This document shows positions 1 through 64,000 of a DNA stretch of 64,000 nucleotides, piece after piece (positions within the stretch are counted from its first letter, which is position 1; each line of letters starts with the position of its first letter). This DNA is from Leucoraja ocellata. Its lineage: Eukaryota. The notes under the pieces are model-generated. The model was not told the origin of the DNA. It saw only the letters and a program-made list of their open reading frames with translations, and did not search any database. A program made the position numbers and the translations under genes. The stretch is taken from NCBI GenBank assembly GCA_036785375.1, contig JAWMAR010000002.1, positions 18,166,001 to 18,230,000 on the forward strand, read 5' to 3'.

Positions 1-984
1 ACGACAGCAAATTGTCAACATATCAATAGTAACACAATCTTCTGACTGCTAAATTAAAGTCACTGAACAGTTTAAACAAGGAAACTCAATTAGATCATAC
101 AGTTAGCAATATATTGTTGCCAAGTTTATTAGGAGGTTATGGTATTAGCCTCGTGCTTAGAAAAAATAGTTAAATAGTATGCATACACTGTGAGAAGATT
201 CAGTTTATGTAGAAACTCCCTTCCCTCACAACATTTTCTGCTCAAAAAGGTGCAGAGAATTAAAGAGTATGAAATTGATTACAATATTGCAGTATTTAAT
301 TTAGATCAGATTTTCATCAGATGTACAAAATATACAACATAATTTTTTCTGTTAGTTTACTCAAGCTATGTATATTAGATACAGCATATATATCCTTAGA
401 AAAAATTTCCTCCCAGAGTTCTACTCCCATGTATTCCTACAGCGCATTGAACATCCATGTCTGCCAATGACAGTTTCAGAAGGTTATTCTCAGCAACAAA
501 GTCCTGCACAGATGTTAAATTAACTGATCTTTACATGACCTAGCTCATACTTGCAAGGGTGATATTGGTGAGGAGCTTTAAACATACACTGATAAAAAGT
601 AAATCAAATAACTAAGAGAAATGACTGAAAGAAGTTTAATCGCAGACAGTTCGTGTTCACTAAAACACCACACAGTTCACTAAAAATAAACTTTCACAAA
701 GCTTTACATTTCTTCAGAGTGATCATTCTATGAAAGGCTATTGAAGTACTTGATGTCACAGTTCTTCAAATACATTTTAGATAAATTTCCACAAGATGAA
801 GCAGTGATTACAAGATAAAACTAATTATTTCAGAAAATAATTAATGGGTTTGGGTCTCTTGGTGTTTGCCTCTAGGGAAAGCTGACGAGCATTTTTTTTC
901 CAATTTCGGGGATTATTGAACTGGCTCATGGTCATTTTACATGGCAGTAGGGGGTTGCAGTTTATAGAATCATATATTGTCACT

Positions 985-1250
985 CAATGCTCAATGGTTC
1001 AAGTTCTCCTTCAGGTGCTCGAGCATAAAATCTAGACAAAAGTGTGAGTGCTGTACTGCATGAGAACTGCACTGTTGAGATATCATCTTTCAGGCAAGTT
1101 ATAAAATCCCAGCTTCATCTGTGATCTGTGACAGATGTATAATTCTTGTTATTTCGGGGAAATCAGATTATTAATCCCTCAACATATGTTACTGAACCTA
1201 TTTGACTATCATCATTTTCTGTTTATTAATACCTTGCTGTATAACAATGA
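985..1250 (+). mobile_element. Ancient Deu-domain SINE (SacSINE1/AmnSINE1-like), degraded
   Basis: ggttcaagttctcc...gagcataaaatctag...gtgctgtactgcatgagaactgcactgttgagatatcatctttcagg...ttaatccctcaac follows the remembered Deu-domain consensus in order. Confidence 0.55.
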
Positions 1251-3515
1251 TATTATTGATGGAAACCTTTTTGTAACATGTGGCTTTTGTTGTTTAAAAA
1301 TATATTTTTTAAATCCAAAAAGAACCTAGGGCAAGTTCAAAAGAGTCTAATTACTTTGGTAATGCAGAGTAATAAATTTTAAATAGAATTGGTTACCCAT
1401 GATGATCGTTATGGCAGATGACCCTTTACCACAAAACCGTGTGGAGGTCAAAAGGAAAGCTCTCAAGAATAAATGGCAAAGACCCTCATAAGCCAAAGCC
1501 TTATACAATCTTGGTTGTTTCAAATAACTCAACTTCACTTAACATTACATCAACTAAGAATTGTCAGTTGTGTTTGAAATGTCTGGTAATCACCTTTTTT
1601 GCCTTAAGCTTAGTTAAAGACAACAAAAGTGCAGTTTCAATTCCAGCCTGTCATAATCTAGTTTACACTACATTGTTCATTTCTGGTTCAAACTTCAATT
1701 TCACTATGTACATCGGTAATTTAGAATTCTATACCAATAATTAGGAATTACTGCTCATTCCTCAGCATATTCATAAACTTTTCTCCGTTCAGGTTTAACA
1801 AAAGGTTCACTCAAACAAAAGTGATGCATTCTTTTTTTTTTAAATATTAAAAGTCAAGGTATCTGTTCCAACCTGTCTGAAAATTTCCTTTCAATTAATA
1901 AAAGAAATAATCTATCATGACAATTAGAGTGTTCATTTAAATAGTAATCAGACAGCAGATTTAATGTGTTGCAGTTACAAAACCAAATTATTTCTTCAAA
2001 CTGTTTCACTTGACAGTCTCATTCCAAAATTGTCCTTCCAATCCCCAGTGCCCATTGTACAAATTTATGAATTTTCTCTTCTCTTATTCTTTTCTTTAAA
2101 AACTGTCCTGCACATAATTAGAAATTTAACACCGCAGAACACTGCCTATTACACTGTAATTCTTTGTTCTTCCTTAACTGCAAATTGAGTGATGCTACAT
2201 TAATTTTTAGGTACAAGTAATATCAAAAGTAAAAGGAGGGGTGGGGGAGGTGAGAAATCCATCTATGGCTATATGCAGATTATTCAGCTGTCTCTGACTA
2301 AATGCTAAATGAAATATCTCTGCTCTAATCGACATTGTACTCTCGAAAGGCTCGGCTGAATAGAAAAACCCAGCTCAATTACGCAGGACCCACTGGTGTA
2401 ACTACTGCTGAATTCTTAATACACCAGGCTCCAGAAAAATGTTATTCTTACACTGTATTCTATAGAGTGAAAATCTGATAGCACATTTCTGAAACAGAAA
2501 GATATTGTAACTCTGGACCAGCTGTAAACTAATGATCACAGAATAGTTATGTGAAGGACAACTGAAACAAAACTTTTTGAATACTTCTAAAAATCACTAC
2601 TTTGTGTCTTTCTTTCTGAAGAAAGAAAATCGGATACAAATTTTGAACAGAAATACATTTTCCGTTAGTGCAATACGAAAAGGAAGTCCTCTCCAGAAAG
2701 AGCACTCACGCTATATTTCAGATTTTCTTGACTCTGTTCATTTACATGGAACAATTGAAAGGCAGCTGTTCAATTTTTAAAGAAAATTCATATATTGCAG
2801 GTTCAGTGAACCTCAAATATGGAAGGGGCTGATCTACACATTGCAGGTGTAATTTCCTAAAGCATCCTCAGAAGACACTGGCATGTGATATATACCAAAA
2901 CAATCCAAATATGACTGAGCTCTCACTGCCACATTGAGTTTACATTAAAGGGGAGTTGTCAGTATTTAATTTTAACCTTTTTAAGATCTATGTATAAATC
3001 CTGTTCAGTCAACAATAGCAAAGCTTTTTTGTACTTGAAATGTGTCAGCAGACCTTTGGATTCTGACGACAGATAAGCTCTGGCCTGTCATTTCAGCTTT
3101 CTCTTTGGTGCTCATTGAGAAATAATTCTTGAAGACCTAATTTTCTTGTTAACCAACCCTCTCCATTCAGAATGAAATTATTCTAAAGATGGATCTTTCA
3201 AATCACGGATCACATACTATACAACTATAATGATGCCGATGAACAACAGCATTTAATCATCTAATAATTCACGCACAAACTTAACGTTAAGAAGATGGTG
3301 AACGTGAATTAGTTTCAAGCAGCATTGGCAAATAGCATCAACTCGGCTCTTGAAATTTTAGATATAATCAGAATCATCACTTAACAACTCTTAGTTTTCA
3401 GATATAGTTCTTGCACAGGCAAAATGCTTCTACCACAGTTGAGTAGATACATATGAGCTTATCTGACCCAATTGCAATAAAAATGAAATTGCCAGCTCCA
3501 CGATAAAGCCAAGAG

Positions 3516-4335
3516 TGAAATAATAAAGGAGACAAAAGTGACAACAGATACTTGAATCAAGAGCAAAACACAAACTACTGGAGGTACTCAACAGATGAGG
3601 AGGCATCTGTGAGGGGAAATGAAGAGACAACGTTTTGGGTTGTGGCCCACTTCAGACTGGTGGAGTAGATGGGAGATAGCTGAGAGAAAGAGGCGAGAAG
3701 AAGGGGTGAAGCATGAATTGCCAAGTGACAGATGGAGGGGTGATTGGCAGATGAGTCAGATATGGTGGGGAAGGGGGTGGAAAGAAGAGTGAGGACGATA
3801 ACCAAGATGTAGACACAAGAAATGGCAGATGCTGGATTATTGAGAAAAACACACACATTGGACGAACTAAACAGGTCTTGCAGCATCTGTGGAATGAATG
3901 GGCTGGCAATGTTTCCGGTCGTAACCCTTCTTCAGACTCAAGGTTGGAGGTGATGTGGAGAAGACAAAAAAGGTGCAAATATTGAAGTCTGCTAAGAAAG
4001 GAAGGTGGGGAATGAAATGTAGAACCAGAGAGGGGAATGGTGGGTAGAAGGAATTGTCGGGGTGGAGTGACCTGGAGTTGGGAGGGGTGGATGATTAATG
4101 GATGGGACATGGAGGAGGCAAAAGGAACTGGGTGATGGGCAGTAAGGGGTCTGGAATGGAAGGGGTTGCGGGAGGAGGGAGTGGGCGAGTGCCGGGTAAA
4201 CATGAAGGAGGAGACAGTTTTCCGGAGATTGGAAAATCAATCTGAAGAATGAGCCCCACCCAAAATGCAGCCTGCCCATTTCCCTCTATAAATGCTACCT
4301 GACCAGATAAATTCCTTCAGCAATTTGTTTTTTTG
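3516..4335. mobile_element. Penelope-like element remnants (terminal repeats in both orientations flanking purine-rich 3' regions)
   Basis: Repeated ...gcagcatctgtgg...gtttccggtcgtaacccttcttcagac termini (-) and tctgaagaatg...atgctacctgacc (+). The 3998-4040 segment is homologous to 49732-49770. Confidence 0.7.
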
Positions 4336-4373
4336 CTCAGGGAACGAACAAAGGCAGGTTTAACTTTACTTAC

Positions 4374-4413
4374 CTGACACCCTTAACGCATAATACTTCC
4401 AGGAATACAATGT
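4374..4413 (-). CDS. RNF220: Candidate alternative 40-bp RNF220 exon (TLYSWKYYALRVS), same phases as exon 26808-26850
   Basis: cttctaat (branch-like)...ttgttttAG|ACA TTG TAT TCC TGG AAG TAT TAT GCG TTA AGG GTG TCA G|GTAAGT; open in phase 0->1. No homology support recalled. Confidence 0.45.
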
Positions 4414-7400
4414 CTAAAACAATTATGACTGAATTAATTAGAAGTGATTACACTATCATCATTAATTAATTATCTGGTAATCACACTCCTGTGTACTTTA
4501 AGATCTGGGTTGCACTGACAGAATCTAGCCCCAATCGGTCGGTGCCTGTCGGTGAGGTAGGCTATTTATTCAGACTGATTCATCGTGATGTTTCTGGTTC
4601 ACATAACATTGTAAACTACATCAAAATACCACATTGTTAACCCCTCTATACGTCTATGGAGGCACTTGAGCATTGTTGCCTAAGATAACAGAAGGAAAAG
4701 TACAATTTCCTTTTCGCAACAGGGTATGTTCTGAACAAAGACTAATTTTTTTTTCTGCTTTTAAGTGACCTCATTGTATATTATTGACACAGATTAGACT
4801 TGCAATTCTCTCTCTATTATTTTCCGTTGCAAACTTGAACATCATACATCATCTTCCAAACAGGAAAAATCCAAAATGCAGAATATTTTTTCCCCCCAAT
4901 CATAGTTTTCTTCCTGGTTAGAATTTGATTCTTACAGGAGATGAGGAATATTATTTATGCATCTTGCTGCAATGACATAAGGGAGTCACAATGAGTCAAA
5001 AAGTTCCAAGCCCTGCCATATTTGCAATTTAATCTTTCTTGCAGTTACCACTTTTTTTAAATCACTTTTTACAGAAATGTAGTTTCATATCTTACATACC
5101 CAACAAATATTCTGAACATTCTGCATGAATCAGCTTATATTTCCTCAACTGAAGACGTTGAGTAAAACTACAGAAGAGAAATTACTAAAAATCTGTCAGA
5201 TTTTTAAAAAGTTGCAAAGTCTGTTTTTTTTTTCCTGGCAGAGAGCACGTTGCCCACTTTAGTGCCAGCATTTATCTGTGGTGTCAGGTGCACATCAAAA
5301 CTCAGTTGGCATACTACTCTTAACAAACCTGCAGCATTTTGTCCGCTTATCAGTATATATCACACAAGTAAATTTGCATTCTGCCATGTAATTCGATATT
5401 GAATTTTTCAGATAGGCTAATGTTACTGTTTATGGAGGAGCAGGGCGGCTACTAAATTTCTACATTTCACTTCCCTAACGTTGTGGCCAAAATCTGCTGC
5501 AATTTACTCTTTTAATAATGGCATCACATCTCTCTAATATTGATTTTCAAAATGCATGTTTTCAGAAGCGTCAGAAAACAGTTGCAAGTGAATAATAGTA
5601 TTGTGTGCGGCAATGTGATTTTTAGGGAACCTACAATAAACGTCAAATAGCAGCCAATTCACATTCTAGTTTTAATATATGCAGAAGAGCATAAAATTAA
5701 AATTCTGACTGTCACGGTCTGATTAATTTCTCACTGAAGAGCATTTTGCCACATCATCACATCAATGAGTTGTGACAAGTATAGGAACTATTTTATCACA
5801 TGTCTTCAAATTTTAAATTAGCCATTTTACTAAACTATTTAGAATCTCAACAAAATTAAAATTAAATCCAAAAAAATAGATTTGATACTCCTGCTTCTAT
5901 CTAATGATTTCTACCCCGCATTTCAATGAAGTTAGTAAATTGATGTCCAAGTGGTTTAATTCCTACTGGAATTAAACCACAATCTGCCAATATAAAGGAC
6001 ACAAATATGAAGGGCATAAAGCTACTGCCATTAAGTTCCCATGCTGTTCCAACTTTAATCATAAATCTTCGTGAACACTCTTTTAAAAACAAGAGGCAGT
6101 GCCAGACAGACGGCTTCCTTCAGATTTTATTTTATGAATGTTATCTACCTTCAGAACCAATATAGTTTACCAATAAATCTGGTGAATTAACCTTCTAGAT
6201 TTTGCAATAGGCCATGACAATAATAAATCAGGTAGGCTCCATTGCACTTATACAGTTATCATTTAATGTCAGCTTTATGATGATATAATTCGGGATGGAA
6301 GCCAAGATTGGTTATAGCAACTGAAGTGACAATTTGATTCCAAATTAACCACTTTGTTCAAACTATATTTGGCTATCTGAAGATCAAGATCTCTAATTGA
6401 AAGAAATCCCTGAAAGTGAATTATATGTTCATCGGGTCAATTGTAGAATCGCCACATGGCTTACAAACAGAATTCAGACTATAATGGATGGCGGCAGCAA
6501 AAGGTGAAGGGAAAAGTCAGCAGCTGTGAATGTTCCATAAGCTCATCTCTCACGCCCACAGAAAGCACTCTAAAGTTCTGTGATCAGCTCGGGAAGTGAC
6601 CCCGGTGCAAGAAAGGGGAGGGGTGGCTGCCCTAGGTAATGGATGGGTCGTTTGCGAATAGTTGCAGGTCGTGCTGTGGCTACAAGCACAGTAGCAGCTG
6701 GGTTAGCGAGTAAATCTAATGCAGCCTGCAGCACTGGACAGAAGTAACACTCCAGATCAACTCCTGCTTCATTAGTCCAGTGCAGGTAATTCCTTTATGC
6801 GCAGGGTGTGTTATGATCTGCACTTCAATATTTGTCAAGATGATCGAAACAAAATTCAGAATCAGGGGTCTTGAAAGGGAACTAGTTAAGTACTTGAGGC
6901 ACCGCAATAAAGAGCAAGGGAATGGAAATGACTGCATTGTTCTACAAGAGCCAATACCACCACAATAGACTGAATGGTCTCCTACACTGCTTTAACTAAT
7001 TCATGATTCTACTGGGTTAAGAATTAGAATTTATGGTATGGCTTGTCCAAATAATAAATTCCATTGGATACATTACCTGTACTTTTCTAATACCTACAGC
7101 ATTCCATTATTGCTATCTCATGTCCATGTACACCAATCGTACAGTTTTGATTTTGAGACTGCCACAAGAAATCTTATTGTATTGAACAAGCTTATTCTAT
7201 TGAATGCCTTATTGGAAAATTTGGACTACATGTGCAAAGTGCTTTTTAACTTAACGTCAATGCTAAACATATTGTATAGTATGTTAATCTTTATCAGTTA
7301 GGAATTTTCACAGGGAATTTAATCTTATCTAGGCTAATTCACATTTGTGGTAAGTGCATTTTTAAATATCAAAATTAAACTGGGTTTTCTTATCATCTTA

Positions 7401-10400
7401 AAACGGAACAGTACCTTAAATGCTCAAAATGTGAATTCTAGAGGATAAAAAACTAATATATACCACCAAAAATGAAACAGCTCATCAATTTTTAAACAAC
7501 ATGTATGCATTTTGGAGACAATGTTCAGCAATCCCATGTGAAAGACACCGTTGCATTTAATTGGATAAATTCTGATTAGGGTCAAGTTAATAGTCACAAC
7601 AGAGATTCCATATTGACACACCTGACTGAACACAGAAAATGGCCTTTTAATATGCAAAATATACAGACTGACAAAGTCACTTTGCCTTCATATGGAGGAT
7701 AAGAAGTCTCATCTGCTAATCTCTCTGGAACAAGTAAGGGAAGTTAACACCACATGTATAGAAATACTATGACAGAAAGGGCACAGTGAAAAATCATGAT
7801 GGTGAAAGGCTACATGTGCACCATTTGCCAGAGCTTTGTTTGCAAACAGCTCTGCTGATGCAATTAGCTACTGGGCATTTAAAAGGGAAAAAAACTTAAT
7901 GAGGCTCAACCATATCACGTGCAGTGTTTAGTTACAAAAGCATTAACAAAAACCTCAGTTTAAACACACACAGGCTAAACTCAAGAAAAGGAAGATCAAC
8001 TTGGAATCATCACATCATCTCTCAGATCTCTCACCATATCTGCACTGTGGGTTTCTGTTTACTTTTGATATACAACAATATCTCATTCAAATGCGTAATT
8101 CAGATTCTGTAATTAATATTCCACAGGAACATTTGTTATATTTAAAATATACTAAAATGCAAACTTTAAGTGCAAAATTGTAGAAGACTTGCATATAAAC
8201 TAGAAAAATGGAACCAAGGTAGATAGTTCTTAGCTTTAAGAGTTTGGTGCTCCTCTTCAGTTAGCAGATACACAATGAATGGTTTTCTCCTGTACCACTT
8301 GCTTCTACAGCTCCACGATGATTCATTTGCAGTGTACAAAAGTTACATTTTGGCTGCCTGGAGACATTCATGATGGACAGCTAGATGTGATATTAACCAG
8401 TGGGGTACACAAAGGACCCAATTTCAGTACAGAATCAGTGGTGTGTCATTCCCCGAAGCTCTTTTCAGTGTTTTTCCACTGCATTGCTTCACTTTATCCC
8501 CCAACAAACACCCTATTGGAGTGGAGCCTGGGAGAGAACACTGAGTGATTTCCTCACGATGGATATAGGCAATGTTGCAGAGACACCATTCTAGTGCTTT
8601 TGCTGTGTAGTCATATGTGAGATGCTGGAAGATGCGGCAACCTAATTTGCCCTACTAAATGTAATGAAAGACAATAATTTTTAGAAATTTTGATTAGCAG
8701 ATAAGTATTAGTACAAAGGAGAATTTCCCATCAACTTGTGGATTTGGCTTAGTGGTTACACTTCTTCCTTCCAGTTGAAGCATAAATTTATGGATGTGTA
8801 CATAATCAAGGGAGACATTAAACTGAAAAGATTGCAGCTACCATCTTTCAGATAAAATGGCAAACTGAGACCCTCTTAATGTTCTACAGTAGTCTTGAAA
8901 GGTGGAACAGTTGTAAAGAGTTCCCACTCCACATTTAAAAACTATTCTGCCAAGTATAGCCCAGTTTTTACTTGCAGGTCTAAAATCAATACCTTATTTT
9001 TTTAATTTTCAGTCGAAATAATTTGTATTTTTCAGGTGGGTATTATTTTGCTGAGGACCCTTGCCTGAAAATGCCAATAGAATATTGTTGCATTTGATCT
9101 TGGGAAGAGGGACTAAGATAATAAGATAACAGTTTCCAGGATTCCGAATAAAGAAAGTGGCCAATACAGGACCATGCTCTGTAACTATAAAACAGATCAA
9201 ATTAAGAGCTTATTTTAAAGAATGCATTAATCATCAGCCAAAGTAATGACCAGAATTTGACCTAAATACCACTTCATATGTATGGCTGAAGTACATTATT
9301 TTGGCATTTACTAACTGACAGTATTAGTCTTGCAAACTGGTCCAACTTAGTTCACTGATATTTTCATCACTGTTCACCAATGGAACAAATTACTTTAAAA
9401 AAAATCAATAGGCAGTGATGCATTAATCATCAGGAACCTTTTTAATATTTGAAAATAAATCCAAACAAATTCTCACATCGAGAATGAAACAGATCAATTC
9501 GAAGTGAAACTCTAACATATACCTCAAAGCAATAAGAGTACCCACCATTCCATACAATAAAGCATTATTTCTCAGGTATACTACAATTTAATGTAACCAA
9601 TTCCTCTGCTATGTAGTGCTAATGAAGGCAAAGGCTGCAGCAAATTATAAATGAATTAACATAATAGCAAATGTTTTCTGCATATCAGGTTTTTCCAAAC
9701 GGTCTACTGCAACACAGCTAATGTAACAAAATGCCTTTTTTACTCAGCTGTAAGCCAACCCCACAAGTTTCATGTCCTTGCCAGCAACCCTACCATTTTA
9801 CTGACCCTCCCTATGGTTACCCAGAAATACTGCAAAGCAGTTCCCCATTTGCAAAACATTAAGAATATCCATTCGTCTCAGGGGATATCTGCACAAACAA
9901 ACTGACGTACCCTTTGTGGTTAATTAGGAAATGTGTTATTGATACGAACCCAAAGGAATGACAAGATGCAGACAGAATCGTGTCAATTGACATATTGTAG
10001 ATGGTAAGAAGGTTGCTCTCATCAACCTTGTAGCCCTTGAGTCACAAGATGTAATTGGGGTGAGCCAAATTGTGAAAATTGGTTATAAAATGCTGAAAGG
10101 CATTGATGATTTAACAGTCGACACATTGTATGCATCAAGATAGTGACTAGATATTCAGACATTTAAACTCCAACTTTTACAATGCAGATCTGTTGCAAAT
10201 ATTTCTGTGACACGAACCAAGGAAGAGTCATCTGCCTGGGCTTTTCTTCCTTTTTCTCTGGTGAGCAACTAGGCTTGTGCCCAGGACATCTCCATTACTA
10301 TACAATGAAGGGCAGCAAACTAACAGCATTGGAACCAACCCAACACAGTATTCAATTCTGCCATACACCATGCAAAAATAAGCCAACAGTCAGCTGTGCT

Positions 10401-11248
10401 TCAATAACAGGATTCTCACATCTAAAGACCATTGATTCTATTAATCTCAAAATTCTCACTATATATCAGAAGAGTTGAGCTTTGAATTAAAATATATGCC
10501 TATCAGGCTATTCAGATGGGTGTAAACGATACCAACTCACGACTCAAAGAGCAGGGAATCAGTGTAATTGTCTGTCCAGTATTAACTCTGCACCATCACC
10601 AATAAAACAACCTGGCTGTTTTTTCCCCGCAAGGCAACACCAAAAACACTTCAAAAGTATTTAATCCATTATAGAACACAAGAAAAGGTTCAATGTCAAT
10701 ACTATGCATTGCTTCCTTTCAATGTGACAATGTTAAAGGGATAGAAATGGAAAAGTCTGGATATCTGCACGTTTTGGTTCATAAGATTCTTAAAACTTAA
10801 TGCCTTTAAAAGTATGTGAAATCAGATCCTGATCCGTGGTATTAATATTTTACAAAAAGTATAAATGACAGTGGCAATAGAGTGTTAAATCCTTCTTTGG
10901 TATGTTATTGACCCTACTGTCCTGCAACTGAGAGACAAGGGGCCTCAACACATTCCATACTGTAGCTCACAATGCACTGAGGTATAATTGCATGCTTTGA
11001 ACTTTACTAAAGTGAACTGATACCAGGCAAAAAATAAATCATATATAACTGAATTTATGGAAAGGTGAGTTAGGGCAGCAGTTGTTGTGACTTTCACTTT
11101 TTTCTTTTCATCCTCTTCCTAGGTAGTCCCTTGGGATCAAAGAGATTTGCTCCATTCCGGTTCAATCGATTTAGAGGCGGCTAATTAGACCAATTAAGAA
11201 CTAGAATTTTCTGTCACAGGTTGGGAGATGGTGCATCCTTTCTGAATA

Positions 11249-11345
11249 TCTGAAGAAGGGTCCCGACCCATAACGTTACCAATCCTTTTTATTTCCCCAA
11301 AATGCTGCATGGCCCACTTAGTTACTCCAGTACTTTGTGTCCATC
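11249..11345 (+). mobile_element. Penelope terminal repeat fragment
   Basis: ctgaagaagggtcccgacccataacgttacc...atgctgcatggcccacttagttactccagtactttgtgtc. Confidence 0.7.
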
Positions 11346-11359
11346 ATTCTTTCCAAGGT

Positions 11360-11615
11360 TTACTATGGCTTTACCGTACATGCCCAAGAAATGGATTGGA
11401 AATTTTCAATGCCATTCCAAATTTTCCTTCACTATTTTGTGTGACCGTTGGGCAGGAATTCCCACATATCAATGGAGATATTACACTTTCACAGGAGGCT
11501 TTGGGAACAAACGTAAATCTCCCCCCCCCCCCCCCCCCCCCCACCATGAGATAACTCAAGAGTATCTTTTTCAGGAGTCTGGTGTCAGACATGCGGACAA
11601 TATGGCTGGCCTTCA
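11360..11615 (-). mobile_element. RTE-clade LINE 3' ORF remnant
   Basis: Minus frame SHIVRMSDTRLLKKILLSYL resembles the RTE C-terminal motif WAGHV.RM...RLPK.....EL; interrupted by a C22 tract. Confidence 0.55.
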
Positions 11616-12089
11616 AAGCCAAAGTAGAGATGCAGCCTTTGTTTGTTTATCCTGCCAATGGATGTCTAAGTTTCAGCACAAACAGTTTTGGTGGTATTTC
11701 ACCAATGCTGAGGAGGCTGCCACAGGTAGCTCATGTCTCAGATGTGTGTTGGAGGGCTGAGAGCTCCAATGCCCAGAAGACCTGCTGGATATGAGGTCTT
11801 GAACTTAAAGCATGGCTTTCCCCAGATGGCAAAGGCTGTGCTGATACACTAAAGGCACTGGCAGCCTCATCTTTGATGGCAACCTTTCATTGAGACATGG
11901 CACCATCAAAAGTCACATTTTTCAAGATCAAATTATAGATCTTTATTATTAGAGGGTAGCATGGTAGAACTGGAAAAATGTAGTATTTTAAGTTAGAGAG
12001 GGGAATAGATAGAGGAAAAAAGTGAATGTGGCACAGTCCAAACCTTCAAGGTAATAATCACATTAAAAAAAATAACAGCTACAGCGAGA

Positions 12090-12300
12090 GATATAGAAGT
12101 GTGATTTTCTGCTATTCCATAGTAAGCCTTGAGAGCTGTAATGTGCCCAGATGAAAGATGAGATGCTGTTTTGTGAGCTTACATTTGGACAATAGTCAGA
12201 GCAATTGGAACCCAAAGACAGAATGAGAAAAGGATAGAGGTAAAGTGGCAGATGACTAAAAGCACAGGGTCACCTTTGCATACTGCACTAAGATATTCTT
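12090..12300 (-). mobile_element. Old Penelope GIY-YIG C-terminal remnant
   Basis: Minus frame CKLTKQHLIFHLGTLQ resembles the Penelope motif EQHLIFRLGTLQP. Confidence 0.5.
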
Positions 12301-12600
12301 CGAAATCTTTGGTTTGGATGTTGTTGAAATTCAAGTATTGTTGAAGCTATACTCGACGAGCTAGTAAAGGAAATTCAATCATAGATTTGTACCTTGTAGA
12401 TTGTGGAGAGCTGTGCAATTAGTTACTTTACAAAGATCAACTCCGGCAGACATGGCATTTAGCTGACATCCTGTTAAGCAAACAGCACAATGGCAAATAA
12501 TCAACCATTTTCCTCACAGCGCCAGAGGCCCAGATTCAATTCTGACCTCAGGAGTGGAGTTTGCTTGTTCTCTATGTGAACATCTTTTAGGGTTTTTTTA

Positions 12601-13600
12601 AGTATAGAGATACTGCACGGAAACAGGCCCTTCGGACCACCAAGTCCGAGCCGAGCAGCGGTTCCCATACACTGGCACTATCCTACACACTAGGGACAAT
12701 TTACAATTTTTACCTAAGACAATTAACCTACAAACCTGTAGGTCTTTGGAGTGTGGAAAGAAACCAGCGCCAGGAGAAAACCCACCCAGTCACGGAGAGA
12801 ACATACAAACTCCCACAGACAGCACCCTTAGTCAGGATCGAGCCAGAGTGTCTGACGCTATAATGGGCCTGTCCCACTTAGGCGATTTTTCAGGCGACTG
12901 CCAAGTTGCCGGCAGTCGCCTGAAAAACCGGCAACTGGAATGGCCACTGTCAGAGTGGAACACACGCACACACACATCGCTTCCTTCACCAGCCCGTTAT
13001 GTTAGTGGGAGACAGGGTAAGTGGGGGGAGCACTGTCTGAATGAAATTCACACAGTGCAAAGCAAATGCGATACAAACACACACCGCAATGAACAGGAAG
13101 GTTGGTGCTGTAATTAAGATGGCAAAATCAGTGTACGGCAAGTCCTTTAAAAGAGGGGGGAGACAACTTTTAAGAAGGCAGAGATACACGGCTGTGAAGC
13201 TCGGCGGACATTTGACATTACCGGTCGGTTATCCTTGGTTCTGAAAACTACTGCTTAGGTTTTTTTTCCCCCAATGAGCCAATGAAATTCACTGGTCAGC
13301 ACTGGCTAAGAGAACCTTTGACCTCCTGGCAACCCATTAGGACATCCTGGCGACCCACCTACGGCACGGGAATTCTCGCTACTCTCCATGGCGGCTTCAT
13401 TCTAGTTGCCACTAATTTTTCAGCATGTTGAAATATTTGCGGCGACTATAATGAGGCCGCGACTAGTTCCCAGAATGCAGGAACTCCTCACGACCATGAA
13501 GGCGACTCCCCGGCAACCACTCGCAAACATGTCTCCTTCAGTCGCCTGAGTGGGACAGGCCCATAAGGCAGTAACTCTACCGCTGCTCCATGGTGCTACC
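12601..13600 (-). mobile_element. HE1-type V-SINE interrupted by a Harbinger MITE
   Basis: Tail agagatactgcacggaaacaggcccttcgg, body to ...gacgctataa (12863), resuming at taaggcagtaactctaccgctgc (13564). Confidence 0.85.
12864..13563. mobile_element. PIF/Harbinger-type non-autonomous DNA transposon (700 bp)
   Basis: 22-bp TIRs TGGGCCTGTCCCACT(T/C)AGGCGA with one mismatch; TAA target duplication at 12861-12863 and 13564-13566. Confidence 0.9.
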
Positions 13601-14122
13601 CGTATGGAGTGTCCTCCAGTTGCTTTGGCTTCCTCTGACATGGCAAGCCCGAGTGGGTTAATTGACCAGTGTAAATTGTTCTAGTTTGTTAGTAATTGGT
13701 GAAATCAGAGGAGTTGACAAAAACATGCAGAGAATTAAAAAATTAAGCTACGGTACGGTGTAAATGGGTGGTTGTTATTGGACAGTCTGAAGAGCCGGTT
13801 TTCATGCTTTATCTCTCCATTACTCTTAAGTTTTTGGACAATTGTGACCTGGAGAGAAGGTTGTTGGCAAGGGAATATTGTTGAATATTAACAAGGGTAT
13901 GTTGAAAGTAGATGGTCATTCCCTACCACTTTTGCAGTGCAAATGTAACTTGCACTTATAAGCCAGTATCTAAATGCTGTTCATACCTTACAGCTGATAT
14001 GTTTTGTAACTTATTTAGGCAATAGAAGGGGAAGCAAGAGGAAGCAAGAAAATATAGGTGCCCAATGCAGCAAGAAATTTTGTACATTAAATGATGATTA
14101 CTAAAACATCAACATCCATATG

Positions 14123-14899
14123 TGGTGTGGCGGCGCCTATCGGCAGCGGCTCGACTACAGTCCGCATGTTTTTTTTTATTTTCTTTGTCTTGTTAAGTGT
14201 ATGTGTTGAGTCTAATTTTTATTATTTTTCTTTAGCTGTGTATATGTGGGGGGTGGGGAAACCGTTAGTCCCTTCACTTTTTCTCTGTCGGGTCTCAGTG
14301 TCATTGGGCCTAGCATCGTGGAGCCGGCAGCGGCCTCTGGCCGGGACCAATCTGAGGGTTCCAGTCGCGGAGCCTGCGGACCTGCCATCGCGGAGCTGGC
14401 CGACTTCGGAGCGGGAGGAGTTGTAGTGACGCGCAGCTATGACCCGACTTCGGAGCTTTGGAGGTTCCAGGCGCAGGCCCGGTGGACAGGAACATCAGGA
14501 GCTCGCAGGTCCCTGGTGGGAGACCGCTTTTCGGAGCTCCCGCAACGGCAACTTCTCCCTCTAGAATCGCGGGGTTTAAAGGACACGGAGCCAGGCCTAA
14601 CATCGCCCCGCGTGGCTTAAATGGCCACAGGACTTAGCATCGCCCGCCGAGGATTTTAACATAGTGAGCCCCAGTCGCCTCGACGCTGCAGTTGGACTGC
14701 TGGACCGCAGGAGAAGAACAAAGGGAAGAGATAAGACTTTGCCTTCCATCACAATGAGGAGATGTTGGAGATTCACTGTGATGGATGTTTATGTAAACTG
14801 TGTTAAGTGTGTGTCTTGGGTTTTTTTTTGTAATGTAATTTCGTTCAAACCAAGCTGTTTGAATGACAATAAAAGGTATTCTATTCTATTCTCTATTCT
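14123..14899 (+). mobile_element. GC/CpG-rich non-autonomous retroposon-like element with tgacaataaa and (TATTC)n tail
   Basis: Sharp GC rise, 3' end gaatgacaataaaaggtattctattctattct typical of a Rex1/L2-type tail; family not identified. Confidence 0.55.
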
Positions 14900-15201
14900 A
14901 ATCCATTAAACAGTGAAAACTGCTATTTGTACAACATGCACAACCCCTTCATGACCACCCCCTTGACTGACCTTGCTATTTGGCATAAACTTTAAAGGAT
15001 CATAGAATCTTGTGAATATAAAGTATGACGAGAGAAAAAAAATCTTTGCAGGAGTATTTTGAAATGAAAATTATCTTGAATTTAACAGAAATCTAAATAC
15101 ATGTCAAGCTGCATTTGTGGCAGTAGCCAGAATTAGGTCATAATATCATACATCATCAGAATTAATAGGCCATTGATCTGACATTATCTCTATCTCTCTC
15201 C

Positions 15202-15203
<2 letters not shown>

Positions 15204-15233
<30 letters not shown>
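15204..15233. repeat. C30 homopolymer (others: C22 11521-11542, G23 21200-21222, G19 22940-22958)
   Basis: Directly visible. Confidence 0.95.
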
Positions 15234-15235
<2 letters not shown>

Positions 15236-15682
15236 TAAATATTTTCAGCATTTTCTGTTTTTATTTCAGGTAAACAATATTCCACAGTATTTTATGATTA
15301 TAAAATGTAAGTAATTCTACTTTCCCTCATTTCTCATTCTTGTATAATCAGTAATCTAACTTTATAATGCATGTGGATTACCGGAATTAGGTGCCTCAAT
15401 ATGAAAAATAAAGCAGTGTGACAGTACTTTTTTTTTAAATCAAGGAGTTTTTTTGTGAATGTGCCAGCTGAAACAGCCAGGCCCTAACTTATCATAAGTT
15501 TCTGACGGTGTCAGAATACTCAAATGAGTACAGGTAAACAAATGAGAGTCATAGAGAGAATGAAAGAAAATCATGAGAAGAAGACAACCATTCATACCAT
15601 CAAGTCTGTGCCAGTATAAATAAGGCTCCTCAGTGCTCCAGAGAAAATAACCTACATTTTAGCCAACCTTTCTACAGACTTA

Positions 15683-15830
15683 GGACAGCAGTAGAGTTGC
15701 TGCCTTTCAGTGCCAGAGAACCGGGGTCGATCCTGCCTACAGGTTAATTGGCTTCGGTAAAATTATAAATTGTCCATAGTGTGAAGGGATAGCGTTAGCA
15801 TATGGGGTGATCACTCATCGGCTCTCTAAA
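15683..15830 (+). mobile_element. HE1 SINE, internally deleted
   Basis: gtagagttgctgcctttcagtgccagagaaccggggtcgatcctg joined directly to aggttaattggcttcgg. Confidence 0.7.
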
Positions 15831-15999
15831 GCTATTGCCCGGGCAATATCCTCATAAATGAATCCTCTGAATTGTAATCACATCGTTCCTACAACATTGT
15901 TTTTGAATAGTAAACAATAACTCAGTCATGGCCTAATTACCATTATTTGCTGTTCTACCAAAATCTCTATAAGTTTTAATTCTATGCCTCAGATTTTTA

Positions 16000-16290
16000 G
16001 GCTTCAGTATTTCAGGGACCCGGGTTTAATCCTCACTTTGGGTGCTGTCCAAGTAAAGTCTGCATGTTCTTCCATTAACCATTCGGCTTCCTTTGTGTGC
16101 TCGTACATCCTAAAGACATGCTGTTAGGTTAATCGGTGACTGTGAAGTCCCCATTAGTGTAGGTTAATGGAGAAAAAAAAATGCTGGGGGATTTGATGAA
16201 CATATTTGAGAGAGAATAAGTTAAAGATGCAGGAAAATTAGGAGAGAGGCTATGGGACACATGGCCTCCTGCAGGGATGTAAGAATAAAA
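16000..16290 (+). mobile_element. Older V-SINE
   Basis: cagggacccgggtttaatcctcactttgggtgctgtcc...catcctaaagacatgctgttaggttaatcgg. Confidence 0.55.
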
Positions 16291-16299
16291 TAAATAAAG

Positions 16300-18070
16300 A
16301 ACCCATCTTGTTTTTTTTTTTAATCTCTTTATTGACCTATCCTGGTACTTTTAATAATCCGTGTTAACAATGTACTGAAGACATTCTTACTCTTATACTC
16401 AAATTTCACAATACTCATAACATTTGTTTACACTTTAACCTTCAATAACATACTTAAGAATACCCAAGTCCTTTTGAACAACTATTATTCAATTCCTTAC
16501 TATTTAAAACAAATACTCCACTTATTTTATTTTTTCTACCAAGTGGATAACCACATTTTTCAACATAATATTCCACTTAACTTGTTGTTTCTCATTTACT
16601 TAGTCTAAGTGTATCCTCAACCCATTCTAAATCCAACTCATAACCAATATGCCAAATATTTCCAGCATTCTATATTCACCAAATCAAATCAACTTCCCCC
16701 CCATAGCCATTATTCAGTTTACTGTTTACCAATTATTTTTAAATTCCTGAATGCAGTTAAGGAATACCATGCTCTCAATCATATTTATACCAACACTATC
16801 TCTGTTACTATTATGGTAAATAAAAACTATTATTACTGCTTTAGCACTTTTACATGTCAGAAATATGCTTACAAATTTGTTTTCTTTCCCTCAGAGATCT
16901 TTAATACATTCCCAACAATGTTACTGTGCCATTTTTTGTTCTTTAATTCAACATATAGCCTAATTTCACAGAAGATTTACATCATAGAAGGTCATCATAG
17001 ATGCTGCCTCAACCGCTGAGTTTCTCCAGCATTTTTGTCTGCCTTCGTTTTTCCAGCATCTGCAGTTCCTTCTTAAACATCATAACCAACAATACCACCC
17101 AGCACAAAATCACCAGCAAACATGTATAAATTTAACACAATTTCCCCATCCAAATCATTATATAAATTGGGAAAGCATAGAGAACAGCCACTGATCCCTA
17201 CAGTTCTCCACTAATTACAGCCTCCCAACATGAAAGCTACCCATTCATTCCCACTCTTTGCTTGTTAACTAATCCTTAGTGTGCAGCAATACTCATGCTT
17301 CAAATTTGTTTAATAACCTCTTGCAGTCCGTCAAAGATTTTCTGAAAGCACGTTGACCATATCCAGTGGTTTTTTTGCTCATTTATTCTGCTAATTACAA
17401 CCTAAAACTCTAAAAAAAATTGAAAATGTAATTTCTATTTGGCTAAACTATGTTAATGCCCTGTGACTACTTTCTTATTAATAGATTCTAGCATGTTCAT
17501 TACTCCCAACAACTGACTTATTAGTCTGCAGTTCACCATTTTCTCTCCCCCTTCATTCATGAAGAATGGAGTTACATCTGTCCTCTTCAAATTTGTGAGA
17601 ACCATTCTAGAATCTATGGCATGGTGGAAAATGAAAACTTGAAATGCAGATTAATCAGATTTCAGTCACGTGTATTGGTCTTTTTTTTAAAAAACTAAAG
17701 CTAAATTCTTCAGCTTCTTCACTCTAGAGCTACGTTCAGCAGTGTTTTCAGGTTTTTTGCCTCTACTTTCAAGAAGGTAGTCACAAATAAAATTGCTTCA
17801 TTTCCCTGCCATTTCCTTTTCCCGTAATATTTGTCCTTTTTCAATAATGAACACATTAACTTTTTCTATGCTTTCTTTTTGTTGTACACACACACACTTA
17901 TAGAAGCTTCTAAAGTCTGATTAGTTTCTTGCAAGATTATTCACATGGTATACTGTTTCCTTATCAACATTTTGTTCCTTTCCCAAATTACGAAAGGTTC
18001 CTAATTCATTAATTCACTACACTTTAAGCAACATTGCAAATCTTTGCCTTTAACTTCTCATTAGCCATGG
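16300..18070 (-). mobile_element. Ancient degraded CR1 LINE (RT region), interrupted at ~16640-17085
   Basis: Antisense CR1 hallmarks ctaccaagtggataaccac, catccaaatcattatataaatt, cactgatccctacagttctccactaattacagcctcccaac. Confidence 0.55.
16649..16989 (+). repeat. Local duplicate, copy 1 (about 340 bp, paired with 20803-21142)
   Basis: Colinear near-identical text from atgccaaatatttccagcatt to tttacat(c/g)atagaa. Confidence 0.9.
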
Positions 18071-18353
18071 GTTTAATATGATATTTAAAACAAACAATAT
18101 AAACATTATAATTTATTATTTGTTCAGTGTCATTAGTTGTAATGACATTTTAGAATCACATCAACACATGCTTCCCATCTACATAGTTGGATTTTTAAAA
18201 AAACGTCTCTTTTTAGATTGAGCTAAAACACTTTAAATCCATATATAAAGTTTTATTGCATTCTATTAAATGCTTTCATTCTTCTTGAAAAGACCAGAAG
18301 TGCAAGGTTTAGCACATCCTCAATCTACAATACAAGATCTAAAACAGGTTATA

Positions 18354-20010
18354 CAGGTGCACAACCTTTTATCTGAAAGCCTTGGGACCGGACACTTTTC
18401 GTAATTCAGAATTTGTCGGTCTTCGGAATGGAAATTTTTTAGCGTAGATTTTAATGGCTGGCTCAGTGGTAGAGTGCTCGGCTCATATCCGCAAGGTCAC
18501 GAGTTTGCGCCTTGATTCCGGCAGTTACTCGGTCGCGAGTTTGAGTCTTCAATGTAGTTTTTTCTTGCAGAATAAATGTCTGTATGAAATGCAGTGTGTT
18601 GAATGAATTCCTGAATTTGTAAATGTGCCCGCAGCATTGAATCACCTCTCGCACTCATGTCACCCTAGTGGGGCTACATGCCCTTAGGCGGCCTAGCTCG
18701 GGGATTCTTGAATCCCCGAGCTAGGTCGCGAGTTTGCGCCTCGATCCTGGCAGTTACTCGGTCGTGAGTTTGAGTCTTCAATGTAGTTTTTTCTTGCAGA
18801 ATAAATGTTTGTATGAAATGCAGTGTAGGAGAGGTGTACTGACTGTGTGGGCAGAACTTTGGAAGTGATTGCCCACCAGTCTAAAAAGCCGCTGTGTCTC
18901 CCTGTCCCTGGGATATCAGGGGGCGATCAAACAGCACAATACCCCCCTCCCCCTCCAACTCCAGAGGAATCCTCTCCCCGATGGGCCGCTACGGCGACAA
19001 GTGGCAGTTTGCCCACAGCCCGAGCTGCGCCACCCCAAGAACAAGACGTACCTTGCACACCATCAGCTTCTGCCCCTACGTGTTCCTCTGGAGTTGGAGC
19101 GGGGCTGGGCTGGAGTTGCTGCTGGCTGTGGGTCTCTGGGATCTCCGTGTTTGCAGTGGGCCTGCGGGTCGCTGTCCCGTTGGTCCTGACGTCTCCGGCC
19201 ACCCCCCTGGACTGGAGCTGAGACTGGGAACTGTACCGCCCTTGCCCCCTCCCTCTGCAACTGCAAACAACCCCACTCTCCTGCAAGGGCGGTACAGTTC
19301 CCGGAGGATAGCAGGTGGCCGGAGACGTCAGGACCAACAGGAACCCGCTCCCCGATGGGCCCCTACGACGCCCCGAGCTGCGCCCCGTCATCCGCAACCC
19401 AGGTTCCTCTGTAGTTGGAGCGGGGCTGGGCTGCTGTTGGCTGTGGGTCTCTGGGTTCTCCGCGCTTGCGGTGGGCCTGGTGGTCGACGTCCAATTGGTC
19501 CTGACGTCTCCGGTGACTGCACTGTCCTGCTGCCATCGCCGACGTGAAGACAGTGCAAAGCCCCCGCGCCAGTGCAATGAGCTGGCTACGGGTCAGGGAG
19601 AGGGGAGGGAAGGGGTCACACACATGGCAGGGAAGCAGAGGGGTGTAGGTGGGGTGAAACTGAGGGGAGCGACAATCTGCTGCTGCCTGCACGCTGAGTT
19701 AAAAAGTTCCCACGCAAGACTCACGATACACTGTGTATCGTGAGTCTACCGTGGGAACTTTTTAACTCAGCGGGCAGGTAGCAGCATATTGTCAATTATT
19801 AACCCTCCCGCGCAATATACCCTCACCTTCTCTTTTATGAATGGGGATTTAGTTCCCCTTTCTTCGAGGACCGACCGGAGGTTCCGCTGTCACCTCTGCA
19901 GGCCGCCCTCGGTGAACGTTTTCAAGGATCTTTCTTCAAGGACCGAAAAAAATGTCCGCTATTCGGAGGTTTTCGTTATTTGGATCTTCGGATAAAAGGT
20001 TGTGCACCTG
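18354..20010. mobile_element. Tc1/mariner (Tigger/pogo-like) non-autonomous DNA transposon, 1657 bp
   Basis: 24-bp TIRs CAGGTGCACAACCTTTTATC(T/C)GAA with one mismatch; TA duplications at 18352-18353 and 20011-20012; no transposase ORF. Confidence 0.9.
19671..19793. repeat. 123-bp near-perfect palindrome (61-bp arms, 5 mismatches, 1-nt centre)
   Basis: gacaatctgctgctgcctgcacgctgagttaaaaagttcccacgcaagactcacgatacac-t-gtgtatcgtgagtctaccgtgggaactttttaactcagcgggcaggtagcagcatattgtc. Confidence 0.95.
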
Positions 20011-20802
20011 TATCATTGTTTGTACTTCAACAAGCTAATCAAGAAAGTCATTGTCCATGAATTTGTCTTTTACACAATTATTGCACATTTGGTTTGTCCA
20101 GTCTTTCTGTTGATTAAAGTTCCCCATAATTATTACAATAAATTGTTACATGCAGCAAAAAAATTCCTAATTTATAACATCGCCATTGCATGCCCCCCCC
20201 CCCTCCCCCCCTCACTTTGTTTTCCTAATTTTCTTTATAATTTCATTCTAAAATTCAAAATTCTCTGTATGCTTCCAGGCTCTCTACTGCATTATTTTCA
20301 GTCTCATTCTTCCCTATTTTGCCTTCTCATCCTCAATGCACATTGCCAAAACTGGAGCCTCCTGGGTGAGAATCACATGCTTTTTCTTTGTGGGAACACA
20401 CTTATTTGAAACCCTTAAATCTCTTTCTTAAATGCTCACATTGCCCAGAGACTGATTTATCTTCAAATAGCTACTTCTGGTGGACCTTTAGTAAATCACT
20501 TCTTAGTCAAATAAAGTTAACCTTATCCCAATAGTGAACCTTTAACCCTATTTTATCTTTGTCCTTTTCCATAACTATGTTAACCCTAAATGAATTATGA
20601 TCACAACCAACAAAATACTCCCGCACTGATACTTTTTCAACTGCTCAGCTTCATTCCCCAAAGCCAAAAAACCCTGCAGATCCTGCAAACGGAAAATGCC
20701 TGAATACACAGGAGGTCATACAACACATGTCCAAAGAGAAACAGAGTTAGTGTTTCAGGTTAATGACGTTAACTGTTTCACTCTACAAAGGTGCTGCCTA
20801 AC

Positions 20803-21142
20803 ATGCCAAATATTTCCAGCATTTTATATTCACCAAATCAAATCAACTCCCCCTCCCCACCCCCACTATTCAGTTTACTGTTTACCAATTATTTTAAAAC
20901 TCCTGAATGCAGTTAAGGAATACCATGCTCTCAATCATATTTATACCAACTCTACCTGTTACTATTAAGGTTAAAAAAAAAACTTTTATTACTGCTTTAG
21001 CACTTTTACATGTCAGAAATGTGCTTACAAATTTGTTCTCTTTCCCTCAGAGATCTTTAATACATTCCCAACAATATTTCTGTGCCACTTTTTGTTCTTT
21101 AATTCAACGTATAGCCTAATTTTACAGATTTACATGATAGAA
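20803..21142 (+). repeat. Local duplicate, copy 2
   Basis: Direct repeat of 16649-16989, about 90% identical by eye. Confidence 0.9.
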
Positions 21143-21170
21143 AGCCATTTGGTTCAGTTCCCAGTTATAT

Positions 21171-21996
21171 CAGTTCCCTCATTATAATGGACCACACGAG
21201 GGGGGGGGGGGGGGGGGGGGGGTGGAATGATGTCCGTTATAACCAAGTAAGGTATCATCATTGCATGTATTTGAAACAAAGAACTACAGATGATGGTTAA
21301 TCCACAAAAGAACACAAAGTCCTGGAGTAACTCAGCGGATCTGGCAGCATCACTAGGGAACATGGATAGGTGATGTTGGGACCCTTCGTCAGACCGATTC
21401 AGTATGCAGTGCTATTCCATCTTAAAACTAGGCACCGATGTTACTGGTCTGCACCAGCAAGCCCTTCTTCGAAGGTTGACGCAGCTGTTGTTACCGCTCA
21501 TGCTGTAGCTTTTGGCTGTCAGCTTCCTTCACGCCGCTGCCAACGACATGACACGCTCAGTCACCATGGTGCCCCCACCCCTCCCACCTGGTGCCACTTC
21601 CAAGGTGGAGTATGTTGGCGACTCCGGGAGAAAAGGAGAAGGCAGTGGTGGGGGATGGGAAAGAGGCCTTGTGGACAGACCAACGGGGAAGCAGGAGGTG
21701 GCAGCTGTCGAGCGGATAAAGGGAAGGAGAAAGGAGCAGCTGGCAAGAGGGGAGGGAGCCCCGCAGTGACCGTGGGTGGCTTGACAGTGGCGGCGGCCCG
21801 AAGAAAGCCCTGTCCTCAGGAGCCACATGAGCCGCAAAAATAGCAGCTTCAATTGAGTACAGTGAGTGAAGAACGGCTTGCTGGAGACCCTCATAAGCAT
21901 GCGCTCTAAGCGGCCGGGGTGGCAGTATGAGTTGAGAGTGTGTCTGCTATAACCAAAATCCACTATAAAGGGGCATGTTAAAACAAGGATTTACTG
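21171..21996. mobile_element. Degenerate Tigger-like DNA transposon with a nested Penelope fragment (~21270-21400)
   Basis: Ends cagttccctcattataatgg and gttaaaacaaggatttactg|ta are degenerate inverted repeats; subterminal (g/c)tataaccaa motifs; GC-rich core. Confidence 0.45.
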
Positions 21997-24432
21997 TATT
22001 AACTTGCTCTTTCATTCTAAGCCTCCATTTATAAAACCCAGGATTATTTTCTCAAGGTATCCTGCATTTTTTAACAATCTATGTTTATATGTCCTCAGAC
22101 CTCTGTTCTCCTATATCTTTTAAAATTGTGCCCTTTAGATTATAATTGATAATATGTCAAACATCATCTCACAGCTACAGTTGCTCCATAAGGTGAAATA
22201 AACACAAAAAGTGTTATGAAGATCGAGCAGCATTCGTAGAAGGATGACAGTAGGCTTAATGAAGGATGACAGTAGGCTAAGTAGACTATTCAATGACATT
22301 TGTTGAGTCATGATCGTTTTTTTGCCATTGGTGCACCTAGTTTACGACATCTGTAGTTGCTTTGCTCCAAATTCCCAATATCTACAGTTTAAAAAAAAAG
22401 GATAACAATGCCAAACCATTCTAGCTTTATTCTTGAACTCATTTAAGCCCTTGATTACATAATACTTTTTACCAACTTTCCTATAGATAAGCTTAGTTTA
22501 TTGTCATAGACACTGGGGTTCATGTCAGATGAAGCTCAGTTTGTTTTTTCCCTACTCGGGTAATGACGAAAATATGCCACTTTTTACACTACAGGATGGA
22601 AATAAAATTATCAAATACCTTGCAAATATCAGAACAGATCTAACATTCTGTTCTGTTATCAAAATTCAGAACCTTTAAACTCAAATTGCAAACAGAAATT
22701 ATGATTTAAATGCACATAATCTGAAACGCATATTTCAGATAACATATATTTTGAAGATCTAATATCCTAAGAGAAACCTGTTAACTTGTGCAGCAATTAC
22801 ACATTAATTCTGATTGTCTTTTAACAATTAGCAACTTGTTATACAATATGTTTACAACTGGTTTACATATGGAGTTCAACTTAATTAACAATTTGTTATT
22901 TTGAAAGATTCAAATCATAACTGCTTTATAATAGTGACTGGGGGGGGGGGGGGGGGGGTATTAATTAACAATGGAAGAAGTTTCAAATAAAATAAATAAT
23001 TAGAGACAGCAAGACTTTCCAAAATGGCCAACAACAGATTACTAAGCCAGGTTTTGAATTGTAAATAAGCCTTTAACATGGACACAACTACTACAGGAAA
23101 CACCAGAACCTCATTTAAAAACTGTGTGCAACATTATTCTGTGACAAACAATCTGCTGGAGGAACTCAGCTGATGGAAAAGCATGGAGATGCTGCTTGAC
23201 CTGCTGAGTTCCTCCAGCCAACTGTTGTTTCTCCAGATTCTAGCATTTGTTGTCTCTTGTGTCCATTCTTCAGTCCCCAATTCTCCATTCTTCGTATAAA
23301 CAAAATTTAAAACTAAAAGTGTCACAAAAACATCATCTATTTTTTCATCGTTTTTTTCCTGCTTTCCACATTACAACCATTTATTTTGTCCCTCTTCTAT
23401 TTATGATGGTGAATAGGCTGATGTTATTCTCGCTGGTAGGATAGTTATGCATTGCACTCATCCTTCCATGCAGCTCATCACCTTCATTCCTCAATAACAA
23501 ATGAAAAGTCCTATGAGTTTCCATTTTAACAGTTAAATACTGGAATGAATTGCAGGTACTTTTGAGCATTTATACCACATGAATACGAGCTTGCAATGAA
23601 GCTCTCTGAACCTTTCAATAAAATTCCGCCAATTAATAAATTCTAGATAGCTTATTGTTTTCATATCTCTTCATAACAGTGAAGATAAGGAATGTCAAAG
23701 TAGGGAGCTATATTAATTAAAGAAATAAACCAGATTTTCCCATAAATATTTCACCGTATGTCTACACGTGCAGTGTTGTACCTGCTAGCCTGGTTAAAAG
23801 AAACAGCAATTAATCCCATGATTAAAATTTTAATTACTTAATCTTGTATCAATTAGATAGCCAATTACAATATCCAGTGTGTTCAAGTTTATTTTATTAC
23901 TAAACCTGTCATCCAAAAACCAATCCAGACAGCTAATGTTTATTTTTCTTCTTTTTTCTACTTCCAGAGACTAATAAAAAATTATTTAGAAAAATATTTT
24001 CATGATATGGATGGGCACAAAGATTTGTGTTGTGTTGGGGTCACAGACTAAGATTTTAATTTCTTATTGCTTCTCCAGACTCAAGCATCTCTTGGGACAT
24101 TTTGGTGATGTGATGAGTGCAGTGAGTGAGAGTTGTTGAAATAAGGAAAACCACAAAAACCTACCCATTAATTGCAGAACTAATTCATAGCCTAAATCAC
24201 AATAGTATAATTAAGCCCAAGAACCCAATACAAACTGTTACCACAAGGAAGGCTCCTTTAAAGCCATTGCTAATAATTTATTGATAGATCATATGTTATT
24301 ATGTTCTGGAAGAGCTCAATACAACTGGTATATAAATACCATCACAACCCTGATAGGAGGCTCCAATTAAATTAATTTGTAACAGTATTGGTGTTATGTC
24401 CCCATTTTCCATTAAAATACCCTGTAAACTTG

Positions 24433-25056
24433 ATAGACACAAACTGCTGGAGTAACTCAGTGGGTTAGGCAGCATTCTGGAGAAATTGGATAGGTGATGT
24501 TTTGGGTCAGGAACTTTCTTCAGACTGATTGTAGTGCCACCCCCGCCCCGCTGACTTGTAAACTAACCAAACAAAATAAGAGGTGCTGTTCCTCTAATTT
24601 GCCTCGCCCTGGCAATGGAGGCCAGGATAGAAAAGGCAATCCAGTGGTAAAAGACAGCACCTCAAATTTATTTTGGGCAGCTTACAACCCAGCGGTATGA
24701 TCGTTCAATTCTCCAATTTCAGATAACTTCTACAAACACCTCCCTTCCCTCGCCCTTTCCTCCACTAAGAATCCGTTAACCGGTTCCACAGTTTTTAACG
24801 GTGTATCCCTCTTGGGCTCACACCATCTCTAGCAAACAATCGGCCTACCAGCGAACCTCTTTGCTCGAGGTCATTTGTTGCCAGCCCCAATTTGTCCAAA
24901 CCTCCCCCATACCCCCCCCCACATTAAGCCTGAAGACAGGTCCCAAACCAAAACGTCACATTTATTTTTTCCATAGATGATGCCTGACCTGCTGAGTTAC
25001 TCCAGCTTTTTGTGTCTATCATTGTCTAAACCAGCATCTGCAGTTTCTTTTTTATT
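24433..25056. mobile_element. Penelope-like element with inverted termini and GIY-YIG ORF end
   Basis: 24652-24726 (+) translates RQHLKFILGSLQPSGMIVQFSNFR*; inverted termini gatagacacaaactgctggagtaactcag and ctgagttactccagctttttgtgtctatc. Confidence 0.85.
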
Positions 25057-25679
25057 ACCAGTAAACTTGACAACGTTCTTTATTTTTGAGGAAAAACTTG
25101 GTTAACAGTGCGGATGGGCAGAGTTATCACACAGAACTTTGAAGATTTAATATTCCATTCATGACACCTTTAACATAGCAAAGCATTCCAATGCACCTCA
25201 TTGGAGCATACCACTTTGGGAGATTATTACTAATATGATCCCTAAAGAGGCTCCTTAAAAAGAGAGAAATAGGAGTAATTAAAATTTAGAAAAGTTTCAG
25301 AGACTAGAATTAGGCAAATCGAAATGCCTTGGTGGACTGCAGGAGTAGTGGATTACAGAGAGTGGTTTCACCCATTACAGAATGGGTGAAACCATGAAGG
25401 GATTTGAAAGCAAGATTAAGAACGTTACAAAGGTTAACTGGGAGCCATACGGATCAGCAAGAACAAGGATGATGGATGAACAAGGATTTGATATGATTTA
25501 GGACAATGGAAGCAGAATATTGAATGACCTCACGTTTTTAGAAGATAGAATGATCATGGTCATTTTTGTTAAAAAGTGCATTTAAATTGTATTTTTTTAC
25601 ATCCTCGAGTGTGAGAAAACAACCAGAAAATCAGTTTTGCTTATTTTAATCAAGGAAAAAAAAATCACCAAGGTAAAAG

Positions 25680-25860
25680 ATAACACCACTAGTCTTGAAT
25701 TAAGTAAAATCATGAAATATTTTACCCAAGAGAGCAGATAAGGTCTCAATTTAAAACTTTGATTTCAAGTGGAACAATGCATAAATCATACAGGAGTGTT
25801 AGCAAGATGTTTATCCAAGTCACTGGAGTGTGTCTCTAGGTCACTATATGCTGATTCATG
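25680..25860 (-). mobile_element. Degraded Deu-domain SINE
   Basis: gagagcagataaggtctcaatttaaa...gtgttagcaagatgtttatccaagtcactggagtg is the antisense of the Deu core. Confidence 0.4.
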
Positions 25861-26807
25861 TTGAGAATCACAGAAGGATGCCATTCAGCCCATTGAGTCT
25901 GTCCCACTCTCAAGCCTTTCAAATAGCCTCACTTCAATCTTATGCAGCCCTCAAATTCTGTTTTCATATACTTACCCAGAATCCTTCTGTGATAAAATGG
26001 AATCTACTTCCACCATTACAACTTGTAGTCACCCCAGACCTTAACCATACCATGTAAGAAATTCTCCTCCAACCTCACATTGTAAACTATTTTCCTCATG
26101 TCATTAAAAACACCTGACTGCAGCTGTCAGGTCAGTTACTCCAGAGTAACAAAAAGCACAGAGGAGGGTTTTATGAACAGATGCACCAATAGTGACCAGA
26201 TATCATAAAGGTAGAAATGGACAGCATCAGTGACAATATACATTTAAACTTGGCTAGCCAATCACAAGCCCTATGGGATTTAATGATGTATGTCAAAGTT
26301 GGCTCAGAGTGTGTAGAAATTTGATATTCAGATTTGATGTGAATATGCCATGCTAGCCTGGTTCAGTACTTCATCCATGCCAGGCTGATTATGAGACACC
26401 AATATCATCAGATTTATTTATGTTTCAATCAGTTGCTAGCGAAGGATAAACTCAATGGCTTGACTAGTTTGCCACGGGTCTAAATGTAAAATCGTTAAAA
26501 TTAAATAATAAAATTAAAGTGCTCCAGAAAGGGTTCATGTTGAAAATAAACGCTGCCAATATCCTTGTGCAACAACTATTGTTATGTCTGTTCTTTCCAT
26601 TCGGAATGGAGCAAAAAGTTACTCAATATGAAGTGCGTTTACCATACAAGTCATGGAAAACACTGAAAAACTATCACCTCATGGCATATATTTCGATTGT
26701 TTTCATCAAAGAGTGCAGCTTTAATTGAAACACCCTCCCCCTTTCAAAAAAAGCTATTCCCCCCCCTAAATCAGTATTTTACAAAGTTGCCATACACGTA
26801 ACCTTAC

Positions 26808-26850
26808 CATTCAGCCTTGCTTGCCTGTTGGACCTTACTCGCAAAAATGT
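26808..26850 (-). CDS. RNF220: RNF220 internal coding exon (43 bp, phase 0->1)
   Basis: Long pyrimidine tract then ttctttatAG|ACA TTT TTG CGA GTA AGG TCC AAC AGG CAA GCA AGG CTG AAT G|GTAAGG = TFLRVRSNRQARLN (human TFLRVRANRQTRLN). Confidence 0.95.
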
Positions 26851-27006
26851 CTATAAAGAAAAACAGAAAAGAAAGGTGAAAAATAAATAAGAAGCACTTA
26901 AACTGTCAAATACTGCCCGAATATAAGTGAAATATATGCTTGAAGCAGATGGATTGCAGTGGATTCTCCCATTGCCCCAACTACACAGGATGTAAACAAA
27001 ACCTAC

Positions 27007-27099
27007 TTCCTCCTTGCCATTGGTGTGTTCTGGATCCTCCACTCCTGCTGGGTCCATGGCAGGAATAAAATGGGATAACCTGTCAATATTACTTGGCAT
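27007..27099 (-). CDS. RNF220: Putative alternative first coding exon of a short (N-terminally truncated) RNF220 isoform
   Basis: ATG at 27099 opens MPSNIDRLSHFIPAMDPAGVEDPEHTNGKEE, ending GAA|GTAGGT at phase 0. A 156-bp intron leads to the phase-0 exon 26808-26850. The second ATG (27057) is in GCCATGG Kozak context. Confidence 0.65.
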
Positions 27100-27124
27100 G
27101 AATGTAGCACCTGGAAGCTTTGCA

Positions 27125-27332
27125 CCTTTATAATCCGATCCGTGCAGTTCACAGCAACTGGGAGGATGTCATTGGATTGCAACCAAGAGGCTGCATCTTG
27201 CACAGCTTACACCAGGCCCCGGAGAAAGCGCGGCCACGTGACCGTCGGCGAAAGGTGAAAGTGCACATCACAAAGCGCGCCTGCGCCAAGCGCCCGATAG
27301 GTGGCAGCAGTTCAGCATCCAAGAACAGCGCC
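27125..27332 (-). promoter_or_regulatory. Internal CpG-rich promoter candidate (TATA, CCAAT, E-box, NRF1-like, CTCF-like motifs)
   Basis: Local CpG cluster not attributable to a repeat. Minus strand: TATAAAGG 27132-27125, CCAAT 27175-27171, GTCACGTGGC 27242-27233. Plus strand: GCGCCTGCGC 27277-27286, CCGATAGGTGGCAG 27294-27307. Confidence 0.6.
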
Positions 27333-28599
27333 TGGACTTCTCTCAGTCAGCGCTGCAGCCCACGCTGTTCCTGCTCTTTGCAAAACACTTCATGCACTTC
27401 TTAATTATACCTGAAAACAACTTCATGCATTCAAGACAGAACATAATTTTTTTAAGCATTCAAGGCAGAAAATAAACCTTTCATCAATACAAGAAACAGT
27501 GGGACAATTTCCCTTCACATCTTAAGCAAACCCCCTTGAACTGAAAGTTGCACATTGAATTAATACAACATTAGAATTGGGAAAGAACAGGTAAATGGTG
27601 TCATTGAATGAAAAATACACACACACAAATTAGATTGCAGACTACTGATGAGACTGGTACAGTGATAACAGCTCCTCATAGAGACAACATTCTCTGACAC
27701 TATTCCTTCTGCATGTGAGAGGTTAATGATAGCACAACACAGTAAAACACATTTTCATCAACAACAGGAGAGCATCAATTATACAAACTATTTATAATTA
27801 GAAGTGGTGAGGATCCAATAATTCACTTACTGAGATACTCAAACACTAATTAAGCCAGATATACAGTTTGTTTTCTCTCACCGTTAAGGATGTCGTCTTC
27901 TGGAGTCATAAAGTACAGAAGACCATTTGGCTATCATGTCTATGTCAGTGATTTGAAAGGGCTCTCCAATTTGTTGCATTCTCCTGCTCTTTCTTTGTCA
28001 ATATCCTGCATTTATTTTCTTTTTCACGTATATAACAATTTCCCTTTTGAAATTTATTGTTGGATCATCTTGTAACCACTGCACTCCAAGCCACCGAATC
28101 AAATAATGTTTAGCTAAAACTTAACTCACCTGATTATTTTGCCTGATATCTTAAATTTATGTCTTCTGGTTTCTGAGCCTCCAGATAGAGAAAATATTTG
28201 CCTCTTATTTAGTTCATTAGACCTCTCATAACTTTGGATATTAAATCTACTCTTAACCTTCTCTATGGAGAACAGTCATGGATTTTCTTGATTGACCCAC
28301 ATTCAAGTTCCCTCATTTCAGGTTTCATTCCATTAAAACTCATCTGCAACCTCTCTATACATTTTGCTGTAATTTAGCAATTATTTTTATAAAGGATCCT
28401 TGCAATCTATGGTGTTCTGTCCTAGTATATTCTGCATGGTGAATTTCAAGAGTACCTACGACATAAAGCTGCAATAAGAAATACCCTTCTTGAGCTTAAA
28501 TGCATGAGCAATTATACCTCTGTCAATTGTGACATGAATTATTGAGAATTACCTGAGCAGTAGGCATTGGTTTGCTTGTCTGTATGCATGATTTTTTAA

Positions 28600-28903
28600 A
28601 GAGATACTGTATAGCGTGGAAACAGGCCCTTTGCTCCAACAAGTCCACGCCAACCGTTGATCACCCTTACACTAATTCCATGTTATCCCACATTTGCATG
28701 CTACAGACAATTTACAGAGTCCAATTAACCTACAATTTTGGCACGTCTTTGGAATGTGGGAGGAAACCAGAGCACGCAGAGAAAACCCACGAGGTAGCAG
28801 GGAGAAATTGCAACCTTTGCATGGAGAGCACCCGTAGCCAGGATCAAACCCGGGTCTCTGGTGCTGTGAGGCAGCACTTCTACCCCTGCACCACTCTGCT
28901 GCC
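28600..28903 (-). mobile_element. HE1 V-SINE
   Basis: gagatactgtatagcgtggaaacaggccc...ggatcaaacccgggtctctggtgctgtgaggcagcacttctacccctgcaccac. Confidence 0.85.
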
Positions 28904-29335
28904 TTTAAGTAGTAGAATGGATGCTCCGGAATAGAGAGCTGTTTGTGTAATTCCACCGAGTGAAAGATTTTGGTTATATTCATTCACTTAACAAAAGTAC
29001 AACAGCATTAGCAGGACCTTTGTGAACCAATGGCAACCTCAAAGTGAAAATGTTTCCCATTTGTTCAAAATATTGAGGGTGAACCATATTTTACAAAATA
29101 AAACTGTTCAGAGTTTTAATGGGGTAAGAGTTTTAAATGAAGCTGTGAACAGTGAGGGAGAAGAACGCAAACAGTCTTTCAGCCCATCTAGTTTACTAGA
29201 TAATTTCACATCTGGGGAGATCAGTTAATCTTTCTTATAACTTTGGATTAATAGAAGGTGCCATTTTTAATATATTTTGCCTTAATCAACTTTCCACTGA
29301 ATCATGATAGTGTTCATTTATTAATAGAGTTAAGT

Positions 29336-29602
29336 GGTTACTTTGGAATTGAGAGGAAAGTTTAAAGGAGATGTGCAAGGCATTTTTTTTACACAGAGAG
29401 TGATGGGTGCCTGGAAAGCACTGCTAGGGGTGATAGTGGAGGCAGAAACAATAGTGACATTTAAGAGGTCTTCAGATAAGTACATGGATATGCAGGGAAG
29501 GGAGGGATATAGATTACGAGCAGGCACAGGCGATTAGTTTAACGTCATCATGTTTGGCAAAGACATTGTGGACTGTTCCTATGCTTTACAGTTCTATGTT
29601 CT
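29336..29602 (+). mobile_element. CR1 LINE 3' end
   Basis: Translates RGKFKGDVQGIFFTQRVMGAWKALLGVIVEAETIVTFKRSSDKYM; tail ttctatgttcta. Confidence 0.85.
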
Positions 29603-32222
29603 ACGTGTAGATTTTGGCAACATTACCTTGAATTCAATCCTTTGCTTTAGTTCTGATTCAGTACAAATTAAAACTCAAAATTAACCTCTTTGTTCCCTTC
29701 ATGATTTAAGTGTGTTGCTAATGATCTTTTCCTCTTATCCACTACAATTTGTTTCCAGTATTCTGTTTAACTTTATGTTTCCCGTCCCGTGATTTTAAAA
29801 TGCAGTCCTGTACAATCATTGTCGTCTTCCCTCGATCCTTCCCTCAGACTCTTATCTTTATGTTAATTAAGCATCGAAAGAAGAACGTCATGTTCTCATT
29901 TTGCCTTCTCACTGACAAAAAAAAGTGATTTCTCATCAAGGTAAGTGATTTCTCATTTCAGGAAAGAATAACAACGTCAGTAGTAATTACCTGATTCTTC
30001 TGCTTTCTCACTACACATTATATTACCTTCATCAATGAATGAGTAGCAAGAGAATTCCACATTTAAGGGACTAACATTTTACAGAATTTAAAATTGCGGA
30101 AGAATTAAAATTCAGTAACAAGTAAATAAATAAAACACATTTTTGCAAGATCACATAACATCTAGATATTTTTTACTTGGTAAAATATCACAGGACTGCG
30201 CTCCTTGGACAAACTATTTTCATTAAGGGTCGAAAGAAGGTTGATGTCACCAAGCTAGGTCACCTTGGGGTTAAGATACCTGAACAATGAGATCCCTCAG
30301 ATGTTGAGGTATATCTCAAATGATATGCCCAGCAATGGAAATTCAGACCCAAACTAAACCCCAGGAGAACACGATATACTCAACGGAAGGTCAGACAGGC
30401 CAATGTGAGGCAACTGATAATTATCCAGCCACTCCAGCTCATTAGCTCAACTTGGAGGGTAGAACAGTCATTGGAGCTGGCATTCTTCTCATTCCAATCT
30501 TTCTAAATAAACTTTCTAAAATAATCCAAAATCGTGATCCAGCAGAAAAGTTACGTGGTCTTTACTTCTGCTTCGCAACATGAGTTTGGTCCTGAAAGTT
30601 TTGTTGGTTAAGCTCCAGCATTTCACAATGTGCATATTCGCAGGTCTGTCAATTTCCAAATTTGCTTAAAATCCTTGGGTTTAAATAAATCAAGTATGTG
30701 CACCCCACTCGTGGAAAACAGAATCCACATCTGTGTGCAATTCCTGTGTGTTAAAGACTCTTAAAGATGGGGACAGATTTTTGCGTTACAAGGGAGTAGA
30801 TTACTTTTTGGCAATGCACTCCTGATATGTAATGGGGAAGACAAAATATGTGTACAGCGCTGGAGAAAACACAGTCACTACTCACAAAGCCCAATTGCTA
30901 AAGAAGGGCACAATATGTCAGACTTGTTAAAATAATACTTTTTAAATCAAACAGTGAAATTAGCATTTTTGTTCCAGCCCCTTACTGGGTGGTGTTTTAT
31001 TTTCACACTTATTAATTTGACTGCCAAAACTACAAATAAAAAATGTGATGCTCCTGCACTATGTTTACACATTCCATGAAAATTCTAATGTGAGCGAAGT
31101 AAAACAGTTTGACCCCCCACCAAAATTATCCACCATCCAGTCATTATTTTTGCTTATTTGTATTTGTTTTTTTGCAGTTCTCCTGTTCCTCTGATAATAG
31201 ACCTGACAAATGCACCATTGGGAATGGTAAATGGCCAAACAGAACATGGTTTGAGCTGAGTTAACTGACATAAGCCGCAGCAACAGTAGGTGCACTGTAA
31301 TTGGTCTCAGAACTCTTGAGCTATGGAAAGGTAAATCAACCCGTGGCCTCGATCTCGATCATTATCCAGTGACTTGAAAGACAGAGTGCAAACTCCAGCT
31401 GAGAACTGACCAGCTTTGACCATCGTAGTCCCTAAGATGGAAGAGCTATGTTAAAAAGCACCACCCAAGTTACAAAATGAATGGTTGGTTGTCCAGGATA
31501 GGTGAAGAACTACTGATGCCTGAGCATCAATGCTTCAACACAAGTCGTTGATTTGAGGATCCGACAGTAGGGAAAAAAAGTGTGAATAATAATTTATTTT
31601 CAAGCCAGCTATTTTCCAGGTTTCAAATCATAAAAACCTTTCTATTGTCCAGAGCCTGCACAAATTAAAACTGGTTTCATATTAATAGCTCTTTTTAGTG
31701 ACCAGCTTTAATGACCTGCTCAAAAGTGGAATGGTTTCTGTATGATAATATATATATATTTTTAAATCATATATTCCAAGTGATGAAATCAACTTCCTAA
31801 TAGCATTCTCAGTAACTAACATAATCAGGTTTATGTAACTCTTCAGGAAATATTGGCATTATATTGAACTTAATTTTTTGTTTAAATAATCCTAATTGCC
31901 GGTTACTTGAGTTGTTCCCTAGAATTAAAAATATCTCTCTTTTTATCATTACCCATTGTAAAACCTTTATTTTTTTTAAAGGAATCCTACTGGTGAGAAT
32001 TCCTACTTCAGATGATCCTTGCTGATGAGATTGACCATTTAAATGATGCTCTGATTTAAAAGGGAGTCCTGTTGATAAATCACATGAATGAATATCCTTT
32101 CGGAAAAGGTTTCCTCATTCTGATATTGGAATAGTTGGAACATTATCCAGATACACATACGAATCACATTGCACCTGGGTTCTTACAACTGCCAATGGAT
32201 GCCATGCTTTCCCTTTTCCCAC

Positions 32223-32318
32223 CTGGTATCTGTCTGAATGATGAGTGTCATCTGCAGAGAGAGGTGATGCTGTCGGTGATTCCCCTTCCCTTTTAATTGG
32301 TGCTGATAGCAATACAGA
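32223..32318 (-). CDS. RNF220: RNF220 internal coding exon (96 bp, phase 0->0)
   Basis: ttccacAG|TCT...CAG|GTGGGA; translates SVLLSAPIKREGESPTASPLSADDTHHSDRYQ, matching human RNF220 SLLLSASIKREGESPTASPHSSATDDLHHSDRYQ. Confidence 0.95.
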
Positions 32319-33334
32319 CTGTGGAAAAAGAAAATAACATTTTGTTAAAGCTACACCATTCACAATATTGCAAATTAAAAGAAAATGTCAATATTAGAAA
32401 ACATTAACATTGTCAAAATAGGACTACAATTCATGTTGGTAGGAACACATAACACCAGTGTACAAGTAATTCTGGCAATGTCTTCTCATCTCTTCTCATC
32501 GACTCACAGTATTGTGCTGGTATCTGCTTCTCTTTGTTAGAAGGGAATGCCCACAGTTCTCTCTATTAATCCTTATGATAAAATGTTCTCAAAGAATATT
32601 TCTCAAAGAAAGGAAAATACATCAAACTCACAGTATTTCTCAAAGAAAGGAAAATGCATCAAAAATATTACAAAGAGGTTCAAATTATCAGGTGTGATCC
32701 ACGTTCTGCTGTCTTAAACTAATTTTCCTTTCTTCCCACGCACTTTGACCAATTTCCAAGCAAGATTGAAAAACCACCAAGACCACCTACCTATTCTGAG
32801 ACAACAACTGATAACAAGACTTAAAATTCTTTCTACAGGTTTGAAGTTAGTAAAAAAAATGCTTGCCAGTGTGAATTTACACAGCAAGCCAAGAATTGTT
32901 ACAACTTTGTGACTGTTTGCAATAATAACATTATGAATCAAACCTTAGGAATCAGAAGGTAAAGTGAATCCCATGAAAAGTAATGCAATGTTTTACAAAA
33001 AAGACAGTCTCACATTCCTTGACATGACTTGGAGTTTAGCAACAGCTTTAATTTATGCAGCGATGCTCTACCCATTTAAAAAGGCACTACATAGGAGAAT
33101 TAGAAAATAAAATTTGATACCAGGTTTCAACTGAAGTTAGTGGAAAAGATAATCAAAAGCTAGGTTCAAATTTTGGGAGTGGGGAAAGAGGGGTCGAATT
33201 CGAGAGTTTAGAGTTCATGCAGCTGAAAGACTTCCCCACAAAGGTGGAACAACATAAAGCAGGGATTCATAACAAGCTAATATTGAAATATAACTCAAAT
33301 GTGGTATCAAACTGGTTTAAAAACATTGATTGTC

Positions 33335-33840
33335 AAGAGCATCAAGAGTCAAGAGTGTTTAATTGTCATATGCACCGAGAATAGAACAATGAGTTTCTTA
33401 ACTGGTGCAGCTTTACATAAATATTAATGCAACAACACAACAAATAAATATACAATAATCAATAACACAATAAAGATCAGTAATAATAGTTAACCAGACT
33501 ATAATAGTACAAACTGAAGTACATAATGCAATCTAAACAAAGTCCACTATTGATCATTGCTGAGATAGGTTTGTGGTTGGCATTGTGGAGTGTGGTTCAA
33601 GAACCTCTTAGTTGTTAACAAGATTTTTTCTTGAATCTCGAGGCTATGGTTCTCAGGCTCCTATATCTTCTTCATGATGGTAGCAATGAGATGACAGCAT
33701 GACCAGGGTGGCATGGGCCATTGATGATAACAGCTGCCTTTGAAGCAGCACTTCCTGCAGATCCTTTTGATGGTGTGGTGGCAATACACGATGGACCAGG
33801 CAATGTCCACCACTTTCTGCAACCTCCTACTTTGCCTTCT
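33335..33840 (-). mobile_element. Rex1/Babar-type LINE 3' end
   Basis: caagagtcaagagtgtttaattgtca tail; antisense ORF end gatggtagcaatgagatgacagcatgaccagggtgg (HPGH...LLP). Confidence 0.65.
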
Positions 33841-34239
33841 CAATTTCTGAGAATATAACTTAGTTTTGTGCAATCTCTCTTTGTAATTTAACAGTTCTGT
33901 CCAGATATCATTTGGTAAATTCACCCTGCACTTTCTCTTCAGATGGTGTGGTGATCAACAATATTTCAAGCATGACCTCTTTAGCGTTTTCCATTATATA
34001 ACTGTGGCAAAATTCATACCTCCTTGTATTCCACACCTCTATATCTAAAAGACAGGAAAGCATTAGGTCTTCTCATTATTTCCTGTTGGATGTCCTTATG
34101 GATATGGACCATTACATTTCTCTGAATCTTTACTGCTTTCCAGTTTTTTACCATTTAGCAAGTTCTCTGCTCTGACTTTTTGAGTTTCAAACTGGATGAC
34201 CTTACACATGACCATTGATATCCATCATCACTACAATTT

Positions 34240-34371
34240 GTGTAGGAAAGAACTGCAGATGCTGGTTTACATCGAAGATAGACACAAAATGCTGGAGTAA
34301 CTCAATGGGACAGGCAGCATCGCTGGATAGAAGGAATGGATGATGTTTCAGGTCGAGACCCTTCTTCAGAC
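34240..34371 (-). mobile_element. Penelope terminal repeat with hammerhead-like core
   Basis: gtaggaaagaactgcagatgctgg...gatgtttcaggtcgagacccttcttcagac. Confidence 0.8.
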
Positions 34372-37300
34372 TACAATTTGACATTTACTTAATCTGCCAA
34401 AATTCTCCATATAATTTCATGCTTCCATCCATAGTTCTTACAGCGCTGTTTATATTTATGCAATCAGCTTTCCATCCCAATAAGCTAGTTATTTGTAAAT
34501 GTCATGAATGATTGTTGCCCTAAAATTTTCACAGGATCCGCCCAATGACATGGTGCCAATTTCTGTAACTTCCCTTCATTTGCCACCAATTCCATTACCT
34601 TTAGCTTTACCTAGCTGTATCAAACGTAGGTTCTGGGAAGTAATATTGCAACATTGAACATTAATCATCATAGATTTAAATTTTAAAATTGACTCAACTT
34701 GTACCAAAATTAAATCAGACACAAATATGCATTTACTTGGACCCGCCCAACTGGATGCAATAGTATATTAATATATACTGATAATTTTGCAATTTATTTT
34801 AATTCAATATGGCATGGTGATGGGCATAAAGTGTAAAGCCAAAATGAAATGAAGAAAACCAACATGTCCCATTAAGCCTATCCTTCCCAATGAGCCCAAT
34901 CAACTACATTTGGGCACAGCATCAAGTTCTCTTTTTCAGTCTTTCTATCTACCATGGGAGGCAAATAATCATTTCCATGAAAAGAAAATGAATTGCATAT
35001 TATTTTCTTGAGGCAAAAGGCTGTTTACCTAACACTGCAGGTTATCCAATTAAAATTCTTAAGCCCAGACCTGTTCTATTGATTCAAAGAAGACTTTGTC
35101 TATTCAACTTAGAATTATTATCTGAGCTACAACCTATTCCTATCAACTTCAATCCCTTTCATAGATATTTCACCCTGGTCTTTTTCAAGGATTCAATCAA
35201 TGTAGCATGTTCTGCTTTTGATAGGAATCAGTTCTACATATCTGCAACTGTGTGGGGGAAAAAACTTTTTTTTTAATCTCTAGTCTTGCTTGAGGCGTAT
35301 CAATTTTGTACGTGTGCTCGAGTCCCACAATCAAATTTAAAGTTAAATAACCTGCTTATATCCACGTTATCCCTGCCTTGCAGCATTTTAAAGTCCTGAA
35401 TCAGGCTATATCTTTTTTTATTCATTGAGAACATCAGATTCTGTCAGTCTATCTTCATAACATAGCACCAATTGTTAGAAGCATCCTTGTCACTCTGCTC
35501 CCAATCATTCACATAAAATCATTCTGATGTCAGACAGCCTGTAACTTATACATGTCCTCTGGGCACACAGTTGTATATTTCCCAACATTTTAATAAATCA
35601 TTACTTTTATTATTAATGGCCCAACTAAATTCTTAGTCATTACATGTGGGGAACAAGAATGACGCCACACAATAGTAATTAAAGAGTAGCGCAGTAACAA
35701 TCCATTTAAAAAATCTCACCAATAAGAACAAGAGTTATTTTTAATTGTTTATTTTAGATGCCAATTAATCAGAGATTTCTGTTTTAAATAATAAATGTTG
35801 ATGGCTTCATTTGGGACACACGCAGTGAGAGGATATGATATATGAGAGCTGATTTAATGAAATCAGTAGCCAAGGATGTTTCGCCAACTAAACCAACTCA
35901 CAAAGTGTGTTAGATCATTTCTTTAAAGGTGGTCATATTCAAACAGCTGTTCTATGTGAATCAATTTCTCCCAAGTGAGATCATCGGTTATCACTAATGT
36001 TTTAAAAATGATGTATTTAATCAGCAGAAACAAGATGAAGTAAAAGTATACTCCATTTTTACAAGTAATCTTGGTAGGAAGACTTTCACTTTAACTGCTG
36101 AGTTAGCATTTGCACTTCTTAGTTATATGGCTGGAGTGATGTCTGGGATGTGTCATTGTAGTATTTCGCAACATAAATTACTCTTCCTTTCTTTTCCAAA
36201 GCTTTTTATTTAAAATAGAGGTCAAATGATTATTAGGCCATAATAGTTCTCGTCAAGCAGAAGCTCATTCCTGTATTAATCAAATAACTGAATAATCGGT
36301 ATTTTCCCTATGCAGACAGTAGCATTAAATGTTATGTATTGGTTTCATACTTTTGGCCGGCTGCTAAAGCAAGGCCCATTTATTTCACAGCCTCCGAGAT
36401 CCATGGAAACGACCTCTGAAAAATGTAGGGCCGAACTAATCCCAAACATGTCAATCTCAGGCCCTCTTCTACATACGGCTGCAGCTCAGCTTAATAAACT
36501 ATTCTTAAATACTGTGGAGGCTGCTCACTTCCAAACACATCCCTTGCATGCGAAGTAGAAGTGCACAGCCACTGATACCAAATAATACTGTCCTTCTGGA
36601 GCTGTAGTGTGTTATAGGAGTGTCACAAATAATAGATCCTTTAATGCCAAACAGTTGCAGGTTGTCTGGGTGAATAATCGATTATTCAGTGATGACAAAA
36701 AGGGACAGAGGGCAGTTGTTACAATTTTAGCATTTTTTTTTTTTTACAATAAATATTGTTATTTTGAACTGCAGTGCAGCAACGGGGCATTATCAATCAT
36801 CCAATGCCATGAAGCACATTCCATTTTTCATGAGGACCAACGGTTGTAGTTGCCCAATGTGGCATTCGACTCAATAAGTATGTGGCGGTTGGATGATGTA
36901 GCACCAGAGTGTTGTAGGAATTAACAGCATTCACTCTGATCCAAAAGTAAAATATTCAGCAAGCTGAAACTGGACAGAAGGAGTAACATGGAGGAAAGGT
37001 CAGCGTGATTTTACACAACTGTCACTAATTTATTTTGCACAAGCCTTGTAAGTAAAACGACATTTACTGCTGGGGGCATCTAGTGGTAAGGGATTAATAC
37101 TGCATTGATTTAAACAAAAAAAATATTTGCTTATAGTGACGGACTGAAAAATATTATTGAAATCATTGGAAGCTAGTTTCGCCCATTCTATCATATCGCA
37201 TATTAACTGTTCATTTGGAACAGATGCTCAAATTGAACACTGCAGAATCAACTACTTTAATGATGGGCATGGTCTGGTTTCGTCATTAATGACTGGTCCA

Positions 37301-38674
37301 CATAAATAGGCAGTTGGTGGTTTTCCTTCCAACACATTTAAATCCTTGGCATTGCAGCTAACAATTGGACCTTGGAGCCTTCTATTCTCAGTCAGACAGA
37401 ATGTAAAACAAGACCAAGCCTTTTCAGCTCACAGTTTCTGACCACCTTTCCCTGTAAATCATATGTTTTCCTTGATGGTGCAAATAGCATTAGCAGTATT
37501 TATAAAAGTAAAAAACACTCAAATGAAGAAAAACAGGCATTGTTGAATTGCCTGCAAAATGAAGAAGCTAAAAGTTAAATTTAAAAGGAAACCCAATGTG
37601 ATGCTGGATCACATTCGATTCATGTGATATGTTGTAAATATATTATTACCAGCCTCTGTTAGAATAGTTTCATAAGCCTTTGCTTAAGCTTCATTAAAGC
37701 CAATTAAAGCCCTTGTTAAGAACAACTAACTGCCAACACTGAATTTATGACATTTGTTTATGTTCTTCGATCGCACTGCTTGGAGCTGTGGTTTCAAAGA
37801 GATTTCTTATTTGGCTTTATAGTAATAGATTACGAGTTAAGCTGTTCTAAAATGTGGTCAGGATTGTTATCCTATGGCACAGAATAGGAATCAACATACT
37901 TTCCAAACTGAATAATTCTGAAGATCAGGTAAATGTAGCGAATTGAAGTGCCACTCTAATTGCTGAAAATTCATGATTCCAGGAACGCTATAAAATGTCA
38001 CCTTAGATTGTCATTAACTAATCAACATGACACTTTCCCTTTACGTTCCTGAATCATCAAGATTTTTTAAAAGAAAGTAGCAGTGAAGATGAAGGAGCAA
38101 ATTTGCTCAACGTTTGAATGAGAGGAATTAGGATTCCTGAATACGTCTGGAGGGAAGCAACAAAATAACAAAACTTGGCAAAAACATGTCTCAGGCAATC
38201 CTAATGCAAGGATGGAAGCCAGCCTTTTGTTGTAATGGGACAGAATCGTGTCAGTGGTGACCTATGAAAAGTGTTAAAAAAAAAGTGTAATGACCTATGA
38301 AAAGTGTTAAAACGTAGCTTTTGTGGATCCCCTAGTGATAACTGCTTAAAATATGCCAGCTTGAACCTTAGTTATGATACCCTATATGATGACATGGCCT
38401 TACATGTCAGATGGAATGGCCAGAGCATGATTATGAAACATCTGAACAAAACTTTAGTTGCCACACCCTGGAATAATCAGCTGAGAAACTTGTCAAAAAT
38501 TACAAATGTTTCTGAACATCCCTGTACAATGTAAATTGCAGAGTACTCAAGTTCTCACGAAAATTCAAATTTTATCAAGTGAAATCATTGTTCCCATGCC
38601 CTACCAAACTCGATGCAAGTTTTTCATATGCACAAATGAATTGATTGATTGATTGAACGATTGATTAATTGACT

Positions 38675-38960
38675 GAAAGATACGACATAGAAACAGGCTC
38701 ATCAGCAAACCAAGTGCACATTGACCATTGCTCACCCTTTCGCACCAATTTCATGTTATGCCACTTTTTGCATCCACTTCCTACACACTAAGGGCAATTC
38801 TACTGAAACCAATTTCACCTATAAACTCACACATCTTTGGGATGTGGCAGGAATCCAGAGCACCTAATGGAAAGCACACGGTTACAGGGAGAGTATGCAA
38901 ACTCCACACAGAAAGCACCTGATGACAGGAGCAAACCAGGGACTCTGGCGCTGCACCAAC
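38675..38960 (-). mobile_element. HE1-like V-SINE (diverged)
   Basis: gaaagatacgacatagaaacaggc...ctttgggatgtggcaggaatccagagcacc...gcaaactccacacag. Confidence 0.7.
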
Positions 38961-39293
38961 TGTTCCATGCAAATTGGATCCCATGGAGAGTCCTGTGTGG
39001 CAACACAGACAATAAATCAGCACCAAAGAACGCCTGACAAATCTGGGACATCTGCATATTTTGGGAATTCTAAACTTTGTAGCATCCACGAGGGTAATTA
39101 CTGGCAGTTCCATATATAGAAAGAGAAAAGCCTCTGTCAAAACTATAATTAGGTGAGCAATGCTATCCTGGGAAATTTCCCAAATCTTCAGAGAAGTCTA
39201 ACATTTGAAAACCACCTTGAATGTGTAATAATAGCATTTATTAAAATAAGACTAGATCTAGTCTTGGCTACTCCTGGCTGTCTGCGTTATAGC

Positions 39294-39750
39294 CTTGAGT
39301 TTGAGTTTAGTTTATTGTCACGTGCACCGAGCAACAGTGAAAAGCTTTTGTTGTGTGCTAACCACTCAGCAGATAGGCAATAAATGATCACAATCGAGCC
39401 ATCCACAGTGTACAGATAAAGTTTAGTGCAAGATAAAGTCAGATCAAAGATAGTCCGAGGGCCTCCAATGAGGTAGATAGTAGTTCAGGACAGCTCTCCA
39501 GTTGTTGGTAGGGTGATTCAGTTGCCTGATTCTGGGAAGAAACTGTCCATGAATCTGGAGTTGTAACTTTTCACACTTCTATATATTTTGCCTGATGGTA
39601 AAGGGGAGAAGAGGGAATGGCCAGGGTGCGACTTGTCCTTGATTATGCTGGTGACGTTGCCGAAGCAACGTAAGATGTAAATGGAGTCAATGGAAGGGAG
39701 GTTGGTTTGTGTGATGGCCTTCTAAATGCTGATGCTGTTGCAACAAAAAC
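39294..39750 (-). mobile_element. Rex1-type LINE 3' end
   Basis: tttgagtttagtttattgtcacgtg tail; antisense cctgatggtaaaggggagaagagggaatggccagggtgcga; reverse homolog of 50740-51135. Confidence 0.75.
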
Positions 39751-40477
39751 CTAGAAATTATTTTGGCAATTCTCCTTAAAATAAAAATAAAAAACAGCTC
39801 GCCACTTATCCTGAAGATTTCAAGTGAAAGATCTATTTGGCTACTGCACCACCCTTTGCTTGCTACCAAATAGTCAACAATGAGGTGAAAGTGCCAAGAA
39901 CTGAGAAAACACATATAGTACATAGATTTTCAGCTGCTAAAATTGCATTGAGATATACAAATGGACATATGAGCTAATTATGTCTCTCGTGGAGCAATAA
40001 CCCTGGGCATGGTTAAATGTCATAACATGAGCCGTAATGTGACAAATTTATTGCAACTGCGGTTATTTTGCTTGCTCTAAATCTCTGTGAGTCTTATCTC
40101 CCATGATTTCCTAGGCCCATAACACAAGTATCCCTTCAAGGCTGTAGCTTAATACTGAGACCCATGACATCTCGGATATGCTGTGTGCTGATTTAAACCA
40201 GTAATCATTCCAAATCTACTATCCGCCAGGTTTATAATCGAGATCTCTGTCTAGTCATTCTTGCTGAAAGTTTATCTGCAGTATCAAGAAAAAAAAAAAC
40301 ACGCTTAACCACAATGTTCCCCACAGGTCATTGGCACCTAGTTTCTGGTGTGACAAATAACCACTGGATAAGTTCCTGGAGATTAGCATGAGTCAATGCC
40401 AGTCATAGGTTTGGAAGAGGGATACGGTACGATTTTTTATAAAATGTGCAGCTCAGGTAGTCACCCTACAACAGAAT

Positions 40478-40780
40478 TTTAGACTTTAGAGATACAGTGC
40501 AGAAACAGGCCCTTCACCAACCAGCGATTGCCCCGTACTATCCTACACACAAGGGACATAATACAATTTAACCAAAGCCAAATAACTTACAAACCTGTAC
40601 ATCTTTGGAATTTTGGAAGAAACCGGAGCACCCAGAGAAAACCCACATGGTCACAGCAAGAATGTACAAACTCAGTACAGATAGCACCCGTACTCAGGAT
40701 GGAACCCGGGTCTTTGACGCTGTAAGCCAGCAACTTTAACCCTAAGCCACTGTGCCTCAAGCTACGCCACTGTGCTGCCC
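40478..40780 (-). mobile_element. HE1 V-SINE
   Basis: tttagactttagagatacagtgcagaaacaggccc...ggatggaacccgggtctttgacgctgtaag. Confidence 0.85.
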
Positions 40781-41261
40781 ACCATACCTGTGGGATTGTA
40801 ATGAATGGGGTAATATAGATGAGAGCAAGCTCCAAGCTTTACACATGATCTACTGAAGGTCCTGCAGGAAGAAGCATGAAATTGGTGAGGGAATGGAGAA
40901 TGCAGAGGATGGAGTACATAGGTGGCTCTTTAAGCACAATGCATAGACAGTGAGAGCAGAAAGCCATGTAGACTAATGCCAGGAGTAAATGCTGAAAGAA
41001 ATTTAGTGAGCTCATATCGGCAGTTGAGGTCAGTGGGTGAATATTCTAATGTCATTTTCTACCTATTACAACACTGCTACTGACCACAGACGATGCCCAA
41101 TGTTCCGTAACCCTATTACTCATCTACCAGTGTCAATCCAGACATACTTAAGTTCACCTGTTCCACTGCTTCTTTAACACTGCCAAGACATATATCCAAC
41201 AGCCTGTGTATGGAAGCTATTTCATCATGATAGCCACATCGGTCAAATTCCCTTCCTCTTT

Positions 41262-42390
41262 TAGTCATAGTCATACACCATGGAAACAGGTTCTTTGGCA
41301 CAACTCATTCATGCCCATTGTAATTTACCCATGTTTGGCCCATATTCCTCTAAACATTTCCTATCCATGTACATGTCTAAATGTCTTTTAAATGTTATTA
41401 TTGTACCCGTCTCAACTGCCTCCTGTGGCAGCTCATTCCATTTACCCACCAACCCCTGAGTGCAAAGGTTCCCCCTCAGGTTGCTATTAAATCGTCCTCC
41501 TTTTATTTTAAACCTATGCCCTCTAGTTCACGATTCTCCTACCTTGGGGAAAAAGGCTCTGGGCATTCACCCTATCTATTGTCCTCATGATTGTATATAC
41601 CTGCAAATGATCCTCCCTCAACCTCCTGTGCAGCAAGCCTGCCCAATCTTTCCCTGTAGCCCAGGCCCTCGATTCAATAGGCAATAGACAATAGACAGGT
41701 GTAGGCCATTCGGCCCTTTGAGCCAGCACCGCCATTCAATGTGATCATGGCTGATCATCCCCAATCAGTACCCCGTTCCTGCATTATCCCCAGACTCAGC
41801 TGTCTTTAAGAGCCCTATCTAGCTCTCTCTTGAAAGTATCCAGAGAACTGGCCTCCACCACCCTCTGAGGCAGAGAATTCCACACTCACAACTCTCTGTA
41901 GGAAAAAGTGTTTCCTCATCTCCGTTCTAAATGGCTTACCCCTTATTCTTAAACTGTGGCCCCTGGTTCTGGATTCCCCCAACATCGGGAACATTTTTCC
42001 TGCCTCTAGCGTGTCCAAACCCTTAACAATCTTATATATTTCAATAAGATCCCCTCTTATCCTTCCCAGAGTGTACAAGCCCAGCCGCTCTGTTCTCTCA
42101 GCATATGACAGTCCCACAATCCTGGGAATTAACCTTGTAAAACCTACGCTGCACTCCCTCAATAGCAAGAATGTCCTTCTTCAAATTAGGGGACCAAAAC
42201 TGCACATAATACTCCAAGTAAATTCCTGGCAACACCCTTGTAAATCTTCTCTGCACTTGTTCAAGCTTAGTGGCATCTTTCTTATAGCAGGGCGACCAAA
42301 CCTGAACACAATACTCCAAATGTAGCTTCACCAACATCTTGTGCAACTGTAACTGTCCCAACTTCTATACTCATTTCTCTGACTGATGTT
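41262..42390 (-). mobile_element. CR1 3' fragment split by a second CR1 insertion (41672-42217)
   Basis: Outer tail tagtcatagtcata, ORF ...REDHLQVYTIMRTIDRVNAQSLFP, resuming at 42218 with VKLHLEYCVQVWSPCYKKD; inner tail caatagacaatagac. Confidence 0.85.
41672..42217 (-). mobile_element. Younger CR1 3' fragment (nested)
   Basis: ORF GLSYAERTERLGLYTLGRIRGDLIEIYKIVKGLDTLEAGKMFPMLGESRTRGHSLRIRGKPFRTEMRKHFF. Confidence 0.9.
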
Positions 42391-42532
42391 AAGATTTTAG
42401 GATATTAATCAGAGCTCACACTTGTCTCTAAACTCCTTGTCAACCATCTACAACCTCCCACCAGCCAAGTTCTACATAGCAGAGCCATCAAATGCTCCTT
42501 ATATGTTAACTCAACCTGCCCATGTTTCATTC

Positions 42533-42820
42533 TCCTAGACCTCCTCTGGATCCTCTCCAATGGCAGTATATCCTTCCTCAGATATAGGGCCCAAAACCGT
42601 CACAAAATATTCCAAATGTGGTCGCACCAGCACCTTATAAAGCATTACATTCCTGCTTTTATATTCCAGTCCCCTTGAAATGAATGATAGCATTGCATTT
42701 GCCTTCTTTCCCACTGACTCAACCTGCAAATTAACCTTGTGGATATCCTGCATCAGCACCCCCAACTCCCTTTGCACCTCAAATTTCTGAATCCTCTCCT
42801 AATTTAGAAAGTAGTTTACT
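42533..42820 (-). mobile_element. CR1 ORF2 fragment
   Basis: QRELGVLMQDIHKVNLQVESVGKKANAMLSFISRGLEYKSRNVMLYKVLVRPHLEY. Confidence 0.85.
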
Positions 42821-43969
42821 GATAGCTACTGATAGCTGCTGTCCAGTGTTCCACGATGGTAATGCCAGTGTCTGCCCACTACGTACATTAGCAATGGATG
42901 TTCACTATCCCTGTGGACACCCTGTTCAAAATGGATCTGTTGCCAATCACCGCACAAATGTGCTGAGGGACCACATATGTTATTTTAGGGCAGAAAGGAT
43001 GGATGGATTACATAAAAACAGACACTTCAGAGCCCAATTTCTCCCTGTAAAATTCAACAGTAGATTCCTCAATTATAGTGCTTACACCATTTGAAAGGAA
43101 AGTGAATGTTAAAAGCATTTTGATGGAAGATACTTGTAATGATACAGCACCATGAGACAGCGAAGGACAAAGTATTTTGCAGTATCACCAGAACACTCAA
43201 TATCTTTGACATATTTCTGTCACACTGAGATCTACACAGAAGCGGAAAATCAGGGACCCTCAGTGAGTCATCACCTGTTCTCTCACTCCTCTTCTTCCTT
43301 TCGTGCTTGAAGAAAGGGTGCTGTGCAGGTCAGCAGTTGTGCTGAGAGGCGATAGAAGCGAGGGAAAATTAATCAAAAAAATAATTTGTGCAGCATGATT
43401 AAAAAACATAACTTTTACACAACCAGCTAGCTCAGCACAAGTGACATTTGCAAGAGGGAAAAGTATCTTCTAAAGGTAGGAGCTTAAAAATAATAATTCA
43501 TGGCTTTTCAACCTTTTACATGATGTTCCCCCACCAGCTAATTTTAGGTTTAATGGCAGTAAGGCAATTAATCTTTGCAAGCCTGGTGGCTCCAACACCT
43601 CTGACTTGAAGACAGCTCCTTTTTAGAGAGAAGCATTAGACATCTTTCCCTTGCCATTTTCTATCCCGCAAATTAATCTCCGTCGTACATCTCTAAAATG
43701 AATTGAAATTGCTAGCATATTGTAAATATTGTTTCCCTATGCGTGCAGGATCATGTGTCATAAAGTGAATGGAAGTGCATTTCCCTCTGACATTTTGTTA
43801 ACTGAATTTCCTTTAAGGCAGCCATTTGAGACTATTAAGTGCTATACCCTCATTTATAGACGGCTTTCTCGCTCCCTTTCTTTTCCTGTGTCTACAGGGT
43901 TGTCAGTAGATTAAATGAAAGAAAAACTCAGCTCCAATAAAACTGATTCTCTCGTTCTATTTAACACAT

Positions 43970-44900
43970 ATCATAGAAGAGTACAGCACAGCATCAGGCC
44001 GTTTGGCTCGTGACGTTTGTATCGAACATTGTGCCAAATTAAACCAATCCCTTCTGTCTGTACATAATCTATATTTGGGGCGACACAGTAGCACAGAGGT
44101 AGAGTTGCTGCCTTACAGCACCAGAGACCCGGGTTTGATCCTGACTACGAGTGCTATCTGTACGCAGTTTGTATGTTCTTCCCGTGACCGCGTTGGTTTT
44201 CCTCCTGGGGTGATTGCTGGTCGGCGCGGACTCAGTGGGCCGAAGGGCATATTTCCGCACTGTAGCTCTAAACTAAACTAAGGTATACCTCTTCATTCCT
44301 TGCAAATCCACATGCTTATGTGAGAGCCTTTTATAAGCCTCTATGGTGTCTGCTTTTACCATCACCCCTGACAGTGCATTCCATGCACCTACCACTCTGT
44401 GGAAAATACTTGCCCAGCACATCTCCTTTAAACTATCCCCCTCTTACCTTAAATCTTTGTCCACTTGTTTTTGACATTTCTACCGTGGGATAAAGTTTCT
44501 GTCTGACCATCCGCGATTCTCATAATTTATAAGCTTCTACATGGTCTCTCCTCAGCCTGTGATAATCCAGAGAACCCTCTCATCCAGGTAGCATTCTGGT
44601 CACCCTCTTTACACCCTTTCTAAAGCCTTCTCATTATCCCTGTGACCAAAACTGCATATATATTACTCCAAATGCAGCACAACCAACATTTTATAAGTCT
44701 CTCATCCTCAATGACCTGACCGATGAAGGCAGGCATATGATACACCTTCTTTGCCACTGATGTTGTTATATTCAGGGTGCCCTGGACCTGGACCATCTGT
44801 ACACTATCGCTGTTAAGTGTCCTGCATTGACTGTGTACATTCTCCCCTTACATTGGTTGATCTCCCAAAACCTGGATTGAACATCTGCCATTTCTCCACC
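43970..44900 (-). mobile_element. CR1 3' fragment interrupted by an HE1 SINE
   Basis: catagaagagtacagcacag tail, resuming after 44281 with antisense CR1 (catctcctttaaact, gaccaaaactgca). Confidence 0.7.
44077..44281 (+). mobile_element. HE1 SINE, internally deleted, nested in CR1
   Basis: ggggcgacacagtagcacagaggtagagttgctgcc...gaagggcatatttccgcactgtagctctaaactaaacta. Confidence 0.85.
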
Positions 44901-45345
44901 TGTGGAGCTGGATAGAGAGAACTATTTATGCTGAAACACAAGATTATGGGCAGAAAAAAGAAAGGACTGCCAAGTTTGTTCAGATGTTACAATTATGGTG
45001 AACAATGACATGAGTGGCTACAGAAAGGTATGCTGCATATGGGAAAATGTCCCAGCTGACAAGATCATTTCTACAAACTGTGCATGATGATGAGGACATC
45101 AAGAGCCTATGGAGTGGATGGGATGAGCCGTGCTGTGGCAGAAACAGCACTAGGTTCAGAGTAGCAGCAGGAAATGACATACCTGGTAGAACGTCAATTG
45201 CTTGCCCAACCTGAGTTAGGAATGCTCATTAGATGTACCAATGCAAAAATGTTGGTGCCACTGGCAGTCAATGACATTTCTACTAGTATACTGCCTTCGT
45301 AAAGGAATTTAATTTGTTTCTTGTTTCTCTTATCCCTAACCAATC

Positions 45346-45462
45346 TCACCCCGAAACGTCACCGATTCCTTCTCTCCAGAGATGCTGCCTGTCCCACTGA
45401 GTTACTCCAGCTTTTTGTGTCTATCTTCGATTTAAACCAGCATCTGCATTTCCTTCTTACAC
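45346..45462 (+). mobile_element. Penelope terminal repeat fragment
   Basis: cccgaaacgtcaccgattccttctctccagagatgctgcctgtcccactgagttactccagc. Confidence 0.8.
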
Positions 45463-45564
45463 ATATTATCAATATTAATACAGTGCAATAGAAACCAATG
45501 ATTCAATGCTGTTGATGTAGAACAACATTGATGGATCCAAAGAATTAAGAGAGTTATGATGTGC

Positions 45565-45893
45565 GGATGGCACAGTGGAGCAGTGGTAGAGTTGCTGCCT
45601 TACAACACTTGCAGAGCCAGAGACCCGGGTTCAATCCCGGCTACGGGTACTGTCTGTATGGAGTTTGGACATTCTTCCTGTGACCACGTGGATTTTCTCC
45701 CAGATCTTCGGTTTCCTCCCACACTCCAAAGATGTCCAGGTATGTAGGTTAATTGGCTTGGTACAAATGTAAATTTGTCCCCAGCATGTGTAGGATAATG
45801 TTAATGTGTGAGGATCGCTGGTCGGTGCGGACTCGGTGGGGCGAAGGGCCTGTTTCCATGCTGTATCTCTAAACTAAACTGAACTAAACTAAA
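45565..45893 (+). mobile_element. Full-length HE1 V-SINE
   Basis: tRNA-derived head with box A TGGAGCAGTGG and box B GGTTCAATCCC, V-domain, CR1/HER1-like tail and (ACTAA)n end. Confidence 0.9.
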
Positions 45894-47602
45894 TGTGTAC
45901 TTGATGGTAGTAGATCAGAAAGATGTCACACCTATTGAGGGAGAATTGTGAATTTTCTGCTGCCAAGATGCTTACAAGTTCACAGGTTCACAAGGTATAG
46001 GAGTAGAATTAGGCCAATCGGCCCATTGAGTCCACTCCGCGATTCAATGATGGCTGATCTCCTCTTCCTGATCCCATTTTCCTGCCTGCTCCTCAAAACC
46101 CTTGATACCCGTCTATTTGTCTATCTCTGCCTTAAAAATATCCATTGATACTAACAATGCTGTAGGGTTGATTTAAGACCATTTGAAACCCAGTTTCAAT
46201 GAACAAAGATGCCACACATGTGGGAGAGAGTAAATCTTGTAGAAAATACCCTGGTGGTTAGAACTAAACCAATCAGACAAAGAAGCGACTTTGAAAAATG
46301 CCACCAACCAATGTAAAGTCAAGGGAGCTATCTGATCCGCGGGAAAGTTTAACCAATAGTTACATCCATAGTTTCTTTGTTCTTGTGTATCAGGCTTCAC
46401 TTGGATAGTATCTAAGCTCTGTGCCTGAATAAGAGTTTTAAAACACTACCTCTGGACTAGGGGAATCATTGAGAATTCAACAATCTAACACACCTATATT
46501 AGCAAGCTATATAGTTCATCAGGTGGGAATGAGAAAGGTACATCATAAGATCATGAAAATTAAATTAAGCATGAGCCATGCAATTTGCAAATGCACATAC
46601 CAATCTCACTTAAGCAATAGGGAAACTAGAAGGTAATATCATCGAGTAAATGAGAGGAAGCAAGCTATGGTATTCCATTCAAGACAATGCATTTCGTTGT
46701 CTCTGTACTGTACACTGACAATGACAATTAAAATTGAATCTGAAGCCCTGTGGCTTGCAAAGAGAAAACTAAAGCCAGGTTGGAGACGCTGACTGAGGCA
46801 CACAGAATATTTCCAGTAGCGATTCCTAATTCTCTTGAGTAACCAGCCGAGTAAATGTTGAGTAATCATGCAGTGTGCTGAAAATGTGCTTCTATCCTAG
46901 GGATGAGGAGGAGTCACTATCTTAACAAGGTGACAGGAGATGTTTTGTTACATGAAGGGTAAAGAATGAGTTTGATGAACTTGAGCTCATATTTAACCCG
47001 ATTCAACACTTCATTTCAAAAGCCGCCATTAAAAAAGAATGACATTTGTTATCAATCCAGCTTGGGATGAATTTCACCGACTGGTTGATGCACAAGAATG
47101 TCTCAATGGGATAAAGATTTCATTATGGCCTTCAGGTAATTTGAAACAGTAAACAAGCCAGATTATGACTGACATCAGCAACAAGCCATTGAAGGAAGAA
47201 GCAGGTAAAATTGAACAATCAAACACTGAAGCTCTTAAAGATGTTGCAATACGCCAAGGATGAAAAAAGATCTGGCACTACATAGAGGTGTCTGAAAAAA
47301 AAAAAAGAGTCCTGGAGTAACAATCCTGCAGTAGAACTCAGATAGCCACAGAAACAGATTGCACACAAATTAAGAGGGAATTGCATAGTGTGATCCTCAG
47401 ACCTGAGAAGTTTCACGTGCACCCATAGGAGAACTATATTTGTTTACTGTGATCACGACCCCCTTGAGATCATTACTCTTAAAACCCATTGAACACCAAA
47501 GAGACTGCAGAGAATATTTGTGGGGATACACATTATGCACTGTCCATGTTAAGATATTAATGTCACTGATGGGCTTATCCAAACCTATTTCAAAACAGAA
47601 GG

Positions 47603-47850
47603 TTTAAGGTGAAGGGGGGAAGATTTAATAGGAACCCGAGGGGTAACCTTTTACACACAAAGGGTGGTGGGTGTACGGAATGAGCTGCCGGAGAAGATAG
47701 TTGAGGCAGGTACTATCGCAACCTTTAAGAGACATTTAGACAGGTTCGGAAGGGTATGGGCCAAACGCAGGCAGGTGGGACAAGAGGTGGGACATGTTGG
47801 CCGATGTGGGCATGTTGGGCCGAAGGGCCTGTTTCCATGCTGTGAAATTA
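47603..47850 (+). mobile_element. CR1 LINE 3' end
   Basis: VVGVRNELPEKIVEAGTIATFKRHLDR followed by gggccgaagggcctgtttccatgctg. Confidence 0.85.
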
Positions 47851-48297
47851 TGAATCTATAAATGGTGCACAGAATGCAGATCTTGATAATGTTGCACCAC
47901 AATAAAGCACAGAGCAATTGAATAGTTCTATGGATACAGTATTTTGCTTATTTTCCCTTTTTTTGAGAGATGGATTTAACATGTATTCACGTGAATAATA
48001 ATTGTACCTAGAATGTTTCGAATAATTCATGGCTAATTCTGATCCACTGACATTTCTTACCACAATAATGTTTATACAAATTCTTTCAGCAACAGGCCAA
48101 TAGGAAATTTCAGTGGAGGTATAGGCCAATAAAGACATCAATCCAATTTAAGGCTTCAGAATCAAAAGGTAGCTAAGCATTTATGAAGATGTGATTATCG
48201 AAAATGCAGTAATGAGGCAATGGCTTTCCAAACAGAAGATAAAGTGGACATTAGTTTGAGAAACAAATGAATGATTAATCATTCAAAGTTCAGTTTT

Positions 48298-48575
48298 AAT
48301 TTAGTTTAGAGATGCAGCACGGAAACAGATCCATCAGCTCATCGAATCCATGCTGATCAGCCATTCACTCTATGTTATCCCACTTTCGCATCCACTCCCT
48401 ACACACTATGGGGAACTATACAGAGGGCAATTAACCATGTGTGGGAGGAAACTGGAGCACCTGTAGGAATCCCCGGCGGTCACATGGAGAACATGCAAAC
48501 TCCACAGAAATAACATGTGAGGTCAGAATGGAATCTGGATTGCAGACGCAGTGAGGCGGCAGCACTTCCAACTGA
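48298..48575 (-). mobile_element. HE1 V-SINE
   Basis: tttagtttagagatgcagcacggaaacag...gtgggaggaaactggagcacc. Confidence 0.75.
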
Positions 48576-49454
48576 CCTGCCTTTCCTATTTAACACAGAG
48601 ATACACATTTACAGGCACACATCTAGGTGATTTGAGGACATGATTTTTATTTTACCACTGTGAAATGTGTCAATTAACAAGGCACGAGCACTAATATATT
48701 GTTCTGCCAATTCAGGTAAAAGGCCAAATGCTTACACTGTCCCATGAACAAGCCATTCCTTAACTCAAATGCTCATCTCTCCTAGGACAGGAGCAGAGGT
48801 CAGTCAAGCAGACCTCAGATATCCAAGAAATTAATTCAGATGTTTTAAATGCAGTGAAGTAAGTCACAAATCAAACATCACTGATCTTTTAGGAGTAGAG
48901 CCACAGAAACCCAGAGGCCACATAAATAGATGGGCAGCTCGGTGATGACTGTTGATGTAGATCGATTAAGTCATTAAAGCAATTTATCCATGGCAGACGC
49001 AAATTGGGAACATAGGCTTAGTGAACAACGGCTGTCTATATTACATTTAAACTGCAAAACTGAAACTATTTGAGGACAAAAGATTCCAGTTAAATAATAT
49101 TTGAATCAAATAAAGCATTTTGATATGTCAAACCCCAGGCCTTTCAATTCACTGAAAGGAATTCAGAATCTCATGGAACTAAATTGTCTCTCTGCTATGT
49201 AGACAATAATGTCATTTGTCTGCAAATAACCACTAATTTCTACTTACATGCATCTGAATCCAAAGCAAAAGATCACAAATACTGAAAATCTAAAATAAAA
49301 TGTAAAAAACTAAAACTAATATGCAGCAAGTCAGGGAGGAGTTGTAGATAGAGAAACTTCTTCCAGCTGTGATGAGACATCATCAAACTGATACATTAAC
49401 TGTTTCTTTCTCTGCCTGACCTGCTATGCATTTCCAACATTAAGCAAAAAATAA

Positions 49455-49960
49455 ACAGATTCAGTGAGTCAAGCTGCATCTGTGGAAGGAAATAGATAGA
49501 CAATGTTTTGTGTCAGTACACTTCTTCTAGATTGGAGGAGAGGAGGGGAGGTATTTAGTAGAAAGAGGCGAGGGGAGGTCGTGGGGCAAGAACTGGCAAG
49601 TGTTAGGTGATGAGGTGTGTGGGAGTTGATAGGCGGATGAGTCACGTGGGGGAGAGAAGAGTGGAAATAGTTACAAAGGCTGGAGGTAATAAGTGGAACA
49701 GACAAGGGGCTGCAAATTAAGGATCTGATAAGAAAGGAAGGTGAGGAGTGAAATGTAGAACCAGAGGGAGGGATGGATGGTGGGTACATGGGAATGGGCT
49801 TGGGGTGTGTGAGGGTGACAAGGACCCAGAGGAAGGATAAGTGGGTGCTAGGCAGGAGAAGACGGACAAATGTAATGGAATTGGATGGGAGGGGCAATGG
49901 GGAGTGGAAAGAAAGTGTACATGAGAGGACCTTGGTAATCAGTAGGACAGAGAAGAAATC
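49455..49960 (-). mobile_element. Penelope 3' purine-rich region and terminus
   Basis: ctgcatctgtggaaggaaatagatagacaatgttttg...; homologous to 3880-4200; explains ORF 49469-49999. Confidence 0.65.
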
Positions 49961-50739
49961 CAGAAGAAATTTGTATGCTTCAATGAAACTACCTCTCATT
50001 CTTCTCAGCTCCTGAAAATAAAAGCTTACCCTGCATTGTTTCTGCTCACAGGTAAATTCCCACTTGCAGAAATCAATCTGTTAAACCTTTATTGTACTAT
50101 CAGAAATACATGCTTCCTTAGATAGGGAATTGAGGATCGTACAGAATGTTCCAAGTGAGGTCTCAGCAGGGTCCTGTATTATTGCAGAGACTTTTTTTTA
50201 TTGTCTATAGTTTGCAATGTCCCTCAGTCTACTAGTTCCGAGATGCCAACTTTGTTCTGAAAGCTTCATGTGCAAGCTGTTCACCAGGGACTCGTTTGAT
50301 CTGTGCACACGTTAGATCTGATGCTTTCAGTTAAACCAAGATTTAGTGGAGTCTCAAGCTTTCTGGATTCGGTACTGATACAAGTCGCTACCCTTTGTAA
50401 AAAATACTGATAGTACAATAAAACATAAGAAAATGGTCTCCTTCAAGAATCCTTCCACTCACTAAGAGGTCATGTTTGGAAAATAATGCTAATTCCCATT
50501 ATCTTATACTATTAAAATTAATGCTAACAATTACATTCATAATTTGTAGAAATCCGTGTTGAAATGTAACATTCCCCGGCAAACTAGTTCTAGGATTCTC
50601 TAGCTCACTGGAGAGCAGTGAAATCTGTGGTAGATTTTAGCAAGACCGTTTCATCTTTGGAACTTCTAAGACAGACATTGAGAATATAAAATGTTCATCA
50701 ACATTGATGTTCATCAATACAATTCTTCATCAATGTAGA

Positions 50740-51135
50740 CTATTCTTCGGATGAGTGGCGAATTGGAATACATAGCCCCGGACACTTCCTCCTCTCCCAT
50801 CTCCCATCAGGCAAGAGGTAAAGAAGTGTGAAAACGCACACCTCCGTATTCAGGGCCAGTTTCTTCCCAGCTGTTATCACGCAACTGAACCATCCTATCA
50901 CCAACTAGTGAGCAGTCCTGACCTTCCACATACTTCATTGGAGACCTTCGGAGGATCTTTAATCGGACATTACTGGACTTTACTTTGCACTAAACATCAT
51001 TGCCTTTATCCTGTATCTGTCCACTATGGACGGCTTAATTTTAATCATGTATAGACTTTCTGCTGACTGGATAAGCACGCAATAAAAAAGCGTTTTACTG
51101 TACCTACACATGACAATAAATGAAAATCAACTAAA
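50740..51135 (+). mobile_element. Rex1/Babar LINE 3' end
   Basis: PGHFLLSHLPSGKR*RSVKTHTSVFRASFFPAVITQLN matches the Rex1 C-terminus; ends tgacaataaa...ctaaacta. Confidence 0.8.
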
Positions 51136-52514
51136 CTAGAAAAGTAAGTAGCTTTGGGGCAGTGCACAGAGCATGGATATCATGTGCACTGAAGTAATTC
51201 GAGTTCTTCTTTGCTTCATTTGAAGCCATGTTTTATTCAATAGCTTTATCTTGCTGAATTTTGTCTGGAATGATAGTATACCCTTCGAAGAACTGCCCAG
51301 GGTTGCAGCCATAGGAGTTGTCTGGCTGGTTGATCTTACAGAAGAAGGCAGCTGAAGTCTGCCAATTGATCCCAAGCACACCTGCACTTATGGTCACAGT
51401 TCCCTTTCATGATCATCCTCCAGCTTCCAAAGCTGAAGTCACGTGATGTGTCCTGTTATCAACATATCTTCTGACACTCAGCATCAACATCTATGTGAAT
51501 ATTGTGTGAGCAACTGCATTTTCACCCCAGAGCCTGCAGAATTTGACCTTCCAAAGGACTGGTATTCACAGAGGAGTACTGAAGGGAGAAATAGGCAGAG
51601 AAGTTTTTTGAGGAAACAAGACTTTAATATATATTACTCGAATAAAGTTTGACCAGTTCCAGTCCATCATGTTGGTAAGTTCTGAGATTTTTGATGTTAG
51701 GCCACAAAATTGTGTTAAATATTCTCGACACTGTCAGTTTAAAAAAAAAAGCAATTGGTTATTTACTCGAGATACATCAAATTTTATTGCTTATTTCAAT
51801 AAACGATTAAAAGAAAATCATGTAATTTCACGACTTAGACTTAATATAGTACATGAGTTACAAGCATGAAAATGTCTCAGTTGCTGATGATAGGAGGCAA
51901 AACTTGTGAAAAAGGAAGTGTTTTTGTTAATTCTTCTTTTAAAGACCCTTGTCATGTATATTCTCAAAACGCCAGCCAATTCAAGAAACGATTTCTGCAA
52001 TAGAGGTTATAGTAGCTGCCAAAAGTGGTCACCTCATGGTGCTGCATTTTAACACTTTATTCTTACGCAGGATTGATGGCAGCCTGCGATTATTTTCTGA
52101 TCCTTAATCCCACTCTGAAGGCAGCTGAAAGTCCTTGAAGAGTGCTTGTTTAACAAGGACTTAATTCTAACTTAACTGGAAATGAAGTACTCCAGGGACT
52201 GGACTGTTCTCATGTCAGTTAAAAGGCTCTTTCCCTCAATCTCTTTCTAGTCCTCTCCTTTTCTGAGCGATTGCTACTCACATATCTTGTGATTTCTTTC
52301 TTTCATTTCCTCATTTGAAATATCATACAATTCTTAGTTTTACAGCTGCCTTGTACCTTTGCCCCTTGCTTTATTTCTTGCATGCAAATTTATTCTCTCT
52401 CCATTATTTTTGTTTCAGTTCTTCTTCATTCTGTTTTTCTTCTTGTTTACTTTCACTCACTTCCATTCATCTTTGCTATGACTCGCATTTTAACATTTGT
52501 TCAGCCTCACTTAC

Positions 52515-52560
52515 CTTCACAGTCCCTTGGAGTGTGTTGTCCTTCAACATGGAATGCTTA
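52515..52560 (-). CDS. RNF220: RNF220 internal coding exon (46 bp, phase 2->0; equivalent to the human KNSLLKDAMAPGTPK exon)
   Basis: Minus strand reads tttcttcaacAG|T AAG CAT TCC ATG TTG AAG GAC AAC ACA CTC CAA GGG ACT GTG AAG|GTAAGT, i.e. (S)KHSMLKDNTLQGTVK. Length and register match the remembered human RNF220 segment SKNSLLKDAMAPGTPK, and it joins in frame to 32223-32318. Confidence 0.85.
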
Positions 52561-53293
52561 CTGTTGAAGAAACAGGAAATAATTATTTCACTTTATTGCA
52601 GTTCATGTCTTGCGCGCAGTTCTAGTTAATTTTCTGCATGAGTACTATTACAACATGCTAACAGATTTTGATATTCATTATATTACCTGGCATTATCGTT
52701 TTTAAATCTCTCCAAAGTGCAAACTGTTGCAAAGTACACCATAATTATTTGCATGTTGTGAAAAATAATCAAATGCGTGTTTTGGCAGATTCTGTACAAC
52801 ACACAACAGAATAAATTGCATCTCATCCTGAAAGCACATCAGCTGTCCAATACCACTCTTGTCAAAGTGACATTACTTCTGTTTAGCAGAAAGAAAGAAA
52901 AATTGGGACTCAAGATTATCGACATCCAGAGTGTGCAACATTTTAACAAATGTATCAACATTCCAGGGTGTTTAAAATAGATTTAGGAGACAAAGTTGAG
53001 AATTGCATTATAAAGGTCAGTTATCACATTGATTTAGAGGTCTATGCAATATTACTTTGAGTCATTTGATAGCACATTAAAAGAGATAGCATCCTTTCTA
53101 TTGTCACCTCTGGGATCTAACTAAAAGCAATTCAAGGAAAAATATATAATCTGCTTAACATAAATGGTTGGGCCTATGATTCCCCACAAAAAGAATTACT
53201 GAGCGGACTAAGATGCATGTAAAACTTTAGTTGCCTCACTATACGGAGAGGACACTTGCTCTAATACTCCAAACTGACACCTATTGCCCAAAG

Positions 53294-53524
53294 GATAGAA
53301 ACAAAATGCTGGAATAACTCAGCGTGTCAGGCAGCATCTCTGGAGGAAAGGAATAGCTGGCGTTTCGGGTCGAGACCCTTCTTCAGACATCGGAATCTGA
53401 AGAAGGGTCTCGACCCGAAACGTCACCTATTTATTTTCTCCAGAAAGGCTGCCTGACCCGCTGAGTTACTCCAGCATTTTGTGTCTATCTTCGGTGTAAA
53501 CCAGCATCTGCAGTTCCTTCCTAC
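53294..53524. mobile_element. Head-to-head pair of Penelope termini forming a ~195-bp palindrome
   Basis: Arms 53294-53387 and 53396-53489 are reverse complements with scattered mismatches and an 8-nt spacer. Confidence 0.9.
53397..53424 (+). ncRNA. Minimal type-I hammerhead ribozyme motif (Penelope-associated)
   Basis: CTGAAGA-A-GGGT-CTCG-ACCC-GAAA-C-GTC: CUGAnGA core, stem II, GAAA, palindromic ACGT stem III, GUC cleavage triplet. Confidence 0.6.
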
Positions 53525-54169
53525 TCTTACTGCTCAGTCACAGGTTGTAACTTGTCTCACAAAGAAGACCATCAGAACACACATTCTGCTCTTCTTCAAT
53601 CTGATGTGCCTTATACCCTTTATTGATCCTTGTGATCATTCTTAAGGATTTTAGTAGCCTTTGAAAATTGCTTGGAGAATCAGTTAAAAATGAAACACAT
53701 CGAATGAAGATTTTTACATCCAACAAAAATTGTTACTATTCAAGTCTTTCTTTAGAATCCTTTTTTCTATTATTTGCCACCTCCAGCTCCTCCATAATCC
53801 CCTACCACCTCAAATGTATACTACAAAGTTCCCACCTCAACAATTGATTAACCAGGCAATTAATATTAAGATTAGCAAAAACCCAACTGCTGCAGAAACT
53901 ATGTGGGACTGGCAGCATCTGTGGAGGACCTTTCTTCAGATTGGTCACAATGATTACAGTTCTTTTTCCTGGGACCATTTATGTTCTAACAAAATTGCAG
54001 GTTCACCATCCTATTGATCACTCCCAATTTAACTGGCAAGAGAAACAGGACCACCTCAGGAGTGACCATGGAGTTAACAAAAATGAAAATATAGTTTTTT
54101 AGTAATAAGGCCATGTTGCTCTTTTCCAAAATGTTTATCAAATGTCTTCATTATATGAGATTCACAAAG

Positions 54170-54545
54170 AACAGGGAAAAGTACAGCACAGGAACAGGGT
54201 CTTCACCTACAAAGTCTGTGCCAAATATGCTGCCAAGATAAGCTAATCTCATCTGTCTGCATGTGATCCACATCATTCCATTCCCTGCATATTCATTGGC
54301 ATATCCAAAACCCTTACAAATGCACAATTGTATCTGCCTCCACCACCACCACTGGCAGCAGTGTTCCAGGCACCCACATTCTATGTGTAAAAAACTTGTT
54401 CTGCATATCTTCTTTAAATGTTGCTCCTCTCACCTCAAGGTTATGCCCTCTCATCTTTGACATTTACACCCAGGCAGAAAGGTTCTGACTGTCTACCCTA
54501 TCTATGCCTCTCATAATTTAATACTTCTATCAGGTCTCCCTTCAA
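54170..54545 (-). mobile_element. CR1 3' fragment
   Basis: gtacagcacaggaacagg tail; antisense ctctcataatttaatacttctatcaggtctccc (GDLIEVLNY). Confidence 0.7.
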
Positions 54546-54620
54546 CCCCCAAGATACCATTTTTTTCAACATTCTATCGGTTCACTTGTATGACAGCATT
54601 TAGCAAAAATATATAAATGA

Positions 54621-55330
54621 CTAGACTAAGTGAGATCCGTTCGGTCCCAACATCACACGGGAGGGCTGGTCCCCCAACGCAATATTCCACCTCCACCAAT
54701 TCCAATATTGGTGGCCAGTGGGGGAGGGGGGGGGGGACTTTCTGGAGCACTAGTATGGGTGTTGTGGGTTGAAGGGACTGGTTTCCAGAGGGCTAGTATG
54801 GACATTGTGGGCCGAATGGATTATTGGACTGGCGGCTCAGTCACTCAAGCCTGTTGTGCTGGCAGCTCACTCACTCACGGCTGGTGGGCTGGCAGTTAAC
54901 TCAAGCAGGCGTTTCATTTCCATGAAACTCCATTTCAAGCAGGGTGCAAGGCCACCAAATTCAAGTGCAGTTTCATACCATTTCAAGCAGGGTGCAAGGA
55001 CACTAAAGACAGCGAGTCGTGACCGCTCCCTCCTCCATCTTGCAGAGACTGAGCCACGCCCACACTTCTGAGTTTTATAGTCCCTCCCCCTCCCACCAGA
55101 AGGGGCGTGGCCTTCATCGCGTGAGTGAAAGGAGAGAGAATCTCAACATTTTTTAAACACTAACAACTCTTTTATTTTTCATCGATGGGAAAAATTCTCT
55201 TGTCCTGCGCAGCGGAGGGGGACTCTGAGTAAGATGGCCAAAAATCACAGCCGTAAGTGGCAGCGTTTTTTCTAAAATCAATATACAGAACAACAGGAAG
55301 TGGTCAAGATCAGACTTTTAGTAATACAGA
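54621..55330 (-). mobile_element. Non-autonomous Helitron (710 bp)
   Basis: Minus strand A|TC...CTAG|T with no TSD; imperfect GC hairpin at 54632-54648 just inside the CTAG end; internal 21-bp duplicate catttcaagcagggtgcaagg. Confidence 0.75.
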
Positions 55331-58300
55331 TTTCATTAATTTTCAATGTTGTCATTTCTATCCCAAAGCTGAAAGTGGAGGTGATCTGATACCTACATGC
55401 ACCCACAAGTACCCCATCTTTCTGTTTTTCCCTTAATCCATTTGCTAGGACAAACTAAGATTAAATGAACCAACATCCTTCCCATCCTTTGTTGGATACC
55501 TTGACCTGTTGCATCTGGTGACAGGCCTGAGACTGGAATGTACTCACTAACCAAAAGAACATTTTTTTTCCCCTTATCATTCAATATTAGATAGAGCATG
55601 GTAAGGTTTTACAATCACACCATCTTTATTATCACAGATAATTTACTGGCACCGGCAGGTTATGCAAACAGTACAAGTAAGGATTTTTTAAAACTCATTG
55701 CTATTGTAATTTGGACTATTAGAAAAAGTACAATGTGCCAAAAACAAATTGAATGAATAGAAATAAACAGCTGAAGTAATTCATCTAATAGGCTGCAGAG
55801 AGAGAATGGCTGGGGATATTCAATTTGTATTCATTTAAGACGGTAAAATTATTCATCTATAAAGTATCATATATATCATTAAGGTAATAGTAATTATTGA
55901 ACACATCATACTCTAAATTACTGCCCATTTTTGACTATTGTACTCCATTATGAAGATAAAACCTGCCATCTCCAGATATATTGCTTTCACTCAATGCCAA
56001 CACTTTCAAAATCTACTTCTTATAAATATCAAAATTCCACTTAGAAAGATGATTATTTTCCTCTCAACATACTGCAAACCAATACTGCTAAAAGGGCAAT
56101 CATGCTATTTGCTTCCAGGCCTCCCGATGAATAGGATCAAGACCTCAGTCTTTTCAAGTGGGTATAGTGCTGGCTTTCATTTAGTACCTCTATGCTGCGG
56201 CATGGCTAAGCACGTGCTAGGGGAAAAGAGAGGGTTTGAAGAGAATATATGGTCCCGGATGTGGTAGATAGCACAGTACCAGCCATGTGGACATGGTACC
56301 ACATTTCTTGGCAGAAAATGTAAACATTGCTGAGCTTTCATGTTTAAGTATCCCCATTCTGTAAATGTTCCTCAAGACAAACTATGCAAGAAACCTTTAC
56401 TAATCATGTTCTATAGGAGGTTACCATGACATTTGCAACTCAAATGCCAAAAGATTATTTCAACATTCCATCCCACCTTAAGCTCCAACTGGTCTTTGTA
56501 GTGCCTCCTTGTGGAACAAATCGGATTAGGAATTCACAGACACCAATCTTTTGGCTTACTACTTACAAGTCCACTGACATATTCCATCACTGCAACTCAC
56601 CGAAGATGACAGCGAAATAATTGTCATGTGTGTGCTGTAATAATGCAAGTTGGAGAGCATTGACCACAGATATTTCCCGAGAATTATCTTGCTTCCTTGA
56701 AGAATTTATGGATGAATCTTTGCAGGAGGGAGGGCGTTAACAAAGAGAAGCCTAGTATTGAGGTTCTCCCAATTCTATTTTCCCATTGGGATTCCCATCC
56801 TTTTCTCTAATCACTGGCTAAATTTTATGCATGCACGCAACTAAAAATCTATAGACAGCGAAGCATGATCAACAAATAAAAAAGGTGTACAAAATACAAT
56901 AATAATGACAAACAGACAAATAGATGTGTATGATAGATTGTGACAGTATATATTTGAAGTTTTCAGTTTTCTATTAAACAATAGGACGTATTAATCTACA
57001 TGGTCGCCATGAAGAATTTCTTATTAACTACCCTGAAGTAAAACTCTTTAATTGTACATTTAAATTATTGAAGTTTCAATCTAATCTCTTATGAAATTTC
57101 TCCTGTTAGACAAGTTCAATTTGAAACAATTATACAACTTTAGAAAATGAGTTGAAAATAAATTTTTAATTAAACTAATTATACAATGGTAGATGTAGAT
57201 CATTCTTTAACAAATGATAACAGACCAAAGAGAAGTAATGATTTTTTTTTTTTCACATCGAATTTGTAACTGTTTTCTCTTTCTTTTCTCATTATAGCAC
57301 TTCTGTTCAAAGATGTAGATGCTGGTATGTACATCTATCAACTTGTGAATATATTGTACAAAAATTACATACTTATAGTGCCAAAGCCATCAGCCTCAGG
57401 GGCAAAGCAGCTTACTATAAAGGCCAGATCTTAACTGCATCCGCCTTGCAACTTTGGGAATGACTGATTATAAGGCAGCAAGTATTAAAAAGCATTGCTA
57501 AGCGCTGGTCGCCAATAAGGGAAGACAGATCAAATCATATCTGTGCTACAGACACTAATATCCTAGGCTGCAAACAGGGACATCAATAAATTTTTATGAG
57601 ACTTTGAAAAGATCAACACAGTAGATGTGACAAAAAACAATGCTCCTGTCATGTTCAGTTTGTCCACAGCGCTCAGCCGAAGACGCCTAAGAGTATGTCA
57701 GCGGAGCAAAATTTAATTTTACAAGATTAAATCCGCCTTCATTGGCAGATGGCCGGATGCCTTGAAATGAGCACTGAAGGTGTTTCTTGAAGACATGCGG
57801 TGCTAAGCTCCTCCAGGACATTATATTTTAAAGCAGTATTTAAACCAAAGGGACAGAACGAAGCAGCTAATATAAAGCAAACCTAATGTAATAAATTGAG
57901 ACGGAGCAAGGGAGAAAATGGGAAAGAAGAGTGTTCCCTGACATAAAGTCCAATTGGAATTCCTTACTTCCCCACTCCGCACTAATGCTTCTTGCCCTTT
58001 ATCATATGTATGATGAAGCCCATCTGGATCTTTTTGTCTTTCGTATAATCCAGTTTGCTGAATTTAAGGAAATAAAATCCCCAATCCGCATGCTTCTAAA
58101 GGAGCAGAGGGTTTGCGACCTCCCAGTAACAATCAGAAGTCAAAAAGAGAGTAACAGTTTGACGAACAAAAACAGAAAAAGAAAAGATACAAAGTGGAGC
58201 AAACATAAAAGGCAGATTATCTTTTTTTCTATGCTGTTGTTGTGAAAACCAGAAGACTGTATAGTTGAATAGGAGAATATAAAAAGCATTCTGCACTTTC

Positions 58301-59155
58301 TGGGAGGCGATGTCAACTCTTCTGATAATTAATCTGCTAAAAGCAGAAGGACAGATTGTACTTGTTAAAATTCAGCTTTTTGCAAATGTCTGTAAAAGCC
58401 AGTTATGTGTTTTGTCTGATAATGTCAATGATGCTCTGTGTACAACAGATCAAAGGTAACCCAATTAAAAATGATTATGGGCTTCTTCAACCTTTTGGGT
58501 CCTGATCAGTCTTCACAAACTCGCATTTAGCAAAGTCAATAAATTCTCCGAGAACGGGATAAATCCTGTACTTCGTATTCTGTTTTTACTTTATCAGGGA
58601 AATTATTGACTTGCTTTAAGCACTGCTGAGTGAAGAAGAAATGATTAATTGAAAACCACAAATATTCAATGTGTAACCAATTGGATTTTGGACTGAAAGT
58701 TTCATATTCAGCAATTCTCCACCTACTTATAACACTAGAGTGGAGATGAACAGCAACACTTTCAGCCACTTTCCTTAAATTATTTTCTGTATTGTTGTCC
58801 TTTTCTCCAAGGGTGAAGTGAGGCCACAGCCCCAGAAATATAGCTCAATTTCAAGTGTTTAAATCCCTGTTGTATTCAACAAGCTTCAGACCCACTTTTG
58901 TTGTATAATAATATTGCAGTGTCCCGTTTCCGATGATCAATATAATTAACTTTCCAGTCAATTTTATGCATTCAGAGTAAGCCACCATGAGATCTCTGTA
59001 GCTAAGAGATCCCATAGGTCTAGAATGCACATGCATACTATAATATTAACACAATGATAAGAGTGCAGCAAAACTATCTTCCAAGAAACTGACACTGAAT
59101 CTTACGTCAGACATTGCAGAACACTCAACATCAGATTAGGAGCAGGGCATCCTCC

Positions 59156-59457
59156 AGTTTAGTTTAGTTTAGAGATACAGCAAGGAAACAGGCCCTTCGA
59201 CCTACCGAGTCCGCATCGACCAGTGGTCCCTGTACACTAACACTATCCTACACACATTAGGGACAATTTACAATTATTCCAAGCCAATTAACCTACAAAC
59301 CTTGGTCTTTGGACTGTGGGATCAAACCAAAGATCCCGAGAAAACCCACGCAGGTCACGGGGAGAACTTACAGACTCCTTATAGACAGTACCCGCAGTCA
59401 GGATCGAACCCAGGTTTCTGGCACTGTAAGGCAGCAACTCTGCCATTGCACCACCGT
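59156..59457 (-). mobile_element. Full-length HE1 V-SINE
   Basis: (agttt)n agagatacagcaaggaaacaggccc...ggatcgaacccaggtttctggcactgtaaggcagcaactctgccattgcaccaccgt. Confidence 0.9.
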
Positions 59458-60529
59458 CGAGCTTGAGGAATTGTCTAAGATGGGTATAACTTTCAACAGT
59501 ATTCTGCAACATCCAATCTTTGATTTTTTTGTCCGTTGACCAACTAGCTATCAAGATTACTACATTTTATTTTGTTCTGCTTATCTGAATTTTTCCAATA
59601 AGACTCTTTTGAGACACATTAGCAATACCTCCTGAAAATCCTATACGCTGCATTTACTGTAGTCCCTTTATCTATCCAATCAATAACATTTTTCTATAAC
59701 CTCTATTAAATTTGCAAAGCCACTTGTTAGTTATCTATGATTAAATCTTGTACTTCTTACTAACTTGATCTCAAAGAATGGATTATGAACTAATATTAAA
59801 CAACTGATTTGTGCTTTTTCTTTTCTTCATCTACAAACATTATATCAGTAACTTTTCCATCTCAAAGTACAATTTGTATGTTAAAGGAGAATAGAAAAAA
59901 ATTTGAAAAGTGCCCCTGCTCTCTACTTTCTAACTTCTCTCACCAGCCTGATAGCATGCATTTAGAGTCAAGTGACTTTACGGTCTTGATCCATGATCAC
60001 ACTTCAGAGATAATTCCTTTCTTGTTTCTCTCTTAACAGCAACGTATTGTGAATATATTTGGATCTTTGCTAAGCAATTGTTCTTCAATATTCACATCAA
60101 TCATTTGGCCCATGTTTTTTATTTTCTAAAACTATATCAGAAAATTGTTCATTTTTTTCTTGTTTCCCCCGTATTCCCAGGTTTTGTTTTCTAAATACAC
60201 TTTATTTTGCTGTACAAAAGTATCCTGATCCAGGAAGCAGTCCTGAATGCAACCTGAATACAAATTCCCACTTTGATTTTGTTATGGCCACATAACACAT
60301 CTCTGTCATTATAAATGGCTTGAATTCTAATTATTAAAAGATATTTTGGCATTCACAATCATATAACCATATAACCATATAACAATTACAGCACGGAAAC
60401 AGGCCATCTCGGCCCTACAAGGCCCTATATTACTGTGGTTTTGGAACACCAATCCTTAACTTTTTCCCCACTCTTTGAAATCTCTTGCTCATTCTACAAC
60501 AGGTCTTATATCCCTGTATTCTGTTCCTT

Positions 60530-60930
60530 CCTCAAAAGATAGTAGTGCAGAAACAGGCCCTTTGGCATGTTTGCATTGATAATGATGATGCCAAATTAAT
60601 CATCTCATCTGTCTGTATATGGTCCATATTCCTGTATGCCATATTCCTGTATGCCATATTCCTGTATGCCTTGTCTGTCCAAATGCCTATTAAACATAGT
60701 TTTGTATCTGCTTCTACCACTTCTCCTGGCAGCTGCATTTTTTTCAGACCACCTACATTTTCATTCATGTCATTGATATATATTACAAACAACAGAGATC
60801 CCAGCACCTATCCTTATGAAACACCACTGGTCACATATCTCCAGTCAGAAAAAAACAGCACTCTCCAACCACCCTCTGTCTTTTATGACCAAGCCAATTT
60901 TGGATCCAATTTATCAACACACTGTGGATC
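60530..60930 (-). mobile_element. CR1 fragments containing a 15-bp x3 tandem (60624-60668)
   Basis: Minus ORF LGSLLFVIYINDMNENVGG is CR1 RT; (ccatattcctgtatg)x3. Confidence 0.75.
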
Positions 60931-61442
60931 GATCCCATGGGATTTTCACAGTACTTTTTTCAACTCTGCTCATATTCCAATAGTTTTATTAATCCTGCTG
61001 TCCCTTTCTAGTCTCAACCTTACCCTTTTTTTTCTAGGAAATTATCTTGAATTGTCTACCCATTTTCTAATTAGCATTTCTGCAAAAATATCCAATTCTG
61101 AGTGTTGCATTTGGGAAAGAAGGCTTTAAAGAAAAAAATATTCACCCGGTTTTATTTCTAGGATATAAAACATAAACGGGTAGATTGGAAAAGTGATATT
61201 GAGAGCCCCGTCACTTCATGGAATATTTTGGCCTTCCTAATTTTTCAAAAAGCAATCTGTATAGTTCCAGCAAAACACCGGTAATTGTTGTCTTCCATTC
61301 TTGTCCCAAAATCTATAAACTGTCATATCTCAAATATACCTCAATACTTCTCATTAATTCCAAACAAGAGTTGGCTGCTGTCTTCACCTTTCAGCAACCA
61401 TTTGTGACTCAGTATCACATGCTCTTATGATAATTTATTTTC

Positions 61443-61620
61443 AAAACATTCAAAAGAGATTGATATAGAGCTCTTAGGGCTAGCGGAATTAGGGGGTATA
61501 GGGGGAAGGCAGGAACGGGGTACTGATTGTGGATGATCAGCCATGATCACATTGAATGGTGATACTGGCTCGAAGGGCCGAATGGCCTACTCCTGCATCT
61601 ATTATCTATGTATCTATGTA
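61443..61620 (+). mobile_element. CR1 3' tail
   Basis: gatgatcagccatgatcacattgaatgg...gaagggccgaatggcctactcctgc...tctatgtatctatg. Confidence 0.85.
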
Positions 61621-61666
61621 ACAGCCTTCTAAAGTCATAATACCTTCAGTTAAGGAATTTATATAT

Positions 61667-62454
61667 TAGAAACATAGAAACATAGAAATTAGGTGCAGGA
61701 GTAGGCCATTCAGCCCTTCGAGCCTGCACCGCCATTCAATATGATCATGGCTGATCATCCAACTCAGTATCCCGTACCTGCCTTCTCTCCATACCCTCTG
61801 ATCCTCTTAGCCACAGGGGCCACATCTAACTCCCTCTTAAATATAGCCAATGAACTGGCCTCAACTACCCTCTGTGGCAGAGAGTTCCAGAGATTCACCA
61901 TTCTCTGTGTGAAAAAAATTCTTCTCATCTCAGTTTTAAAGGATTTCCCCCTTATCCTTAAGCTGTGACCCCTTGTCCTGGACTTCCCCAACATCAGGAA
62001 CAATCTTCCTGCATCTAGCCTGTCCAAACCCTTAAGAATTTTGTAAGTTTCTATAAGATGCCCTCTCAATCTCCTAAATTCTAGAGAGTATAAACCAAGT
62101 CTATCCAGTCTTTCTTCATAAGACAGTCCTGACATCCCAGGAATCAGTCTGGTGAACCTTCTCTGCACTCCCTCTATGGCAAGAATGTCCTTCCTCAGAT
62201 TTGGAGACCAAAACTGTACACAATACTCCAGGTGTTGTCTCACCAAGACCCTGTACAACTGCAGTAGAACCTCCCTGCTCCTATACAAATCCTTTTGCTA
62301 TGAAAGCTAACATACCATTCGCTTTCTTCACTGCCTGCTGCACCTGCATGCCTACTTTCAATGACTGGTGTACCATGACACCCAGGTCTCGCTGCATCTC
62401 CCTTTTTCCTAGTCGGCCACCATTTAGATAATAGTCTGCTTTCCTGTTTTTGCC
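61667..62454 (-). mobile_element. Young CR1 (HER1-like) LINE, 5'-truncated, ~790 bp
   Basis: ORFs 61764-62288 and 62281-62574 give QRDLGVMVHQSLK...KANGMLAFIAKG and LYRVLVRQHLEYCVQFWSP...RELDVA with one frameshift; (tagaaaca)n tail. Confidence 0.95.
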
Positions 62455-62620
62455 TGAATATTGGTAATACCAAGAATATTGGTATTCTTCAGGTTGCAGT
62501 GCAAGAAACATATTGCTTTTCTTGAAGTAATTTATGGTGTGGACTTGTATGTTCAGGGAAACATTTCCAAACATACAGATAACATTAGATATGGAAGTTG
62601 CAGCTAACTGTAAGTGGGGA

Positions 62621-62922
62621 TAGTTTAGTTTAAATTAGATATACAGGGTGGAAACAAGCACTTTGGTCCACTGAGTCCATGCCAACTATCGATCACCTGT
62701 ACATTAAGTCTACCCTAGTCACTAGGAATAATTTACAGAAGCCAATTAACCTACAAACCTGCATGCCTTTGCAATGTGGGAGGAAACTGGAGCACCCGGA
62801 GAAAACCCAAGTGGTCGCGGGGAGAACGTACAAACTCCATACAGATAGCACCAGTAGTCAGGATCAAACCCGGATCTCTGGTGCAGTAAGACAGCAACTC
62901 TACCATTGCACCACTGTGTCAC
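62621..62922 (-). mobile_element. HE1 V-SINE
   Basis: tagtttagtttaaattagatatacagggtggaaacaagc...ggatcaaacccggatctctgg...ccattgcaccactgtg. Confidence 0.85.
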
Positions 62923-62924
62923 CT

Positions 62925-63620
62925 TAATGATGATAGACTTTAAGAAGACTTAGACATGCTGATAGAATTAGCATACGTGGCAGATGACAACTATTGTGAA
63001 AAAGTGTTCATATTTTAGTGGTAGGAATAAAGATAGACTATATAATCTAAAAGGTTGAATGTGAAAATGACTCAAGAATCAGGAAACCCTGGGTGTATAT
63101 ATGCACATAATGTTTGATGATGGCAAGAAAAGTGGAGAAAATGGTTGAAACGCCATAGGGAATTTATGCTTCATAGATAAGCGGCATAGAAAATAAAATA
63201 TCATATAGTCTCTTTAAAAACCTGGTTTGGCTACAACTTAGCACAATATCCAAATCTGGGTGATGTGTTTGGGGAAAGGGAGAAAAAAAGACTTACTAGG
63301 TTGTTGCAAGGATCGAGGAGTATACTTTGCTAGATAGATTGTTGTTCTCTTGATGCAGAGAAATTTCAGAGGTGTTTTGATTGAATAATGCAAAATCATA
63401 CAGAGTCTTAAAGAAGTGAATGAGAGGACACAAGTGAAAGGGCTAGAAAGCAAAAGTCATAGATAACCAACAAAAAAAAACCTGAGGTGACAGAAGGTAC
63501 AACTAGGCAACAAGTAGCTACTCCCCAGAATTGACAGCTTGAAATGGTGGTGGAAGCACAACCGAGGCCTTTAAAAAGATAAGTATTTGAAAGAAAAGCA
63601 GAACTACTAGGAAAGTGCAA
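62925..63620 (+). mobile_element. Ancient degraded CR1 ORF2
   Basis: gtggcagatgac, gaaaaagtg, ctggtttggctacaacttagcacaatatccaaatctgg and gtggtggaagca follow CR1 order. Confidence 0.5.
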
Positions 63621-64000
63621 GGTATAGAGCAACCTATATGGCCCATACAAAAAGCCAGCATTCACTTTTCAATTCCATGATTCATTGATTTAAGCTTAGA
63701 ACACATTTGGGGTTTTAAATCATTGTATGTTAAAGAAGATATTTTGGTAAGAAATGTAAATATATTTTATAAAATATGTTACTTCAGAGTTATTTTTACA
63801 AGGGTATGTTAAGAACCAGGCTACTGTAATAATGTTCTCAAAATACAACTATACAGATGATTAGATGTATTTTTCCACTATTTAAGCAAAGGCACAAACC
63901 TATTTAAAACATATAAGGGAGAGAAGGAACCTTTAATAATCACTTTTCTATTGACGCCCCTCCATAATTCATTTTATTATTAACAAATATAATGCTGTTC

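Follow-up and report, generated by a model that had tools for sequence, protein, structure and literature searches.

The RNF220a gene of the skate Leucoraja ocellata very probably contains an internal promoter with a private coding first exon that yields an N-terminally deleted (delta-N) RNF220, the orthologue of human isoform 4a, and this arrangement would go back to the jawed-vertebrate ancestor or earlier. The exon lies on the minus strand of the analysed stretch of 64,000 nucleotides (hereafter the window), ends at position 27007, and is confirmed by sequence comparison as the orthologue of human exon 5a, the first exon of isoform 4. According to the proposed mechanism, the intron that precedes the TFLRV exon would house an alternative promoter, and the short first exon of the transcript started there would bring its own start codon and would be joined in phase 0, across 156 nt, to the shared exons. 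The isoform is already published for mammals and the shark exon is already present in RefSeq; what is considered here is the form that this unit takes in a batoid, its age, and the properties it would confer on the ligase.

The private first exon and its homologues

The gene in the window is batoid RNF220a on the minus strand. RNF220a proteins of skates and rays, retrieved with one of the window exons, map by tblastn to three collinear exons on this strand: an upstream 46-nt exon of the long isoform (52515..52560), the last exon used only by the long isoform (32223..32318), which by comparison carries the two Ser-Pro sites matching mouse S282 and S286, and the first shared exon of 43 nt (TFLRVRSNRQARLN; 26808..26850), placed by tblastn of skate RNF220a. 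The residues encoded by these three exons are identical to RNF220a of Leucoraja and Pristis (60/60), and 55-59 of the 60 match in the other chondrichthyans tested. The exon order matches that of RNF220 proteins, which are characterized by Pfam PF15926 and a C-terminal RING. A window exon alone gives a weak match to PF15926 (E 0.22), the frame containing the private exon gives no Pfam match, and the second Cys knuckle corresponds to no named zinc-finger family above the Pfam cut-off. Motif and tblastn searches detected no RNF220 exon below 26808 in the window; the RING exons are located outside it, and the RING itself was found by Pfam in the proteins of relatives (P0021 and P0121).

Two further elements of the gene are related to alternative splicing. 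At positions 43275-43349 (minus strand), a 75-nt cassette exon that is known from RNF220a annotations of Hemitrygon and Pristis survives as a remnant, with 74% identity and an intact donor, but with CG at the place of the expected acceptor AG. Judging from its splice sites, this cassette exon has probably been lost in this lineage, and the missing acceptor is consistent with a skate. Directly after the last long-isoform exon, positions 32187-32222 (minus strand) form a 36-nt in-frame extension followed by a second donor, GTAAGA, and the extension matches a 12-residue insertion of two Narcine isoforms.

Within the private first exon, the coding sequence (27007..27057, minus strand, 51 nt) specifies MDPAGVEDPEHTNGKEE and ends in phase 0 at the donor GAA|GTAGGT after 27007. 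The donor is followed by a 156-nt GT-AG intron of phase 0 (26851..27006, minus strand; acceptor with 17/18 pyrimidines); the next exon is the one at 26850. The upstream ATG at 27099, the GCCATGG with the ATG at 27057 and the phase-0 donor were all found on the minus strand as the preliminary description had placed them, and its claim of a coding first exon for a short isoform is supported by annotated homologues from shark to mammals and by the human isoform (PMC12296455).

Homologous N-termini were sought among short RNF220 proteins, where the best 120 of 210 matches were considered, 113 of them named, and most of the "X" isoforms among them are computational predictions. Isoform X6 of Cetorhinus maximus RNF220a (P0121, a RefSeq prediction of 325 aa and a member of a cluster of 14) represents the only chondrichthyan species with a short protein in this comparison. 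Its 31 N-terminal residues join TFLRV at the same junction and are identical to the window frame 27099-27007 at 25 of 31 positions; against the 17 codons 27057-27007 the identity is 13/17, and the last six residues are the same. Within these best 120 of 210 matches, 55 of the 78 named short proteins that could be anchored have a private Met-initiated start at the TFLRV junction, and such forms are present in shark, sturgeon, paddlefish, gar, bowfin, teleosts, frogs, lizards, turtle, duck and mammals. When donors were scored blindly with 41 distinct bony-vertebrate private peptides of at least 8 residues each, the donor at 27007 reached 13.5 (background mean -12.0, sd 5.2) and ranked first of 147 in the intron and first of 1743 on the window strand, so that alignment with annotated short isoforms bears out the predicted peptide. 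It also ranked first with the ray-finned peptides alone, and second of 1743 with the tetrapod peptides alone.

Could the exon instead be an internal cassette of the long transcript, with the CpG cluster upstream of it acting as an enhancer or CTCF site? Cassette exons do occur elsewhere in the gene, and an in-frame AG at 27118 would give an open exon of 111 nt; however, this AG is preceded by only 7/18 pyrimidines, the peptide occurs in none of 166 named long isoforms, and the homologous peptides are Met-initiated N-termini. More generally, no upstream AG combines an open in-frame exon with a pyrimidine tract (7-8 of 18 as against 15-17). Since the peptide is absent from the long isoforms and a good upstream acceptor is lacking, the exon at 27007..27057 is considered a first exon, and the cassette reading is highly improbable. 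An equally slight chance is given to the exon being a silent relic in this lineage. The codon at the bony-fish start Met is GTG here, and this genome seems to have lost the acceptor of the cassette exon at 43349-43275, both of which could point to decay; against this, the frame is open, the Kozak context is optimal, the donor is intact, the last six residues are shared with the shark, and CpGs are retained although the CpG observed/expected ratio (o/e) of the genome is 0.34.

CpG cluster, promoter motifs and start codon

The presumed promoter of the short RNF220a isoform is a small CpG cluster at 27136..27364 with 17 CpG. Its best 200 bp contain 15 CpG (GC 0.61, o/e 0.81) against a repeat-masked window background of 2.0 CpG per 200 bp, an excess with a Poisson probability of about 1e-6 over the window when clumping is ignored. 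These 200 bp qualify as an island under the definition of 200 bp, GC above 50% and o/e above 0.6, whereas at the 500-bp scale the values (GC 0.51, o/e 0.56) fall short of the stricter definition (500 bp, GC 55%, o/e 0.65). On this composition 27136-27364 is a small CpG island of presumed promoter activity, and it would be a small unmethylated promoter that drives the transcript. The preliminary description had called it the clearest non-repeat CpG cluster, 150-500 bp upstream of the TFLRV exon. The cluster is real, but the measured distance is 286-514 bp, and two 200-bp segments are denser, at 14361 (19 CpG) and 19301 (17 CpG).

These denser segments belong to other elements of the window. The one at 19301 lies inside an element of 1.66 kb (18351-20013) that is bounded by 27-nt terminal inverted repeats (96%) and contains internal duplications as well as a palindrome with 61-nt arms at 19671-19793; this element is likely to be a non-autonomous DNA transposon. 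The other lies in 14125-14900, a stretch that has the highest CpG density in the window (19 per 200 bp) and ends in AATAAA and a short tandem tail; it is retroposon-like yet has no second copy in the window, and the label "repeat" is based on the retroposon-like tail only. Elsewhere, a 700-bp element at 12863-13564, inserted beside a dispersed repeat, contains a hairpin and is bounded by 23-nt terminal inverted repeats (96%), an AT-rich 350-bp segment is directly duplicated (16646-16995 and 20800-21148, 91% identical), and two fragments at 41696-42219 and 61696-62233 are 77% identical, with frames that we take to resemble the ends of CR1-type LINE reverse transcriptases.

All the promoter motifs listed in the preliminary description are present at their minus-strand positions, and consensus patterns were compared with 100 shuffles. 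The CTCF-like site (27294..27307, one mismatch to the consensus) has no second match in the window, but a match also turns up in 43 of 100 shuffles; the NRF1-like site GCGCAGGCGC (27277..27286), again the sole window match to its consensus, is reached in 1 of 100 shuffles and is the only tested motif that beats chance. The E-box GTCACGTG (27235..27242, minus strand) has five copies in the window. A candidate CCAAT box is present at 27171..27175 (minus strand), and the TATA-like TATAAAGG (27125..27132, minus strand) deviates by one mismatch from TATAWAWR and falls outside the 39 strict matches to this pattern in the window; the pairing of CCAAT with TATAWA is at chance level (3 matches, 4.98 expected). 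As only the NRF1-like site beats the shuffles, the promoter claim is based on the CpG cluster and homology and not on the boxes.

Two in-frame ATGs compete for initiation. The ATG at 27057, which would give MDPAGVEDPEHTNGKEE-TFLRV and was preferred in the preliminary description, has the optimal Kozak context GCC-ATG-G, and the ATG at 27099, with 13 further codons (27058..27099, minus strand), has the poor context TTC-ATG-C and could represent a leader or an N-terminal extension. The earlier preference is upheld by the context but becomes less firm, because the 14 upstream codons are conserved like the 17 downstream (12/14 against 13/17 identical to Cetorhinus X6, the former with no indel between batoid and shark). 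We consider 27057 the likely start and favour it over 27099 on codon context and comparison. Transcription would begin near 27100, and the ATG at 27057 would be reached by leaky scanning; use of the TATA-like box would place 27099 right at the cap.

With the same promoter and exon, transcription could also begin further upstream in the CpG cluster and translation at 27099, which we regard as rather unlikely. The RefSeq model of the basking shark begins at this ATG, the upstream codons are conserved between batoid and shark as described, and the non-canonical nature of TATAAAGG loosens the tie to a cap near 27100. Annotation pipelines, in turn, usually choose the longest frame, which reduces the weight of the shark model. 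Apart from the poor context, the private peptides of bony vertebrates measure 8-22 aa with one outlier of 3 aa, and transcription starts upstream of 27172 would bring in out-of-frame ATGs; a private N-terminus of 31 residues, as follows from 27099, is accordingly somewhat improbable, and initiation at 27057 is retained below.

Relation to known short isoforms and age of the short form

N-terminally deleted RNF220 isoforms of mammals, which the preliminary description had mentioned, are described in PMC12296455. Human isoform 4 has 308 aa, starts from exon 5a and has been detected as protein; it is the main RNF220 isoform outside the brain, and the start of exon 5a carries the strongest H3K4me3 peak in most tissues (PMC12296455). 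In human and skate alike, the private coding first exon is flanked by the same pair of exons, joins TFLRV in phase 0 and encodes a peptide of similar size (18 residues in mammals, 17 in the skate), and the skate product would retain the RING as the human one does. The private peptide is Arg/Gly-rich in mammals and acidic in the skate. Ray-finned short forms, including zebrafish Rnf220a of 307 aa (P0159), resemble the skate in their acidic peptide and identical junction, and the private peptides of both end in Asn-Gly-Lys plus two residues. The zebrafish protein has 12 private residues, starts at the codon that is GTG (Val) in the skate (27042-27040, 12 codons before the donor), and has an internal Met; in Cetorhinus X6, whose annotated start is the upstream ATG, Met occupies the position of this GTG codon.

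Human isoform 4 has a second start, M38 (isoform 4b), and is required for myoblast differentiation (PMC12296455). Given the 18 private residues in mammals, M38 coincides with the Met that follows RIGK, and the site can thereby be matched between species. The exon that encodes this site is outside the window and was tested on relatives, with counts that are inflated by isoforms: of 45 named chondrichthyan proteins, representing 19 species, 44 have Asn at the site and the remaining one is without the motif, and among the other 274 proteins Met is found in 221, Leu in 3, and the motif is lacking in 50, which gives Met in 221 of 224 bony-vertebrate proteins with the motif. It can be inferred that the 4b start is lacking in this animal, and the distribution suggests that it is limited to bony vertebrates. 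A vertebrate-like long protein of 577 aa with Asn after RIGK was excluded from the dating of the Asn/Met change.

The exon is common to sharks and bony vertebrates and therefore dates at least to their ancestor, in line with the jawed-vertebrate age proposed earlier. Short proteins also occur in hagfish: two RNF220-like proteins of 300-301 aa (P0200, P0202) begin with a Met located 15 residues ahead of this junction, and their Pfam match starts at profile position 86-87. They are divergent (55% identity), and the similarity of their private peptides is weak, as 50 and 29 of 1743 background peptides score equally well. In a tree of 33 rows the two hagfish proteins join one protein of 333 aa (96/89), and the vertebrate relationships are left without resolution; the hagfish proteins are possibly a separate short-only paralogue. 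In view of the weak peptide scores and the tree, an origin older than jawed vertebrates is only a lead. The same comparisons contain a divergent clade of long RNF220-like proteins (P0282, P0284, P0307 and P0350; 100/100 support), which we assume may be a fish rnf220b-type paralogue.

It has been suggested that the short form is the original one and the long N-terminus a later addition (PMC12296455), which would make the promoter in the window ancestral. On the one hand, the isoforms cited there for zebrafish and fly are all short, and the hagfish proteins begin at the TFLRV junction. On the other hand, long RNF220 with the N-terminal motif and the first knuckle is present in all 11 named invertebrate proteins checked (528-632 aa, from coral, molluscs, a nemertean, a brachiopod and amphioxus), and a predicted zebrafish RNF220a model of 603 aa has 308 residues before TFLRV. 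For the fly, a paper describes N-terminal stretches that Tey orthologues have in common (10.1101/2022.11.18.517102). The invertebrate and zebrafish long forms argue, contrary to that suggestion, that the short form is derived, its exon having been added within an older long gene, and the short-first order is very unlikely. A more specific and quite tentative extension is that the delta-N promoter is a vertebrate novelty that arose before cyclostomes and gnathostomes separated, as a degron-deleting switch in a long gene inherited from the common ancestor of corals and bilaterians, and that 4b was added later in bony vertebrates. Under this extension the hagfish short proteins would descend from the same transcription unit, and a start placed after the Ser282/Ser286 exon would produce a RING ligase without Smurf1/2 docking that loses N-terminal substrates of the TDP43 type.

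Predicted properties of the short ligase and their meaning

The predicted product is a delta-N E3 ligase of 17 + 268 = 285 aa, or of about 311 aa with a 26-residue alternative segment. That roughly the first 300 residues would be dropped and the RING kept agrees with the comparison, in which 300 residues are lost and the short relatives contain the Pfam RING. In terms of domains, short forms of relatives lose the first 70-85 of the 249 RNF220-domain positions (Pfam) and retain the RING. The skate product would lack the conserved N-terminal motifs, the first Cys-x2-Cys knuckle and two Ser-Pro Smurf docking sites; it would still contain the basic segment, the RING and about two thirds of the RNF220 domain, from the distal side.

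Two aspects of this loss are related to described interactions. First, S282 and S286 of mouse RNF220 are docking sites for Smurf1/2 (PMC10400574), and these Ser-Pro sites fall in the skipped exon in rodent, in skate and in the window; second, the binding of TDP43 requires the N-terminal part of RNF220 (PMC8373269). No RNF220 domain mapping was found in the accessible portions of PMC9524831 and PMC7288745. With the docking exon skipped and the N-terminus needed for TDP43, the short ligase should escape Smurf and see other substrates; it would thus avoid degradation driven by Smurf1/2, and it may be broadly expressed as in mammals.

The main text of PMC12296455 contains no mention of sharks or Smurf, and in the RNF220 literature covered, which excludes most subscription journals, no paper was found on the history of the isoform in cartilaginous fishes. 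Within the same coverage, the derived nature of the short form, the Asn at M38 in cartilaginous fishes and the loss of the Smurf sites appear to be additions to what is published. Delta-N isoforms from internal promoters are common, and the relevance of the present case is mainly for those who work on RNF220. The exon-2 knockout, which is in wide use, probably leaves the mammalian short isoform intact (PMC12296455); the comparison reverses the order suggested in that paper, placing the long form first, and it leads to the prediction that the short form should not bind Smurf1/2. That cartilaginous fishes have the short form as well speaks for a conserved role and against mere noise in mammals.
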